From contig DWYR01000012.1 of the NCBI GenBank assembly GCA_019118565.1, forward strand, positions 13,323 to 77,322: 64,000 nt of DNA, given 5' to 3'. This DNA is from Candidatus Alistipes avicola. Its GTDB lineage: Bacteria; Bacteroidota; Bacteroidia; Bacteroidales; Rikenellaceae. How positions within the stretch are numbered: position 1 is the first letter of the stretch; each line of letters starts with the position of its first letter. The position numbers and the translations under genes were made by a program. The notes below the pieces were generated by a model that did not search any database, was not told the DNA's origin, and saw nothing but the letters and a program-made list of their open reading frames with translations. Positions 1-64,000 of this stretch are shown one piece after another.

Positions 1-147
1 TGCGCCGGCAGCAGGAGCCGCAGCAACGGCAACAGCCGCAGCAGCCGGTTCAATGCCGTACTCCTCTTTGAGGATCGTAGCCAATTCGTTTACCTCCTTA
101 ACTGTCAAATTTACCAATTCTTCAGCTAATTTCTTTACATCTGCCAT
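1..147 (-). CDS. rplL: 50S ribosomal protein L7/L12, N-terminal 49 codons only (rest lies outside the window)
   Basis: Reverse translation from the ATG at 147 gives [49 protein letters not shown]. This is the L7/L12 N-domain plus the Ala-rich hinge. It sits next to rplJ as in rplKAJL clusters. Confidence 0.9.
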
Positions 148-186
148 AAGTCAATCTTATTAAATTTTGTTTTAAATTCTTGTTTG

Positions 187-708
187 TTAATTTCTTTCTT
201 CGAGTGTCTTCACGATACCCGCAATCTTTTGACCTGCATTTGCCTGCAATGCAGAGATAACATTCTTGGCAGGAGACTGCAGCAGCGCAACGATGTCGCC
301 GATAAGTTCCTCTCTGCTCTTGATGTTACACAGAGTGTCCAACTGATTGTCTCCGACATAAACGCAGCCCTCTACATATGCGGCCTTCAAAACGGGTTTA
401 TCGCAGCTCTTGCGAAAATCCTTGATGACCACAGCAGGAGTTTTACCTGTATGCGCAAACATGATCGAGGTTGAACCCTCCAATACTTTTACCAGATCAG
501 CATCCGCCTTCTCCGCTTTCTCCAAAGCCTTAGCCAGCAACGTGTTCTTTACGACGATCAGTTTCACGTCGCTCTCGAAACACTTGCGACGCAAAGTCGC
601 AGTCTGCTCGGCATTCAGAGCCTCGATGTTCGTAATATAGAAGTGAGGATATGCGTTGAGCTGCTCGGTAAGGCTGTTGATTACAACCAGTTTTTCTTCC
701 TTAGTCAT
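187..708 (-). CDS. rplJ: 50S ribosomal protein L10
   Basis: 173-aa ORF located between rplA and rplL, with L10-like sequence (MTKEEK...LNAEQTATLRRKC). Confidence 0.93.
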   Translation of the reverse strand: MTKEEKLVVINSLTEQLNAYPHFYITNIEALNAEQTATLRRKCFESDVKLIVVKNTLLAKALEKAEKADADLVKVLEGSTSIMFAHTGKTPAVVIKDFRKSCDKPVLKAAYVEGCVYVGDNQLDTLCNIKSREELIGDIVALLQSPAKNVISALQANAGQKIAGIVKTLEERN

Positions 709-725
709 CTCTTTAATCCTCCTTC

Positions 726-1424
726 TTATTTGGTTTCTACTGATTTAGTATCGATCTGCACGCCGGGGCTCATAGTGGTAGAGAGGTAAATACTCTTAAC
801 ATAAGAACCTTTGGCAGCAGCCGGCTTCAATTTCAGAATCGTACCGATCACCGTCGAAACGTTATCGACGATCTGCTCGGCCGTAAACGAAATCTTGCCA
901 ACCGAAGTGTGGATGATACCGAATTTGTCGACCTTGAAGTCGATCTTACCCGATTTCACATCACCTACAGCCTTTCCAACTTCCATTGTTACCGTTCCGG
1001 TCTTGGGGTTCGGCATCAAGCCGCGGGGACCCAAGATACGGCCCAGCGCTCCGACTTTGCCCATTACGTTCGGCGTACAGATGATTACGTCGACATCGGT
1101 CCATCCGGACTTGATTTTGTCTACAAACTCATCCAAACCGACGAAATCGGCACCGGCAGCCTTCGCCTCGGCCTCTTTCTCCGGAGTACACAGGACGAGG
1201 ACCCGCACCTGCTTACCCGTTCCGTGAGGCAGCGTCACCACGCCGCGAACCATCTGGTTCGCCTTACGAGGATCCACGCCCAGACGCACGTCAACATCTA
1301 CTGAAGCGTCGAATTTCGTAAAAGTAATTTCCTTCAGAAGAGCTGCGGCTTCAGCGAGTTTGTAAGCCTTCCCAGGCTCCATCTTCGCATTGGCGATTTT
1401 TTGATTTTTTGTCAACTTACTCAT
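726..1424 (-). CDS. rplA: 50S ribosomal protein L1
   Basis: 232-aa ORF with L1 hallmarks ([27 protein letters not shown]). Confidence 0.95.
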
Positions 1425-1436
1425 TCTTGTAATGCA

Positions 1437-1877
1437 TTACTCGTTAGGAAATTCTCCAACTACAGCGATACCCATGCTACGGGCAGTTCCGGCAATCATG
1501 CGCATGGCAGCCTCGACCGTAAAGCAGTTCATATCGGACATCTTGTCCTTGGCGATCTCTCGAATCTGATCCCACGTTACCTGACCTACCTTATCACGGT
1601 TAGGCTGTGCGGAACCCGACTGGATCTTCGCTGCCTCCTTGAGCTGAATGGCTACGGGCGGCTGTTTTACAACAAAGTCGAAAGACTTATCGCTATAAAC
1701 CGTGATGATGACCGGCAGAATCTTTCCCGCCTTGTCCTGCGTTTTCGCATTGAACTGCTTGCAGAAGTCCATGATATTGACTCCTTTCGAACCCAATGCT
1801 GGTCCCACAGGGGGAGAAGGATTGGCAGCACCACCTTTGATCTGCAATTTGATAAATGCAGCAACCTCTTTTGCCAT
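1437..1877 (-). CDS. rplK: 50S ribosomal protein L11
   Basis: 146-aa ORF with the conserved L11 N-terminus [26 protein letters not shown]. Confidence 0.96.
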
Positions 1878-1894
1878 AGTTTTCCTTTGGTTAA

Positions 1895-2455
1895 TTATTC
1901 TTTTTCAACTTGTGTGAAACTCAACTCCATAGGAGTTTTGCGCCCAAATATCTTCACCGATACCGTGAGTTTCTTGCGCTCGTTGTCGACGGCCTCGATG
2001 GTACCTTGGAAGCTTGAAAAAGGACCGTCTATCACTTTGATGGTTTCGCCGACAAAGAATGGTATTTCGTTCTCTTCTTCCATCGTGCTCAACTCGTCGA
2101 CACGGCCCAAAATGCGACTTACCTCCTGCGGACGCAGAGGCGTTGCGATCATCTTGCGACTGTCTTCCTTGGTATCACCCAGGAAACCGAGCACGTTGGG
2201 TATATTGCGAATGATAATAGGTATCTGACCGACAAACGCGGCTTCGATCAACACATAACCCGGATAAGAGACCTTCTCCTTAGAGATTTTCTTCCCGTTG
2301 CGGATCGTATAGACTTTTTCGGTCGGGATAAGCACCTGCGAGATATAATCCTCCAGATGGCTATGGCGAATCTCGGACTCGATATACTCTTTGACCTTGT
2401 TCTCCTTACCTCCGACAGTGCGGACTACATACCACTGTTTTGTTGTTTCGCTCAT
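1895..2455 (-). CDS. nusG: Transcription termination/antitermination factor NusG
   Basis: The tracked ORF 1895..2527 was trimmed to Met25 ([13 protein letters not shown]...). The longer form would overlap secE. An NGN/KOW-like sequence is present, and the secE-nusG-rplK synteny is canonical. Confidence 0.9.
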
Positions 2456-2474
2456 GGCTACAAAAAAACAAGAA

Positions 2475-2672
2475 TTAACGACCCAGATTAGCCAGGCCTT
2501 TGTAGATAGCCGCCATAATGTTTTCAAACGAAATGTCCATTGCCAAGATCACAATGGCAAAGATGAACGAAGCCACCATCACCACAACCGTCGAATTCTG
2601 AAGTTGGGCGAAAGTGGGCCACGTCACTTTGTGAACCAATTCGTTGTAGGACTCTTTTACGTAATTGAACAT
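2475..2672 (-). CDS. secE: Preprotein translocase subunit SecE
   Basis: 65-aa ORF with a single TM segment (VVVMVASFIFAIVILAMD), located immediately upstream of nusG. Confidence 0.85.
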   Translation of the reverse strand: MFNYVKESYNELVHKVTWPTFAQLQNSTVVVMVASFIFAIVILAMDISFENIMAAIYKGLANLGR

Positions 2673-2689
2673 ATCCTTCGTTGTTTATT

Positions 2690-2764
2690 TGGCAGGAGCA
2701 GAGAGATTCGAACTCCCATCAACGGTTTTGGAGACCGCTATTCTACCCTTGAACTATGCTCCTA
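2690..2764 (-). tRNA. tRNA-Trp (anticodon CCA)
   Basis: The reverse complement AGGAGCATAGTTCAAGGGTAGAATAGCGGTCTCCAAAACCGTTGATGGGAGTTCGAATCTCTCTGCTCCTGCCA folds as a cloverleaf. The anticodon loop is CTCCAAA and the 3' CCA is encoded. Confidence 0.9.
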
Positions 2765-2814
2765 AAAAGTAGTGCAAGTTTCGCTTGCACTACTCGTTTG
2801 ATCTTATCTTCGGA

Positions 2815-4002
2815 TTATTTGATAATCTTCAGGATCTGACCAGCACCTACCGTACGGCCACCCTCACGGATTGCGAAACGAAGACCCTCGTTCAATGCAA
2901 CCGGGTAGATCAGTTTTACGGTGATAGTTACGTGGTCACCAGGCATTACCATATCTACGCCGTCGGGCAGAGCAACCTCACCGGTTACGTCCATCGTACG
3001 CAGATAGAACTGGGGACGATACTTATTGTGGAACGGCGTGTGACGGCCACCCTCTTCCTTCTTCAGGATATAAACCTCAGCCTGGAACTCGGTGTGCGGA
3101 GTGATCGAACCCGGTTTGGCAACGACCATACCACGTTTAACCTCTTTCTTGTCGATACCACGGAGCAGCAGACCTACGTTATCGCCAGCCTCACCCTCGT
3201 CGAGCAGTTTGCGGAACATCTCGACACCGGTACAAGTCGAAGTCAACGTCTTCTCCTCCAGACCGATGATCTCAACCGGATCACCTACATGGATCACACC
3301 TGTCTCGATACGGCCCGTTACAACGGTACCACGACCGGTGATAGAGAATACGTCCTCAACAGGCATCAGGAACGGCTTTTCGTTCTCACGAGGAGGAATC
3401 GGAATATAGTTGTCAACAGCATCCATAAGCTCCATGATCTTCTCCTCCCACTGCGGCTCGCCGTTCAGGCCACCCAGTGCGGAACCACGGATGATAGGTG
3501 CGTTGTCGCCATCGTACTCGTATTTGTTCAGCAGGTCACGAACCTCCATCTCAACCAGGTCGAGCATTTCGGGATCGTCAACCATATCGCATTTGTTCAG
3601 GAATACAACGATTCTCGGAACGTTTACCTGACGAGCCAACAGCACGTGCTCGTTGGTCTGAGGCATCGGACCGTCCGTAGCGGCAACAACCAGAATCGCA
3701 CCGTCCATCTGCGCAGCACCGGTAACCATGTTCTTCACATAGTCGGCGTGTCCCGGGCAGTCTACGTGAGCATAGTGACGATTAGCCGTCTGGTACTCTA
3801 CGTGCGAAGTGTTGATCGTGATACCACGCTCTTTCTCCTCAGGAGCGTTGTCGATCGAGTCGAACGAACGGAGCTCAGAGAGACCTTTCTTTGCCAATAC
3901 GGTGGTGATAGCAGCCGTAAGAGTCGTCTTACCGTGGTCTACGTGACCGATGGTACCGATATTCACGTGCGGTTTGGACCGGTCGAATTTTTCTTTTGCC
4001 AT
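2815..4002 (-). CDS. tuf: Elongation factor Tu
   Basis: 395-aa ORF with [36 protein letters not shown] and NKCD GTPase motifs. Confidence 0.99.
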
Positions 4003-4126
4003 AGTATAAAAGTATTAAGATTTTAATAAAAATTTCTCATTGAAATCTTCTTCCCAGCAAGATTAACGAGCGACGCAAACACAACCTCGAAAGGTGGTCT
4101 GCATCACACGCTACCCTGCACCTGAG

Positions 4127-4199
4127 AGCGGAAGACGAGGCTCAAACTCGCGACCCTTAGCTTGGAAGGCTAATGCTCTATCAACTGAGCTACTTCCGC
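4127..4199 (-). tRNA. tRNA-Gly (anticodon TCC)
   Basis: Reverse complement is GCGGAAGTAGCTCAGTTGATAGAGCATTAGCCTTCCAAGCTAAGGGTCGCGAGTTTGAGCCTCGTCTTCCGCT. Cloverleaf fold with anticodon loop CTTCCAA. Confidence 0.9.
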
Positions 4200-4277
4200 A
4201 AAAACGCACCGTCAGGAGTTTCACTATCCCGGAAACCCGGAAGTCGAACAACCCAAGCGGTACTCAAATTTTATTAG

Positions 4278-4360
4278 TGGGAAGTGATGGATTCGAACCA
4301 CCGAAGGCGTAAGCCAGCAGATTTACAGTCTGCCCCATTTGGCCACTCTGGTAACTTCCC
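4278..4360 (-). tRNA. tRNA-Tyr (anticodon GTA), with a long variable arm
   Basis: Reverse complement is GGGAAGTTACCAGAGTGGCCAAATGGGGCAGACTGTAAATCTGCTGGCTTACGCCTTCGGTGGTTCGAATCCATCACTTCCCA. Confidence 0.9.
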
Positions 4361-4417
4361 ATATCATTCCAAAAGCCTTTCAGACACCCTATCGTAATCA
4401 AGCTCAAGAATTTCCGG

Positions 4418-4491
4418 AGCCGATGGAGGGATTCGAACCCCCGACCAGCTGATTACAAATCAGCTGCTCTGGCCAACTGAGCTACATCGGC
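4418..4491 (-). tRNA. tRNA-Thr (anticodon TGT)
   Basis: Reverse complement is GCCGATGTAGCTCAGTTGGCCAGAGCAGCTGATTTGTAATCAGCTGGTCGGGGGTTCGAATCCCTCCATCGGCT. Confidence 0.9.
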
Positions 4492-4511
4492 TTTTGGACC
4501 AATTTGGATTG

Positions 4512-4519
4512 CAAAGATA
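4512..4519 (-). promoter_or_regulatory. Bacteroidetes-type -7 box (TATCTTTG on the minus strand) for the tRNA-Thr/Tyr/Gly-tuf transcript
   Basis: The plus strand reads CAAAGATA, the reverse complement of the TAnnTTTG consensus. It lies about 20 nt upstream of the tRNA-Thr 5' end. Confidence 0.5.
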
Positions 4520-4660
4520 GAAAAAACAAAACAAACCTCCAAATAAAGATCGTTTTATTTTTCACTCCTTTCAAAGAACGTTTCTTACGCTCGAAATCGA
4601 ACGCGAAATCGGGTGCAAATATAGGACTCTTTTGGAAATTACAAAATAGTTGGGGTCACT

Positions 4661-4890
4661 TTTTTTCTGAAAAAAGGGAAAAACACCTTTTTCCAAACTT
4701 CACCATCCGTACCGAACATCTTTCGGGAAGAGCGATATTCCATATTTATATGGAAGGAAGCGAAACGTACGAAAACGAGTCTCTATTCTCATCCATCCGA
4801 CCGCGACCTTCGAGTTTCCAAAAAATTTTCCGGGGAGAGCAATTTTTCAGAAAAGCACTATGTTTACTCCCGAATACGAAAGAACGCTCG
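4661..4890 (+). repeat. Dispersed intergenic repeat, copy A (~230 bp)
   Basis: Aligns by eye with 8306..8550. Long shared blocks include catccatccgaccg, aaaattttccggggagag, caatttttcagaaaa and gaaagaacgctc. The 3' end carries a -7-like box TATGTTTA (4859-4866). Confidence 0.8.
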
Positions 4891-5576
4891 AACAGCATCA
4901 GCGCATCGCTCGACCTCTACCGCACATTCGGAACCACACGAACCAACCTGTTTGTGAAAGGTTCCTACACGTCGCTCAACCACACCTTCGCCTCCCAAAC
5001 CCAACGAACACAAAGAGACGGGACTCGAACGCTACAACGACTCCGAAGGAACCGTCGCCAGGATCAACGTCGAAGCCAAAGCCGCCTTCACACGGTGGCT
5101 CGAACTCCAGGCCGACATTACATGGCAGTAACGCCGTTACAAGGAGCCCGAAGAGTGGAGCGACAAAGCACAACTTCCTCGCTCCGAACCTCAAGCTCGC
5201 CATGAATTCCCGATTCTCAAAACCGTAACGATGCAACTCAAGGCCGGTATACAGCACCTCTTCGATGCCTATCAGTCGGATTCCCATCAGGGTGGGAACA
5301 GGACTCCGGACATACCTACGGACCGTCGCTACCAGGCAGTTGGTTTTCAAATGCAAAATTGCGATTCTGACAGCGCCCGGTCGGAATACCGGCCCCTCTT
5401 CGACGAGTCCGCAAAAAATCTCGGATGAGATCCACGATCCGGTCCGAATCCATGCGCTTCGCACATAAACAGATACCCGAAGCGGGGAAAAAGGCCAGTT
5501 TCTTCCTGCTATTCTCTATTTAAAAATTACTTTCAAAAACTATCCACAGACAGGATGTTTTTAGTAATATTTTCGC

Positions 5577-5584
5577 TATATTTG
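5577..5584 (+). promoter_or_regulatory. -7 box TATATTTG upstream of the lipoprotein pair
   Basis: Perfect TAnnTTTG match about 115 nt upstream of the ATG at 5701. Confidence 0.45.
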
Positions 5585-5700
5585 ATTTCAGTTAGCGGTT
5601 CTTTATCGAGACCCATCAAACCAAAGATTATTCCTGCATTCGGTTCTACGGATCCTTGCTACACCAAACAGTCCTCAACTAACACAAATATTAATACATC

Positions 5701-6864
5701 ATGCCTATGAAAAAATTGGTTTTGCTGGTATCGGCATTCACGGCCGGCCTACTCTCGATGGGATGCAGCGACGATCCCGAAAACGATCCTGCGCTCCTGC
5801 CCGAACTGAAGATCGACGGCGAAACAACAATCGTCGTACCGTATGTCGGGGGGTCTTACACAATCCATTATACCCTCGAAAACGTCGAAAACGGACGACC
5901 CTATGCCGACTCCTCCTGTGATTGGATAACGGTTCTGTCTCATACGGAAACAGAGGCCCAAATCAAGGTCAATCCACTCGTCGACGCGCCTCGAACAGGG
6001 ACCGTGACGCTCTCCTATCCCGAATGCAACAATATCACCGTAACATTCAATCAGAAAGAGATCGAACCCTTTACCCAAAGCATTTCGCTCTCGGTCGAAC
6101 AGATTACGATGAACAGCGCAACGGTCGTCGTGTCGAATCCCTACGAAGAATATTGGGTTTGCCCGCGCGTCGAGACAAAATCCTTCTACGACATGCAAAT
6201 TGCACCTGACCCGGCCAAATGGATCGCAACCTACTGCGACAAGAACTCCTCGATCGGCATGTTCATGTCGTAGCGTACCTACTATTATCAAAACTACAAC
6301 AACAATCCCAAAACATTCCCCGATTACTACTCCATCTCGAAGGCCGACGGGAACAGCCATACCTTCAGCAATCTCCAGCCCGATACGGAATATGTTGCAT
6401 TCGGTATAGAAGTCGATCCTTTCTGCAATGCTACGGGAGAGATCGTCTCGAAAGTCTTTAGCACCGAACCACTGCCGCCTGTAGAGACTATCGATCTCAG
6501 TTTCGATGTCGAGGCCTCGCTGACTTCACAAAGTGGAGACTATTGTTACATCGACCTGAAAATCACGCCTTCGAATACAACCGTACCCTATCTCTGCCTC
6601 TGTTCGTTCACACCCACGCTGGAGTCATCGATCAATACATGGGGTGGGCTGCAGGGCTATGTTGAGAACTATCTCGACTCGTATTTCTCCTCTACCGCCG
6701 CAAGCGAAATCCACACCGGAGCATGGCAATCCACCGATCTGAGACTTTACACGTGGGATCTGACCGACAATTGTCCTGTCAGCATCGTTCTGTGCGGATG
6801 CGATGAATTCGGGCGTATCACCAGCCAGATCGTCCGCAAGGACTTTGCGCTGCCCATCCAATAA
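5701..6864 (+). pseudogene. Lipoprotein with a BACON-like N-terminal domain, interrupted by an in-frame TAG at 6271-6273 (paralog of 6898..8055)
   Basis: The N-terminus has a signal peptide and lipobox (LLSMGCSDD). The tracked ORF ends at 6273. However, the same frame stays open for about 197 more codons to the TAA at 6862-6864, with no Met in between. That extension aligns with the paralog (PLPPVETIDLSFDVE versus PLPPVETIDVSFDLE). The full length would be about 387 codons, against 385 in the paralog. Confidence 0.75.
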
Positions 6865-6897
6865 CCAAATCATTGTGAACACTAAATACAGGATACC

Positions 6898-8055
6898 ATG
6901 AGAAAATACCTATCTATATTCGCACTTTTGTTCGGCCTGGTCTGCCTGACAACAGGCTGTAACAACGACGAGGAACAACCCGTCATACCGGCTCTCTCGA
7001 CCGAGATGGAACAAGAATTGACCGTGCCTTTCGAGGGGGAAAGTTTCACGATTACCTACTCCATTACAACCAAAGACCGGCCTTACGTCGACAGTAATGC
7101 CGACTGGGCGCGCGTCGTAAGTTCCGACAATACGACTGCCAAGATCACGATCGAGCCAAATGAAGGCGAAGCACGTACAGCCGAAATCCGCATCTCGTAC
7201 GGCAATGCCGATCCGTTGATCTTCGTCTTCTCTCAAGAAGCCAAGCCCGCATTCAGCGAGCTTCTCAAGATTTCGGTAGAACCCGACTGCAACTCTTTCA
7301 AGGTTATTCTGGAGAATCTCGAAGGTGAAGAGCTATGGTATTACTATATGGCTGTTACAAAAGCCTACTACGACGAACATATCGCAGCCGATCCTTCGGC
7401 CTGGGTCATCGAGAATGCCCGGCAGAAATATGATGCATGGCTCAATTATTATATGACATGGGGCGGAACTCCGCAATCTTTTGCAGAATATTATCTGCTG
7501 ACAAACGCAAGCAAGGAAGAAAACACGTTCCAACAGTTCAACGACGGGAGCGAAGTGACACCCGATACGGAGTACGTGGCACTTGCCTACGACCTCGATC
7601 CGGAAGGGAACTGCAACGGCAATTACTCCATCTGCATATTCCGGACCAACCCGCTGCCTCCCGTTGAAACGATCGATGTGTCGTTCGATCTGGAGATCTC
7701 CTATCGCCCCGAAGAAGACCCACGCTATCCGTTCCGGATCGACATTACCCCCTCCATCGAAGACTGTTACTTCTTCTACTACATCGCTACGGAAGAAGAT
7801 TACCAGAAGGCTCTTGCCTCACTCGGCGGCGGTGATCTGGACAAGATGACAGAGGAAATTTACAAACAGTTGGGAGAAATAGGCGAACTCTACAAATACC
7901 GCTACTACGGCCAGTATTACCAAACATGGTCATTCCCCGCAGACAGCGACGGAAAAGTGTCGCTACGCGCCATCGCGTGCGGATTGGATCCTTACGACCG
8001 GATCAATTCCCGAACGACGCTGAGCGAATGTTATACCTTTACCGTATCCCAATAA
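6898..8055 (+). CDS. Lipoprotein with a BACON-like N-terminal domain (function unknown)
   Basis: 385-aa ORF with a lipobox (LTTGCNND). The N-terminal ~100 aa resemble the upstream paralog (ESFTITYSITT...DWARVVSS...ARTAEIRISY). Confidence 0.85.
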   Translation: MRKYLSIFALLFGLVCLTTGCNNDEEQPVIPALSTEMEQELTVPFEGESFTITYSITTKDRPYVDSNADWARVVSSDNTTAKITIEPNEGEARTAEIRISYGNADPLIFVFSQEAKPAFSELLKISVEPDCNSFKVILENLEGEELWYYYMAVTKAYYDEHIAADPSAWVIENARQKYDAWLNYYMTWGGTPQSFAEYYLLTNASKEENTFQQFNDGSEVTPDTEYVALAYDLDPEGNCNGNYSICIFRTNPLPPVETIDVSFDLEISYRPEEDPRYPFRIDITPSIEDCYFFYYIATEEDYQKALASLGGGDLDKMTEEIYKQLGEIGELYKYRYYGQYYQTWSFPADSDGKVSLRAIACGLDPYDRINSRTTLSECYTFTVSQ

Positions 8056-8107
8056 CCGGGAACGGCGGGAATCGGCAGCAATTTTTTGCCGTCGGTCTCA
8101 AACACAA

Positions 8108-8146
8108 AATCGGGCGGTCTGATTTGCAGATCGCCCGATTCTTTTT
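8108..8146 (+). terminator. Intrinsic terminator after the lipoprotein pair
   Basis: Hairpin AATCGGGCG..(inner TCTG/CAGA)..CGCCCGATT followed by CTTTTTAT. Confidence 0.6.
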
Positions 8147-8305
8147 ATCAAAACGGCCGGAACCGGGTCCGGCCAGATGCGTCATGGATGACAAACAACG
8201 ATACAGACCTTTCCGGCGGCTGCTACAAATTCAAAAGAGATGAAATAAAAATACGTTTCATTCTTCTGTTCCCAAGCAGGGAGCATCAAGACTTGCTTAC
8301 GTCCA

Positions 8306-8550
8306 TTTTTTTCTCAAAAGAGGGGGAAACAACGCTCTTTGCCAAACTTTGCCAAACTTTGCCATCCGTTCCGAGCATCTTTCGATGAGAGGTATATTCC
8401 ATATATTATATGATAGAAAGCGGAGTGTGCAAAAGCGAAGCTCTATTCCCATCCATCCGACCGTGATCCTCGAATCTTCAAAAATTTTCCGGGGAGAGAC
8501 AATTTTTCAGAAAAAGCACTATATTTGCTTCCGAATATGAAAGAACGCTC
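8306..8550 (+). repeat. Dispersed intergenic repeat, copy B (~245 bp)
   Basis: Direct-orientation copy of 4661..4890. Its 3' end supplies the -7 box for the met leader transcript. Confidence 0.8.
8520..8527 (+). promoter_or_regulatory. -7 box TATATTTG driving the met leader and metY-metX-hom
   Basis: Perfect TAnnTTTG match about 40 nt upstream of the leader ATG. Confidence 0.55.
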
Positions 8551-8565
8551 TCTCAGAGCACCCGC

Positions 8566-8667
8566 ATGAAGTACCGCAATACATACATGAATCCGTCACA
8601 CGTCGAGGCATCCGTTTCGATGATGGGTATGATGATGTCTATGCGCAGGTATAAACGCCGGGTGTAA
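8566..8667 (+). CDS. Met-rich leader peptide (33 codons): MKYRNTYMNPSHVEASVSMMGMMMSMRRYKRRV
   Basis: Hand translation. Six ATG codons fall within nine consecutive codons (8620-8643). The ORF lies between a promoter box and a terminator, directly upstream of methionine biosynthesis genes. It is too short to appear in the ORF track. Confidence 0.65.
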   Translation: MKYRNTYMNPSHVEASVSMMGMMMSMRRYKRRV

Positions 8668-8691
8668 GATTCGTCATACAATCTCACGTGA

Positions 8692-10041
<1,350 letters not shown>

Positions 10042-10046
10042 GCAAC

Positions 10047-11063
10047 ATGAATCTATACCGACATAACCGACCTTTCGAACTGGAGCGCGGAGGCATCCTG
10101 CCCGAACTGGTCATAGCCTTCAGCACCTACGGGGAGCTGAACGCCGCACACGACAACGTCGTATGGGTCTGCCACGCCCTGACGGCCGATTCGGAGGTGG
10201 CCGCATGGTGGCCCCACACGGTCGAGGCGGGGCGATTCCTCGACCCGGCCCGTCACTTCATCATCTGCGCCAACATCCTGGGTTCCCACTACGGTACCAC
10301 CGGACCGCTCCACATCAACCCCGCCACCGGACGTCCCTACTACGGCGATTTTCCCGAGTTGACGATCCGCGACATGGTCAAGGCCCACCGGCTGCTGGCC
10401 GACATGCTGGGGATTCACCGCATCGAGGCCCTGATCGGCAGCTCGGTCGGAGGGTTCCAGGCCGTCGAGTGGGCCGTCGAGGAGCCGGAACGGATCGAGA
10501 AACTCGTGCTGATCGCCACGGCAGCCAAGGCGACCCCGTGGTGCATCGCCATCGACGAGACACAACGCATGGCCATCGAGGCCGACTCGACCTTCGGCGA
10601 GCCCTATGCCTCGGCCGGATTGAAGGGACTGGCGGCAGCGCGTGCCATCGGGCTGCTCTCCTACCGCGGAGCCGACGGGTACAACCTTACCCAGCAGGAT
10701 ACGGAGGAGACCCCCGTACAACACCGTGCCTGCACCTACCAGCAGCACCAGGGCGAGAAACTCTGCCGTCGCTACAACGCCTACTCCTATTACAAGATCC
10801 TCAACGCCTTCGATACGCACAACGTCGGACGGGGGCGCGGAGGCATCGAAACGGCCCTGCAACGCATCACGGCCCAATGCCTCGTCGTGGGGATCTCGAC
10901 CGACATCGTCTTCCCCGCCTCGGAGATGCGCTCGCTCAACGACCTGCTTCCACACAGCACCTACCACCAGATCGACTCGCCGTTCGGCCACGACGGGTTT
11001 CTGGTCGAACACGAACAACTGAACCGAATTTTAAACCCCTTTATCAATTCCAGCCATGAATAA
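10047..11063 (+). CDS. metX: Homoserine O-acetyltransferase
   Basis: This is the last 338 codons of the tracked 8832..11063 frame, starting at the ATG at 10047 (MNLYRHNRPFELERGGILPEL...). It contains the alpha/beta hydrolase nucleophile motif GSSVGG and HDGFLVE near the C-terminus. Confidence 0.9.
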   Translation: MNLYRHNRPFELERGGILPELVIAFSTYGELNAAHDNVVWVCHALTADSEVAAWWPHTVEAGRFLDPARHFIICANILGSHYGTTGPLHINPATGRPYYGDFPELTIRDMVKAHRLLADMLGIHRIEALIGSSVGGFQAVEWAVEEPERIEKLVLIATAAKATPWCIAIDETQRMAIEADSTFGEPYASAGLKGLAAARAIGLLSYRGADGYNLTQQDTEETPVQHRACTYQQHQGEKLCRRYNAYSYYKILNAFDTHNVGRGRGGIETALQRITAQCLVVGISTDIVFPASEMRSLNDLLPHSTYHQIDSPFGHDGFLVEHEQLNRILNPFINSSHE

Positions 11064-12261
11064 GATCAAAATCGGCCTGTTCGGCTTCGGCGTAATCGGG
11101 CAAGGCATCTTCCAGGTTCTCGAGAAGTCCCGGAACGCCCATGCGGAGATCGTCAAGATATGCGTCCGTTCGGCCTCGAAACCCCGCAGCATCGACCGCG
11201 CCTACTTCACGACCGATCCCGAAGAGATCCTCTCCTCACCGTCGATCGACCTGATCGTCGAGGTGATCGACGATGCGGCCGCCTCATACCGGATTGTAAA
11301 AAGTGCCCTGCAACGGGGCATTCCGGTCGTCTCGGGCAACAAGGCGATGCTCGCACGCCACCTCCCCGAACTGATCGACTTGCAACGCAAGCACAACGTG
11401 GCGCTGCTTTACGACGCATCGTCCTGCGGATCGATCCCCGTCATCCGCAATCTCGAAGAGTACTACGACAACGACCTGCTGCTCGAAGTAAAGGGTATCC
11501 TGAACGGCTCCTCGAACTACATTCTCTCACGGGTGTTCGACCACAACGAGAACTACGATGCCGCCCTGGCGCAGGCACAGGCGCTCGGATTCGCCGAAAG
11601 CGACCCTTCGTTCGACATCGAGGGCTACGACTCGCTCTTCAAACTGGTCATCATCACCGTCCATGCGCTGGGCGTTTACGTCCATCCCGACCGGATCTTC
11701 ACCTACGGCATCTCGACCATCCACGATTCGGACATCCAGTATGCCCGCGACAAGCGGTACAAGATCAAACTCGTGGCGCAGGTGGTCAAGGTGAGCGACC
11801 GCAAGTTCACCATGTTCGTCATGCCGGAGTTCGTCACCAAAAGCAAATACATCTACAGCGTCGACGACGAGTACAACGGCGTGGTGATCCGGGGCGAGTG
11901 CTACGACCGTCAGTTCATGTTCGGCAAGGGGGCCGGCAGTCTCCCGACCGCTTCGTCGATCCTGAGCGACATCATGGCCCGCCAGCACGACTATCGCTAC
12001 GAATACAAGAAACAACACTACCTGGACAAACCGGAGTATACGACCGACGTGGAGTTGAAGGTCTATGTCCGCTACGCAGAGACCGACGTACTACGAATTC
12101 TCCATTTCGAGCGCATCACCGAGCAATACCGGAGCGAGGAGTGCAACTACGTGATCGGCAACATCAAGCTTTCGGAGTTGATCGCCAAACGCCAAGCTCT
12201 CCGCAACAAAGATCTTTTTCTGGCCAACTTCCAGAGTTTCTTCAACGATCTGGACCGATAA
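11056..12261 (+). CDS. hom: Homoserine dehydrogenase
   Basis: 401-aa ORF with an N-terminal Rossmann motif (IGLFGFGVIGQG) and a central homoserine dehydrogenase-like region. It overlaps metX by 8 nt. Confidence 0.88.
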   Translation: MNKIKIGLFGFGVIGQGIFQVLEKSRNAHAEIVKICVRSASKPRSIDRAYFTTDPEEILSSPSIDLIVEVIDDAAASYRIVKSALQRGIPVVSGNKAMLARHLPELIDLQRKHNVALLYDASSCGSIPVIRNLEEYYDNDLLLEVKGILNGSSNYILSRVFDHNENYDAALAQAQALGFAESDPSFDIEGYDSLFKLVIITVHALGVYVHPDRIFTYGISTIHDSDIQYARDKRYKIKLVAQVVKVSDRKFTMFVMPEFVTKSKYIYSVDDEYNGVVIRGECYDRQFMFGKGAGSLPTASSILSDIMARQHDYRYEYKKQHYLDKPEYTTDVELKVYVRYAETDVLRILHFERITEQYRSEECNYVIGNIKLSELIAKRQALRNKDLFLANFQSFFNDLDR

Positions 12262-12301
12262 AAACGGAGAAAAAACGACACTCTGCACCATGCGGCGAAT
12301 C

Positions 12302-12336
12302 AAGAGGAGAATCCACAAAATTCTCCTCTTTTTTTT
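12302..12336 (+). terminator. Intrinsic terminator after hom
   Basis: AAGAGGAGAAT-7 nt loop-ATTCTCCTCTT forms an 11-bp stem that runs into a T8 tract. Confidence 0.8.
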
Positions 12337-12370
12337 ACAGCTATTTGTTGGTAACATAATCGTAAAGCTA

Positions 12371-12378
12371 TATCTTTG
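12371..12378 (+). promoter_or_regulatory. -7 box TATCTTTG for the hyd operon
   Basis: TAnnTTTG match. It overlaps the TTG that opens the tracked ORF, which argues for the ATG at 12418 as the real start. Confidence 0.5.
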
Positions 12379-12417
12379 CCGAAAACTTGGCAATTTATAA
12401 ATCACCTTCCATCTATT

Positions 12418-13866
12418 ATGTCACTTAGCAACAACGTAATGATCGTTCGGCACAAGCTGCTGACCAACTTGATAAAATTATGGAAAGAGGATCGTCTGGT
12501 CGAACATATCGACCGCCTGCCGATCGAACTCAGCCCCCGCCACTCTCGTGTGCTGGGGCGCTGCTGCATCCATAAGGAGCGCGCCGTTTGGAAATACAAA
12601 TCGCTGCCGCTGTTGGGACTGGACATGTCGGACGAAACCGACGAGCTGACACCACTGTCCGAATATGCCCGCCAGGCACTCGAACGCAAAGGCCGTACAC
12701 AAAAAGAGAATATTCTGTGCGTCATCGACGAGGCCTGCTCCTCCTGCGTACAGACCAATTACGAAATTACGAACCTCTGTAAGGGTTGTGTGGCCCGTGT
12801 CTGCGCTTCGAACTGTCCGAAGAACGCCATCGACTTCAACCGTGAGGGCAAAGCCGTGATCAACCACGACATATGCGTCAGCTGCGGTATCTGCCACAGC
12901 AGTTGTCCCTACCACGCTATCGTCTACATGCCCGTACCGTGCGAAGAGGCTTGTCCGGTGGGAGCTATCAGCAAGGACGAAAACGGCGTAGAGCATATCG
13001 ACGAGAACAAATGTATCTACTGCGGCAAATGTATCAACAGCTGCCCGTTCGGTGCCATCTTCGAGGTATCGCAGGTATTCGATGTACTACAGCGTCTGCG
13101 CGACGGCGAGAAAATGGTCGCTATCGTCGCTCCAGCCATCCTGGGTCAGTACAACATCTCTCCCGACAAAGTATATGGTGCCATTCTTCAGATCGGCTTC
13201 ACCGACCTGATCGAGGTGGCTCAGGGTGCCATGGAGACCATCCGCCACGAGGGAACCGAACTGGGCGAGAAACTCGCCGAAGGCCAGCCCTTCATGACCA
13301 CCTCCTGTTGCCCCTCCTATATCGAACTTACGCGCAAGCACATCCCGGAGATGCAGAAGTATGTATCCGACACCGGTTCGCCGATGTATTATGCAGCCCG
13401 CATCGCCAAGGAGAAATATCCCGATGCCAAGGTGGTCTTCATCGGTCCCTGCGTTGCCAAACGTAAAGAGGCCCGTCGCGACGAGTGCGTGGATTTTGTC
13501 CTGACCTTCGAGGAGGTCAATTCCATGTTCGACGGTCTGGGTATCGACGTGGCAACGACCGACCCGTTCGCCGTACCTTTCGTTTCGACGCAGGCTGCCC
13601 ACGGATTCGCTCAAAGCGGCGGTGTATTAGGAGCCGTACAACTCTTCCTGGCAGACAACCATCTGCCGGCCGTAAACGGTACCCAGGTGGCTAACCTGAA
13701 CAAGAAAAACGTATCGCTCCTGCGTGCCTATGCGAAGACCGGGAAGGCTCCTGTACAGTTCATCGAGGTGATGGCGTGCGAAGGCGGATGTATCACAGGA
13801 CCGAGCACCCACAGCCTGCATGATGTAGGTAAACGTCAGTTCGCCAAAGAGTTGGCAAAGCACTAA
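12418..13866 (+). CDS. hydA: [FeFe]-hydrogenase catalytic subunit with N-terminal ferredoxin-like FeS domains
   Basis: H-cluster signatures are present: TSCCPSY, GPCVAKRKE and MACEGGCITGP. There are two CxxCxxCxxxCP ferredoxin motifs. The start was moved from the TTG at 12376 to the ATG at 12418. Confidence 0.9.
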   Translation: MSLSNNVMIVRHKLLTNLIKLWKEDRLVEHIDRLPIELSPRHSRVLGRCCIHKERAVWKYKSLPLLGLDMSDETDELTPLSEYARQALERKGRTQKENILCVIDEACSSCVQTNYEITNLCKGCVARVCASNCPKNAIDFNREGKAVINHDICVSCGICHSSCPYHAIVYMPVPCEEACPVGAISKDENGVEHIDENKCIYCGKCINSCPFGAIFEVSQVFDVLQRLRDGEKMVAIVAPAILGQYNISPDKVYGAILQIGFTDLIEVAQGAMETIRHEGTELGEKLAEGQPFMTTSCCPSYIELTRKHIPEMQKYVSDTGSPMYYAARIAKEKYPDAKVVFIGPCVAKRKEARRDECVDFVLTFEEVNSMFDGLGIDVATTDPFAVPFVSTQAAHGFAQSGGVLGAVQLFLADNHLPAVNGTQVANLNKKNVSLLRAYAKTGKAPVQFIEVMACEGGCITGPSTHSLHDVGKRQFAKELAKH

Positions 13867-13876
13867 AACCTGGATC

Positions 13877-14920
13877 ATGAAAGAGCTTGTCGATCGGCTG
13901 AGACGGAATCAGGCTCTTCCCGCTGAAGAGCTCCGGCGGCTGCTGACCGACAACGATCCAACGATTCGAGAATATCTGCGCCGAAATGCCCAAGAGGTTG
14001 CTCTTGCGCATTTCGGCCGCGGAATTTTCATCCGAGGCCTGATCGAAATCAGCAATCGTTGTCGCAACGATTGTCGCTATTGCGGCATCCGACGCAGCAA
14101 CCGCCTCGCCACCCGTTACCGTCTCGACCGACAGACCGTTTTGGATTGCTGCGCAGAAGGGTATCGCCTGGGAATGCGCACCTTCGTCATGCAGGGGGGA
14201 GAAGATCCCGCCCTGACGGATGCCTTTTTAACAGATCTGGTCGGGGAGATTCATCGCCGATGGCCCGACTGTGCCATCACACTCTCGCTCGGAGAACGTT
14301 CCGAAGCCTCCTATCGCGCCCTTTTCGAAGCGGGAGCCAACCGCTATCTGTTGCGCCACGAAACCATTGATCCGGACCACTATCGTCTGCTCCATCCGGA
14401 GGAGATGTCCCTGGAGAACCGCGTTCAGTGTCTGCGGGCCCTGAAAAAGATCGGCTACCAGACCGGTACGGGAATCATGGTCGGTTCACCCGGTCAAACG
14501 CCAGACCTCATCGTAAAGGACCTGCAGTTCATCGCCGAATTCAAACCGCAAATGATCGGCATCGGTCCCTTCATTCCCCATCGGGACACCCCGTTCGGTC
14601 AGGAGCCGGCCGGCAGCGTCGAACTGACTGTCAAGTTGCTGTCGATTCTGCGGCTGCTTTGTCCATCGGCACTCATCCCGGCTACGACGGCTCTGGCAAC
14701 ACTCTCCGGCGACGGCCGGATCCTGGGTATCCAGGCCGGAGCAAACGTTGTCATGCCGAACCTGTCGCCTCCGGACGAACGTTCGAAATACAACCTCTAC
14801 AACGGCAAGGCAGCCTTCGGGTGTGAAGCGGCCGAGGGGTTGGATTCACTGGAAAGAGAATTGGAAAAAGTCGGTTACCACATCTCATGGGACCGAGGAG
14901 ATTATATAGAACAAGATTAA
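13877..14920 (+). CDS. hydE: [FeFe]-hydrogenase maturase HydE (radical SAM)
   Basis: 347-aa ORF with a CRNDCRYCG radical-SAM motif, located between hydA and hydG. Confidence 0.88.
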   Translation: MKELVDRLRRNQALPAEELRRLLTDNDPTIREYLRRNAQEVALAHFGRGIFIRGLIEISNRCRNDCRYCGIRRSNRLATRYRLDRQTVLDCCAEGYRLGMRTFVMQGGEDPALTDAFLTDLVGEIHRRWPDCAITLSLGERSEASYRALFEAGANRYLLRHETIDPDHYRLLHPEEMSLENRVQCLRALKKIGYQTGTGIMVGSPGQTPDLIVKDLQFIAEFKPQMIGIGPFIPHRDTPFGQEPAGSVELTVKLLSILRLLCPSALIPATTALATLSGDGRILGIQAGANVVMPNLSPPDERSKYNLYNGKAAFGCEAAEGLDSLERELEKVGYHISWDRGDYIEQD

Positions 14921-14933
14921 AAATTCATACCTT

Positions 14934-16352
14934 ATGTATCAAGCTGCATCCTCCGTTGCGGAGGAATTCATCCATGACGGTGAAATCGTCGATACGCTGG
15001 CCTATGCCCGCGAGAATCGTGCGAATCGTCCCCTGATCGAGGCGATCCTGCAAAAGGCAGCCGAAGGCAAGGGGGTCTCTCACCGCGAAGCGGCCGTCCT
15101 GCTCGAATGCGAGTTGCCGGACCTGAACGAACGGATGTTCGAACTGGCCCGCCAGATCAAACAGAAATTCTACGGTAACCGTATCGTGATGTTCGCCCCG
15201 CTCTATCTGTCGAACTACTGCATCAACGGCTGTGTATATTGCCCCTATCACAAGAAGAACAAGACCATTCCGCGCCGCAAGCTGACGCAGGACGAGATCC
15301 GTCGCGAAGTAACGGCACTACAGGATATGGGACACAAGCGTCTGGCCATCGAGGCGGGCGAAGACCCCGTAAACAACCCGATCGAGTATATTCTCGAGTC
15401 GATCAAGACGATCTATTCGGTACACCACAAGAACGGTTCGATCCGCCGCGTGAATGTCAATATCGCCGCCACGACCGTCGAGAATTACCGCAAACTGCGC
15501 GATGCCGGCATCGGCACCTATATCCTCTTCCAGGAGACCTACAACAAAGCCTCCTACGAGAAACTTCACCCGACCGGACCGAAGAGCGACTACGCCTACC
15601 ACACCGAAGCGATGGACCGCGCCATGGAGGGTGGTATCGACGATGTCGGCATCGGCGTTTTGTTCGGACTGAACACCTACCGGTATGACTTTGTCGGACT
15701 GCTTATGCATGCCGAGCACCTCGAGGCACGATTCGGTGTCGGTCCCCACACGATCAGCGTACCGCGTATCTGCCCGGCTGACGACATCGACACGAAGGAC
15801 TTCCCCGATGCAATTTCGGACGAGATCTTCCGTAAGATCGTCGCTACAATCCGTATCGCCGTTCCCTACACCGGCATGATCATCTCCACGCGTGAATCGC
15901 AACGTTCGCGTGAGCAGGTTCTCGAAATCGGTATTTCGCAAATCAGCGGCGGCTCGCGTACCAGCGTCGGCGGTTATGCCGGAACGACCCACGAGGAGTT
16001 GGATTCCGCCCAGTTCGACGTGAGTGACCACCGTACGCTGGACGAAGTGGTACGCTGGCTGCTTGAGTTGGGATATGTTCCGAGCTTCTGTACGGCCTGC
16101 TACCGTGCCGGACGTACGGGCGACCGCTTCATGTCGCTGGTCAAGACAGGTCAAATCGCAAATATCTGTACGCCGAATGCGCTGATGACCCTCAAAGAGT
16201 ATCTTGAGGACTACGCATCGCCCGAGACCAAGGCTATCGGTGAAAAGGTAATTGCCCGGGAGATTCCGGCCCTGCTCAACGAACGTGTCCGCAAGATCGT
16301 CGAGACGAACATCGAGGAAATTGCCCACGGCAAACGGGATTTCCGCCTGTAA
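14934..16352 (+). CDS. hydG: [FeFe]-hydrogenase maturase HydG (radical SAM tyrosine lyase)
   Basis: 472-aa ORF with a CINGCVYCPY motif and a C-terminal Cys-rich region (FCTACYR). Confidence 0.88.
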   Translation: MYQAASSVAEEFIHDGEIVDTLAYARENRANRPLIEAILQKAAEGKGVSHREAAVLLECELPDLNERMFELARQIKQKFYGNRIVMFAPLYLSNYCINGCVYCPYHKKNKTIPRRKLTQDEIRREVTALQDMGHKRLAIEAGEDPVNNPIEYILESIKTIYSVHHKNGSIRRVNVNIAATTVENYRKLRDAGIGTYILFQETYNKASYEKLHPTGPKSDYAYHTEAMDRAMEGGIDDVGIGVLFGLNTYRYDFVGLLMHAEHLEARFGVGPHTISVPRICPADDIDTKDFPDAISDEIFRKIVATIRIAVPYTGMIISTRESQRSREQVLEIGISQISGGSRTSVGGYAGTTHEELDSAQFDVSDHRTLDEVVRWLLELGYVPSFCTACYRAGRTGDRFMSLVKTGQIANICTPNALMTLKEYLEDYASPETKAIGEKVIAREIPALLNERVRKIVETNIEEIAHGKRDFRL

Positions 16353-16375
16353 TAACCCCTAAAAGGAACGAGACC

Positions 16376-17563
16376 ATGAATACGCCCACCCCTCGTGCCG
16401 AAAGGCTGCACATTGCATTTTTCGGCCGACGCAACAGCGGCAAGTCATCGCTCATCAACGCCCTGACCGGCCAACAAAGCGCCATCGTATCCGATACACC
16501 GGGGACGACGACCGACCCTGTCCTGAAAGCGATGGAGATCCACGGATTGGGTGCAACCGTGCTGATCGACACGCCGGGATTCGACGACGAAGGAGAGTTG
16601 GGAGCCAAACGCGTGGCCGAGACCCGCAAAATTCTGGACAAAACCGACCTGGCAGTCCTGTTGATTGCCAGCGAAACACCCTGTCCGGATGAGATCGACT
16701 GGTTCCGCCAACTGCAACAGCGAAATATCCCGACCGTTGTCGTGCGCAGCAAGGCCGACCGTGCCGACAACGACGAGTGCGAAACGAACTGGGAGCACCT
16801 GTTCGGACAGCGCCCCTTGCGTGTGAGCGCGACGAACAAGACGGGGCTCAGTGACCTGCGCGAAGCGTTGATTCGCAATCTTCCGGAGGATTACAACCAA
16901 CCCGAAATTACGGGTGAACTGGCATCGGCCGGCGATGTGGTAATGCTCGTCATGCCGCAGGACATTCAGGCCCCCAAGGGGCGTCTGATCCTGCCGCAGG
17001 TACAGACCATCCGCGAACTGCTCGACAAGAAGTGCCGCGTCGTATGCTGCACGACCGACCAGATCGAAGGGACGCTCGCCTCTCTGGCCGCAGCTCCGAA
17101 GCTGATCATCACCGATTCCCAGGTCTTCTCAACGGTCTATGCACTGAAACCGGCCGAAAGTCTGCTGACTTCGTTCTCAGTCCTCTTTGCCCGTTACAAA
17201 GGCGACATCGACTACTTCGTCGAAAGTGCCGCCGCAATCGGGCAGCTGACCGAAAACTCCCGTGTACTGATCGCCGAGGCCTGCACCCACGCCCCGTTGA
17301 CCGAGGACATCGGCCGTGAAAAAATTCCGGCCATGTTGCGCAAGCGCATCGGCAAGAACCTACAGGTGGAGATTGTCTCCGGCACGGACTTCCCGTCCGA
17401 TCTGACTCCCTACGATCTGGTAATCCACTGCGGAGCCTGCATGTTCAACCGCAGACACGTATTGAGCCGCGTGGCACAAGCCCGCACCCAACACGTTCCG
17501 ATGACCAACTACGGTGTCTCGATCGCCTATCTGCAAGGTATTCTGGACAAGATCGAATATTAA
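16376..17563 (+). CDS. hydF: [FeFe]-hydrogenase maturation GTPase HydF
   Basis: 395-aa ORF with a P-loop (GRRNSGKSSLINALTG) and a C-terminal Cys motif (HCGACM). Confidence 0.88.
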   Translation: MNTPTPRAERLHIAFFGRRNSGKSSLINALTGQQSAIVSDTPGTTTDPVLKAMEIHGLGATVLIDTPGFDDEGELGAKRVAETRKILDKTDLAVLLIASETPCPDEIDWFRQLQQRNIPTVVVRSKADRADNDECETNWEHLFGQRPLRVSATNKTGLSDLREALIRNLPEDYNQPEITGELASAGDVVMLVMPQDIQAPKGRLILPQVQTIRELLDKKCRVVCCTTDQIEGTLASLAAAPKLIITDSQVFSTVYALKPAESLLTSFSVLFARYKGDIDYFVESAAAIGQLTENSRVLIAEACTHAPLTEDIGREKIPAMLRKRIGKNLQVEIVSGTDFPSDLTPYDLVIHCGACMFNRRHVLSRVAQARTQHVPMTNYGVSIAYLQGILDKIEY

Positions 17564-17585
17564 AACATCGATACTCCTGTCATGA

Positions 17586-17621
17586 AACAGGTCCGAATCG
17601 AGAGTTCGATTCGGACCTGTT
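17586..17621. terminator. Bidirectional hairpin terminator between the convergent genes hydF and the DHOD-like gene
   Basis: 16-bp perfect stem AACAGGTCCGAATCGA-GAGT-TCGATTCGGACCTGTT. Confidence 0.75.
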
Positions 17622-17644
17622 CATTTATACTCTGTTCAGACCGG

Positions 17645-18628
17645 CTATTTGTTCCACGCCTCAGAGGGGAAATACTTCATGTACTGCACGCGCTGGAACA
17701 TGGCCGAAGTATCGTTCTTGAAGTTCAGGCGGCCGCGGAACTCATCGAGCGAACTGAATCCCTGCCGCTCGGCCCAACGATCAATGAATTCGTTCATCTC
17801 GGCAATGACTCCAAATCCCTTCTGGTGGATCGCCGTGCAGACCTGCACAGCCTCGGCCCCACACAAAAGCGCCTTGACGGCAGCCTCTCCGTCATGCACA
17901 CCCGTCGAAACGGAGAGATCCAACTGCGGCAGTACGGCCGAGCAGATTGCCACCATGCGGAGTACATTGCGCAGCTCCGTAGCTTCGCTGTAAGGCGAAC
18001 TCTCCACGAAAGTCATCCGCTCGATATCCACATCAGGTTCGAAGAAACGGTTGAAGAAGACCACACCGCGCGCCCCTTGTCCGAGCAGCGTACTGGAGAG
18101 AGCAAATACGTTGGTTATACGCATCGGAAGTTTTACCGAGACGGGGATTTTCACCGCCTTGGCAACACGCCGCACGATCCGGGCATAACTCTGCTCCAGA
18201 TCACGCGCCGAAGCATGAATATCGGTCGGCTGGATAAAGACATTCAATTCGAGCGCCGAAGCTCCGGCCTGTGCCATCAACGAGGCATACTCGATCCAAT
18301 CCCCGTCGTCGGCCACACAGTTGATGCTGGCAATGATCGGAATTTTGGTTTTGGCACGGGCATCGCTCACCAGCTGCAGGAATCCGGACTTATAGTCATC
18401 GCCCAAATATCGCTGGAGATAGACATCCGCATCGCCATAGGCCGACTCGGAGACAGCACCCAGCGCGGTGGCATGATGCAGGATCTGTTCTTCGAAGATA
18501 GACTTTAACACGACGGCACCGGCTCCGCTGGCGGCACATTGCTCGATGTTTTTCAGAGTAGCCGTATACGGTGAGCTGCTCACGATGATCGGACTCGAAA
18601 GGTCGAATCCCAGGTATTTTGCTCGCAT
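17645..18628 (-). CDS. Dihydroorotate dehydrogenase-like TIM-barrel flavoprotein (class-1-like, exact function unclear)
   Basis: The tracked ORF was trimmed to MRAKYLGFDLSSPIIVSSSP.... It shows family-like motifs (VVLKS, ALELN, VKLP, GGV.. region). The upstream extension is low-complexity and runs into a tRNA. Confidence 0.75.
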   Translation of the reverse strand: MRAKYLGFDLSSPIIVSSSPYTATLKNIEQCAASGAGAVVLKSIFEEQILHHATALGAVSESAYGDADVYLQRYLGDDYKSGFLQLVSDARAKTKIPIIASINCVADDGDWIEYASLMAQAGASALELNVFIQPTDIHASARDLEQSYARIVRRVAKAVKIPVSVKLPMRITNVFALSSTLLGQGARGVVFFNRFFEPDVDIERMTFVESSPYSEATELRNVLRMVAICSAVLPQLDLSVSTGVHDGEAAVKALLCGAEAVQVCTAIHQKGFGVIAEMNEFIDRWAERQGFSSLDEFRGRLNFKNDTSAMFQRVQYMKYFPSEAWNK

Positions 18629-18891
18629 TGTTTCTACATGGTTTAATCGTACATCCCCGATGATCGGGGCTATCGCCCAATTATTGCGAAATATAACAAA
18701 ATTTATTCTCTTTTTCAAATTTCGGATCAGGAATCGGCATCCTCCGCTCCGCTTGTCCTTACCTTGACATAAATTCGCCCGGCAAAACACCTTCAAGCAA
18801 GGCGGATGCACCGACAAATGCCCCAAAAAGTTTCGAAGACAAAGGCGATACCTAACAAAAGACAGTCGCAGATTCGAGCGACTGTCTTCCG

Positions 18892-18965
<74 letters not shown>

Positions 18966-19168
18966 TTCACTACGGATATAAAATCCGACGCGGGGACAAA
19001 ATTAGGAAAAACGACTGGATTCTCAAAATAAAACATCATTTTTTCATAAAAAGGAAAATCCGGGTCCAATCGAGTTTCAGGAACGAAATCCGGATGCGGT
19101 ATCCCGATCCGCCGCCGCCTCGACAGAAATATTTTCAACCCGGATGCTGAAAAACGAGAAAAAATTAC

Positions 19169-19176
19169 TACCTTTG
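19169..19176 (+). promoter_or_regulatory. -7 box TACCTTTG for rpmE2
   Basis: TAnnTTTG match about 38 nt upstream of the ATG. Confidence 0.5.
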
Positions 19177-19213
19177 CTCCGCTTAAGCATTTTTAACAAA
19201 CAAAACAAACGAA

Positions 19214-19480
19214 ATGAAACCAGGTATTCACCCCGAAAATTATCGTTTAGTGGCATTCAAAGACATGTCGAATGGCCACGTGTTTTTGTGCAGGTCCGCC
19301 GTTTCGACAAAAGAAACCATCGAAGTGAACGGCGAAACCTATCCCGTGTATAAGATGGAAATTTCCAACACCTCTCACCCGTTCTACACCGGTAAGATGA
19401 AGTTGGTTGACACCGCTGGTCGCGTCGATAAGTTTATGAGCCGCTACGCAAAACGCTACGATAAAAAAGCTGGCAAATAA
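19214..19480 (+). CDS. rpmE2: 50S ribosomal protein L31, type B
   Basis: 88-aa ORF: MKPGIHPENY...SNTSHPFYTGK. It lacks the CxxC zinc motif of type A. Confidence 0.92.
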   Translation: MKPGIHPENYRLVAFKDMSNGHVFLCRSAVSTKETIEVNGETYPVYKMEISNTSHPFYTGKMKLVDTAGRVDKFMSRYAKRYDKKAGK

Positions 19481-19510
19481 TCCGGAGGATTGTTCGTCAC
19501 TTCAAAATAA

Positions 19511-19546
19511 AAAAGGGCTGTCCGTCGGACAAGTCCTTTTTTATTT
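19511..19546 (+). terminator. Intrinsic terminator after rpmE2
   Basis: Hairpin AAAAGGGCTGTCC-GTC-GGACAAGTCCTTTT followed by TTATTTT. Confidence 0.55.
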
Positions 19547-19650
19547 TCCTCATCAGGAACAGGAACTACTTCCTCCGACGCAAAATAATTTGCGGGATCG
19601 AGACGCATTGCTTACCTTTGTGAAATCAGAACAAACGAACTATAACAGAG

Positions 19651-20019
19651 ATGGAATTTGAAGGTATTGTAGTTAAGATACTGCCGCCACAGCAAGGAAC
19701 TTCGGCTCGCGGCGAATGGCAGCGCCAGGAGGTGATTTTCGAACAACCGTCCGAGTTCTCCCGCAAAATCTGCGTCACCTTCTTCAACAAACCGAGCGAA
19801 GTGGCCAAACTTCGTGAAGGAGCCGCCTATATCGTATCGGCCAACGTCGAGTCCCGTGAATACAACGGACGCTGGTACACCGATGTGCGGGCATGGAGAA
19901 TCCAGCCCAAAGAGAACCAAGCACAACCGGTTACACCGCAGATGCCGGAAGCAGCCCCCTTTGAGGAGCCAGCCTATTCGACCACTCCTGCATCGGAGGT
20001 TGATGATCTTCCTTTCTAA
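19651..20019 (+). CDS. DUF3127-like small OB-fold protein
   Basis: 122-aa ORF: MEFEGIVVKILPPQQGTSARGEWQRQEVIFE...NGRWYTDVRAWRI. This is typical of the conserved Bacteroidetes DUF3127 family. The family was recognised from memory, not from a search. Confidence 0.7.
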   Translation: MEFEGIVVKILPPQQGTSARGEWQRQEVIFEQPSEFSRKICVTFFNKPSEVAKLREGAAYIVSANVESREYNGRWYTDVRAWRIQPKENQAQPVTPQMPEAAPFEEPAYSTTPASEVDDLPF

Positions 20020-20045
20020 CAAAGGGAAACTCAATGAAAAAGAGC

Positions 20046-20081
20046 GAACCCGACGGGGTTCGCTCTTTTTTACTTCAAGGA
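20046..20081. terminator. Bidirectional terminator between convergent genes
   Basis: AGAGCGAACCC-GACG-GGGTTCGCTCT flanked by A5 and T6. Confidence 0.75.
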
Positions 20082-20086
20082 GAGAC

Positions 20087-21199
20087 CTACTCTGCAACGA
20101 CCTTAACAGCAGGCGTCACATCGGCAGCCTTTACCTCAACATTCGTCGAATCGCTGTTTTCCACATAAGGAATCACGTCAAGAACCTCAATCTCGAACTT
20201 CAACGCCTCATTGGCCGGAATCATCCGATTCATGCCGCGCCCCCCATAAGCCAGTTCGGAAGGAATCCACAAGGTAATCTTACCACCTTTTCCTACGAGC
20301 ATCAAACCCTCGGTCCATCCTTTTATCACACGGTTGAGAGCCGTCGGGAAGGGCTTATCCTCTTTCGAAGCGATTTCAGGATCCTCCAGCAGCATTCTCT
20401 CTTTCACCTCTTCAGGCTTGTTTTCGAAACGCGAACTGTCGAAAACATCGCCCTTATGATTGATTCCGATATAATGTACCATGACCGTATCACGGGGATC
20501 CTTGGCCATAACCGTCTCATCTCCCTTCTCCTCTATTTTATAGAGCAAGCCTGAGTCGGTTTTCTGAACACCGGGTTCCTTCTCAATTTTAGCAAGCCAC
20601 TCCTCGCACTCTTTCTTGTTTCTCTCCGGAAGGACTACCATAAAGTAATGTCTCAGGAAATTGAGGCACTCATCATGCGTCATGCGAGGATTCCCCCCTT
20701 CTCCGTAATTGTCAAGAATACCTTCGTTGAACCAATAGATCTGAATCGGCTGATCCTGCTTGGTAAGCAGATTGTTACCCATATCCACACCGAATGCATA
20801 CGAGAAATTCTGACGCTCCTGCACGCTTTCGAACATGATCGTATCGACACTCGGCTCAGGCAATCCTGCTTGTTTACTCTCTGCACGACTCTTTCGAAGG
20901 ATGCTGAGACGCTCCTGATATTTCGAACTGAAAAAAGACTCGAGCTCTTTCAGGGCCTCTTCATGGGTCATGCTGGCTTTTCCAAGTGCGCCCTCCTCAA
21001 TACCTTTAGTTACCTCTGCCATATCGAAGGGAATATCCCCCATCGAGTGAAACATTCCGAATCCGATATCACTACCGAACGCATACGAAAGGGTATCGAG
21101 CTGCGATTTGTCACCTTTCGTAATCAAGCCGTTCTTGCTCGTACAAGAGGCGAGAACTACGGCACACACAAGTGCCAGAAGATACAAAGTTCTTTTCAT
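20087..21199 (-). CDS. FKBP-type peptidyl-prolyl cis-trans isomerase, lipoprotein (Mip/FkpA-like)
   Basis: The ORF was trimmed to MKRTLYLLALVCAVVLASCTS (lipobox). The C-terminal FKBP domain contains VMVHYIG...DVFDSS and ITLWIPSELAYG. Confidence 0.88.
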   Translation of the reverse strand: MKRTLYLLALVCAVVLASCTSKNGLITKGDKSQLDTLSYAFGSDIGFGMFHSMGDIPFDMAEVTKGIEEGALGKASMTHEEALKELESFFSSKYQERLSILRKSRAESKQAGLPEPSVDTIMFESVQERQNFSYAFGVDMGNNLLTKQDQPIQIYWFNEGILDNYGEGGNPRMTHDECLNFLRHYFMVVLPERNKKECEEWLAKIEKEPGVQKTDSGLLYKIEEKGDETVMAKDPRDTVMVHYIGINHKGDVFDSSRFENKPEEVKERMLLEDPEIASKEDKPFPTALNRVIKGWTEGLMLVGKGGKITLWIPSELAYGGRGMNRMIPANEALKFEIEVLDVIPYVENSDSTNVEVKAADVTPAVKVVAE

Positions 21200-21378
21200 T
21201 GTGTTTGAAATATTAATTTGAATTATCTGCATTTTTTCTCCACGATGCTGCAAAGATAAACGAAAGTCGATGCCTTCGTTCATTTTTTTTCTTTTTCTAA
21301 AAAACAGGGCTCGATTCTTCACTTTTTGAAGTTTCCGACTTCGGCTCGCCTCTTTCGATCAAGTCTCTACAGGAGAAA

Positions 21379-22068
21379 CTACCTTCTGGAGGAACGTTTC
21401 ACATCGAGCAACTCTATTTCGTAGAACAAAGTCGCATTGGATCTGATTCCCAACGACTCATCGCCCTCTTTCCCGTAGGCCAATCGTGCCGGAATCCAAA
21501 CATTGATCCTTCCTCCCTTTCCGATAAGCTTTACGCTCTGCTGCAAGCCAGGCATCAGATCACCGACAGCCATGCGAGTCGTATCTCCCCGGTCGTAGGA
21601 CGAGTCGACCACTTCGTCCGCTACGGTCCTTGCCGTATATCGGAACGAAACCGTATCTTGACTGTTGCGTGCAGTCTGCGATTCATCACCAACATCCAAT
21701 ACTTCATAGGTCAAGCCGGTATCCGTCTTGGCATACGTACGGTTATTCTGGCGGAAATCTTCCAAGAATTGGTCCTCATATGCCTGAATTTGCTCCGGCT
21801 GCGAAACATTTACATAGCGCAGATAGATGGCTTGTGCCTCTTCCGGAGTCATGCGCGTTGTCCCCTCGTAGACATCTTGAATTCCCTGGCATACCTCCTC
21901 TACATTGAGCGTCGAATCCATCCGCTGCAGATTATACCCGACGTTGAGTCCGATAACGTAAGCCACCGAATCGGTCTCTGCGGGGAGAGTCACATTTTTC
22001 CCTCCTCCCGAACACGACATTCCCGACAGCAGGAGTATCGCCAGAACGATCCAACCGTATCTTTTCAT
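21379..22068 (-). CDS. FKBP-type peptidyl-prolyl cis-trans isomerase, lipoprotein
   Basis: 229-aa ORF with a lipobox (LLSGMSCSGG) and an FKBP domain (VSFRYTARTV..., INVWIPARLAYG). Confidence 0.88.
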   Translation of the reverse strand: MKRYGWIVLAILLLSGMSCSGGGKNVTLPAETDSVAYVIGLNVGYNLQRMDSTLNVEEVCQGIQDVYEGTTRMTPEEAQAIYLRYVNVSQPEQIQAYEDQFLEDFRQNNRTYAKTDTGLTYEVLDVGDESQTARNSQDTVSFRYTARTVADEVVDSSYDRGDTTRMAVGDLMPGLQQSVKLIGKGGRINVWIPARLAYGKEGDESLGIRSNATLFYEIELLDVKRSSRR

Positions 22069-23447
22069 GACCGATTTTTCTTTTTGGAAAACAGAAGGAT
22101 CAACAGCGAACCCAACAGAGCCGATGCCAATGAACCGAACAGGATGGCTATTTTACCTCGACTGATCAGTTCCGGAGAAGAGAAGGCCAACGTATCGACA
22201 AAGATCGACATGGTGAACCCGATTCCACCCAAACAAGCTATGGCAAACAGCATTTTCCAAGTTGCGCCCTGCGGTTTTTCCGCCAGTTTCGTCTGGACGG
22301 CCAACCAACTCGACAGGAAAATTCCCAAAGGTTTTCCGATCAGCAAGCCAAAAAAGACACCCATTCCGATCGCTCCGGTTTCTGGTGTAGAGTGGAATAT
22401 CCGCAAATGTTCCACCGAATCGATTGTCACACCTGCGTTTGCCAATGCAAAAATAGGCATAATAAGGAAGGTTACATAGGGCGACAAGGCATGTTCAAGG
22501 CGATAGCTCACCCCGACCGACTTACTTGCCAACGAAGACATCGTTCGCAGATAATAGCGATGCTCCTCATTGGGAAAGTCGTCCGCCTGCGCCTCGGCAC
22601 TGAGCAGCGCCTCATTCAAGTTGGATATTTTATGGGCGAAATACTCCTTGCTGTAACGCGGTTTCATCGGGATGAACATGGCAATCACCACACCCGACAG
22701 CGTCGAGTGGATTCCCGAGTAGTAGAACAACGTCCAGACAATGATACCGGGAATCAAATAGAACATCAAACGGGTTTCACCCACCCGATTAAAGAAGTAG
22801 AGAAGACCGAGTATCAAAACGGCAATACCCAACAATATCAGATTGACCGACTCTCCGTAGAAAAGGGCGATCACCAAAATAGCACCCAAATCATCGGCCA
22901 CAGCCAATGCCGTCAAAAAGATCTTCAACGAAATAGGGACCTTGTCCCGGAACAGCGACAGGATACCGATTGCAAAGGCAATATCGGTAGCCATCGGAAT
23001 ACCCCAGCCACCAGCGGCAACCGTTCCCGCATTGAAAGAAGCATAGATCGCTGCCGGCACGATCATACCGCCCAAAGCGGCCAAAACCGGGAGGATAGCC
23101 TGTCGAACGGTCGACAGGTGCCCGTTTACGACCTCCCGCTTGATCTCCAATCCCACCAGGAAGAAGAAGACCACCATCAGGACATCGTTTACAAACGTCT
23201 GCACCGTCATTCCATGAGGGAACATCCAGTCGACATACCCTTCGCTCCGGATCAACAAAGCGACATCCACATTGAGCAGACGATGGTAAAAATCAGCGGT
23301 CCAAGAATTATTGGCCAAAAACATCGCCACAATGGCGCTAAGCATCAACATCAGACCTCCCGCCCAGGGCGACTCCAGGAAACGGCGTCCGTGCAACTGG
23401 AATTGGTAACGTTTCCGCACCCAGCGATACATGGAAAACAATCTCAT
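22065..23447 (-). CDS. nhaA: Na+/H+ antiporter NhaA
   Basis: 460-aa polytopic membrane ORF with NhaA-like motifs (FFFLVGLEIKRE, LTALAVADDLGAI). It has a 4-nt overlap with the downstream FKBP gene. Confidence 0.9.
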   Translation of the reverse strand: MRLFSMYRWVRKRYQFQLHGRRFLESPWAGGLMLMLSAIVAMFLANNSWTADFYHRLLNVDVALLIRSEGYVDWMFPHGMTVQTFVNDVLMVVFFFLVGLEIKREVVNGHLSTVRQAILPVLAALGGMIVPAAIYASFNAGTVAAGGWGIPMATDIAFAIGILSLFRDKVPISLKIFLTALAVADDLGAILVIALFYGESVNLILLGIAVLILGLLYFFNRVGETRLMFYLIPGIIVWTLFYYSGIHSTLSGVVIAMFIPMKPRYSKEYFAHKISNLNEALLSAEAQADDFPNEEHRYYLRTMSSLASKSVGVSYRLEHALSPYVTFLIMPIFALANAGVTIDSVEHLRIFHSTPETGAIGMGVFFGLLIGKPLGIFLSSWLAVQTKLAEKPQGATWKMLFAIACLGGIGFTMSIFVDTLAFSSPELISRGKIAILFGSLASALLGSLLILLFSKKKNRS

Positions 23448-23450
23448 CGT

Positions 23451-24497
23451 TTATTTATGTTTCGTATTAGTTCTCAAAGTCAAACCACACAATTTATAAA
23501 GGATACGCGCACCGACTACCGCATCGACCTTTTCCTCGGAACGCGGAACCACCTCAACCAGGTCGAACCCGACGATACGGCGGCCCGAATCGGCGACGCA
23601 CTCCAACAGGTAAACAACCTGCTCAAACGAAAGTCCTCCCGGGACCGGCGTTCCCGTATGCATACAATGCTCCAGGGCCAAACCATCGATATCGAAGCTG
23701 ACATAAACCATTTGTGGAAGTTCTTTCACAATGCGCCGACAACTTTCGGCCCAAGTCCCTCCTTCAAAGGCAGCTCTGGAAAGTGACCGGGAATCGAACT
23801 GTGAGATCCGCTCGTCGCGTACACCCATTTCGGCCTCGGCATCGCAATAGTCACGCACTCCGACCTGAACGAGTTTCCGAACCTGGGGGACATCCCGCAG
23901 GACATTGAACATGATCGAGGCGTGCGAAAAGTCGAACCCCTCGTATGTATCGCGTAAGTCACAATGAGCGTCGACATGCAGGATTCCGAACTCCGGAGTC
24001 TGCTCCCCGATCGCCTTAATCAAACCATAAGGGGTCGAATGGTCTCCTCCGACCAATCCTACAATCTTCCCTTGCGAAAGCCAATGCCGGGCCTGCCGAT
24101 AAATGTTCTCGTTCATCGCAGCACACCCTTCGTTCACCCGGCGCAATCGTCGCTCTGTTCTTTCATCCTCCAGGGTTCCACCCTCTTCCAGATTGCGGAT
24201 CACCTTTTCGGCATCGGTTCTCAAACGCTGCGACTCGTCCTGCAACGAATAGTCGATGTCTGCTGTGGCGATTCCTCTTTTCCAAGCTCCCGGAGCGGAA
24301 GGATCGTACAGGTCGAGCTGCGACGAAGCTTCGATGATGGCATCCGGGCCGTAAGCCGTCCCTGCTCCGTAAGATACGGTAACATCCCAAGGAGCTGAAA
24401 TCAGCACCAAATCAGCCTCTTCCGGTGTAAACGGGAGACCATAATAAGCTCCGTTATCCAACCCCACTCCATTCGGATCGAATGCTTTTAAATCCAT
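23451..24497 (-). CDS. Arginase-family hydrolase (agmatinase / formimidoylglutamase-like)
   Basis: 348-aa ORF with Mn-binding motifs GGDHS, DAHCDL and SFDIDGL. Confidence 0.85.
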   Translation of the reverse strand: MDLKAFDPNGVGLDNGAYYGLPFTPEEADLVLISAPWDVTVSYGAGTAYGPDAIIEASSQLDLYDPSAPGAWKRGIATADIDYSLQDESQRLRTDAEKVIRNLEEGGTLEDERTERRLRRVNEGCAAMNENIYRQARHWLSQGKIVGLVGGDHSTPYGLIKAIGEQTPEFGILHVDAHCDLRDTYEGFDFSHASIMFNVLRDVPQVRKLVQVGVRDYCDAEAEMGVRDERISQFDSRSLSRAAFEGGTWAESCRRIVKELPQMVYVSFDIDGLALEHCMHTGTPVPGGLSFEQVVYLLECVADSGRRIVGFDLVEVVPRSEEKVDAVVGARILYKLCGLTLRTNTKHK

Positions 24498-24830
24498 AAT
24501 GAAACGATTTTCTCAGAAAAAAAATCCAGTCGACATGCATGCATCGTGACATGGTCTTCCCTTCTCTTTCGGTCTACGACAACGCCAGGAAGGTAAGGTC
24601 GTGACACATACGTTCCCGTTTCGAAACTCGTTGATCCATATCCTATGCACTGCAAAGATAGGAAAAAAATATTTTTATCGCTCTCTTTGGCTCGGATAGA
24701 ATAGACTTGATCCGGATAAAAAGTTCAAGCGAATTGGGCTTTTCTCTTCTCTTTCCCTCCATGAAAAGAAGATGGGTTGCATCGCGGTAAAAAACCCATG
24801 TAAGCATGATTTTTTGCGTACGACTTTTTG

Positions 24831-24838
24831 TATCTTTG
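24831..24838 (+). promoter_or_regulatory. -7 box TATCTTTG for pdxB
   Basis: TAnnTTTG match about 39 nt upstream of the ATG at 24877. Confidence 0.5.
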
Positions 24839-24876
24839 TCGGGAAGAACAAAATTCGTACAACTCGAAACAAAGTC

Positions 24877-25881
24877 ATGCCTCCTTTGAAAATAATCGCA
24901 GACGAAGCCATACCTTTTCTGAAAGGCGTGCTCGAACCTTATGCCCGGATCGAATACAGACCCGGTCGGGATTTTTCCTCGACAGATATCCGTGATGCCG
25001 ATGTCCTGTTGATCCGCACCCGCACCCGCTGCAACCAACAGTTATTGAAAGGCAGCCCGGTACGAATGATCGTTACGGCTACTATCGGATTCGACCACAT
25101 CGACCTGGATTATTGCCAACAACAGGGGATTGAAGTCGTCACGGCTGCCGGCTGCAATGCCAGGGGCGTATTGCAATACATCGGTGCGACGTTGGCCCAT
25201 CTTTCCCGTCTGCAAGGGTGGACACCAAAAGATAAAACATTAGGGATCATCGGTGTAGGACACGTCGGCTCTCTCATTGACGAATATGCCCGCGCGTGGG
25301 GCTTCCGAGTTATTACCTGCGACCCGCCGCGACAACTGCGAGATCACGGCGATTTCCTTCCGCTCGAAGAGGTCGCCCGCCAGGCCGATATTCTCACATT
25401 CCACACCCCGCTGGATGAAACAACCCGCCATATGGTCGGCACATCTTTGTTGCGTCAAGTCAAATCCGGGACACTGATCATCAATGCCTCGCGCGGAGAG
25501 GTCGTCGATGAGGAGGCATTGCTTGCAAGCGGATTGCCGTATGTACTGGATGTCTGGGAACACGAACCCTATCTGAACCCCATCCTGCTCGATCGGGCAC
25601 TGCTCGCCACACCACACATAGCCGGTTACTCCATGCAAGGCAAAGCCAACGCGACGGCCATGAGCGTACAGGCCATAAGCCGACGATTCGGCTTGCCGAC
25701 AAGCAACTGGTATCCCCCGCACATCACCCCATCGCAGCCTCGCGCGATCGACTGGCAGCAACTTTGCGACACGATTGAATCCCATTTCGACATCGAGGCC
25801 GAAAGCCGGTTCCTGAAAAAACATCCCGAAATGTTCGAAGCAATCCGAAACGGGTATCGCTACAGGGAAGAGTATTTTTAA
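24877..25881 (+). CDS. pdxB: 4-phosphoerythronate dehydrogenase
   Basis: The ORF was trimmed to MPPLKIIADEAIPFL.... It belongs to the D-2-hydroxyacid dehydrogenase family, with NAD motif GIIGVGHVG and a PdxB-like C-terminus. Confidence 0.85.
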   Translation: MPPLKIIADEAIPFLKGVLEPYARIEYRPGRDFSSTDIRDADVLLIRTRTRCNQQLLKGSPVRMIVTATIGFDHIDLDYCQQQGIEVVTAAGCNARGVLQYIGATLAHLSRLQGWTPKDKTLGIIGVGHVGSLIDEYARAWGFRVITCDPPRQLRDHGDFLPLEEVARQADILTFHTPLDETTRHMVGTSLLRQVKSGTLIINASRGEVVDEEALLASGLPYVLDVWEHEPYLNPILLDRALLATPHIAGYSMQGKANATAMSVQAISRRFGLPTSNWYPPHITPSQPRAIDWQQLCDTIESHFDIEAESRFLKKHPEMFEAIRNGYRYREEYF

Positions 25882-25936
25882 AACAAGTTCACATTCTTTT
25901 TCTTACCTTTGCAGTCGAATTCCAAACCAAACCGTC

Positions 25937-27013
25937 ATGTATCGCCGACTGATCAAGCCCATCCTGTTCGCCATGAACATCGAACGCGCCCACAGCGTCG
26001 TATTGTGGCTGTTGCGCGTAATCGGGAAGATTCCGGGCGGTAGATGGCTGTTGCGTCGCAACTATTGCATAGAACATCCTTCGCTCGAACGAGAGGTTTT
26101 CGGATTGAAATTCCGCAACCCGATCGGGATCGCCGCCGGATTCGACCGCAACGCAGAGGTCTTCCGTGAAATGTGCGACCTGGGATTCGGCTTCGTCGAA
26201 GTGGGGACCATCACGCCTCTACCCCAACCGGGGCTTCCCAGGCCGAGAATTTTCAGATTACCCAAAGACCATGCAATCATCAATCGGACCGGATTGAGCA
26301 ATAAAGGGTTAAACCGGGTCGTCGCCCAACTTCGCCACCGTCACGATCGACTCATCATCGGTGCCAACATCGGTAAGAACGCCCTGACCCATCCGGGGCA
26401 GGTTCCGGCCGACTACCTGCGCCTGTTCCGCAGTCTTTATCAATACGTCGACTATTTCACCATCAACGTCTGCTGCGACAACTGCATGGAGGTGGACGTA
26501 TCGCAGGACACCTCGCACCTGATGAAAATTCTGACCCCGCTTTTCGATTTCCGACGGGGACAAAACCAATATCGTCCGATTTTGATCAAAATATCGCCAG
26601 ACTTAAGCGATGAAAGAATCGACGAGATTACAGATCTCATGCAGGCTACCCCTCTGGACGGGATTGTCGCCGTGAACGGCACTTTTACACACACAGGCCT
26701 CAAAACCAGCGAGGAGGCACTCGAAGAGATCGGGAACGGACGTCTGAGCGGAGCTCCGTTGACCCGACGGGCAATCGAAGTGGTCAAACGCATCCACGAC
26801 CGGTCGCAAGGCAACTACCCGATCATCGGCGTAGGCGGATTAATGACTCCCGACGACGTAAAAAACATGCTCGCAGCTGGAGCAAGCCTCGTTCAACTTT
26901 ACACCGGATATATCTACGAAGGACCTGGACTGGTAAAACGCGTCTGCGAATCCTTGATCGAAGAGGAGAAGCACACCCCCTCGACTCGTCACACTTCGGG
27001 AGTGTCCGAATAA
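25937..27013 (+). CDS. pyrD: Dihydroorotate dehydrogenase (quinone), class 2
   Basis: 358-aa ORF with an N-terminal membrane-associated extension and motifs GFDRNAE, GFVEVGTITP, NRTGLSN and GGLMTPDD. Confidence 0.9.
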   Translation: MYRRLIKPILFAMNIERAHSVVLWLLRVIGKIPGGRWLLRRNYCIEHPSLEREVFGLKFRNPIGIAAGFDRNAEVFREMCDLGFGFVEVGTITPLPQPGLPRPRIFRLPKDHAIINRTGLSNKGLNRVVAQLRHRHDRLIIGANIGKNALTHPGQVPADYLRLFRSLYQYVDYFTINVCCDNCMEVDVSQDTSHLMKILTPLFDFRRGQNQYRPILIKISPDLSDERIDEITDLMQATPLDGIVAVNGTFTHTGLKTSEEALEEIGNGRLSGAPLTRRAIEVVKRIHDRSQGNYPIIGVGGLMTPDDVKNMLAAGASLVQLYTGYIYEGPGLVKRVCESLIEEEKHTPSTRHTSGVSE

Positions 27014-27029
27014 ATCCATATCACATAGC

Positions 27030-28280
27030 ATGAAAGCATCCATTATAACGATCGGAGATGAAATTCTGATCGGTCAAATCGTGGATACCAATTCGGTATC
27101 GATTGCCCGCCATCTGAATTCGGCGGGTATTGTCGTACGAGAGCGCACCTCGGTCGGAGACAACCGTCAGCAGATCGTCGATGCCGTACAGGGAGCCCTG
27201 CGGCAGTGCGAGATCGTGATCCTCACCGGAGGTCTGGGTCCCACCAAAGACGACATCACGAAAAAGACGCTGGCCGAACTTTTCGGCGGGAAGCTGGTTC
27301 GGGACGAAGCCGTAGCCGCACACGTGCAGAAGATGCTGGAGGCCCGCGGCATCACATTCAACCAACTGAATCAGGATCAGGCGCTCGTTCCGGACAACTG
27401 CACCGTGCTGTTCAACCATCACGGCACGGCTCCGGGCATGTGGTTCGAACAGGAGAACAAGGTAGTTGTCTCCCTGCCCGGCGTTCCGTTCGAAATGGAG
27501 CATCTGATGGAAGACGAGGTTATGCCCCGTCTGAAAAAACGCTTCGCCCTGCGGCAGATTGTCCACCGGACGCTTATTACCGCCGGTCTGGCCGAATCGA
27601 TGCTGGCCGAGAAGATCGCGGCATGGGAAGATGCCCTTCCCTCTTACCTGCACCTGGCCTATCTGCCTTCGGCAGGAGTTGTCCGGCTGCGCCTCTCCGC
27701 CTACGAAGTAGAGGGTGAAAGCGTATCGCAGGAGATCGACCGCCAGTTCGCCACCCTGCAAAAGATCATCCCACGCTATGTCCTGGGATTCGAGAAGGCC
27801 TCCATGCAGCAGATCGTACACGATTTGCTCACGCAACACCACAAGACACTGGCGGTTGCCGAGAGTTGTACGGGCGGAGCCATTGCCTCCCGGTTCACAG
27901 CCATCCCCGGAGCCTCGCAATACTTCCTGTGCAGCGTAACGGCATACAGCAACGAAGCGAAAAGCAATATTCTGGGGGTAGATCCGGCCGTGATCGAGCG
28001 TTACGGAGCCGTCAGCGAAGAGGTGGCACGACAGATGGCCGAAGGGGTCCGCCGCATCGGAGGCAGCGACTACGCCGTCGCCACAACCGGCATCGCAGGC
28101 CCGAGCGGAGGATCGGCCGAGAAACTGGTCGGAACGGTATGGATGGCCGTGGCAGGTCCGCAACGGACAACAACCCTGCTCAAGCAGTGCGGGACGGATC
28201 GGGGACAGATCATCGACCGTGCCAGCGCCTACGCCATCGCCCTCGTGCGGGATGAGATCGAGCGGGATCTTGAGAAATAG
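27030..28280 (+). CDS. cinA: CinA-family protein (MoCF-binding domain plus nicotinamide-nucleotide amidohydrolase PncC domain)
   Basis: 416-aa ORF: MKASIITIGDEILIGQIVDTN..., with C-terminal AVAESCTGG. Confidence 0.9.
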   Translation: MKASIITIGDEILIGQIVDTNSVSIARHLNSAGIVVRERTSVGDNRQQIVDAVQGALRQCEIVILTGGLGPTKDDITKKTLAELFGGKLVRDEAVAAHVQKMLEARGITFNQLNQDQALVPDNCTVLFNHHGTAPGMWFEQENKVVVSLPGVPFEMEHLMEDEVMPRLKKRFALRQIVHRTLITAGLAESMLAEKIAAWEDALPSYLHLAYLPSAGVVRLRLSAYEVEGESVSQEIDRQFATLQKIIPRYVLGFEKASMQQIVHDLLTQHHKTLAVAESCTGGAIASRFTAIPGASQYFLCSVTAYSNEAKSNILGVDPAVIERYGAVSEEVARQMAEGVRRIGGSDYAVATTGIAGPSGGSAEKLVGTVWMAVAGPQRTTTLLKQCGTDRGQIIDRASAYAIALVRDEIERDLEK

Positions 28281-28375
28281 GAGGAAAAACACCTGCAAAA
28301 ACAATTAAAAGCCCCCGAAGGGGTTGTCCCCGATGGAAAAAGCGTCTGCGTTTTTGCATTTTGCCTAAAAGGTTG

Positions 28376-28383
28376 TATATTTG
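28376..28383 (+). promoter_or_regulatory. -7 box TATATTTG for rpmB-rpmG-DUF4295
   Basis: Perfect TAnnTTTG match about 40 nt upstream of the rpmB ATG. Confidence 0.55.
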
Positions 28384-28423
28384 CACTCCCCAAAACGGGT
28401 TTTAATTAAAAAAAGTAACCATA

Positions 28424-28657
28424 ATGAAAGTTTGCGAAATCACAGGTAAGACTGCAGTGACGGGCAACAATGTCTCTCACTCGCATCACAAGACCAAACG
28501 CAAGTTCAATCCGAATCTGAAGAACAAACGCTTCTGGTCTGAAGAGGAAGGTCGCTGGATCACTCTCCGTGTAACGACGGCCGGTATCAAAACAATCAAC
28601 AAGAAAGGACTTGCAGTAGCTCTCCGCGAGGCTGCCGCACCGAAGAAGGTTTACTAA
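28424..28657 (+). CDS. rpmB: 50S ribosomal protein L28
   Basis: 77-aa ORF: MKVCEITGKTAVTGNNVSHSHHKTKRKFNPNL. Confidence 0.95.
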   Translation: MKVCEITGKTAVTGNNVSHSHHKTKRKFNPNLKNKRFWSEEEGRWITLRVTTAGIKTINKKGLAVALREAAAPKKVY

Positions 28658-28672
28658 AACGAGACGTAACAA

Positions 28673-28855
28673 ATGGCAAAGAAAGGTAACAGAGTGCAGG
28701 TAATCCTCGAGTGCACGGAACAGAAAGCAAGCGGTGTTCCGGGAATGTCCCGCTACATCACTACGAAAAACAAGAAGAACACCCCCGATCGTCTGGAGCG
28801 CAAGAAGTACAATCCGTTCCTGAAGAAGGTGACCATCCATCGTGAAATTAAATAA
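28673..28855 (+). CDS. rpmG: 50S ribosomal protein L33
   Basis: 60-aa ORF: [16 protein letters not shown]...[21 protein letters not shown]. Confidence 0.95.
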
Positions 28856-28867
28856 TTTTAGTGCTAT

Positions 28868-29026
28868 ATGGCAAAGAAAGTAGTCGCAACACTGAAAACC
28901 GGTATCGGCAAACAGTTCACCAAATGCATCAAGATGGTGAAATCCGAGAAGACCGGCGCATACACTTTCAAAGAGAGCATCGTTCCCAACGACCTGGTGA
29001 AGGATTTTTTCGCTGATAAGAAGTAG
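28868..29026 (+). CDS. DUF4295-like small basic protein (52 aa)
   Basis: Hand-translated as MAKKVVATLKTGIGKQFTKCIKMVKSEKTGAYTFKESIVPNDLVKDFFADKK. It sits in the conserved position after rpmB-rpmG in Bacteroidetes. It is below the length cutoff of the ORF track. Confidence 0.75.
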   Translation: MAKKVVATLKTGIGKQFTKCIKMVKSEKTGAYTFKESIVPNDLVKDFFADKK

Positions 29027-29059
29027 TCATGCATTGCATTAGGCGGCAATCCGCTTAAT

Positions 29060-29096
29060 ACAAAGGGCGTCCATGAAGGGCGCCCTTTGTGTTTGC
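29060..29096 (+). terminator. Probable terminator after the rpmB operon
   Basis: ACAAAGGGCG-11 nt-CGCCCTTTGT forms a 10-bp stem followed by GTGTTTG, which is a weak U-tract. Confidence 0.5.
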
Positions 29097-29286
29097 ATGC
29101 AGTACCCCCGCCTTACTCGCGCATATCCGGCTCTTTTTATCGATAGGGCCCGCACTTAAACCGTTTATTTTCGTATCTTTGCCCCATAGGAAGCCAACCC
29201 TCCGGACAAAGACGATCCCATACGAGGTCGCCGTCCTGCGGCTTTCGCTGTTTTACTATCGCTAACACCTATACGCTTCATTTATC

Positions 29287-30375
29287 ATGGGATTTTTCGA
29301 CCTTTTCAAGAAAAAACAGAATACGCAGCCGACTGTTTCCGAACAACCGGCACAAACGAATGATTCGGAGCAGCGCCCTGCTTCCGCCGACAACACCTCG
29401 AATGCTCAGGAATCGGCGCAGAATCGTCAAGAGGAGCAAAAACGCCAGGAGGAGTTGAACTCCGGACTGGAGAAGACCAAAACGGGTCTCTTCTCGAAAC
29501 TGGCCCGCGCCGTAGCAGGCCGCTCGACCATAGACGTTGAAGTTCTCGACGATCTGGAGGAAGTGCTCATCACCTCGGATGTAGGTGTCGAGACAACCGT
29601 CAAGATCATCGAGCGCATTGAGGCGCGCGTTGCCCGTGACAAGTACATGAATGCCTCGGAGCTGCAATCGATCCTGCGGGACGAAATCTCGAAACTGCTG
29701 GAAGAGTCCCACCGTTCGACCGAGAACTTCGGACTCGATGTCGAAGAGGGTGTGCCCTATGTCATCATGGTTGTCGGTGTAAACGGAGCCGGCAAGACCA
29801 CCACGATCGGCAAACTGGCCGCCCAACTGACCCGCATCGGACTGAAGGTCTATATCGGAGCCGCCGATACATTCCGCGCGGCCGCCATCGACCAGCTGGC
29901 CGTTTGGGCCGAGCGGGCCGGTGCCACGATGATCCGCCAGGAGATGGGTTCCGATCCCGCTTCGGTTGCTTACGATACGCTCAAATCGGCTGTCGCGAAC
30001 AAAGCGGATGTCGTTCTGATCGACACGGCCGGCCGTCTGCACAACAAAGTGGGTCTGATGAACGAGTTGACCAAAATCCGCAACGTCATGGGCAAGGTGA
30101 TCCCCAACGCCCCGCAGGAGGTAATGCTCGTGCTGGACGGTTCGACCGGACAAAACGCCTTCGAACAGGCCAAACAGTTTACGCAGGCGACGAAGGTTAC
30201 CTCGCTTACGATCACCAAACTCGACGGCACGGCCAAGGGCGGCGTGGTGATCGGCATCAGCGACCAGTTCCGGATTCCGGTCCGTTATATCGGCATCGGA
30301 GAGGGTATCGACCAGTTGCGGATGTTCGACCGCAAGGAGTTTGTCAATGCCCTGTTCGGGGATTCGAAGAAATAG
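29287..30375 (+). CDS. ftsY: Signal recognition particle receptor FtsY
   Basis: 362-aa ORF with an acidic, low-complexity N-terminus followed by an NG domain ([31 protein letters not shown]). Confidence 0.95.
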
Positions 30376-30408
30376 AAGAGATCAACACCCAAAAGCCTCT
30401 TCTTAGTC

Positions 30409-31707
30409 ATGAAAAAGATTAACGTCATAACCCTCGGCTGTTCTAAGAATACGGTCGACTCGGAACACCTGATGGCTCAACTTGCTGCCGCAGGCTATAC
30501 GCTCACGCACGACAGCGACCGTACGGATGCCAAGATCGTGGTGATCAACACCTGCGGATTCATCGGCGATGCCAAGCAGGAGTCGATCGACATGATCCTG
30601 CGGGCGGCTGCCGCCAAACAGGCCGGTAAGATCGAGCGGCTCTTCGTGGTAGGCTGCCTGAGCCAACGCTATGCCGAGGAGTTGCGGGCCGAATTGCCCG
30701 AAGTAGATGAATTCTTCGGTGTGAATGACTGGGACGATATCGTCCGCGTACTTCAAGGGACTCCCGATCCGGCTCTCGCGACGGAACGCCAACTCACGAC
30801 TCCGAAACATTATGCCTATCTGAAAATTGGAGAAGGTTGCAACTGGAAGTGCGGCTACTGCGCAATCCCGCTGATCCGGGGTTCACACGTTTCGGTCCCG
30901 ATGGAGACCCTACTGGAGGAGGCCGAGAAGTTGGCAGCCCGGGGTGTCCGCGAACTGATCGTCATCGCACAGGACACGACCTACTATGGACTCGACCTCT
31001 ACGGACGCAGACGACTGGCCGAACTGCTCGAAGCCTTGTGCCGGATCGACGGTATCCGTTGGATCCGACTCCACTACGCCTATCCGACGGCTTTCCCGGA
31101 CGACGTGATTGAGGTGATGGCACGCGAACCCAAGATCTGCAAATACCTCGACATCCCCTTCCAACACATCTCCGACAACCAGTTGAAAGCCATGCAGCGC
31201 CGTCATACGAAAGCCGATGCCTATGCACTCATTGCCAAGTTGCGCAAGGCTATTCCCGATCTGGCCCTGCGCACAACCCTGCTGGTTGGTTATCCGGGTG
31301 AAACGGAGGCCGACTTCGAGGAGTTGCTGGAGTTCGTCCGCACGGTCCGGTTCGACCGCCTCGGTGTTTTTCCCTATTCGGAAGAGGAGGGGACCTATTC
31401 GGCCCAAAACCTGACCGACGATGTTCCCGAGGCTGTCAAACAGGAGCGGGTTGATCGCATCATGGCCCTGCAACAGAAAATCTCGCTCGAGAATAACCGC
31501 CGACGCATCGGCTCGACCGTACAGGTCATCATCGACTCGAAGCAGGGAGACTATTACGTCGGACGTTCGCAGTACGACTCACCGGAAGTTGATCAGGAGA
31601 TCCTGATCCGTCCCGATAACAAACGTCTTATCCGAGGTTGTTTCTATCGGGTAAGAATCAAGGAGGCAGAAGATTACGATTTGTACGGCGAACTACTGAC
31701 AAAATAA
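30409..31707 (+). CDS. rimO: Ribosomal protein S12 methylthiotransferase RimO
   Basis: 432-aa ORF with an MTTase N-domain (LGCSKN), the radical SAM motif CNWKCGYCAIP, and a C-terminal TRAM domain. Confidence 0.9.
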   Translation: MKKINVITLGCSKNTVDSEHLMAQLAAAGYTLTHDSDRTDAKIVVINTCGFIGDAKQESIDMILRAAAAKQAGKIERLFVVGCLSQRYAEELRAELPEVDEFFGVNDWDDIVRVLQGTPDPALATERQLTTPKHYAYLKIGEGCNWKCGYCAIPLIRGSHVSVPMETLLEEAEKLAARGVRELIVIAQDTTYYGLDLYGRRRLAELLEALCRIDGIRWIRLHYAYPTAFPDDVIEVMAREPKICKYLDIPFQHISDNQLKAMQRRHTKADAYALIAKLRKAIPDLALRTTLLVGYPGETEADFEELLEFVRTVRFDRLGVFPYSEEEGTYSAQNLTDDVPEAVKQERVDRIMALQQKISLENNRRRIGSTVQVIIDSKQGDYYVGRSQYDSPEVDQEILIRPDNKRLIRGCFYRVRIKEAEDYDLYGELLTK

Positions 31708-31774
31708 AATTTTGATATTTGACGATTTTTATCTACCTTTGAGAAGGTAAAAAGCGTTTCCGGGACAGTAAGAA

Positions 31775-32095
31775 ATGGCAGAGAAAAAGGTCATAAGCGA
31801 TCTCGAGGCACGGATTCGGCAGTTGATGGCCGACCATCAGAAACTCACGGATCTCTGCGCCCAGACGGCAGCAGAGCGTGATACGCTCCGTAAGGAGAAT
31901 CGAGAGTTGCAGCAACAGGTGAAAAAGCTCGACAAGGAGCTGGCCACCGCACAACTCGGCCAGGGATTAAGCGGAAATGCCGCCAACCAAACCAAAGCGA
32001 TTGCACGCGTCAACCGTCTGATGCGGGAGGTGGACCGATGCATCGCACTACTCGATAAACCGGAACGGATCTCGGAAGATCTGCAGGCCGAGTAG
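31775..32095 (+). CDS. Coiled-coil protein of unknown function (ZapB-like position upstream of zapA)
   Basis: 106-aa ORF with heptad-rich sequence (LEARIRQLMADHQKLTDL...RELQQQVKKLDKEL). Confidence 0.6.
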   Translation: MAEKKVISDLEARIRQLMADHQKLTDLCAQTAAERDTLRKENRELQQQVKKLDKELATAQLGQGLSGNAANQTKAIARVNRLMREVDRCIALLDKPERISEDLQAE

Positions 32096-32168
32096 CAAAG
32101 AACAGATACGACGACCGAATATATTTCAACCGTGTACGGGGAATCCCGACCGGAAGTAAGGTAACGAC

Positions 32169-32507
32169 ATGGCAGAACAGCAGGCGATCAAGCTCAAAAT
32201 AGCAGGCAAAAGCTACTCGTTCACGTTAAAGCACGAGGCAGGTGATGCTCAAAGTCTGACCGATAAGGAGGAGCTTTACCGACTGGCTGAACGCGAGGTG
32301 AACACCTACGTCACCCGATTCGAAAAAGCCCGGTACGAGGGTTTTTCCACGCAGGACTGTCTGGCCATGGCAGCCTTGCAGTTGGCTATTTCGAATATCG
32401 GTCTTTCGCGGAGTCGGGAGGTCGGCAGCGAAGACCTTCAACGCCTGGAGGCACTGCTCGGTGAGGTCGATCAGTATATGAATCGGATCGATCCCGAAAA
32501 AAAATAA
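32169..32507 (+). CDS. zapA: Cell division protein ZapA
   Basis: 112-aa ORF with a ZapA-like N-terminus (IKLKIAGKSYSFTL) and a C-terminal coiled coil. The zapA-rny neighbourhood is typical of Bacteroidetes. Confidence 0.75.
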   Translation: MAEQQAIKLKIAGKSYSFTLKHEAGDAQSLTDKEELYRLAEREVNTYVTRFEKARYEGFSTQDCLAMAALQLAISNIGLSRSREVGSEDLQRLEALLGEVDQYMNRIDPEKK

Positions 32508-32588
32508 TCGCGCGATACGGCTCCGCAAATAGAAGAAAAACGGCCAGCCTATCGCAAGAGTTCTTTAACATACATTTAAGAAAAATCT

Positions 32589-32790
32589 ACCCGCATAGAT
32601 TCCTTAAAGCTTTGCGAAACTGAACAAATTTTACATTGGGGCAACTCACCACTCTCAAAACCAGGCTTCGACCCCTCACGGGGTGTAGGCTGCGGCTTAC
32701 CGGTAGAAGGTTGCGACTTTCGGGAGCCCCCACACTTGACTAATCTTGCAGATTCGTCAAACAAGACAAGGAACTCTATGCGGTTTTTTT
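32589..32790 (+). ncRNA. Candidate 6S-like (SsrS-like) structured RNA
   Basis: The 330-nt gap has no plausible ORF. A near-consensus -7 box TACATTTA lies at 32571-32578. A closing helix forms between CCGCATAG-A-TTCC (32591-32603) and GGAA-CT-CTATGCGG (32770-32783), followed by T7. An interior helix pairs TGGGGC (32637-42) with GCCCCCA (32726-32). These helices flank roughly 11-nt unpaired stretches on both strands, which would be the central bubble. The position downstream of zapA matches E. coli ssrS. Confidence 0.45.
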
Positions 32791-32841
32791 GTATAAAGAC
32801 ATTAACTAAATACTAACTATAATAAATAACTCTCAAAAACA

Positions 32842-34389
32842 ATGATGACTACTATACTATCGAGCGTCATATCCGCTGTAGTATGTGTGAGCGTTTACAT
32901 TCTGATCACGCGTTACGTGACCAAGAAGAACCTCAAATCACTGCGCGAAGCGGCCCGAAAAGAGGCTGAGGCGGAAGGCGAAATGATAAAGAAGGAGAAG
33001 ATCCTTCAGGCAAAAGAGAAGTTCATCCAGCTCAAGAGCGAGCATGACCGTCAGGTCAACGAACGCAACCAAAAGGTAGCCCAGATGGAGCAGCGCGCCA
33101 AGCAGATCGAAAGCAACCTGCAGGGGCAGCAGCGCGAACTGGAGAACAAGCTCAAGGAGAACAACCGCCTGAAAGAGCAGATGGAGAACCAGATGCAGCT
33201 ACTCGAGACGAAGAAGGAGGAGGTGGACCGTCTGATGCGCGAGCAGAATACCCGTCTGGAACAGATCTCGGGTATGAGTTCCGAGGAGGCCAAATCCATC
33301 CTGATCGAGAACATGAAGGCCGAGGCCAAAACCGAAGCTGCCGCCTACATCAACGAGACGATCGAAGAGGCAAAGATGACCGCCACGAAGGAGGCAAAAC
33401 GTATCATTGTCGCCTCAATCCAACGTGTAGCGACAGAGACGGTGATTGAGAACGCCGTTACGGTCTTCAATATCGAAAGCGACGAGGTGAAAGGCCGCAT
33501 CATCGGCCGCGAGGGACGTAACATCCGCGCCCTGGAAGCTGCCACCGGTATCGAGATCATCGTGGACGACACCCCGGAGGCGATCATCCTGAGCGGCTTC
33601 GACCCCGTCCGCCGCGAAATTGCCCGCCTGGCCCTGCACCAGCTGGTAACCGACGGCCGCATCCATCCGGCCCGCATCGAGGAGGTCGTGGCCAAAGTAC
33701 AGAAGCAGATCGAGGAGGAGATCGTCGAAGTGGGTAAACGTACCGCCATCGACCTGGGTATCCACGGTCTGCATCCCGAACTGATCCGCATGATCGGCAA
33801 GATGAAGTATCGCTCCTCCTACGGACAGAACCTGTTGCAGCACGCCCGTGAGACGGCCAACCTGGCCGGCATCATGGCTGCCGAGTTGGGATTGAACCCC
33901 AAAACGGCCCGTCGTGCCGGTCTGTTGCACGATATCGGCAAGGTTCCCGATGACGAGCCGGAACTCCCGCACGCAATCATCGGCATGAAACTGGCCGAGA
34001 AATACAAGGAGAAACCCGAAATCTGCAATGCCATCGGAGCCCACCATGACGAGATCGAGATGTCCTCGATGATCGCTCCGATCATTCAGGTTTGCGATGC
34101 CATCTCCGGAGCCCGTCCGGGTGCCCGTCGCGAAGTGGTCGAAAGCTACATCAAACGACTCAAGGAGATGGAGGATATTGCCCTCTCCTACCCCGGTGTC
34201 GTGAAGACCTATGCTATCCAGGCCGGTCGTGAATTGCGAGTAATCGTCGGAGCGGAGAAACTTTCGGATATGGAGTCTGAAAACCTGTCGCACGAAATCG
34301 CCAAGAAGATCCAGGATGAAATGACGTATCCGGGTCAGGTGAAGATTACCGTTATCCGCGAGACCCGCGCCGTAGCCTACGCTAAATAA
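32842..34389 (+). CDS. rny: Ribonuclease Y
   Basis: 515-aa ORF with an N-terminal TM helix, a long coiled coil, a KH domain ([15 protein letters not shown]) and an HD domain (LLHDIGK, GAHH). Confidence 0.96.
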
Positions 34390-34676
34390 TAGACCCGGAT
34401 ACGCCATTCGGCTCTATTGACAATCCGCCCTAAACCCCTCCTTTGAAAAGGAGGAACTTTAGGCTGAAGCCTCCGGGTCAGGTGAAGATCACCGTTATCC
34501 GCGAAACCCGCGCCGTAGCCTACGCTAAATAATAGACCCGGATAACGCCATTCGGCTCTATTGACAATCCGCCCTAAATCCCTCCTTTGAAAAGGAGGGA
34601 CTTTAGGCTGAAGCCTCCGGGGCAGGTGAAGATTACCGTTATCCGCGAGACCCGTGCCGTTGCTTACGCCAAATAA
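34329..34676 (+). repeat. Tandem repeat with a ~143-144-bp unit in about 2.4 copies. Each unit starts with a copy of the last ~19 codons plus the stop codon of rny.
   Basis: Unit starts (TCCGGGTCAGGTGAAGAT...) are at 34329, 34472 and 34616. The segment [18 protein letters not shown]-stop is re-encoded three times. Each of the two spacers contains the hairpin CCTCCTT-TGAA-AAGGAGG nested inside GCCCTAAA/CTTTAGGC. Confidence 0.9.
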
Positions 34677-34706
34677 AAACACGGATAACAAAATAGAACA
34701 TCTCAC

Positions 34707-34735
34707 AGCCCCTCGCCTCAACGAGGGGCTTTTTT
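34707..34735 (+). terminator. Intrinsic terminator after the rny repeat array
   Basis: AGCCCCTCG-CCTCAA-CGAGGGGCT runs into T6. Confidence 0.8.
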
Positions 34736-34744
34736 CAGACAATC

Positions 34745-35371
34745 ATGGATTCGGAACTGAAGAGATACATCGAAGAGCGGATCATCCCTCTATACGACCG
34801 ATTCGATAAGGGGCACAACCGACAGCACGTCGAAGCCGTCATCACCCAAAGTCTTGCCCTGGCAACCCACTACGAGGTAAACGAAGCAATGGTCTATACG
34901 ATTGCCGCCTATCACGATACAGGACTCGTCAAAGGTCGGGAGCTGCACCACCTCTACTCCGGAGAGATCCTCGCCTCCGATCGGGAGTTGAGCCCCTGGT
35001 TCACCCCGCAGCAGATCGAGACGATGCGCGAGGCGGTCGAAGACCACCGGGCCTCTTCGACGCACGAGCCCCGCTCGCTGTACGGACGGATCGTTGCCGA
35101 AGCGGACCGACAGATCGACCCGATGACCATTCTCCGACGAACGATCCAATACGGATTGGCCAACTACCCGGAGCTAAATAAAGAGGGTCATTACCGACGT
35201 TGTCTGGAACACCTGCATAAAAAATATGCAACGGGTGGTTATCTGAAACTCTGGATCCCCGAATCGGAGAACGCCCGGCAATTGGAGGAGTTGCGCAGCC
35301 TCATTACCGATCAAACGAGATTGCGCCAACTGTTCGACGAACTGTTTGACCGGGAGACTGGGGAAGAGTAA
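34745..35371 (+). CDS. HD-domain phosphohydrolase family protein
   Basis: 208-aa ORF with H..HV and AAYHDTG motifs. Confidence 0.8.
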   Translation: MDSELKRYIEERIIPLYDRFDKGHNRQHVEAVITQSLALATHYEVNEAMVYTIAAYHDTGLVKGRELHHLYSGEILASDRELSPWFTPQQIETMREAVEDHRASSTHEPRSLYGRIVAEADRQIDPMTILRRTIQYGLANYPELNKEGHYRRCLEHLHKKYATGGYLKLWIPESENARQLEELRSLITDQTRLRQLFDELFDRETGEE

Positions 35372-35386
35372 AGCGCCGCCACAAAA

Positions 35387-35426
35387 CAAAAGAGGATGCC
35401 TCTCGTGGGGGCATCCTCCTCTTTTA
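35387..35426. terminator. Bidirectional terminator between the HD-domain gene and gcvT
   Basis: GAGGATGCC-TCTCGTGG-GGCATCCTC flanked by an A-rich stretch and a T-rich stretch. Confidence 0.65.
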
Positions 35427-35439
35427 TACAGTATCGGAA

Positions 35440-36549
35440 CTATTTGTTACCGATGAAAGGCAGTTTTACAACCTCGGCTTTCAGCAGTTTACCACGAACT
35501 ACGACAGCAATCTGCGTACCGGCCTTTGCGTACTCCTTCTTCACGTAACCCATACCGATCGGCTCTTTCAGGCTGGGAGACATCGTACCCGAGGTCACCT
35601 CACCGATGATCTCGCCCTCGGGCGATGCGAGCTGATAGCCGTGACGCGGAATACCGCGGTCAATCAGTTTGAAACCAACCAGCTTGCGGGTCAGGCCACC
35701 CGCTTTCTGCTCCTCCATCAGTTTGCGGTCGATGAAGTCCTTACCATCGACGAACTTAGTCAGCCAGTTCAGACCAGCCTCAATCGGAGAGGTCGTATCG
35801 TTGATATCGTTTCCATAGAGGCAGAAGCCCATCTCCAGACGGAGCGTATCGCGCGCACCCAGACCGATGTTCTTCAGTCCCTCTTTCTCACCAGCCTCCC
35901 AAAGGGCTTTCCATACTTTCTCACCGTCCTCGTTGGCAACGTAGATCTCGCAGCCACCTGCACCGGTGTAACCCGTAATCGAGAGGATTGCATCGCAACC
36001 GGCTACCTTCAGCTTCTTGAAGGTGTAGTACTCCATATCCTCAACCGGCTCGTCGCACATCTTCTGTACGATCTTCATGGCATTGGGGCCCTGAACAGCC
36101 AGCTGGCAGATCTCATCCGATGCATTGTAGAGCTCCTTGCCGTGGCCAGCCTCCATACCGAAAGCCTTGCCCTGCTCTACGATGTGGTTCCAGTCCTTCT
36201 CGATGTTGGCAGCATTGACAACCAACAGGTAGGTCTCTGCGTTGATACGGTAAACGAGCAGGTCGTCTACGATACCGCCCTTGCCGTTAGGCATGGTCGT
36301 ATACTGAATCTTACCGTCATAGAGAGCGGCAACGTCGTTGGTCGTGATGCGCTGGAGCAGAGCCTCGGCTTTGGGACCCTTAACCCAGATCTCACCCATG
36401 TGGCTCACGTCGAATACACCGGCGTTGCTGCGAACGCAGAGGTGCTCCTCGTTGATACCGGTGAACTCGATCGGCATGTTGTAGCCGGCGAACTCAGCCA
36501 TCTTGGCTCCGTTCTCAATGTGATGTTTGGTAAAAACCGTTGTTTTCAT
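35440..36549 (-). CDS. gcvT: Glycine cleavage system aminomethyltransferase (T protein)
   Basis: 369-aa ORF: [29 protein letters not shown]...FDVSHMGE. Confidence 0.95.
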
Positions 36550-36597
36550 TGTTTTCGATTGTTTTATAATAGTAATTGTTTGATTTTTGGAATGATC

Positions 36598-37806
36598 TTA
36601 TTCGCGGCGCTTCACACCCATCCGAGGACAGCGGTGAAACTCCTTGGTACGGTCGAACAGATAACGGTACGTTGTATGCATCTTGTGTTTCGAGGCATTC
36701 ACGTAGGTCTCGATCATGCGGTTCATGACCGGATTGAAATCCCCGATCCAGGCAAACTCCATGCTCTTGTAGTGTTTGTTGCGTTTCTTGACATACTCGT
36801 CATGAATATAGCACATGATGGCCGACTCGACACCCTTACCCTGGAACTCGGGCGTAATGCCGAAGATGACTCCGAACATACGGTCGCACTTTTTGCGAAC
36901 CTTCAGATCCCACATGAGCTGCAACTTCTGCCACAGGCCGAATTTACCGTTGAAGCGGCCGACCAGACGGTTCAGGTCGGGAATCATCACGAAGAATCCG
37001 ATCGGTTCATCGTTGAACCAGGCAAAAAAGATGATCTCCGGGTCGATAATCGGGCGCATCGTCCGCATCATCTCGAGTGCCTCTTCGCGCGTCATCGGCT
37101 TTACACCCGAGAACAGAGCCCACGCCTTGTTATAGATCAGACGTATGTTTTCAGCAGCCTCCTCCAGATTCTTCATGTCGAGATGGCCGACACGGTATCC
37201 CGGCGTTTCGTACAGATGGGCCGCACGCTCACGGGAACGGGTCGGCAGGGTACCGGTATCGATACGCCAGATATAGGTATTCTGATCGAAATAGTTTTGA
37301 AATCCGTAATTTTCAAAGAGCTCCTTATAATAAGGGGGATTGTAAGGATTCTCGTAAAGAGGCTGGAATTCATATCCATTTACCAGCAGGCCCCACCACG
37401 AATTACGCGGTCCGAAGTTAATCGGCCCGTCCATCGCCTCCATTCCCCGACTGGCAAGCCACATACGGGCTGCATCGAACAACAGATTGGCCAGCTCCTG
37501 GTCATTGATCGCCTCGAAGAAGCCGCAACCACCCGTCGGTTGCTCCTCCAGATAGGCGTGCTCCCTGTCATAGAAAGCCGCAATACGGCCGACCACCTCG
37601 CCCTGAGCATTACGGGCGATCCAGCGAATCGCCTCTCCTTCAGCGAACATATCGTTCTTTTTCGGGTCGAAAACAGCCTGAATGGTCGGATCGAGGGGGC
37701 ACACCCAGTTCCGATTCCCCTTGTAAATCCGTCGGGGCAGATCAAGGAACTCGCGCTCGGTACGCGCATCGGTCACCTCCTGCAAAATATATTTGTCTGA
37801 GCTCAT
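36598..37806 (-). CDS. Conserved hypothetical protein, possibly a GNAT-like acyltransferase
   Basis: 402-aa ORF with normal composition and clean gene boundaries. The functional call rests only on weak recollection of the family. Confidence 0.55.
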   Translation of the reverse strand: MSSDKYILQEVTDARTEREFLDLPRRIYKGNRNWVCPLDPTIQAVFDPKKNDMFAEGEAIRWIARNAQGEVVGRIAAFYDREHAYLEEQPTGGCGFFEAINDQELANLLFDAARMWLASRGMEAMDGPINFGPRNSWWGLLVNGYEFQPLYENPYNPPYYKELFENYGFQNYFDQNTYIWRIDTGTLPTRSRERAAHLYETPGYRVGHLDMKNLEEAAENIRLIYNKAWALFSGVKPMTREEALEMMRTMRPIIDPEIIFFAWFNDEPIGFFVMIPDLNRLVGRFNGKFGLWQKLQLMWDLKVRKKCDRMFGVIFGITPEFQGKGVESAIMCYIHDEYVKKRNKHYKSMEFAWIGDFNPVMNRMIETYVNASKHKMHTTYRYLFDRTKEFHRCPRMGVKRRE

Positions 37807-38040
37807 TGTCGATTAAAAGGTTTTATCCCAACAAAGATAGCAAATATTTTCCCAAAAATGCCTCTTATTTCTCCTTTCCATACAACTTTCACCCCGAGCC
37901 TCTGATTATATAGGAGAAAAGCACGTCATGCCCCCGGCAAAAAGGGATTATCACCGTCAGATTTTAACAAGCAAAAGCAACATTCTGAAAAAAAGCAATC
38001 TTTTCGACAAAAATAAATTACAATCTATAAGAATAAATAC

Positions 38041-38048
38041 TATCTTTG
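38041..38048 (+). promoter_or_regulatory. -7 box TATCTTTG for gdhA
   Basis: TAnnTTTG match about 36 nt upstream of the ATG. Confidence 0.5.
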
Positions 38049-38083
38049 CTCAGCGTTAAACCACAAATTTAAATCAATAGATT

Positions 38084-39424
38084 ATGAACGTTAACAATTT
38101 AATGGCAGAATTGGAGCGTAAGCACCCGGGTGAAAACGAATACCTGCAGGCTGTACGCGAGGTACTCGAGTCAATCGAGGAGGTTTACAACCAACACCCT
38201 GAATTTGAGAAGGCCAAAATCGTAGAGCGTATCGTTGAGCCGGATCGTATCTTCACGTTCCGCGTAACGTGGGTTGATGACAAAGGCGAGGTACAGACCA
38301 ACCTTGGTTACCGCGTTCAGTTCAACAGCGCAATCGGCCCCTACAAAGGTGGTCTGCGTTTCCACAAGGCTGTTAACCCCTCTATGCTGAAGTTCCTCGG
38401 TTTCGAGCAGACTTTCAAGAACGCCTTGACGACGCTTCCTATGGGTGGTGCAAAAGGTGGTTCGGACTTCGATCCGACCGGCAAATCGGATGCGGAGATC
38501 ATGCGTTTCTGCCAGGCCTTCATGCTTGAGTTGTGGCGCAACATCGGTGTTGACACCGACGTTCCTGCCGGCGACGTAGGCGTAGGCGGCCGTGAGATCG
38601 GTTTCCTGAACGGTATGTATCAGAAACTGGCTCGCCAGTACCACACGGGCGTTTTGACCGGTAAAGGTGAGACTTGGGGTGGTTCTATCCTCCGTCCTGA
38701 GGCAACCGGATTCGGCGCACTCTATTTCGTAGAGCACATGCTGAAACTGGCCGGCAAGAGCATCAAGGACAAGACGGTTGTTGTATCCGGCTTCGGTAAC
38801 GTAGCTTGGGGTGCATCGAAGAAAGCTATGGAGCTGGGTGCTAAAGTTATCGGTATCTCCGGTCCTGACGGTGTCGTATTCATCCCGAACGGTATGACTG
38901 CCGAGATGAACGACTATATGCTGGAGCTCCGCGCATCGAACCGCAACATCGTTGCTCCGTTCGCAGAAAAATTCCCTGGCACTACCTTCACTCCGGGCAA
39001 GAAAGCATGGAGCATCAAGTGCGATATCGCTCTGCCTTGCGCATTCCAGAACGAGTTGAACGGCGACGATGCAGCTGAGCTGCTGAAGAACGGCACCTGG
39101 TGCTGCGCCGAGGTTTCGAACATGGGTTGCACGCCGGAGGCTATCCACGCATTCCAGAAGGCTGGTATCCTCTTCGCTCCTGGTAAGGCTGTAAACGCCG
39201 GTGGTGTTGCTACTTCGGGTCTCGAGATGACTCAGAACTGCATGCACCTCTCCTGGTCTGGCAAAGAGGTGGACGAGAAACTCCACTTCATCATGGAGAG
39301 CATCCACAACGCGTGCGTTAAGTTCGGCAAACAGGCCGATGGCCACATCGACTATGTGAAGGGTGCCAACATCGCAGGCTTCATGAAGGTCGCTCAGGCA
39401 ATGCTCGAGCAGGGCGTTTTCTAA
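38084..39424 (+). CDS. gdhA: Glutamate dehydrogenase (NAD(P)-dependent)
   Basis: 446-aa ORF with motifs GPYKGGLRFH, LPMGGAKGG and GFGNVA. Confidence 0.97.
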   Translation: MNVNNLMAELERKHPGENEYLQAVREVLESIEEVYNQHPEFEKAKIVERIVEPDRIFTFRVTWVDDKGEVQTNLGYRVQFNSAIGPYKGGLRFHKAVNPSMLKFLGFEQTFKNALTTLPMGGAKGGSDFDPTGKSDAEIMRFCQAFMLELWRNIGVDTDVPAGDVGVGGREIGFLNGMYQKLARQYHTGVLTGKGETWGGSILRPEATGFGALYFVEHMLKLAGKSIKDKTVVVSGFGNVAWGASKKAMELGAKVIGISGPDGVVFIPNGMTAEMNDYMLELRASNRNIVAPFAEKFPGTTFTPGKKAWSIKCDIALPCAFQNELNGDDAAELLKNGTWCCAEVSNMGCTPEAIHAFQKAGILFAPGKAVNAGGVATSGLEMTQNCMHLSWSGKEVDEKLHFIMESIHNACVKFGKQADGHIDYVKGANIAGFMKVAQAMLEQGVF

Positions 39425-39445
39425 TCCGACCTTTTCTTAACGACA

Positions 39446-39480
39446 AGAGGTGCGATTTACATCGCACCTCTTTCTTTTTT
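39446..39480 (+). terminator. Intrinsic terminator after gdhA
   Basis: AGAGGTGCGAT-TTAC-ATCGCACCTCT followed by TTCTTTTTT. Confidence 0.8.
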
Positions 39481-39576
39481 ATCTCTGGTATCGATCGATA
39501 AAAATATAATATAAGGGATCCAGACGGCTTGCAGTTGATCCCACACTCCGACCCCGGATATAAAGGTACGCCTTTC

Positions 39577-40836
39577 TCAAAAAGCCATACAGATGGTAAT
39601 GGATAGATGCATCGTATTGAGATACTGATCGCTCCCATGACGCATAGGCGGCTGTAAATAATAAGTCGTCTGGAAACGAAGATCGAGATTATAATTGGCC
39701 CGGAAAGTCATCGAGGTACCTGCACCGAATACAGGGCCTCCGATCTTTCCCAACAAATATTGGTCGGAAGAGAGGGCTTTGTAATGCAAATATCCTCCCT
39801 GTACTTTTCCTCCCACCAACCACCTGGAAGACAGTGGATAAGAGATATACCCACCCAGGCAGGCCATGGCTCCGCTCAAGCGATCGATCGACATCTCATG
39901 ATTGACCCGCAACGGAGAACTGGAAACGGCAATACGCCCTCCGATACCGACATAAGGGGACAAGAACCAGGCTCCTTCGATACCTTGGCTAATACCGACC
40001 TCGAACGTTACGTGCATATCGGATGCCGGACGATAATGCCCCATAATGACCTCCAGCCCCTCGTCTATTCCCAGGAACGAAGGACACCGGAAACGATCGT
40101 AAAGAAATTCGTAATCCTGCTTACTCAAATCATTCCGGCCCCGATCCTTGTAGATCAGATCTGCGAACAAATAGCCCAATTCGACGGAGAGAATTCCAAT
40201 ACCGGCCCCAACCATCACATCGCTGAGCCAATGTTTGTTATTGAGCATTCGAGATACGCCTGTTGCGGTCGCCATCGAATATCCGGCAATGCTGTACCAT
40301 GGACTTCTCGCCCCATACTCCTTATACAACATCGTCGCCGTCATGAATGCGGTTGCCGTATGTCCCGATGGAAATGAATGTCGGTTTGACCCATCCGGAC
40401 GAGTCATTTTACAGGTGTATTTCAAGGTATTCACCGCTCCGGCCATCAATGCCGCCGAAAAGGCATCGCTCACCAACATTCGTCCCCACGAGCTGCGGCC
40501 CTTGACACCACCGGCTTTCAGACCCAGCATCAACGCTGCGGGGGCATACTGCAAATAATCATCATAATGATAACGAAACGTAGGAATATAATCATTCCTC
40601 AAATAGCGGAATCCTCGATCACGTTCCTGAATAATAATACCTGTAACGATAAGCGGGACCCCGATATAGGTCATCCGATAGGCTCGGGAAGAGGTTATCT
40701 TCTCCATTCTCTGGACAAAGGCCGATTGGGGCTTCTCCAGAGAATGGGGCTTCAATGAATCTATGTATGCAAAACCACGTACCGGGAATGCCAACAGCAA
40801 ACACAACAATATTATCGCTCGCATCAAAATATACAA
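39577..40836 (-). CDS. PAP2-family phosphatase with a ~190-aa beta-strand-rich C-terminal extension
   Basis: 419-aa ORF with PAP2 motifs (KYTCKMTRPDG, PSGHT, SRMLNNKHWLSDV). The C-terminal part shows an alternating beta-strand pattern and ends in ...SITICMAF. Confidence 0.85.
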   Translation of the reverse strand: MYILMRAIILLCLLLAFPVRGFAYIDSLKPHSLEKPQSAFVQRMEKITSSRAYRMTYIGVPLIVTGIIIQERDRGFRYLRNDYIPTFRYHYDDYLQYAPAALMLGLKAGGVKGRSSWGRMLVSDAFSAALMAGAVNTLKYTCKMTRPDGSNRHSFPSGHTATAFMTATMLYKEYGARSPWYSIAGYSMATATGVSRMLNNKHWLSDVMVGAGIGILSVELGYLFADLIYKDRGRNDLSKQDYEFLYDRFRCPSFLGIDEGLEVIMGHYRPASDMHVTFEVGISQGIEGAWFLSPYVGIGGRIAVSSSPLRVNHEMSIDRLSGAMACLGGYISYPLSSRWLVGGKVQGGYLHYKALSSDQYLLGKIGGPVFGAGTSMTFRANYNLDLRFQTTYYLQPPMRHGSDQYLNTMHLSITICMAF

Positions 40837-40928
40837 AAAGACCTCTTTATCCCCATAAACGACAAAGGCTCTGAAACATAAATCAGAACAAGAGGAGAGC
40901 GGTCTTTTACCGGTCTCCTCTCGTTTAA

Positions 40929-43526
40929 CTATTTACGACAATTCGACCAGGGATGCAGACGTCGACGAATAGTCCTGACAATATCTCCGAGAATTGCTAT
41001 CAATGATGTATAACCGATCACCTCGATCCACTGTACGAGCGAAAGCGGCGTAGTACGGAATACGGCACCGCCCCACTCTACGATTACGATCTGTCCGACG
41101 GCAATAAACAACAGCACCAGGAAGAAGGTGCGACTTCCCTTCAAATCGTGCAATACGGAGTGGCACGCCTCGAATCCTTTGGCGTTAAACATATTCCAGA
41201 ACTGCAGGAATACGAATACCGAGAAGAAGATGGTCAACTGTTCGATGGTAAGCGCCCCGGTCGTAGCCCGCCAGTAGAAGAGCATTCCGAGCAGGATTGC
41301 GACGAATACGGCACCGCAGGTAAAGATCGTACGAGCCATGGCCGGCGTAATGATAAACTCATCGCGCGGACGCGGAGGCTCGTTCATCACAGCCGGATTG
41401 GGCGGCAGCGAAGCCATGGCCAACGCGGCAAAGGTATCCATAATGATATTAACCCACAGAATCTGTACAACCGTCAGCGGCATTTCGGTTCCGAACAGGG
41501 ACCCAAAGAAGACCACAATGATCGCAGCAAAGTTAATCGTGAGCTGGAAGAGGACGAAACGCTGGATGTTCCGATACAGGGAGCGTCCCCACATAACCGC
41601 CGAAGCGATCGACGTGAACGAATCATCGAGCAGCGTGATATCGCTGGCATCCTTGGCTACCGACGTACCCGTACCCATCGAAAGGCCCACATTGGCAAAG
41701 TTGAGTGCCGGGGCATCGTTGGTTCCGTCTCCCGTAACGGCCACCACTTCGCCTTTCTGCTGCAGCAACCGCACCAGACGCTGTTTGTCGAGCGGGCGTG
41801 CACGCGCCATGATCTTCAAATCACCGACCCGGTCGAGCAGCTCTTCGTCGCTCATGGCCGCGAACTCGACACCGGTTATCTCGTTTCGAGCCGAATCCTT
41901 CTCATCGTTCCACAAGCCGATACGGCGGGCAATCTCCCGAGCCGTAGCCGAGGTATCTCCCGTAACGATCTTAATAGCAATACCGGCGTTCATACACCGG
42001 GCAACAGCGGCCGGGACATCCTCGCGCACGGGGTCGATAATAGCAGCCACAGCCACGAACGCCAACTCCGGATTACGCAGTGCATCCTCGCACTTGTCGG
42101 CCGTCGTCTCGGCGTAGGCGATACCCAACGTACGCATCGCGCTTCCCTGGAACTGAGCCAACTGCTCGTTCACCTGAGCATCCTTCCCGTCCGGGAGACA
42201 CATCTTACGTACAATCTCAGGAGCACCCTTGACACAGATCAACCGTTTCCCGTTCACACCGCTGCTTATGATCGTCGCCATAAACTTGCGCTCGGTCGTA
42301 AAGGTCATCCGATCGACAATGGCAGCCCCTTCACGCAGTGCAGCGTAATCGAATCCCTGCTCCTTGAGGTAAAGCAACAGAGCTCCTTCGGTCGGATTAC
42401 CGATCGGGGCCCCCGCTCCATCGAGAAAAGCCGTCGAGTTGGCCGCAATTACCTCGGCCAGCAAACGGTCGTCCACCTCGCTGTAACGAACGATCTGCTC
42501 GACATGCATCCGGTTCTGCGTAAGCGTCCCCGTTTTATCCGTACAGATCACCGTCACGGCACCCATCGTCTCGCAGGCGTGCATCTTTCGCACCAGGTTG
42601 TTCGTCTTCAGCATTCGGCGCATCGACATGGCCAGCGACAAGGTAATACTCATCGGCAGACCCTCCGGAACAGCCATCACGATCAAAGCGACCGACACCA
42701 TGAAGATACGCAGTACCTCATGCGAGGTAGCGACCCAGTCCGACGTATTCAACTGGCCGCTCATATAAGCCTTGATGAGCAACGCCACGAAAATCGTAAT
42801 CGAAACTGCAATACCGATCTTTCCGATCAGACGCGAAAGACGTGTCAGCTGGCGATTGAGCGGAGTCGGCTCATCGCTCACCATGGTTGACTGTTCGGTT
42901 ACACGTCCAGCCTCGGTATGGTCTCCCACCGCCTCGACAATCATCTTGCCGTAACCGTCGACGACCGTCGTACCGCGCATCAACATATTGGAGGGATAGG
43001 TCGCCTCCTCCTCGAAGAAACGCTCGTCGGTCGTCTTATCCACCTCCGGCTCTCCGGTCAGGGTCGATTCATTGATCTTGAGCGAAACAGCCTCGATCAA
43101 TTTGCCGTCGGCGGGGATCGTCTCTCCGTTCTCCACGAACACCAGGTCGCCGACCACGATATCCCGACGCGGGACCTCCGTTACCACGCCGTCGCGCATT
43201 ACCTTTACCGGAATGTCCTCATTCACCTGATTGAGACGTTTGAAGCGGCGCATGGCATCCAACTCGAAGAAGAATCCCACGCACGTAGCCAGGATAATGG
43301 CACAGATGATTCCGATAGTCTCCATGAATTCCCCATCGAAAAAAGCCATAGCCAAAGAGAGCAAAGCCGCAATCAAGAGCACTTGAATGATCGGGTCGCG
43401 GAACTTGTCGAGCAACAACTTCCAGGCAGAATCCCCTTTACGCGGCGTAATGACATTGTCCCCGTGCAGGCGGCGGCTTTCGGCCACCTGTTCGGAAGTC
43501 AATCCTTTGCGATCGTGTTCGTTCAT
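40929..43526 (-). CDS. P-type cation-transporting ATPase (Ca2+/PMCA-SERCA-like, P2 type)
   Basis: 865-aa ORF with motifs TGE, ICTDKTGTLT, KGAPE and TGDGTNDAPAL, plus about 10 TM segments. Confidence 0.93.
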   Translation of the reverse strand: MNEHDRKGLTSEQVAESRRLHGDNVITPRKGDSAWKLLLDKFRDPIIQVLLIAALLSLAMAFFDGEFMETIGIICAIILATCVGFFFELDAMRRFKRLNQVNEDIPVKVMRDGVVTEVPRRDIVVGDLVFVENGETIPADGKLIEAVSLKINESTLTGEPEVDKTTDERFFEEEATYPSNMLMRGTTVVDGYGKMIVEAVGDHTEAGRVTEQSTMVSDEPTPLNRQLTRLSRLIGKIGIAVSITIFVALLIKAYMSGQLNTSDWVATSHEVLRIFMVSVALIVMAVPEGLPMSITLSLAMSMRRMLKTNNLVRKMHACETMGAVTVICTDKTGTLTQNRMHVEQIVRYSEVDDRLLAEVIAANSTAFLDGAGAPIGNPTEGALLLYLKEQGFDYAALREGAAIVDRMTFTTERKFMATIISSGVNGKRLICVKGAPEIVRKMCLPDGKDAQVNEQLAQFQGSAMRTLGIAYAETTADKCEDALRNPELAFVAVAAIIDPVREDVPAAVARCMNAGIAIKIVTGDTSATAREIARRIGLWNDEKDSARNEITGVEFAAMSDEELLDRVGDLKIMARARPLDKQRLVRLLQQKGEVVAVTGDGTNDAPALNFANVGLSMGTGTSVAKDASDITLLDDSFTSIASAVMWGRSLYRNIQRFVLFQLTINFAAIIVVFFGSLFGTEMPLTVVQILWVNIIMDTFAALAMASLPPNPAVMNEPPRPRDEFIITPAMARTIFTCGAVFVAILLGMLFYWRATTGALTIEQLTIFFSVFVFLQFWNMFNAKGFEACHSVLHDLKGSRTFFLVLLFIAVGQIVIVEWGGAVFRTTPLSLVQWIEVIGYTSLIAILGDIVRTIRRRLHPWSNCRK

Positions 43527-43560
43527 AATGAAGATTGTGTGTTATTTTAATGTGACTAAT

Positions 43561-44997
43561 TTATCGGAAATAGTATTGTCGGGTCGAAGCGTCGAGCCGT
43601 ACGGCAATAAACAGCATGATGGTAAAGGCAATCAACGAGGATCCTCCGTAGCTGACAAAAGGCAGCGGAATACCCATCACGGGCATCAATCCGATCGTCA
43701 TTCCCACATTTACCAACAGATGGAAGAGCAGGAACGCTGCGACGCAATAGCAATAGATCCGGCCGAAAGGTTCCTCCTGCCGCTCTCCCATGCGCATCAA
43801 GCGCAAAATAAGCAGACAGAAGAGCGACAACACGAACATCGTTCCCACGAAACCCCACTCCTCTCCGACCGTACAGAAGATGAAGTCGGTATGTTTTTCG
43901 GGAACAAAACCGTATTTGATCTGGGTTCCCTGCATGAATCCCTTGCCGAACCAACCGCCCGATCCGATGGCAATCTTCGCCTGGTTTACATTGTAGTCCG
44001 TTCCGAGCGGATCGCTGACCAGTCCCAGGAAACTCAGGATACGGTTCTGCTGATGCTCCTTGAGGACCGAATTGAAAATGTAATCGGTCGTCGGAACGAA
44101 CAACATGGCCAACAGAAACAGCCCGATCATGATAAAGATATTGCGCAAATTGCTCCGGAAGGCATACACCGCAACCCCCACTAACGACACGAGTGTTATT
44201 ATCAGCAAACAGCGATAAAGATCCATCGCACCCGGAGTGATCAGGAACATGGCCAAATAGAGTACGAGCGTACCCAACGCGAGTGAAGCCAGGTAGATAA
44301 TGCGGGAGCGCCATACCCGGTTCATCATTGCCTCGGAAAGGGTGCAAACCAGAATCAGCATCACGAGCAGAGTCATCGGCGTAAAGAGGAATGAGAAGAT
44401 GAACAGGACTGCAATCAACAGGATCGGAATACAGAGCCACTTGTTGAGTCCCTCGCGGTAGAGCACGAAGAGCAGCGAGGCCAGCACGATACCGGAGCCC
44501 GTATCGTTCTGTAGAATGATGATCAACAATGGCAGACAGATTACAAGCCCGACCTTGAACAGGTCGCCCGAACGGTTGATCGAGAAGGTGCTGGTACTCA
44601 TCACACGGGCCAGCGCGAGAGCTGTCGCAATCTTGGCGAATTCGACCGGTTGAACCCGGAACGATCCGAACTCGAACCATGCTTTTGCACCATTCACTTC
44701 GCGTCCCACAACCAGCGTGGAGAGCAACAGCAACAGGCCTAATATATAGAGCAGATAGGCCCACTTGTGATATACGCTCGCATCGATCAACAGTACGATG
44801 ATGGCCGCGGCAAAGGCTCCGCCGATCCAGACGAGCTGTTTCATATAGAAGTGCGAAAACGAGAAGGTACTTGCAATACCATCATCGTACGAGGCCGACG
44901 TAATGGAGACGAATCCGACCAATACGATCAACACATAGAGCAAGACCGTCCATCGATCGACCCCTTCGAACAACTTGCCTATACCGTTATTTATCAT
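43561..44997 (-). CDS. rodA: Rod shape-determining protein RodA (SEDS family)
   Basis: 478-aa polytopic ORF of the FtsW/RodA family, located downstream of mrdA. It overlaps mrdA by 11 nt. Confidence 0.9.
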   Translation of the reverse strand: MINNGIGKLFEGVDRWTVLLYVLIVLVGFVSITSASYDDGIASTFSFSHFYMKQLVWIGGAFAAAIIVLLIDASVYHKWAYLLYILGLLLLLSTLVVGREVNGAKAWFEFGSFRVQPVEFAKIATALALARVMSTSTFSINRSGDLFKVGLVICLPLLIIILQNDTGSGIVLASLLFVLYREGLNKWLCIPILLIAVLFIFSFLFTPMTLLVMLILVCTLSEAMMNRVWRSRIIYLASLALGTLVLYLAMFLITPGAMDLYRCLLIITLVSLVGVAVYAFRSNLRNIFIMIGLFLLAMLFVPTTDYIFNSVLKEHQQNRILSFLGLVSDPLGTDYNVNQAKIAIGSGGWFGKGFMQGTQIKYGFVPEKHTDFIFCTVGEEWGFVGTMFVLSLFCLLILRLMRMGERQEEPFGRIYCYCVAAFLLFHLLVNVGMTIGLMPVMGIPLPFVSYGGSSLIAFTIMLFIAVRLDASTRQYYFR

Positions 44998-46819
44998 ACG
45001 CCGGATAATAAATCTGTTTCTGTTTAACCATCTCGACCAACCAGGGGCGCGTGATGGTGTCGGTCAAATAGAGTTCTTCAATCAGACTGGCGATAGGGAG
45101 CGCCGTCGCAGCCCCGAATCCGCCGTTCTCGACATAAACCGAAATGGCGATCTTCGGATTATCCTTCGGGGCGAACGAAAGGAAGGTCGAATGATCCTGT
45201 CCTCGGGGATTCTGAGCCGTACCGGTTTTGCCGCAAACATCCAGTCCGGGCAATTTAGCCAATTGAGACGTTCCGCCCGGTTCATGGACACCTTGCCACA
45301 TACCCTGGACGATCGGTTCAAAATATTTTGAATCCACTTTCGTATAATGCCGTTCGTAGAAACGGCGGTCCAAAGAATCCTGTCCCTCAACCGATCGAAC
45401 AATGTGCGGGATATAATAATATCCCCGGTTGGCGATAATCGCAGCCAAATTCGCCATCTGCAACGGTGTACAACCCAACTCGCCCTGGCCGATCGCGAGC
45501 GACAGTACAGTCAATGCATTCCAGGATTTTCGATAGCTGTTATCGTAGAAACCCCGATCGGGGACATAACCGTTCCCTTCCCCCAGGAAATCCGAATCGA
45601 GTTTACGACCGAATCCGAAACTGAGGACATATTCTCGCCAAACATCGAATCCATCCTTCACGCTCTCGTACTTCGGGTTTTCGAGAATATCGCGAAAGAC
45701 ATAACAAAAATAGGCGTTGCAAGAGGTCGCTACGGCAAAACGAAGATCGAGTGGAGATGCATGCGAATGACATCGAACCCGTAATCGCCCGACTTGATAC
45801 CCTTCGTGACAGGGATAACGCATCGACGGGACCAACACACCCTCCTGCATACCGATCAAGCCCTGGACCAGTTTGAAAGTCGATCCGGGAGGAAACGGCG
45901 AACGGATGGCTCGGTTGTAGAGTGGACGACGTTTGTTGTAAAGCATCTCCATGTAGTGGTTGCCCCGCTCGCGGCCGACCAGTTCGTCCGGATCGTACGT
46001 CGGCGAAGAGACCATCATCAAAATCTCTCCGGTCGAAGGTTCGATAGCCACGGCGGCTCCGACCTTTCCCTTCATCAGCTCCTCGGCAAACAGTTGCAGT
46101 CGGGCATCGATCGTACAGACGATCGATTTCCCGGGAACGGGCAGCGAATCGAATCGTCCCTCCATATAGGAACCCTTGATCGCTCCATGCGTATCCACCT
46201 CGGAGATCTTCACACCCTTTTTCCCTCGGAGAACATCCTCATAGGCAGACTCGACACCACTAATGCCGATATACTCTCCGGCCTGGTACGAAGGGTCGCG
46301 CTTGATCATATCCGCATCCACCTCGCCCACATATCCGAGCAGATTGCCGCCGATCTTGCGGGGATACTGCCGTGCCGTCCGGTAAACCGTATAGAAACCG
46401 CTGAAATTACACTCGTCGAAACGAAGTTTGTCCTCCTTGGACATATAGTTCATCACCATTCTCGGAGCCCGTGGTCTGACTCGCGCATTAGCCAGCTCTC
46501 GGACCAATGCCTCCCGTGAAATACCGGTCACCTGACAAAAAAGGGTCGTATCAAAGCCTCCACGATCCATCTCCCGATAAACGACCATCAAATCGTAGCA
46601 CTCGCGACTCTGTACCAGATACTCGCCGTTTCGATCATAGACCTCTCCCCTGGAGGGATACAACACCTCGTAACGCAACGTATTTCCCTTGGCCAGCTTT
46701 TCATACCGATCGTCGATGAGCTGAATATAGACCAATCGGGCCGCAATCACGACGAAAACGGCCAATACTACGATCTGCAACGTCCGCATCCGGACAAAAC
46801 CATCCGCCCGATCACTCAT
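44987..46819 (-). CDS. mrdA: Penicillin-binding protein 2 (elongasome transpeptidase)
   Basis: 610-aa ORF with an N-terminal TM segment and motifs STFK (GSTFKLV), SCN and KTGT. Confidence 0.93.
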   Translation of the reverse strand: MSDRADGFVRMRTLQIVVLAVFVVIAARLVYIQLIDDRYEKLAKGNTLRYEVLYPSRGEVYDRNGEYLVQSRECYDLMVVYREMDRGGFDTTLFCQVTGISREALVRELANARVRPRAPRMVMNYMSKEDKLRFDECNFSGFYTVYRTARQYPRKIGGNLLGYVGEVDADMIKRDPSYQAGEYIGISGVESAYEDVLRGKKGVKISEVDTHGAIKGSYMEGRFDSLPVPGKSIVCTIDARLQLFAEELMKGKVGAAVAIEPSTGEILMMVSSPTYDPDELVGRERGNHYMEMLYNKRRPLYNRAIRSPFPPGSTFKLVQGLIGMQEGVLVPSMRYPCHEGYQVGRLRVRCHSHASPLDLRFAVATSCNAYFCYVFRDILENPKYESVKDGFDVWREYVLSFGFGRKLDSDFLGEGNGYVPDRGFYDNSYRKSWNALTVLSLAIGQGELGCTPLQMANLAAIIANRGYYYIPHIVRSVEGQDSLDRRFYERHYTKVDSKYFEPIVQGMWQGVHEPGGTSQLAKLPGLDVCGKTGTAQNPRGQDHSTFLSFAPKDNPKIAISVYVENGGFGAATALPIASLIEELYLTDTITRPWLVEMVKQKQIYYPAYDK

Positions 46820-47334
46820 TTTCGCATCGTAAATTTAGAGAGGAAAAACCGGGCCAACAACCAAACGAAAGCTATCGTTACGGCGCTGCTCGCCACCAGT
46901 CGCAAAAACGTATGCAAGATATGCGCCCACGAAAGAGACTCGAAGGCGAAAAACAAAAAATGCTGGATCAAAACCATGGCGATTACATAACGCGGGAAAA
47001 CGTTTCGCCCCAATCGCTCCACCGACGGGACTCCACCCTCGCGCAAAGTCTCCTTCCCGGCAATGGAGGCCAGTATAGGGCGACGTAACATGGCCGCCGG
47101 CAATGTGGCAAGCGTATTCAATCCAGGAACGCCCATCGTCCAGTCCATCGTCACACCCGTCAACAGAGCGCAAAACAGCACTACCACCGGCGGGGTCTCT
47201 ATCGGCAACAGAATGATGAAAGCGATATAAACCAACGGATTCAGATAAACGCTGATCGTGAGGTTGTTCAACAGGAAGACCTGTAACAACGCCACGACCA
47301 CAAATAGAACGATATATGGAAATGTTCTGTACAT
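46816..47334 (-). CDS. mreD: Rod shape-determining protein MreD
   Basis: The ORF was trimmed to MYRTFPYIVLFVVVALLQ.... This start lies just after the mreC stop. It is a small polytopic membrane protein in the mreBCD order. Confidence 0.8.
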   Translation of the reverse strand: MYRTFPYIVLFVVVALLQVFLLNNLTISVYLNPLVYIAFIILLPIETPPVVVLFCALLTGVTMDWTMGVPGLNTLATLPAAMLRRPILASIAGKETLREGGVPSVERLGRNVFPRYVIAMVLIQHFLFFAFESLSWAHILHTFLRLVASSAVTIAFVWLLARFFLSKFTMRK

Positions 47335-47338
47335 CGTA

Positions 47339-48181
47339 TCACCTGTTTTGCCGGGCCGCCTCGTTTTCCAGTCGGCGAATATCGTCCTGATCCGAAATAT
47401 CGACCAAAATAACATCGGTCAATTGCGAAACATCCACCGCCAACCGGATCTCGACATCATAAGCCATCTGCGTGTCGGAAAGCGAATAACTCTCCACATA
47501 TCCGATCAAAACACCCTCCGGAAAATATTGTGAGAATCCCGTAGAGACCACTTCTCTCCCCTCTCCAATGCTCGCATATTTCGAGAGTTCCTTCATGTTG
47601 ACATGATAGCGATCGCCTCCGGTCCAATAAATCGACCCGAAATAATCATCGCCGGCCAATTTTCCACTGGCCCGGAAAGAGGTATTGAGAATCGAAACGG
47701 CAACGGCGTGTCGATCGGAGCAAGCCACCACGTAACCGACCATTACCCCGTCTGAAGAGAGAACCCCCATCCCGGTCGAAACGCCGTCACGTTCGCCACG
47801 ATCCAATACAATCAGATTGTGCTCCTTGTTGATCGAATTCGAGATGACACGCGCCACAGTCATTCGGTACGGTTTCACCCCCGGAGCCCGCAACAACTCT
47901 TTACGAGCCGAATCGGCATCCATTTGTCGATACACGGCCAATTCCTCTTCGAGCTCGGTAATGCGATCAACCAGACGCCTGTTTTCACGACCAAGCCGGA
48001 AATAACCACGCACATCATTCAAAGCACCCTGCACTCCGCCGACTACACGATTGGAGCCGGTCAACAATTTGGCTTGTGTATAGTTCGACGACTGCGCATA
48101 ATATCCGATAGCGACCGCTTCGAAAACGATAAACAGCACCACTACGTAAATTCTACGTAGAAATTCGATCAGCTTATACAC
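47339..48181 (-). CDS. mreC: Rod shape-determining protein MreC
   Basis: 280-aa ORF with an N-terminal TM segment, a coiled coil and a beta-rich C-domain, located downstream of mreB. Confidence 0.88.
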   Translation of the reverse strand: MYKLIEFLRRIYVVVLFIVFEAVAIGYYAQSSNYTQAKLLTGSNRVVGGVQGALNDVRGYFRLGRENRRLVDRITELEEELAVYRQMDADSARKELLRAPGVKPYRMTVARVISNSINKEHNLIVLDRGERDGVSTGMGVLSSDGVMVGYVVACSDRHAVAVSILNTSFRASGKLAGDDYFGSIYWTGGDRYHVNMKELSKYASIGEGREVVSTGFSQYFPEGVLIGYVESYSLSDTQMAYDVEIRLAVDVSQLTDVILVDISDQDDIRRLENEAARQNR

Positions 48182-48209
48182 GGCACACGAACAGCCCGAC
48201 GACGGGGTT

Positions 48210-49229
48210 TTATTTCATCAAGAACGAGAAACGATTGATATTTTTGAGCGCAATACCCGTACCGCGGGCAATCGCCCGCAACGGATCTTCTGCAATATGG
48301 AACGGGATTCCCGTTTTTGCATTCAAACGTTTATCCAAACCTCGAATCAACGCACCGCCTCCGGCCAAATAGATGCCGTTCTTCACAATATCGGCATACA
48401 ATTCGGGAGGCATTGTCTCGAGCACCTTCATCAGAGCCGCGTCCAACTTGACGAGCGATTTCTCCATGGCATAAGCCACCTCACTATAACTGAGCGACAC
48501 AGTCTGAGGCAAGGCTGTCAACATATTGGGACCGGTCAACACGTAATCTTCCGGTTCCTCATCCAATTCCGTCAATGCCGAACCGATCGCACATTTGATT
48601 GCCTCGGCCGTACGCTCGCCGACACGGATGTTGTGCTGCTGGCGAATGTAGCTTTGAATATCGCTAGTAAAGACATCTCCAGCCACATTGATCGACTCCG
48701 AGCAGACGATTCCTCCCAATGAGATGCAGGCGATTTCGGAAGTACCGCCACCTATATCGATCACCATATTCCCCTCCGGAGCCTCCACATCCAGGCCTGC
48801 CCCCAGAGCGGCAGCCATCGGTTCATAAATCATGTAAACCTCGCGTCCTCCGGCGTGCTCGGCCGAGTCGCGTACGGCACGTATCTCCACGTTGGTCGAC
48901 CCGGACGGGATGCAAACCACCATGCGCAGCGACGGAGCGAACAGGTTGCCCGTCGTCTTGACCTTTTTGATCATGCCGCGCAACATCAGCTCCGTAGCAT
49001 TGAAATCGGCGATCACGCCGTCCTTCAAGGGGCGGATCGTCTTGATGTTGGGGTTGGTCTTCTCGTGCATCTGACGCGCCTGCGTCCCGATCGCCACCAG
49101 CTTTCCTGAATGAACATCCAAAGCCACGATCGAAGGTTCGTCAACGACCACCTTGCCGTTATGGATAATCAGCGTATTGGCCGTACCCAAATCGATAGCC
49201 AACTCCTGTGTCAATGAAAAAAGTCCCAT
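48210..49229 (-). CDS. mreB: Rod shape-determining protein MreB
   Basis: 339-aa ORF with an actin-like ATPase sequence (IDLGTANTLI, DIGGGTSE). Confidence 0.97.
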   Translation of the reverse strand: MGLFSLTQELAIDLGTANTLIIHNGKVVVDEPSIVALDVHSGKLVAIGTQARQMHEKTNPNIKTIRPLKDGVIADFNATELMLRGMIKKVKTTGNLFAPSLRMVVCIPSGSTNVEIRAVRDSAEHAGGREVYMIYEPMAAALGAGLDVEAPEGNMVIDIGGGTSEIACISLGGIVCSESINVAGDVFTSDIQSYIRQQHNIRVGERTAEAIKCAIGSALTELDEEPEDYVLTGPNMLTALPQTVSLSYSEVAYAMEKSLVKLDAALMKVLETMPPELYADIVKNGIYLAGGGALIRGLDKRLNAKTGIPFHIAEDPLRAIARGTGIALKNINRFSFLMK

Positions 49230-49386
49230 AATCCTATCTGTTTCTCCGGGATAATATATTTCTCTAACTACTAAAAATCAAATCATTACGCCTAAAAACC
49301 CACTCAAGCTGGATTCACGGCGGCGCATCATGGACAAAGGTAGGAAAAAGAATAGAAAATATATAGGGGCTTTCGCGTTTTTTATT

Positions 49387-49394
49387 TACTTTTG
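49387..49394 (+). promoter_or_regulatory. -7 box TACTTTTG for gpsA
   Basis: TAnnTTTG match about 29 nt upstream of the ATG at 49423. This supports trimming the tracked ORF. Confidence 0.5.
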
Positions 49395-49422
49395 TATAAT
49401 AAAATTTCAATCCGACAACGCT

Positions 49423-50430
49423 ATGGATTACAAAATAAACAGCCGTTCGAAATGCGCCGTCATCGGATACGGTAGTTGGGCGACCGCCTTGGCCAAAGTC
49501 CTCACGGAGAACGAACCATGCATCGGATGGTACGTCCGCAACCCGGAAGTATTGGAAAGTCTAAAAAAACACGGTCGCAATCCGCGCTATTTGAGTAACG
49601 TGAAGTTCGACCGATCCCGCATCGCCCCATCCGACGACCTGAACGAAGTGGTTGCCGAAGCCGATATTATTATCTTAGCAGCCCCTTCGGCCTATCTGAA
49701 AAAAACGCTTGAACCGCTAACCGTATCGCTCAAGGACAAATTCGTCATCTCCGCGATCAAGGGAATCGTTCCGGGCGACTACAACACCGTCATCGAATAC
49801 ATACACGACCACTACGAACTGTCATTCAAGCAATTGGGAATCATTACCGGCCCTTCTCATGCCGAAGAGGTTTCGCTCGAACGACTCTCGTACCTGACCG
49901 TTGTATGCACCGATGCAGAGAATGCACATGTATTAGGAGACAAATTCGCAACCGACTATATCCGACTCTCCTATTCGACCGACCTGTATGGCATCGAATA
50001 TGCCACCATTCTCAAAAATATCTACGCCATTTCCGTAGGAATGGCCATTGGTCTGGGATATGGCGACAACTTCCTGGCCGTACTGATTTCGAACAGCGCC
50101 ATGGAGATGTCACGCTTCGTCAGGGAGAGCTTCCCGGACGAACGGGAAACCCGCGCGTCGGCCTATTTAGGAGACCTATTGGTAACCTGCTACTCCGTTT
50201 ACAGCCGCAACCGCCGGTTGGGGTTGCTTATCGGACACGGCAGCACGGTTCACGATGCACTGGATGAAATGACACAAGTAGCCGAAGGATATTTCGCAGC
50301 GGACTGCATCCGTCATATCAATGCTCGGTACCAGGTAAACATGCCTATCGCCGACATGGTCTATAATGTATTGTATAAGGAAGCTCCCGTACGGGAAGCC
50401 ATGCAGGAACTCACCACGAAATTAATCTGA
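49423..50430 (+). CDS. gpsA: NAD(P)H-dependent glycerol-3-phosphate dehydrogenase
   Basis: The ORF was trimmed to MDYKINSRSKCAVIGYGSWATALAKVL, which includes the Rossmann motif. The rest of the sequence is GpsA-like. Confidence 0.9.
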   Translation: MDYKINSRSKCAVIGYGSWATALAKVLTENEPCIGWYVRNPEVLESLKKHGRNPRYLSNVKFDRSRIAPSDDLNEVVAEADIIILAAPSAYLKKTLEPLTVSLKDKFVISAIKGIVPGDYNTVIEYIHDHYELSFKQLGIITGPSHAEEVSLERLSYLTVVCTDAENAHVLGDKFATDYIRLSYSTDLYGIEYATILKNIYAISVGMAIGLGYGDNFLAVLISNSAMEMSRFVRESFPDERETRASAYLGDLLVTCYSVYSRNRRLGLLIGHGSTVHDALDEMTQVAEGYFAADCIRHINARYQVNMPIADMVYNVLYKEAPVREAMQELTTKLI

Positions 50431-50438
50431 TTTCGACC

Positions 50439-51770
50439 ATGAACACCCTGTCGTTCGACCTGTCACGCATCGGGATCTCGCTCTCCGACCAGATAATAGC
50501 GGAGGCCATCCGTGCAAATGAGTTGATACATAACGGGCAAGGTCCCGGAAACGATATGTTGGGATGGGTAACCCTCCCTTCTTCGACAAGCGAAGAGGAG
50601 TTGTGCCGCATCGAAAAGGAGGCGGCCCGTTTGCGGGCATTGGCCGACGTGATCATCTGCATCGGGATCGGCGGCTCTTATTTGGGAGCACGTGCCGTTT
50701 ACGAAGCCTTGCAGGACCCGTTCCAACTTCTGCACCGACAACAAGATACCCCTATTTTGCTATTCGCCGGACAAAATCTTTCGGAAGATTATCACGCCCG
50801 GTTATTGCAAGCTGTCGAAGAGCGTTCGATCGCCGTAATTGCTATCTCCAAGTCGGGCACGACGACCGAGCCGGCAATCGCATTCCGCCTGTTTCGGGAA
50901 GAACTCGAACGCCGATACGGTCGCAAGGAAGCAGCTCGTCGGATCGTAGCAGTCACGGATCACGCCAAAGGGGCTTTGAAAACCATGGCCGATCGGGAAG
51001 GGTACACAACGTTTGCTATTCCAGACAACGTAGGAGGACGATATTCGGTACTTACCCCGGTGGGATTGCTGCCACTTGCTACTGCAGGCATCGATATTCG
51101 AGCTCTGCTTGACGGAGCCCGACTGATGGAGCTCTCGACCGCAACTGATCGTCCGTTCGCAGAGAATCCGGCTGCCTGCTATGCAGCTGTCCGGAACATG
51201 TTATACCGGCAAGGATTCAATATCGAGATTTTAGCCACATACGAACCCCAGTTGCAATATTTCACAGAATGGTGGAAGCAGCTTTTCGGTGAAAGCGAAG
51301 GGAAACAGGGACGGGGTATTTTCCCGACCAGCACCTTGTTCTCGACCGATCTCCACTCCTTGGGACAATACATTCAAGAAGGGGAAAGAAATCTGTTCGA
51401 GACCGTTATCTCGGTAAAAAACTCACAAACGCGGATCGTAATCAATCCGGACAGGGAAAATCTCGATGGACTCAACTACCTGAGCGGGAAAAGGCTCTCC
51501 GAGATCAACCATACGGCCGAATCGGGCGTATGCATTGCCCACGTAGAAGGAGGTGTTCCCAATCTTCGTGTCAGAATTCCCGAAATATCCGCCCGCACGT
51601 TGGGGGCCCTGATCTATTTCTTCGAAAAAGCATGCGGCATCAGCGGTTACCTGCTCGGAATCAATCCCTTCGATCAACCCGGTGTCGAAGTTTACAAAAA
51701 AAAGATGTTCGCGCTACTGAATAAACCGGGGTACGAAAAAATTTCCGAAGAGCTCCGTTCCGAAATCTGA
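50439..51770 (+). CDS. pgi: Glucose-6-phosphate isomerase
   Basis: 443-aa ORF with motifs IGIGGSYLGARA, SKSGTTTEP and GGRYS. Confidence 0.95.
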   Translation: MNTLSFDLSRIGISLSDQIIAEAIRANELIHNGQGPGNDMLGWVTLPSSTSEEELCRIEKEAARLRALADVIICIGIGGSYLGARAVYEALQDPFQLLHRQQDTPILLFAGQNLSEDYHARLLQAVEERSIAVIAISKSGTTTEPAIAFRLFREELERRYGRKEAARRIVAVTDHAKGALKTMADREGYTTFAIPDNVGGRYSVLTPVGLLPLATAGIDIRALLDGARLMELSTATDRPFAENPAACYAAVRNMLYRQGFNIEILATYEPQLQYFTEWWKQLFGESEGKQGRGIFPTSTLFSTDLHSLGQYIQEGERNLFETVISVKNSQTRIVINPDRENLDGLNYLSGKRLSEINHTAESGVCIAHVEGGVPNLRVRIPEISARTLGALIYFFEKACGISGYLLGINPFDQPGVEVYKKKMFALLNKPGYEKISEELRSEI

Positions 51771-51810
51771 CAGAAGCCGTGTCAAGTCTCAGCCAGCCGG
51801 CCGTATGCAT

Positions 51811-51842
51811 AAAAAAAGAGGACTGCAAAACAGTCCTCTTTT
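51811..51842. terminator. Bidirectional terminator between pgi and the convergent lipoprotein gene
   Basis: A7-AGAGGACTG-CAAAA-CAGTCCTCT-TTT. Confidence 0.75.
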
Positions 51843-51864
51843 CATATCGATTTCGCACCCCCGA

Positions 51865-52419
51865 CTACAGAATTCGAATGCCGGCACGAACGCTCTGCGT
51901 CGATGCTTGTTCACGACTCAAAGCATTGTCGATCACCGTTGCCGGGATCTGCAAAGACTCATAAACCATTTTATAGTCAGGGTCAGCCGTTGCTGTCAAG
52001 GTCATTGTCTCCTCGCTGGCACTTTCCAGAGAAGATATTTGCGTCGCCCCGGAGACCGTATAGGAATAAGCCCAAGCCTCTCCATCGGAATATTCGCCAT
52101 CGAGCTGCTGGTTTGCCTGATTGAACGTGTAAGTTCCGGTTATTTTCTCAAAACCATTAGAGACGACATCCTGATACATCGTAAACGTACCTACCTCTAC
52201 CGATTCCTGAGTCTGTTCCGCATCTTTCGTCAGGACCAGATAGACCTCTTTCGGGAAATCCGTGTCTTCACCACCGATCTCCCAACTGGTCATATGCCAG
52301 CCGAAAACATCTTCCTTAGGAGTAGGGGCAGGAGGCTCGTTGCCACCCTCGTCGCCACCGCAACCAACCAGAGCCACTCCGCAAAGTGCCATTGCAAGCA
52401 AACTAATTAATTTTTTCAT
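51865..52419 (-). CDS. Hypothetical lipoprotein
   Basis: The start was set at MKKLISLLAMALCGVALVGCGG (lipobox). No family was recognised. Confidence 0.75.
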   Translation of the reverse strand: MKKLISLLAMALCGVALVGCGGDEGGNEPPAPTPKEDVFGWHMTSWEIGGEDTDFPKEVYLVLTKDAEQTQESVEVGTFTMYQDVVSNGFEKITGTYTFNQANQQLDGEYSDGEAWAYSYTVSGATQISSLESASEETMTLTATADPDYKMVYESLQIPATVIDNALSREQASTQSVRAGIRIL

Positions 52420-52601
52420 ATCTTCTTTTATCAAGTTTTACCCGTCCGCAACGGGGCAGGATCATTTCACAACACGCAAATATAGGAAATTATCCGACAC
52501 GTCCAAAATTTTCCTGCAAGAATCATTCTGCGGCAGGTATCGGTCACAAAATGGCTTCCCCCCAAAAAGAGGGAATTCCCGACAGGCGGATTCGCCCCGT
52601 C

Positions 52602-53258
52602 CTATAAGATGTCCACCAGTCCGTGCTTGATGGCATAGACGACCAGGCTGGCCGTATTCTTACACCCTGTCTTCTCCAGAATATTCGCCCGGTGCTTGTC
52701 CACGGTACGCTTGGAGATGAACAACTCTTCGGCGATCTCCTGATTGGACAACCCTCGGCAGACGCAGACCAGGATCTCAATCTCCCGGGTCGACAGCAAC
52801 TCCTCGGACTCCTCCCTGTCGGAATGCACCGTCTGCATTCGACTGGCCAGCGAACGTAATAACTGCTCGCAGAAATAGGTCCCGCCTTCCCGGACAGCCT
52901 CGATCGCCCCAATCACCTCCTCGAACGGAGAATCTTTCATCAGGAACCCTTTAGCCCCGGCTTCGACCATTCTCGAATAGTAGCGTTCCTCCCCGAACAT
53001 CGAAAGAGCGATCACCTTGAGCCCCGGTTTCACGGCAAGGGAGCGTTCGGTCGTCTCCGCACCGTTGATCCCCGGCATTGAAAAGTCCATAAAGACCACC
53101 TCGTTTTCAAGTCCCGGCAACAGAGCCAAAAACTCCTCTCCGCAGGAAGCTTCGGCCACTACCCGCAAGCCCTTACGTCCTTCAATCAACCCTCGCAATC
53201 CGGTGCGGAAAAGTGAATGGTCGTCTACCAACACGATTTTACATTCCGACTCGATCAT
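52602..53258 (-). CDS. Response regulator, NarL/LuxR family (REC domain plus HTH)
   Basis: 218-aa ORF with a receiver domain (VLVDDH, MDFSMPG) and a C-terminal LuxR HTH (LSTREIEIL...GLSNQEIAEELFISKRTV). Confidence 0.92.
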   Translation of the reverse strand: MIESECKIVLVDDHSLFRTGLRGLIEGRKGLRVVAEASCGEEFLALLPGLENEVVFMDFSMPGINGAETTERSLAVKPGLKVIALSMFGEERYYSRMVEAGAKGFLMKDSPFEEVIGAIEAVREGGTYFCEQLLRSLASRMQTVHSDREESEELLSTREIEILVCVCRGLSNQEIAEELFISKRTVDKHRANILEKTGCKNTASLVVYAIKHGLVDIL

Positions 53259-54208
53259 GATTTCACCTCCCGATCAGGCCCGGTTTTCACTTGTACCTTG
53301 GCTCGCATTCCCCTTCCTTTCGCACTGGCGATATCGAAGGTCCCGTTCAACGAATTGATACGCGAAGCGATATTCGAAAGCCCCATGCCGCAATCGGTCA
53401 TCGCCTCCGGATCAAACCCCTTCCCGTTGTCCGAATAGTCGAGCGAGAGCAGGTTCCCGCTCTTGGACAGCGAAAGGTTGATCTCAGAGCATCCCGAATG
53501 TTTGAGCGAGTTGTTGATCAGCTCGCAGACGATGCGGTACATGATCACCTCAACATCGGTATCGAAACGCTCCGCACGCAGATTGGTCGTAAAGCGGATC
53601 TTCACCTCGTCCACCGAGGAGCTTCTGTTGATGAAATTCTGGATTCCGCGGGCCAACCCAAAATCGTTCAAGACTTGTGGTGAGAGATTATTCGATATTT
53701 CCCGGAGCGAACGGATCGCCTCTTCGATTACATAAGTCGTATTTCCGATGATCTCCTGCTGATCGGCAGGCAGATTTTCGCGCCGGATCGCCGACAGCGA
53801 CATCTTCGCTGAAGACAACAGCGGGCCCAATCCGTCATGCAGCTCTTTCGAGAAGTGCGAACGAGACTTCTCCTCGGTACGCAGGACTGCTGTCAGAATC
53901 CGTTTGTTAAGCAACTGTCGCTGACGGTTTAACCGCGCGATGTATCTGAAAAGTTTGTGGGCATACATCACGCCGATCGACATACTGATCGAGATGCCGA
54001 GCCCCAACCAAACGAAGACCTCATAAGGCAATGCCTGTCCGCTGGCCCGCATCAACTGCACGATCCGCTCTACCGAGAGCAGTGTGAATCCGATGACGAA
54101 CAAAATCCATATCGAATTATATTTGGTCGTCCGGATCAATCGAACGGCAAAGACCATAGCGACCATCTGAATGGCAATAGCAACGATCAGCAAAATCTTA
54201 ATCCACAT
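53255..54208 (-). CDS. Sensor histidine kinase (HisKA_3 / NarX-DesK type) with about 3 N-terminal TM helices
   Basis: 317-aa ORF with an H-box (FSKELHDGLGPLLS) and an ATPase domain (DNGKGF, GMGLSNI). It has a 4-nt overlap with the regulator gene. Confidence 0.9.
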   Translation of the reverse strand: MWIKILLIVAIAIQMVAMVFAVRLIRTTKYNSIWILFVIGFTLLSVERIVQLMRASGQALPYEVFVWLGLGISISMSIGVMYAHKLFRYIARLNRQRQLLNKRILTAVLRTEEKSRSHFSKELHDGLGPLLSSAKMSLSAIRRENLPADQQEIIGNTTYVIEEAIRSLREISNNLSPQVLNDFGLARGIQNFINRSSSVDEVKIRFTTNLRAERFDTDVEVIMYRIVCELINNSLKHSGCSEINLSLSKSGNLLSLDYSDNGKGFDPEAMTDCGMGLSNIASRINSLNGTFDIASAKGRGMRAKVQVKTGPDREVKS

Positions 54209-54325
54209 AAGGCATCTGTTTTAGGATTACAGGCTGCTCCGTGCGGGATCACCCGCGCGGGATGAGTCCCGGTTCGCCCCCCTCTCCACGGGAAACGCGG
54301 CGGCGCATATACAAATATAATGGAT

Positions 54326-55096
54326 TTATTTGAAAATCCGCTCCAACATCGGCATTCGCGTATAATCGGTCATATCGGTCTGTACGGGGACAACGGCCAC
54401 ATATCCGTTGGCTAAAGCCCACTCATCCGTATCGGTAGACTCCGGTTCGCCGTTTACGAAAGCACCCGTCAACCAGAAGTACTCCCTTCCGCGCGGATCC
54501 TCTCTCCGGAAGAAGTCTTCGCGCCAATACCCCTTGTTCTGGCGGCAAATACGAATTCCCCGAATCTGCTCCGGACGGCCCTTCGGGATATTCACATTCA
54601 GGCAGAGCGGCAACTCGACCGGCGTGGAGATTACCGAACGAATGATCTGCTCACTGACAATCTTCGAGGCATCGAAATCCGCATTCAGGCTATGGTCGTC
54701 CAGCGAAAGTCCGATCGCGGGACAATCATAGAAGCTGCACTCGATCGCAGCCCCCATCGTTCCCGAATAGAGGATGTTGGCCGCCGAATTCGAGCCGTGG
54801 TTGATTCCCGAGATCGCCAAATCGACCTTTTGTCCCCTCAGGAAGTAATCGAACGCGAACTTCACACAATCCACCGGCGTACCGGAGAAGGAGTAGACCT
54901 CCACCCCGTCCTCCTTGAACTTCTCTTTCATGAAAAGCGGGTTATTCATCGTGATCGCCTGGCTCATACCGCTCTGAGGAGTCTCCGGAGCGATGGCAAC
55001 GACCCGACCGAAACGTCGAGCCACCTCGATCAACGCCTGAATTCCTTTCGAATTGTAACCGTCATCATTGGTTACGAATATCAATTTATCCTTCAT
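54326..55096 (-). CDS. surE: 5'/3'-nucleotidase SurE
   Basis: 256-aa ORF with motifs VTNDDGYNSKGI, GINHGSN and YSGTMGAA. Confidence 0.95.
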   Translation of the reverse strand: MKDKLIFVTNDDGYNSKGIQALIEVARRFGRVVAIAPETPQSGMSQAITMNNPLFMKEKFKEDGVEVYSFSGTPVDCVKFAFDYFLRGQKVDLAISGINHGSNSAANILYSGTMGAAIECSFYDCPAIGLSLDDHSLNADFDASKIVSEQIIRSVISTPVELPLCLNVNIPKGRPEQIRGIRICRQNKGYWREDFFRREDPRGREYFWLTGAFVNGEPESTDTDEWALANGYVAVVPVQTDMTDYTRMPMLERIFK

Positions 55097-55334
55097 TTTT
55101 TCATCTTTTTATAATTCGGATCCCGTCCAAGCGGGACAATCCAACCCGTCCGACTTAGAGACAAAGATACGACCATTTTTTCATCCACGAAAAAAATACA
55201 AACTTCACGACGCTTTCGTCATTGCCATGTAACCGTCTGCTCCAATTTCCCGACTGGACTGACAACGAACGAAGTGTCACGGGAATAAAACGCCGTTTTT
55301 TCGGGAATCTGTTGCCGGCAAGCAAAAAAATTTG

Positions 55335-55342
55335 TATGTTTG
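55335..55342 (+). promoter_or_regulatory. -7 box TATGTTTG for rplS, implying a ~145-nt 5' UTR
   Basis: TAnnTTTG match preceded by TTTG. No closer promoter-like box was seen before the ATG at 55496. Confidence 0.45.
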
Positions 55343-55495
55343 CAGTCCGTATCAACCTCTTACATTGGGTGTCGGGGCAAAAGCAGACAGTCTAAACGGC
55401 TGATTCTTGCAGGATTGCATGGCAATGACCGTGCATGGTAGGCCGGATGCAGCGGTAATGTTGAACGTAGGAATCATCAAACAATTGTTGCAACA

Positions 55496-55864
55496 ATGAA
55501 CAAGGATGCATTAATCCGGCTCGTTAACGAGCAGATGTGGACCAAGACGGATGTTCCGTCGTTCCAGGCCGGTGACACGATCACCGTTACGTACAAAATC
55601 CTCGAGGGTAACAAGGAGCGTTTGCAGAGCTTCCGTGGTGTAGTTATCCAGATCAAGGGTACGGGCAAGACCAAGATGTTTACGATCCGCAAGATTTCGA
55701 ACGGCGTAGGCGTTGAGCGTATCTTCCCCCTCTACTCTCCCCACATCGACAGCATCGAGGTGAACAAGTACGGCGTGGTTCGTCGCAAGCGTATCTACTA
55801 CCTGCGCGACCTTACGGGAAAGAAAGCCCGCATCAAGGAGAAACGAGTACTCGCTACGAAGTAA
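55496..55864 (+). CDS. rplS: 50S ribosomal protein L19
   Basis: 122-aa ORF with motifs [15 protein letters not shown] and [12 protein letters not shown]-like. Confidence 0.95.
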
Positions 55865-55885
55865 TCTCCTCGCTATTCAGGCAAG

Positions 55886-55919
55886 AAAAAAGGATCCGCA
55901 CAATTGCGGATCCTTTTTT
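55886..55919. terminator. Bidirectional terminator after rplS
   Basis: A6-AGGATCCGCA-CAAT-TGCGGATCCT-T5. Confidence 0.8.
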
Positions 55920-55938
55920 GTTTAATAGCCTCAAAAAA

Positions 55939-56679
55939 TTACTGCGGTTTTGCAAACATCTCGTCGGTAGTCGGATAATCCAAATCGAACTCCGTAATTT
56001 CAATCGAAGAGACTTCGACTCCATTCACATAGACCTTCATTTTTGAGGGATAGCGAACCCCATCCTCTTCCTTATAGTTGTCCATAACCGTCTTTGTCGA
56101 TACGGATTCTCCTCCTTCGACAATATCCATATCGATAAAAGCGATCAGTCCCGTTTCATGGTCGAAATAGCCGACCATCTTTTCGATCGTTTCCGGTATT
56201 TGCACCCCCTCTTTGACTTTGAATTCGACCACATCGTATTGACGGCCATCCTTTGTTACCGGGTCAAGCAGCAGCAAATCATACTCGTTCTTATCCCATT
56301 TCATACTGGAGAAGATATCGTTCTGCTGCCGGATCTGCGCAACCTGCTCTTTCGGGAGAGGCTGGACTCCCTGCCCAGGGACCGAAATCCATCCCTCATC
56401 CCCATGTACGATCATCTCCACGGACATCCCCATCATATTCATCTCGGTTTTCATCTTGTCGGGATACTTCATCACGGAGGTAATCGGAAGGGTCATGCCG
56501 CCAGCCGTTACCGACATCGACATCTTCAGACTCTGACTCTTCACGTCGAACTGGTCAATTCCGGCCGCCTTGTACGAACGTTCGATCACCTCTTCAGCCG
56601 TCTGTCCCCATACATTGCCGCTCCACATACACGACAGCAAAACGAATAAAATGCAAATTTTTTTCATCTTGTTTAACAA
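55939..56679 (-). CDS. Secreted protein of the LolA-like / outer-membrane lipoprotein-sorting fold family (putative)
   Basis: 246-aa ORF with a signal peptide (KKICILFVLLSCMWSGNVWGQ). The family assignment is tentative. The true start may be the internal MKKI at 56667. Confidence 0.65.
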   Translation of the reverse strand: MLNKMKKICILFVLLSCMWSGNVWGQTAEEVIERSYKAAGIDQFDVKSQSLKMSMSVTAGGMTLPITSVMKYPDKMKTEMNMMGMSVEMIVHGDEGWISVPGQGVQPLPKEQVAQIRQQNDIFSSMKWDKNEYDLLLLDPVTKDGRQYDVVEFKVKEGVQIPETIEKMVGYFDHETGLIAFIDMDIVEGGESVSTKTVMDNYKEEDGVRYPSKMKVYVNGVEVSSIEITEFDLDYPTTDEMFAKPQ

Positions 56680-56899
56680 TATAAATGATAAAATTCAGAT
56701 CAAAGATAGGAATTTTCGTTATTCCGCCAACACACAGGTTCTCTCTTTTAGGGGATCGGACCTCCGCCACCTCGATTTGCGAAATTGAGAAATATCATTA
56801 AATTTGTACGGCTTTTATTCCACGGGAAAGCAGGAAACCGTTTTCCCGCTCCAGCCCCAATAAAAACGATACAAATATTCATAAAAAACCGAACACGCC

Positions 56900-58120
56900 A
56901 TGCCCAACATTTCAGAACGCGCGGTTTTACTGCCGGCCTCTCCGATCCGCAAGCTCGTGCCTTATGCCAATGAGGCCGAAGCCCGAGGAATCAAAATTTA
57001 TCACCTCAACATCGGTCAACCCGACCTCGAAACGCCCGAAGTCGGTCTGGAAGCACTCAAGCACATCGACCGCAAGATTCTCGAATACAGCCCGAGCGAA
57101 GGCTACGCTTCGTACCGGAACAAGTTGGTCGGTTATTACAAAACCTTCGGGCTTGAACTCTCTCCGGAAAATATCATCGTCACATCGGGCGGTTCGGAGG
57201 CGCTGCAATTCGCCTTCATGACCTGTCTGAATCCCGGCGACGAAGTAATCGTGATGGAACCGACCTATGCCAATTATATGTCGTTTGCGCTACAGGCCGG
57301 CATCGTCGTTCGTCCGATCAAAACCCATATCGAAGACGGATTCGCACTGCCTGATATCGAAGAGTTCGAGGCACTGATCAACGAGAAGACCAAGGCAATC
57401 CTGATCTGCAACCCGAACAACCCGACCGGTTATGTCTATACGAATGTCGAGATGATGCGTCTGCGCGACATCGTGAAAAAACACGACCTGTTCCTCTTCT
57501 CGGACGAAGTCTATCGCGAATTCCGCTATACGGAGGAACCCTATATGTCGGCTCTGCATCTGGAGGGAATCGAGAACAACGTGATCCTGATCGACTCCGT
57601 ATCGAAGCGTTATTCCGAGTGCGGTATCCGTATCGGCGCAGTCATCACGCGCAATATGGAGATTCACAACGCCATGATGAAACTGGCTCAGGCCCGTCTG
57701 AGTCCCCCGCTGCTGGGACAGATCGTTGCCGAGGCCTCGATCGATGCACCCGCATCCTACTTGCAGAACACCTATGACGAATATATCGCCCGCCGCAACT
57801 TCCTGATCGACGGACTGAACCAGATTCCAGGTGTCTACTCGCCGATTCCGAACGGGGCCTTCTATACGATGGTCCGCCTGCCGATCGACGACTGCGACAA
57901 ATTCTGCGAGTGGCTTCTCCGCGTATTCAACTTCGAGGGTGAGACGGTCATGTTCGCTCCCGGTTCGGGATTCTACACCAACCACGAAGACGGACGCAAC
58001 GAGGTCCGCATGGCCTACGTGCTGAAACGCGAAGATTTGGCCCGTGCCCTCTTCCTGCTCCGGAAAGCACTCGAACAATACCCCGGATGTACGATCAAGA
58101 CGGTCGAGCCAATGGAATAA
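56900..58120 (+). CDS. Class I/II PLP-dependent aminotransferase (aspartate/aromatic aminotransferase-like)
   Basis: 406-aa ORF with motifs SPIRKL, NPNNPTG and SVSKRY (PLP lysine). Confidence 0.88.
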   Translation: MPNISERAVLLPASPIRKLVPYANEAEARGIKIYHLNIGQPDLETPEVGLEALKHIDRKILEYSPSEGYASYRNKLVGYYKTFGLELSPENIIVTSGGSEALQFAFMTCLNPGDEVIVMEPTYANYMSFALQAGIVVRPIKTHIEDGFALPDIEEFEALINEKTKAILICNPNNPTGYVYTNVEMMRLRDIVKKHDLFLFSDEVYREFRYTEEPYMSALHLEGIENNVILIDSVSKRYSECGIRIGAVITRNMEIHNAMMKLAQARLSPPLLGQIVAEASIDAPASYLQNTYDEYIARRNFLIDGLNQIPGVYSPIPNGAFYTMVRLPIDDCDKFCEWLLRVFNFEGETVMFAPGSGFYTNHEDGRNEVRMAYVLKREDLARALFLLRKALEQYPGCTIKTVEPME

Positions 58121-58131
58121 CGGATCAAACT

Positions 58132-58171
58132 AAAAAAAAGAGGCGGGACCCACCAAGGCCCCGCCTCTTTT
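58132..58171. terminator. Bidirectional terminator between the aminotransferase gene and tyrA
   Basis: A8-GAGGCGGG-loop-CCCGCCTC-TTTT. Confidence 0.7.
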
Positions 58172-58214
58172 ATCGACTTCGCAGTCGATCCACTTCTATC
58201 CTAACTTCCCTAAC

Positions 58215-59000
58215 CTATTCCAGATTCCGTCTGACACCATCCAGAAAACATTTCATTTCGGCACTGTCTTTCTTCTCTACGATCGTGCGCAGGCGGGTCA
58301 GTTCGTCGATGATCTTTTCCAACTGAGCCGGTGTATTGGGGTTGAACAAAATCTCGGTCAGCAGGTAATCATCCTCCGAAAGCAATCCCCTGGCAATCGC
58401 CATGTGTTTCTTGAAGGTTGTACCCGGCGCATCCTGGTGTTTCATGATGGAGGCGAATACGAGGGTCGAGGCGAAGGGGATGGAGAGCGAGTAAGCCACC
58501 ACCTCGTCGTGTCCCTCGAACGTGTATTCGCAGATATTCAACTTAAGGGTATTGAAGAGGTCCTTGAAGAAGACCTTGCCCAGGTAATCGGACTCCTTGA
58601 TAATGATAGCATTCTCGGTCTGCAGGTTGCCCAGGTTGGCAAACGTAGGGCCAAACATGGGGTGCGTCGAGACAAAGCGGAATCCGCACTCCTGATAGAA
58701 CTCCTTGAGACCCGTTTTGACCGAAGCGATGTCGGCCAGGATACAGGTCTGAGGAAGGTATGGTATCACATCCCGGAACGCCTGAATGGTATAGTTGAGC
58801 GTCACGCAGTTAATGACCATATCGGGAGCGAACTCCTCCACCTGCTTGTAATCCGTAAACCGGAGTGCGTTGTAGATAAAACGCATCCGTTCGGGATTCG
58901 TCTCCAGAACCGCAACATTGTGGTTGAAACTGAGCAAATCGGTAAAGAAAGATCCCATCTTGCCGGCTCCCAGAATCAATATCTTCATTTTCTTTTCCAT
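58215..59000 (-). CDS. tyrA: Prephenate dehydrogenase
   Basis: Rossmann motif MKILILGAGKMGSFF and a prephenate dehydrogenase-like core (VSTHPMFGP). The start was taken at the ATG at 59000; the ATG at 58988 is an alternative. Confidence 0.85.
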   Translation of the reverse strand: MEKKMKILILGAGKMGSFFTDLLSFNHNVAVLETNPERMRFIYNALRFTDYKQVEEFAPDMVINCVTLNYTIQAFRDVIPYLPQTCILADIASVKTGLKEFYQECGFRFVSTHPMFGPTFANLGNLQTENAIIIKESDYLGKVFFKDLFNTLKLNICEYTFEGHDEVVAYSLSIPFASTLVFASIMKHQDAPGTTFKKHMAIARGLLSEDDYLLTEILFNPNTPAQLEKIIDELTRLRTIVEKKDSAEMKCFLDGVRRNLE

Positions 59001-59099
59001 GATCGTATCTATTTCTCCTTTTTTTACGGGGCCGACGCAGGCAGGCACCTGAACCGCATCGACCTCTCTCCCTTTAATTTCGTTCGATTCCTTTTACGA

Positions 59100-60170
59100 C
59101 TACTTCATAACCTCCATCTGTACCTTGACGGACTCCTCGTGAATGGCTTTCATGATATTAGTCACGAAATCGGTGGAAAGGCCCATATTTTGTCCCTTCT
59201 TTGCACGATTCTCCAGAATGTCGTTGTAACGTCCCGTCTGTAGAATCGGCATATTGTTCTCCTTCTTGTAGGCACCGATCTCTTTCGAAACCTTCATTCG
59301 CGTTGCGAGCAGGCTGAGCAACTGATCGTCGATCTCGTCGATCTGCCGACGCAACGCCCCGATGTTTTCCGAAGTCTGCGTATTGTCGCGAACGACCAGC
59401 ATCTTGAGCACGTAATCCAATACGTCGGGGGTTATCTGCTGTGCGGCATCGCTCAACGCACAATCGGGATTGCAGTGCGACTCGATGATCAATCCCTCGA
59501 ACTTCAGGTCGAGCGCCTGCTGAGCCAGCGGGGCAACCAGTTCACGCTTTCCGCCGATATGACTGGGGTCGCAGAAAATGGTGAGCTCCGGGTAGCGCCG
59601 TTTCAATTCGATGGGAATGTGCCAGAGCGGTGCATTGCGGTAGATCTTCTTCTCGTACGAGCTGAATCCCCGATGGATGACACCCATCTGTCGGATACCG
59701 GCTCCGTACAGACGCTCGAGCGCGCCGACCCACAGTTCCAGGTCGGGATTCACCGGATTCTTCACCAGGATCGGAATATCGACCCCTTTCAGGGAATCGG
59801 CCAGCTCCTGCATGGCAAACGGGTTGGTTACGGTTCGCGCTCCGATCCATAGGATGTCGATACCCGCCTTGATCGCCTCGAAAACATGGTGGGGCGTAGC
59901 CACCTCGGTTGCCGTAAGCATGCCGGTGCGCTGCTTCACCTCCTTCATCCAGGGAAGGCCCTCGACACCGATCCCCTCGAACCCACCCGGTTTGGTGCGG
60001 GGTTTCCAAATCCCGGCACGGAAGATCTTAACGCCGCGGGCAGCCAGCTCGGTTGCCGTATTGAGTACCTGTTCCCGGCTCTCTGCGCTGCAGGGGCCTG
60101 CAATAATTACCGGACGTTTCCCGTCTACACCGGGGAAGGTCAATTTCTCTATTTTCATCGTTGTGGACAT
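59100..60170 (-). CDS. Bifunctional 3-deoxy-7-phosphoheptulonate (DAHP) synthase / chorismate mutase
   Basis: 356-aa ORF. The N-terminal part is KDO8P/DAHP synthase I-beta-like (IIAGPCSAES, DPSH). The C-terminal ~90 aa are a chorismate mutase type II domain (LRRQIDEIDDQLLSLLATRMKVSKEIGAYK). Confidence 0.88.
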   Translation of the reverse strand: MSTTMKIEKLTFPGVDGKRPVIIAGPCSAESREQVLNTATELAARGVKIFRAGIWKPRTKPGGFEGIGVEGLPWMKEVKQRTGMLTATEVATPHHVFEAIKAGIDILWIGARTVTNPFAMQELADSLKGVDIPILVKNPVNPDLELWVGALERLYGAGIRQMGVIHRGFSSYEKKIYRNAPLWHIPIELKRRYPELTIFCDPSHIGGKRELVAPLAQQALDLKFEGLIIESHCNPDCALSDAAQQITPDVLDYVLKMLVVRDNTQTSENIGALRRQIDEIDDQLLSLLATRMKVSKEIGAYKKENNMPILQTGRYNDILENRAKKGQNMGLSTDFVTNIMKAIHEESVKVQMEVMK

Positions 60171-60204
60171 GGTTGTATTTTTTTAGCTTTTTTCAATTCG
60201 TTTA

Positions 60205-61425
60205 TTACTTATTCTCATGCAAGCCCTGCACTCGCCGCAAAGCCTCCGAGAGCATCGTTTCGTTGCAGCACAACGAGATCCGGATGTAGTCGGCCCCTTC
60301 GCTACCGAAGATGAAACCGGGGGTAATGAATACCTTTGCCTGGTGGAGCACCTCGTCGCAAACGGCCTCGCTCACACACGAAGCACCCTGCAGCGAGCCA
60401 CTCTTCTCCAATTTACCCCAGAGGAACATTCCCACCTGGTTCGGGCGCACCTTCGCACCGACCATCTCGAGGATCTCGGTTGCCAGCGCCCGTCTTTTGC
60501 GATAGACGCGCGTCATCTCCTCATACCAGCTTGCCGGAGCCTTCAGAGCCTCGACGGCCGCCAACTGCATCGGGCGGAACATACCGGAATCCATGTTGCT
60601 CTTCACGCGCAGGATCCACTGCAGGAACCGGGCATTGGTAGCCACCATACCGATTCGCCATCCCGGCATATTGAAAGTCTTGCTCATGGAGTTCAACTCG
60701 ATGCAAACCTCCTTGGCTCCCTCGACGCTGAGAATGCTCAGCGGCTTGTCGTTGAGGATAAAACTGTAAGGATTGTCGTGGCAGATGACGATGTTGTGCT
60801 TGCGGCCGAAGGCTACCAGCTTTTCGAAAAGTTCCGGTGTGGCATTGGCCCCCGTCGGCATATTCGGGTAGTTGCACCACATAAGTTTCACCCGTTTCAG
60901 ATCGATCTCACCCCGGGCATCAGCCGCCTCGATCGCCTCGAAATCGGGGAACCAGTCATTCTCCTCTTTCAGCGCGTAATTGTAGATCCGGGCACCGGCC
61001 AGACGCGATACCGACGAGTAGGTGGGATAGCCCGGATTGGGAACCAGCACGCCGTCGCCCTCGTTCAGAAAGGCCAGCGAGATATGCATGATGCCCTCCT
61101 TGCTGCCGATCAACGGCAGGATCTCATCGGCCGGATTGAGCGTAACCCCATACCATTTCTGATACCAGCGGGCGAACTCTTCGCGGAGTTCCGGAATACC
61201 CACGTAAGGCTGATAGCCGTGTACGTCGGCTCTTGCGGCGCTCTCGGTCAGCGCACGGATGGTTTCGGGCGAAGGGGGCAGATCCGGACTCCCGATTCCC
61301 AGGTTGATGACATTCTCCCCGTTGGCATTCATGCGGGCGATCTCTTTCAGTTTTACTGAAAAGTAGTACTCCTGTACGTTGTTCACCCGATCGGCGGGCG
61401 TTATCTGTAAGGGCATCTGGTTCAT
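60205..61425 (-). CDS. Class I/II PLP-dependent aminotransferase, first gene of the aromatic (Tyr-branch) operon
   Basis: 406-aa ORF with motifs INLGIGSPD, NYPNMPTG and NSMSKTF (PLP lysine). Confidence 0.88.
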   Translation of the reverse strand: MNQMPLQITPADRVNNVQEYYFSVKLKEIARMNANGENVINLGIGSPDLPPSPETIRALTESAARADVHGYQPYVGIPELREEFARWYQKWYGVTLNPADEILPLIGSKEGIMHISLAFLNEGDGVLVPNPGYPTYSSVSRLAGARIYNYALKEENDWFPDFEAIEAADARGEIDLKRVKLMWCNYPNMPTGANATPELFEKLVAFGRKHNIVICHDNPYSFILNDKPLSILSVEGAKEVCIELNSMSKTFNMPGWRIGMVATNARFLQWILRVKSNMDSGMFRPMQLAAVEALKAPASWYEEMTRVYRKRRALATEILEMVGAKVRPNQVGMFLWGKLEKSGSLQGASCVSEAVCDEVLHQAKVFITPGFIFGSEGADYIRISLCCNETMLSEALRRVQGLHENK

Positions 61426-61484
61426 TGGTTATTTGAATTTAAATTGTTGCTGCTATTGAAAAAATCTCTCTTTCGATGACGGAT

Positions 61485-61518
61485 AAAAAAAAGCTCCCGC
61501 CCTCATCAGGGCAGGAGC
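61485..61518 (-). terminator. Intrinsic terminator (attenuator) between the Tyr-rich leader and the aromatic operon
   Basis: The minus strand reads GCTCCTGCCC-TGATGA-GGGCGGGAGC-TTTTTTTT. This is a 10-bp GC-rich stem with one G-U pair and a U8 tract. It lies 59 nt upstream of the aminotransferase ATG. Confidence 0.85.
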
Positions 61519-61547
61519 CATATCATATAACAAATCATTTTCTTTTT

Positions 61548-61634
61548 CTACGATATCATATACGAACTCCCGCCCTTACTATTGCTATAATAAGAGTAAT
61601 AATAATAGGAGTAAGTATAATTCGTAAACTTCAT
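61548..61634 (-). CDS. Tyr-rich leader peptide (28 aa): MKFTNYTYSYYYYSYYSNSKGGSSYMIS
   Basis: Translated base by base on the minus strand. There are 8 Tyr codons within 11 consecutive codons, 9 Tyr overall and one Phe. The ORF is flanked by a -7 box and a terminator, upstream of the tyrA-containing operon. Confidence 0.75.
   Translation of the reverse strand: MKFTNYTYSYYYYSYYSNSKGGSSYMIS
61567..61575 (-). promoter_or_regulatory. Antiterminator segment GGGCGGGAG inside the leader ORF
   Basis: It is identical to 9 of the 10 nt of the terminator 3' arm. It can therefore form the same helix with CTCCTGCCC (61517-61509), excluding the terminator. Confidence 0.65.
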
Positions 61635-61661
61635 CTTCTTGCTTGAGATCGAAAGACGCGG

Positions 61662-61669
61662 CAAATGTA
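61662..61669 (-). promoter_or_regulatory. -7 box TACATTTG (minus strand) for the Tyr leader / aromatic operon
   Basis: The plus strand reads CAAATGTA. A TTTG lies 19 nt upstream on the minus strand in the -33 position. The leader ATG is 28 nt downstream. Confidence 0.55.
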
Positions 61670-61773
61670 GCTATTTTTCACCAAATGTCAAAGAAAAATT
61701 TCGTTCTTTTCAAAACCCGAGCGATGTTTTTTCGAAAAAGCGCCGAAAGTCCCGGCGATTCTCCTAATTTTTG

Positions 61774-61781
61774 TAAATTTG
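61774..61781 (+). promoter_or_regulatory. -7 box TAAATTTG for aroB
   Basis: TAnnTTTG match 23 nt upstream of the GTG start at 61804. Confidence 0.5.
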
Positions 61782-61803
61782 CAACCACTAATCAACCAAT
61801 CAC

Positions 61804-62874
61804 GTGAACAAAATCCACATTCAGGAAGATCTGAGCGGTCTGCGGGCCGTCATCGGAGACAGAGGCGATGTCTTTGTCATCATCGACAAAAATCTGCGAG
61901 AGTTCTACCCCTATTTTGCGGGGTTCCAACTTATCGAACTCGAAACATCGGAGCGAAACAAGACCCTCGAAACCGTAGCCATGCTCGTCAACGAGCTGCT
62001 GGAGCGGGGTGCCGACCGGAATGCCCTTATCATCGGTGTCGGCGGAGGTATCACGACCGACATTGTCGGATTCACGGCCTCCGTCTACAAACGGGGTGTG
62101 AAGTTCGCCTTCGTTCCCACAACCCTGCTCTCCCAGGTCGATGCCTCGATCGGCGGCAAAAACGGCGTAAATTTCCACGCCTATAAGAATATGATCGGCA
62201 CCATCACGCAGCCTCAGTGGATCTATATGTGTCCGGAGGTCCTCCGAACGCTTCATCCGCGCGAACTTCGTGCCGGGACAGCCGAGGCGCTCAAGACATT
62301 CGTTCTGTTCGATCCGCACTGCTACCGGCTGGCAGTCGACTATTTCGCCGAGCTGGAGGAACAACTGCAAAAAAGCGGCAGCTATCTCCTCAACGGCAAG
62401 TTCTACGGTGAGGAGCGCCTCATGGAGTTGATCGGCTGCTGCGCCCGCTACAAATGCGAAGTGGTGGAACGGGACGAATTCGAAAAGGGCGAAAGACGCA
62501 TGCTGAACCTGGGACACACCTTTGCCCACGCGATCGAGAAGGTCTGCGTCTCGACCGGTATCATGCACGGCGAGGCGGTAGCCATCGGCATGGTTCTCGC
62601 CGCCAAGGTTGCCCTAAAGATGGGAATGACCGATTCGGATTTTGTCGAGGAACTGACCGCAGACCTGAAACGCACGGGACTTCCCGTCGAAATTCCCATC
62701 GACCCGCAAAGCAGCAAACCGACCGAAATGCGGATTCTGGTCGAAGCGCTGAAAAAAGACAAGAAAGTGGACGGAGACCACATCCACTCCATCCTGCCCT
62801 GCGCTTTGGGTGATGTGAAGGATGTCAACGTACCTTTAAATAAATTGGAGGAGATTGCCGGTGATTTGCGTTAG
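61804..62874 (+). CDS. aroB: 3-dehydroquinate synthase
   Basis: 356-aa ORF with a GTG start and motifs GVGGGITTD, VPTTLLSQVDASIGGKNG, and HTFAHAIE / HGEAVAIG metal ligands. Confidence 0.92.
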   Translation: MNKIHIQEDLSGLRAVIGDRGDVFVIIDKNLREFYPYFAGFQLIELETSERNKTLETVAMLVNELLERGADRNALIIGVGGGITTDIVGFTASVYKRGVKFAFVPTTLLSQVDASIGGKNGVNFHAYKNMIGTITQPQWIYMCPEVLRTLHPRELRAGTAEALKTFVLFDPHCYRLAVDYFAELEEQLQKSGSYLLNGKFYGEERLMELIGCCARYKCEVVERDEFEKGERRMLNLGHTFAHAIEKVCVSTGIMHGEAVAIGMVLAAKVALKMGMTDSDFVEELTADLKRTGLPVEIPIDPQSSKPTEMRILVEALKKDKKVDGDHIHSILPCALGDVKDVNVPLNKLEEIAGDLR

Positions 62875-64000
62875 TGTACAAGAGAAGACGTTGCAGGGCT
62901 GTCTGGCCGTGCTGAAGGACTCCCCGATGGCGGAGTTGCGGGCCGATCTGTGCCAGTTGTCTATTGGCGAACTGGAGCAGGCCGTAGCCTCCCATCCGAA
63001 CCTGCTGATCACCTGCCGGATCGCCAACTCCAGCGAATCGTTCGCCCGCGAACAGTTGACAGCGGCACTGCGCCGGGGAGCCCGCTACGTGGATGTGGAG
63101 ATCGAGGCTCCGGAGAGTTTTCTTGCGGAGATACGGGATTGCGCCCACACCAACGGCACCCGACTGATCGTCTCCTACCACGACTTCGACGGCACCCCCT
63201 CGCTCGAAGAGTTGCGCCGCACAGCCGCCCAGTGTCGGGAGAAAGGGGCGGACATCGTCAAGATCGTCACCACGGCCCATACCATCACCGATGCCGTACG
63301 GACCTTGAAACTGTATGAGACGGACGAGTGGAAAAATCCGGGAGCACCGGCGCTGGTCGCCTTCTCCATGGGTGATGCCGGACGGTTCAGCCGTTACCTC
63401 TGCCTCCATCTGGGGGCTCCCTATACCTATGTATCTTACGGATGCGGACAGACTACCGACCCGTCGCTCTGCGGCGCTCCGACCGCACCGGGACAATACA
63501 CCCTGCAGGAGATGATGCATCTGCTGCAACCGGGACCGTTCGAAGCACCCCACTCGCTGGAGATCTCTTCAGCGCTGATTCCCTGCTCGAAAAGCGTAGC
63601 GCAGCGGGCCATTCTGGGGGCGGCCTTCGCCTGCGGAGAGAGTACGCTGGAGAACTTCGAACCCTGCAACGACATCAACGGGGCGATCGAAGTAGCCCGG
63701 GGACTCGGATGCGATGTTACCGTTACCGAGAATGCGGGACAAAAAACCCGCAGCCTACACATCAAAAGCCCCGGGATCGAGCCCCTGAAGGAGCATCTAA
63801 AATCGAACGGCGACCTTTCGCTGCACGTAGGCGAATCGGGGCTGCTGACCCGCCTGCTCATTCCGCTGGCCGCCTATCTTTCGGGCGAGGGGCACACCTC
63901 GAATTCCAACCGGGAAGTTACCATCACCGGTCGCGGCAGCCTGTTGAACCGCGACCTGGAGAGTGCAGCCACCGCCGTAAGAAATGCCGGAGCGACCTGC
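62861..64000 (+). CDS. Apparent fusion of type I 3-dehydroquinate dehydratase (N-terminal ~225 aa) with 3-phosphoshikimate 1-carboxyvinyltransferase (EPSP synthase). Partial: the ORF continues beyond the window.
   Basis: The frame is open from 62840 to the window end. It is absent from the ORF track, presumably because it has no stop or ATG. Hand translation gives VICVSVQEKTL...LIVSYHDFDGTP...ADIVKIVTTA...FSMGDAGRFSR...APGQYTLQEM (AroD-like). It then continues LEISSALIPCSKSVAQRAILGAAFACGESTLENF...GESGLLTRLLIP (AroA N-terminus-like). The GTG at 62861 overlaps the aroB stop by 14 nt. Confidence 0.75.
   Translation, partial: MICVSVQEKTLQGCLAVLKDSPMAELRADLCQLSIGELEQAVASHPNLLITCRIANSSESFAREQLTAALRRGARYVDVEIEAPESFLAEIRDCAHTNGTRLIVSYHDFDGTPSLEELRRTAAQCREKGADIVKIVTTAHTITDAVRTLKLYETDEWKNPGAPALVAFSMGDAGRFSRYLCLHLGAPYTYVSYGCGQTTDPSLCGAPTAPGQYTLQEMMHLLQPGPFEAPHSLEISSALIPCSKSVAQRAILGAAFACGESTLENFEPCNDINGAIEVARGLGCDVTVTENAGQKTRSLHIKSPGIEPLKEHLKSNGDLSLHVGESGLLTRLLIPLAAYLSGEGHTSNSNREVTITGRGSLLNRDLESAATAVRNAGATC

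Follow-up and report, generated by a model that had tools for sequence, protein, structure and literature searches.

The window, by which we mean the whole 64,000-nt stretch of DNA analysed, carries on its minus strand an operon whose first structural gene (60205-61425) encodes a 406-aa class I PLP aminotransferase (Pfam PF00155, E = 1e-66). The protein scored under every NCBIfam equivalog cut-off, and its operon context suggests that it acts in the synthesis of aromatic amino acids. It is followed on the same strand by a gene for a bifunctional DAHP synthase/chorismate mutase (DAHPS/CM; 59100-60170; Pfam DAHP_synth_1 and CM_2, best NCBIfam match NF009239) and by tyrA (58215-59048), encoding prephenate dehydrogenase, the enzyme of the Tyr-specific branch (Pfam PDH_N; best NCBIfam match prephenate dehydrogenase, under its cut-off). 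Beyond the tyrA stop codon, at a distance of 44 nt, the operon ends in a terminator made up of a 16-pair hairpin and a T-run (58136-58171, minus strand).

Upstream of the aminotransferase gene, and again on the minus strand, a -7 box TACATTTG (61662-61669; consensus TAnnTTTG) is preceded at a distance of 19 nt by a -33 element TTTG (61689-61692). Both were read from the sequence, and in the light of established knowledge of Bacteroides promoters we take the pair to be a Bacteroidota-type promoter. Transcription would start near 61656, leaving a 5′ UTR of ∼21-23 nt before the ATG of a leader ORF of 28 codons and a TAG (61548-61634, minus strand; ATG at 61634, TAG at 61550-61548). The encoded peptide, MKFTNYTYSYYYYSYYSNSKGGSSYMIS, contains 9 Tyr and 1 Phe, with 8 of the Tyr inside codons 6-16. 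Among ∼95,500 stop-free 11-codon windows in the six frames of the whole window, this 8-of-11 run is unique, the next independent maximum being 6. The sequence-only reading that led to this analysis had named the same downstream genes, which Pfam and NCBIfam confirmed, had placed the -7 box at 61669-61662 and the TTTG at 61692-61689, where both were found, and had described a 28-codon ORF containing one Phe and 9 Tyr, 8 of them within 11 codons, which matched the sequence base for base.

Alternative pairings in the leader RNA

Four segments of the leader RNA, all on the minus strand, can engage in alternative pairings. Segment 1 is the Tyr run itself (codons 6-16 with their 8 Tyr; 61587-61619), contributing UAUAC, ACUCCU and CUCUUAUUAU. 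Segment 2 (61559-61582) reads AUAGUAAGGG-C-GGGAGU-UC-GUAUA, and its partner is either segment 1 or segment 3. Segment 3 (61508-61529), composed of UAUAUGA, a UAUG bulge and GCUCCUGCCCU, serves as 5′ arm when the terminator forms and as 3′ strand when the antiterminator does. Segment 4, AGGGCGGGAGCU (61503-61492), together with the U8 tract (61492-61485), completes the terminator with segment 3 (61485-61503 in all).

The terminator reads GCTCCTGCCC-TGATGA-GGGCGGGAGC (61518-61493), with the U8 tract at 61492-61485. A terminator scanner extended its stem to 12 pairs (61519-61492). This 12-bp hairpin, of -24.8 kcal/mol, stands 59 nt before the aminotransferase ATG. The core of segment 2, AGGGCGGGAGU (61576-61566), is identical to the terminator 3′ arm over 10 nt. 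This duplication, reported in the sequence-only reading as a copy of the 3′ arm, GGGCGGGAG at 61575-61567, and the terminator with its U8 tract (61518-61485) were both verified on the sequence. GGGCGGGAG is found three times in the 64 kb, twice at the leader locus, against an expected 0.88; taken alone, this count is weak evidence for a switch.

Folding of the leader RNA gave a z score of -4.1 relative to shuffled sequences. The minimum-free-energy fold pairs segment 1 with 61582-61559 in a 1:2 anti-antiterminator hairpin of -18.0 kcal/mol, and folding of a transcript truncated before segment 4 produced a 2:3 antiterminator, an 18-bp helix of -28.5 kcal/mol. The terminator and antiterminator proposed initially are both supported, but a third pairing, the conserved 1:2 hairpin of the Tyr codons with the antiterminator segment, had been missed. 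We also carried out the constrained folding that had been suggested, keeping a ribosome-sized stretch unpaired at each Tyr codon. The terminator was the minimum-free-energy structure every time, and the switch was not reproduced; the switch is therefore argued from the truncated-transcript folds and from covariation. With segment 3 present and no ribosome, the 2:3 helix (-28.5 kcal/mol) is stabler than the 1:2 hairpin (-18.0 kcal/mol). Since the terminator in turn always forms at equilibrium, the switch needs kinetically controlled folding, an order of events which we assume on the model of the E. coli trp leader.

Homologous leaders conserve the three helices

The comparative analysis proposed with the sequence-only reading found the ORF, the aromatic run, the duplicated segment and the terminator to be conserved: a homologous leader (aromatic-rich short ORF plus terminator) lies 5′ of the orthologous operon in 71/80 related Bacteroidales/Marinilabiliales loci. 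These 80 loci span Rikenellaceae, Tannerellaceae, Dysgonomonas, Bacteroides, Paludibacteraceae, Alloprevotella and Marinilabiliaceae; four related loci (L006, L028, L033 and L063) have no leader. The leader family was defined by an alignment (A2) and a covariance model (R1), the latter built without the window, L001 and L041. R1 matched the window at 61634-61485 on the minus strand with 91.9 bits (E = 5e-14) over model positions 1-142 of 142, and scored other Rikenellaceae leaders at 79 bits (L001) and 85 bits (Alistipes putredinis). A TAnnTTTG box is present at most 90 nt 5′ of the leader ATG in 69/71 homologous leaders, compared with 4.9% of background 90-nt windows.

RNAalifold, run on the whole leader alignment, returned the terminator only, as a consensus hairpin (3:4) with compensatory changes in 7/10 pairs; the 1:2 and 2:3 helices were entered manually and assessed by pair counts and against controls. 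Across 70 leaders, the antiterminator (2:3) is 87% paired, compared with 40-51% in slid controls. Cells of this helix changed on both sides number 65, versus 23.5 ± 3.7 in shuffles, and 0/500 shuffles reach the observed covariation. The segment 2/3 duplex energy is -15.4 kcal/mol when both segments come from the same locus and -12.2 ± 0.3 kcal/mol across loci, with 0/5000 permutations as low. By both measures the duplicated segment co-varies with the terminator 5′ arm, which is the covariation that the sequence-only reading had suggested looking for. The 1:2 helix is likewise 86% paired across 70 leaders (42-55% in slid controls), with both-side changes in 12/16 pairs. Outside the aromatic run the peptide sequence is not conserved among leaders, whereas the RNA pairings are. 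It is this comparative conservation, as judged from aligned sequences, that is the decisive evidence that the leader exceeds chance.

R1 gave a second match in the window, at 8635-8730 (E = 0.13). This match was considered as a second copy of the Tyr leader and rejected, as it corresponds to the terminator of a separate Met-rich leader.

Codon content of the run and the presence of pheA

In most relatives, pheA is the first gene of the operon, followed by the aminotransferase, DAHPS/CM and tyrA genes, and the leaders mix Phe and Tyr codons. Each of the 67 operons that contain pheA has a core run with no fewer than 2 Phe codons (median 5); the number is 0 in the window, 0 in L001 and 1 in Alistipes putredinis. 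pheA is absent from the operon in the window and in its Rikenellaceae relatives. It was not found by tblastn in the 64-kb window or in the L001 and L041 flanks searched, and a protein search with a pheA query, directed at pheA elsewhere in Rikenellaceae, returned only unnamed or 'Bacteroidales bacterium' matches. The agreement between leader bias and operon content that had been pointed out for this locus thus holds among its relatives, pheA operons having Phe+Tyr leaders and pheA-less Rikenellaceae operons Tyr-only ones. A single F-rich leader, at L050, is found without pheA. We rejected it as a counter-example, because it reflects a recent clean pheA deletion relative to L069, in which the first ∼10 pheA codons remain.

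At two positions where the family consensus has the Phe codon UUU, the window has UCU and UAU, each replacement with a compensating change in segment 2. The window leader departs from the family trait of a mixed Phe/Tyr run with pheA first, and is, going by its sequence, a derived Tyr-only member of the Bacteroidales Phe/Tyr leader family.

A predicted ribosome-mediated attenuator

The locus combines a leader ORF with cognate codons, a terminator before the first gene, an exclusive 2:3 pairing and a 1:2 pairing that overlaps the codons. We consider, with a probability of roughly 85%, that the element is a classical ribosome-mediated leader-peptide transcription attenuator reading tRNA-Tyr charging, a Tyr-only derivative of the Phe+Tyr family. 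Leader-peptide attenuation had been the proposal of the sequence-only reading, and the homologous leaders, the covariation of all three helices and the match of codons to operon support it.

In the model that we propose, transcription would begin ∼21 nt 5′ of the leader ATG, and segments 1 (the Tyr codons) and 2 (AGGGCGGGAGU) would form a hairpin on emerging. When Tyr-tRNA is plentiful, the ribosome would pass the Tyr run and reach the stop codon, and the 1:2 hairpin would re-form behind it, as it would also form without translation. Segment 3 would then pair with segment 4 and RNA polymerase would stop at U8, yielding a ∼170-nt transcript. When Tyr-tRNA is scarce, a ribosome stalled on codons 6-16 would keep segment 1 single-stranded, i.e., melt the 1:2 hairpin. 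Segment 2 could then join segment 3 once made, forming the 18-bp antiterminator and leaving no terminator, and read-through would reach the aminotransferase, DAHPS/CM and tyrA genes. A response of the leader to tyrosine is what this scheme predicts.

The sequence-only reading had the translating ribosome necessarily cover segment 2 in the off state. This appears doubtful, since 17 nt separate the leader stop codon from the segment 2 core upstream of it, and a terminating ribosome reaches the 3′ extension of segment 2 at most. Given this distance, the off state probably relies on re-forming of the 1:2 hairpin and not on ribosome occlusion of segment 2.

Alternative readings of the locus

The same RNA switch could be run by a factor acting in trans, such as a TRAP/PyrR-type RNA-binding protein, uncharged tRNA or a metabolite, with the Tyr-rich ORF incidental to a U/A-rich pairing strand. 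The aromatic codons do double as a strand of the 1:2 helix, and the near-invariance of TTTTACTTT could have a structural cause. In L011 and L128 the RNA switch, with its segment 2 and terminator, is retained without the aromatic run, and the PyrR binding site gave a weak cmscan alignment (30 bits versus a gathering score of 54), which reflects a similar terminator/antiterminator layout. However, an in-frame ATG without intervening stop is present 5′ of the aromatic run in 70/70 aligned homologs, as opposed to 1/70 and 2/70 in the other frames, length differences between related leaders come in multiples of 3 nt, and indels inside the run measure 3 nt; the leader ORF is presumably translated. 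Moreover, the amino acid identity of the run tracks operon content while the helix is maintained by compensation, no T-box, riboswitch or protein-binding family was matched at threshold, and no conserved unpaired motif points to a ligand pocket. We regard control by a trans factor as very unlikely.

A further possibility adds to ribosome-mediated attenuation and does not replace it: the released ∼170-nt leader RNA, or the peptide, of a genuine attenuator may also act in trans. The rnTrpL/peTrpL system reported for Sinorhizobium offers a precedent (PMC7968998). Cells replete with Tyr would contain much of the attenuated transcript, whose 3′ end is a stable hairpin. The sequence nonetheless indicates no target, and the three helices and the codons fully account for the conservation; we regard such an additional function as highly improbable. 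It is barely credible that conditional readthrough is absent altogether, the ORF being a small-protein gene in its own right that ends in this terminator, or the terminator being a constitutive insulator that separates the operon from the promoter region on the aroB side. Promoter, ORF and strong terminator do amount to a complete small transcription unit, whose terminator always forms at equilibrium. The operon would then be promoterless, however, as reading of the 59 nt from the U-tract to the aminotransferase ATG showed no further promoter box. The RNA pairings are conserved where the rest of the peptide, beyond the aromatic run, is not; covariation of antiterminator and terminator would serve no purpose if the latter were constitutive; and the leader peptides are without any protein family or database entry.

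Database searches and meaning of the attenuator family

The leader-peptide attenuator favoured here falls outside the curated families searched. Rfam 15, which includes the Phe, Trp, His, Thr and Leu leaders, Bacteroid-trp and T-box, gave no gathering-score match, whether in the window or in the nine related loci scanned. With the E limit relaxed to 10, the window gave only sub-threshold, terminator-driven alignments, including PyrR (score as above), atoC, Thr_leader (22.5 bits versus 55) and BTnc201. Six leader peptides scanned against NCBIfam and Pfam had no match, and exact look-up of seven leader peptides in a collection of 15 billion proteins found none present. Our literature search found no paper describing a Bacteroidales Phe/Tyr leader, and earlier comparative predictions may exist. 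Vitreschak and colleagues in 2004 and Lopatovskaya and colleagues in 2010 may already have predicted a Bacteroidetes phe attenuator. Ryan et al. (2020) describe some long Bacteroides 5′ UTRs as holding sORFs 'reminiscent of leader peptides', no more, and their supplements had no entry for the gene names tried. A 2013 comparative survey lists only two RNA regulogs for Bacteroidaceae (PMC3766115).

Attenuation as a mechanism is textbook, with predicted precedents in the phylum. Beyond it we tentatively suggest, at rather less than even odds, an order-wide, uncurated Phe/Tyr attenuator family of Bacteroidales (and Marinilabiliales), retuned to Tyr alone in Rikenellaceae after pheA left the operon, the Phe codons being purged one by one with compensating substitutions in their pairing partner. 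If this is true, no tyrosine-specific ribosome-mediated attenuator would have been described before, and the leader would be a natural case in which attenuator specificity was rewritten while the three-helix switch was preserved; the Tyr-only leader would illustrate re-specification of a sensor through codon replacement and compensation in its RNA partner. Such an attenuator would also work without Shine-Dalgarno sequence, in some relatives on nearly leaderless mRNAs, and would therefore offer a handle for testing transcription-translation coupling in Bacteroidota. To our knowledge, this coupling has not been shown in the phylum; a working ribosome-dependent attenuator would directly show translation there to be close enough behind RNA polymerase to steer the folding of nascent RNA. 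The control of amino acid biosynthesis in gut Bacteroidales is poorly mapped, and the leader family would provide a concrete, testable cis-regulator of aromatic operons across many gut genera. Model R1 could be used to annotate these leaders, which are currently missed in genomes.

Comparison with known leaders

The layout of E. coli trpL, the archetype of ribosome-mediated attenuation, is well established. There, as in the window, a short ORF has its regulatory codons inside segment 1, the 1:2, 2:3 and 3:4 pairings are exclusive, and an intrinsic terminator precedes the first biosynthetic gene. The window differs in that Tyr and not Trp would be sensed, through 8 regulatory codons instead of 2, and in having a Bacteroidota -33/-7 promoter and no Shine-Dalgarno sequence; Bacteroidota start translation without Shine-Dalgarno pairing. 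In the window, the distance from segment 2 to the stop codon downstream is 17 nt; in trpL, the stop codon is found just upstream of segment 2. No sequence homology between the two was detected, the Trp-leader family being absent from the cmscan of the window even at E up to 10.

Rfam also holds a Phe leader family, that of enterobacterial pheL. Like the proposed window element, pheL is an attenuator in which an aromatic codon run controls a prephenate-branch enzyme. It contains Phe codons only and controls pheA alone, whereas the Bacteroidales family combines Phe and Tyr codons ahead of pheA/aminotransferase/DAHPS/CM/tyrA, and the window has Tyr codons only. The window did not match the pheL-type family in cmscan at E up to 10. 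A further leader, aroR, reportedly described by Neshat and colleagues in 2014, lies 5′ of aroF in Corynebacterium glutamicum. aroR resembles the window family in that a mixed-aromatic leader peptide controls a DAHP synthase gene, but its peptide is very short, and it comes from another phylum and is non-homologous.

Within Bacteroidota, the Bacteroid-trp motif is interpreted as a leader-peptide attenuator. It is found 5′ of tryptophan biosynthesis genes and is listed as a cis-regulatory RNA and not as a switch (RF01692; Weinberg et al. 2010, PMC2864571). The motif concerns another amino acid and another operon and has no detectable similarity to the window, and it shows that attenuation in Bacteroidota is not itself a new idea. 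Finally, in the Tyr T-boxes of Firmicutes, as proposed for the window, tRNA-Tyr charging sets terminator readthrough 5′ of tyrosine-related genes; T-boxes, however, bind uncharged tRNA directly and need no translation, and the window has no T-box match. Seliverstov et al. (2005; PMC1262725) assigned tyrosine to T-box regulation, and only His, Thr and Phe to regulation by attenuators.

A Tyr-rich leader precedes the aminotransferase operon

The minus-strand element at 61692-61485 is a real feature that adds a new, uncurated member to a well-known class of regulators. Minus-strand reading of 61800-61300 reproduced each sequence statement of the sequence-only reading, which had proposed a tyrosine attenuator here from a promoter box, a Tyr-rich ORF, a duplicated segment and a terminator. 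The -7 box TACATTTG (61669-61662), with TTTG 19 nt 5′ of it (61692-61689), is followed by the 28-codon ORF MKFTNYTYSYYYYSYYSNSKGGSSYMIS (ATG at 61634, TAG at 61550-61548), the duplicated segment GGGCGGGAG (61575-61567), and the hairpin GCTCCTGCCC-TGATGA-GGGCGGGAGC (61518-61493) with its U8 tract (61492-61485). A terminator scanner gave this stem 12 pairs. The Tyr run is not due to chance: 8 Tyr per 11 codons is unique to the leader among ∼95,500 stop-free 11-codon windows (six frames, 64-kb window), where the second-best independent count is 6. The 9-mer GGGCGGGAG occurs three times in the 64-kb window, twice inside the leader, with 0.88 copies expected; its copy number taken alone is weak evidence. 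The 178-nt leader RNA folds with a z score of -4.1 against dinucleotide shuffles.

Downstream on the minus strand lie genes for a class I aminotransferase (61425-60205), a DAHP synthase/chorismate mutase fusion (60170-59100) and prephenate dehydrogenase (59048-58215), closed by a strong operon-end terminator (58171-58136). The upstream neighbour, aroB (61804-62874, plus strand), is divergent, and the leader terminator therefore cannot serve an upstream gene. In assemblies with an identical aminotransferase, the next gene after aroB encodes a 692-aa dehydroquinase/EPSP synthase fusion. Since these two genes adjoin the operon, the locus is an aromatic-pathway gene cluster without pheA (prephenate dehydratase). 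In the window, whose G+C content is 52.5%, the fusion gene would exceed the end at 64000 (aroB side, 61804-64000, plus strand). On sequence reading, aroB apparently lacks a leader and is served by a separate TAAATTTG box near 61770.

The leader is conserved and probably translated

The sequence-only reading had called for comparison with orthologous operons. An aminotransferase scan with one genome per species yielded 80 Bacteroidales and Marinilabiliales loci (58-91% identity), the closest relative in the genome collection being a Rikenellaceae MAG at 91%. Upstream of the operon, 71 of them carry an aromatic-rich short ORF and, 3′ of it, a terminator, with typical peptides MRQHRFTYSYFYYFYFSTR or MNAFRFTYYFFFYFYFSQKVEREFVCIK. 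The leader lies ∼1 kb 5′ of the aminotransferase gene in nearly all relatives because pheA is the first operon gene there.

No leader was detected at 9/80 loci, named as L074, L023, L032, L034, L067, L011, L006, L028, L033 and L063. The stored L074 record carries 100 N over the leader ORF (2895-2995) through masking in the collection, with the terminator just 3′ intact; low-complexity masking can conceal such leaders in searches. L023, L032, L034 and L067 are truncated by contig ends, and the covariance model of the leader family, R1, still gave partial matches where L023 and L032 break off. L006, L028, L033 and L063 lack a leader. Directly 5′ of the aminotransferase gene at L011 (118-222) and L128 (282-386), R1 matched at 35 bits a homolog that keeps segment 2 (the duplicated core region) and the terminator, and whose ORF lacks an aromatic run (MLQIYNTVTILTSNKLITKHIFEIDKSRVYLRLVKAGVACDIL). 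This element may be an attenuator that has decayed or acquired another role.

As a test of true homology for the window element, the 67 leaders on which we built R1 did not include those of the window, L001 and Alistipes putredinis. R1 recovered a full-length match at 61634-61485 on the minus strand (91.9 bits, E 5e-14), and also matched L001 (79 bits) and A. putredinis (85 bits).

An in-frame ATG 5′ of the aromatic anchor, with no intervening stop, is present in 70/70 leaders, against 1/70 and 2/70 for the other two frames, and indels within the run come in steps of 3 nt. Among ∼59 A. putredinis-type metagenome contigs the run is polymorphic (YYY/YYYY). In these contigs (L081-L127 and others), ∼190 nt 5′ of the aminotransferase gene, FTYSYYYYLYS (n = 38) and FTYSYYYLYS (n = 20) represent a population polymorphism of one regulatory Tyr codon. 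In 69/71 leaders the 90 nt 5′ of the ATG contain a TAnnTTTG box, compared with 4.9% of background windows. Box-to-ATG spacing is 27 nt in the window and only 8-9 nt in 17 loci (including L010, L013, L015 and L017), implying that the leader peptide in these 17 would be read from an almost leaderless mRNA.

Three alternative helices support attenuation

We examined pairing among segment 1 (the aromatic run, codons 6-16 in the window), segment 2, and the terminator 5′ and 3′ arms (segments 3 and 4) in A1, an alignment of 70 leaders. The terminator (3:4) was recovered by RNAalifold, with compensatory changes in 7/10 pairs. The antiterminator (2:3), proposed earlier from the duplicated segment and the terminator 5′ arm, had 87.1% of its cells paired; sliding the partner by 1-3 columns lowered this to 40-51%. 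Double-sided changes affected 65 cells (23.5 ± 3.7 in shuffles), and 0/500 shuffles matched the covariation score. An alignment-free test agreed: segment 3 paired with its own segment 2 region at a mean duplex energy of -15.4 kcal/mol, compared with -12.2 ± 0.3 kcal/mol when segment 3 was swapped among loci, and 0/5000 permutations were as low. Lineage-specific 2:3 pairs include GCGGGAAU:AUUCCCGC, GAGCAGGAU:AUCCUGCUC, CAGGUGGG:CCCACCUG and GAAGCGGGAU:AUCCCGCUUC.

In a third helix, the anti-antiterminator (1:2), the aromatic codons (consensus UUUUACUUU) pair with AAGGUAAAG, immediately 5′ of the GGGAG core, and an outer helix, ACAUAC:GUAUGU, closes the structure. It was paired in 86.1% of A1 cells (42-55% in slid controls), with double-sided changes in 12/16 pairs (7.6 ± 1.3 in shuffles). 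The sequence-only reading did not describe this helix. In the window, the 1:2 helix joins 61619-61587 (codons 6-16) to 61582-61559 (-18.0 kcal/mol); 18 bp and a 4-nt bulge make up the 2:3 helix (-28.5 kcal/mol), and the terminator reaches -24.8 kcal/mol, all on the minus strand.

These results support the leader-peptide attenuator with two refinements, the added 1:2 helix and an off state that probably arises through its re-forming. The design is textbook, sharing its layout with the E. coli trp leader, and mechanistically nothing in it is unexpected. A ribosome stalled at the Tyr codons would keep segment 1 open, allowing segment 2 to pair with segment 3 so that no terminator forms; in the off state, the 1:2 hairpin would re-form behind the ribosome. 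The off state had earlier been ascribed to a ribosome covering segment 2. This fits 33 relatives, in which the leader stop codon lies 3-10 nt 5′ of the segment 2 core, but it fits the window poorly, where the stop lies 17 nt 3′ of the core and a ribosome terminating there would cover the GUAUA extension only. From this position we infer that the off state in the window requires the 1:2 hairpin to form again once the ribosome has passed.

Constrained equilibrium folding, also proposed earlier, is unable to display the switch: at equilibrium the full-length RNA always adopted it, even with a ribosome-sized stretch kept unpaired. A transcript ending at segment 3 preferred 2:3 without a ribosome. 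Given these two results the decision must be kinetic, as we assume here.

Leader codons are retuned to Tyr alone

The most interesting aspect of the element is its Tyr-only retuning with compensated codon replacement. In pheA-containing operons, the core run of every leader (67/67) contains two or more Phe codons (median 5 Phe, 4 Tyr). The core run holds 0 Phe and 8 Tyr in both the window and L001, and 1 Phe and 5 Tyr in A. putredinis. For these three, no pheA lies between leader and aminotransferase gene, nor elsewhere in the sequence examined. The inner 1:2 helix reads C-UUU-UAC-UUU in the family consensus and C-UCU-UAU-UAU in the window. The U-to-C and U-to-A changes are mirrored in segment 2 by A-to-G and A-to-U, so that all 10 pairs of the window inner helix are retained. 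In A. putredinis the same Phe codons are changed otherwise (CUU and UCG), also with compensation, as read from A1.

As the sole exception, L050, together with two metagenome contigs (L151, L152), has a Phe-rich leader directly 5′ of the aminotransferase gene. Compared with L069 (86-91% nucleotide identity), L050 (3630-3985) lost pheA by a recent, clean deletion of ∼900 nt that left the first ∼10 pheA codons and the Phe-rich leader. The data support the view, from few independent events, that leader codons would track operon content.

Relation to known regulators

Rfam 15 contains no family matching the window or related loci, NCBIfam and Pfam none matching the leader peptides, and the peptides were not found in a collection of 15 billion proteins. 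The Bacteroid-trp motif provides a precedent in the same phylum. The 2004 abstract of Vitreschak and colleagues reportedly mentions candidate attenuators in Bacteroidetes/Chlorobi, and that paper or Lopatovskaya et al. 2010 may already have predicted the leader family. We found no description of this leader in the searchable literature. A 2013 survey gave only two RNA regulogs for Bacteroidaceae (PMC3766115), and for long 5′ UTRs Ryan et al. 2020 mentioned only sORFs "reminiscent of leader peptides". A 2005 paper assigned His, Thr and Phe to attenuators and Tyr to T-box regulation (PMC1262725). For a phylum that initiates translation without Shine-Dalgarno sequences, the element makes the coupling of transcription and translation cleanly accessible to experiment.

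A second leader-like element, the "Met leader" of the sequence-only reading, lies at 8566-8730 on the plus strand. Its ORF, MKYRNTYMNPSHVEASVSMMGMMMSMRRYKRRV, has 6 Met in 8 codons and is followed by a terminator, GAATCCGGCTG...CAGCCGGATTTTTTT, just 5′ of a gene starting at 8759, which we take to resemble O-acetylhomoserine sulfhydrylase. Apart from the Tyr leader, it was the sole candidate when the entire window was scanned for amino-acid runs in short ORFs accompanied by terminators, and R1 touched its terminator with an E value of 0.13.
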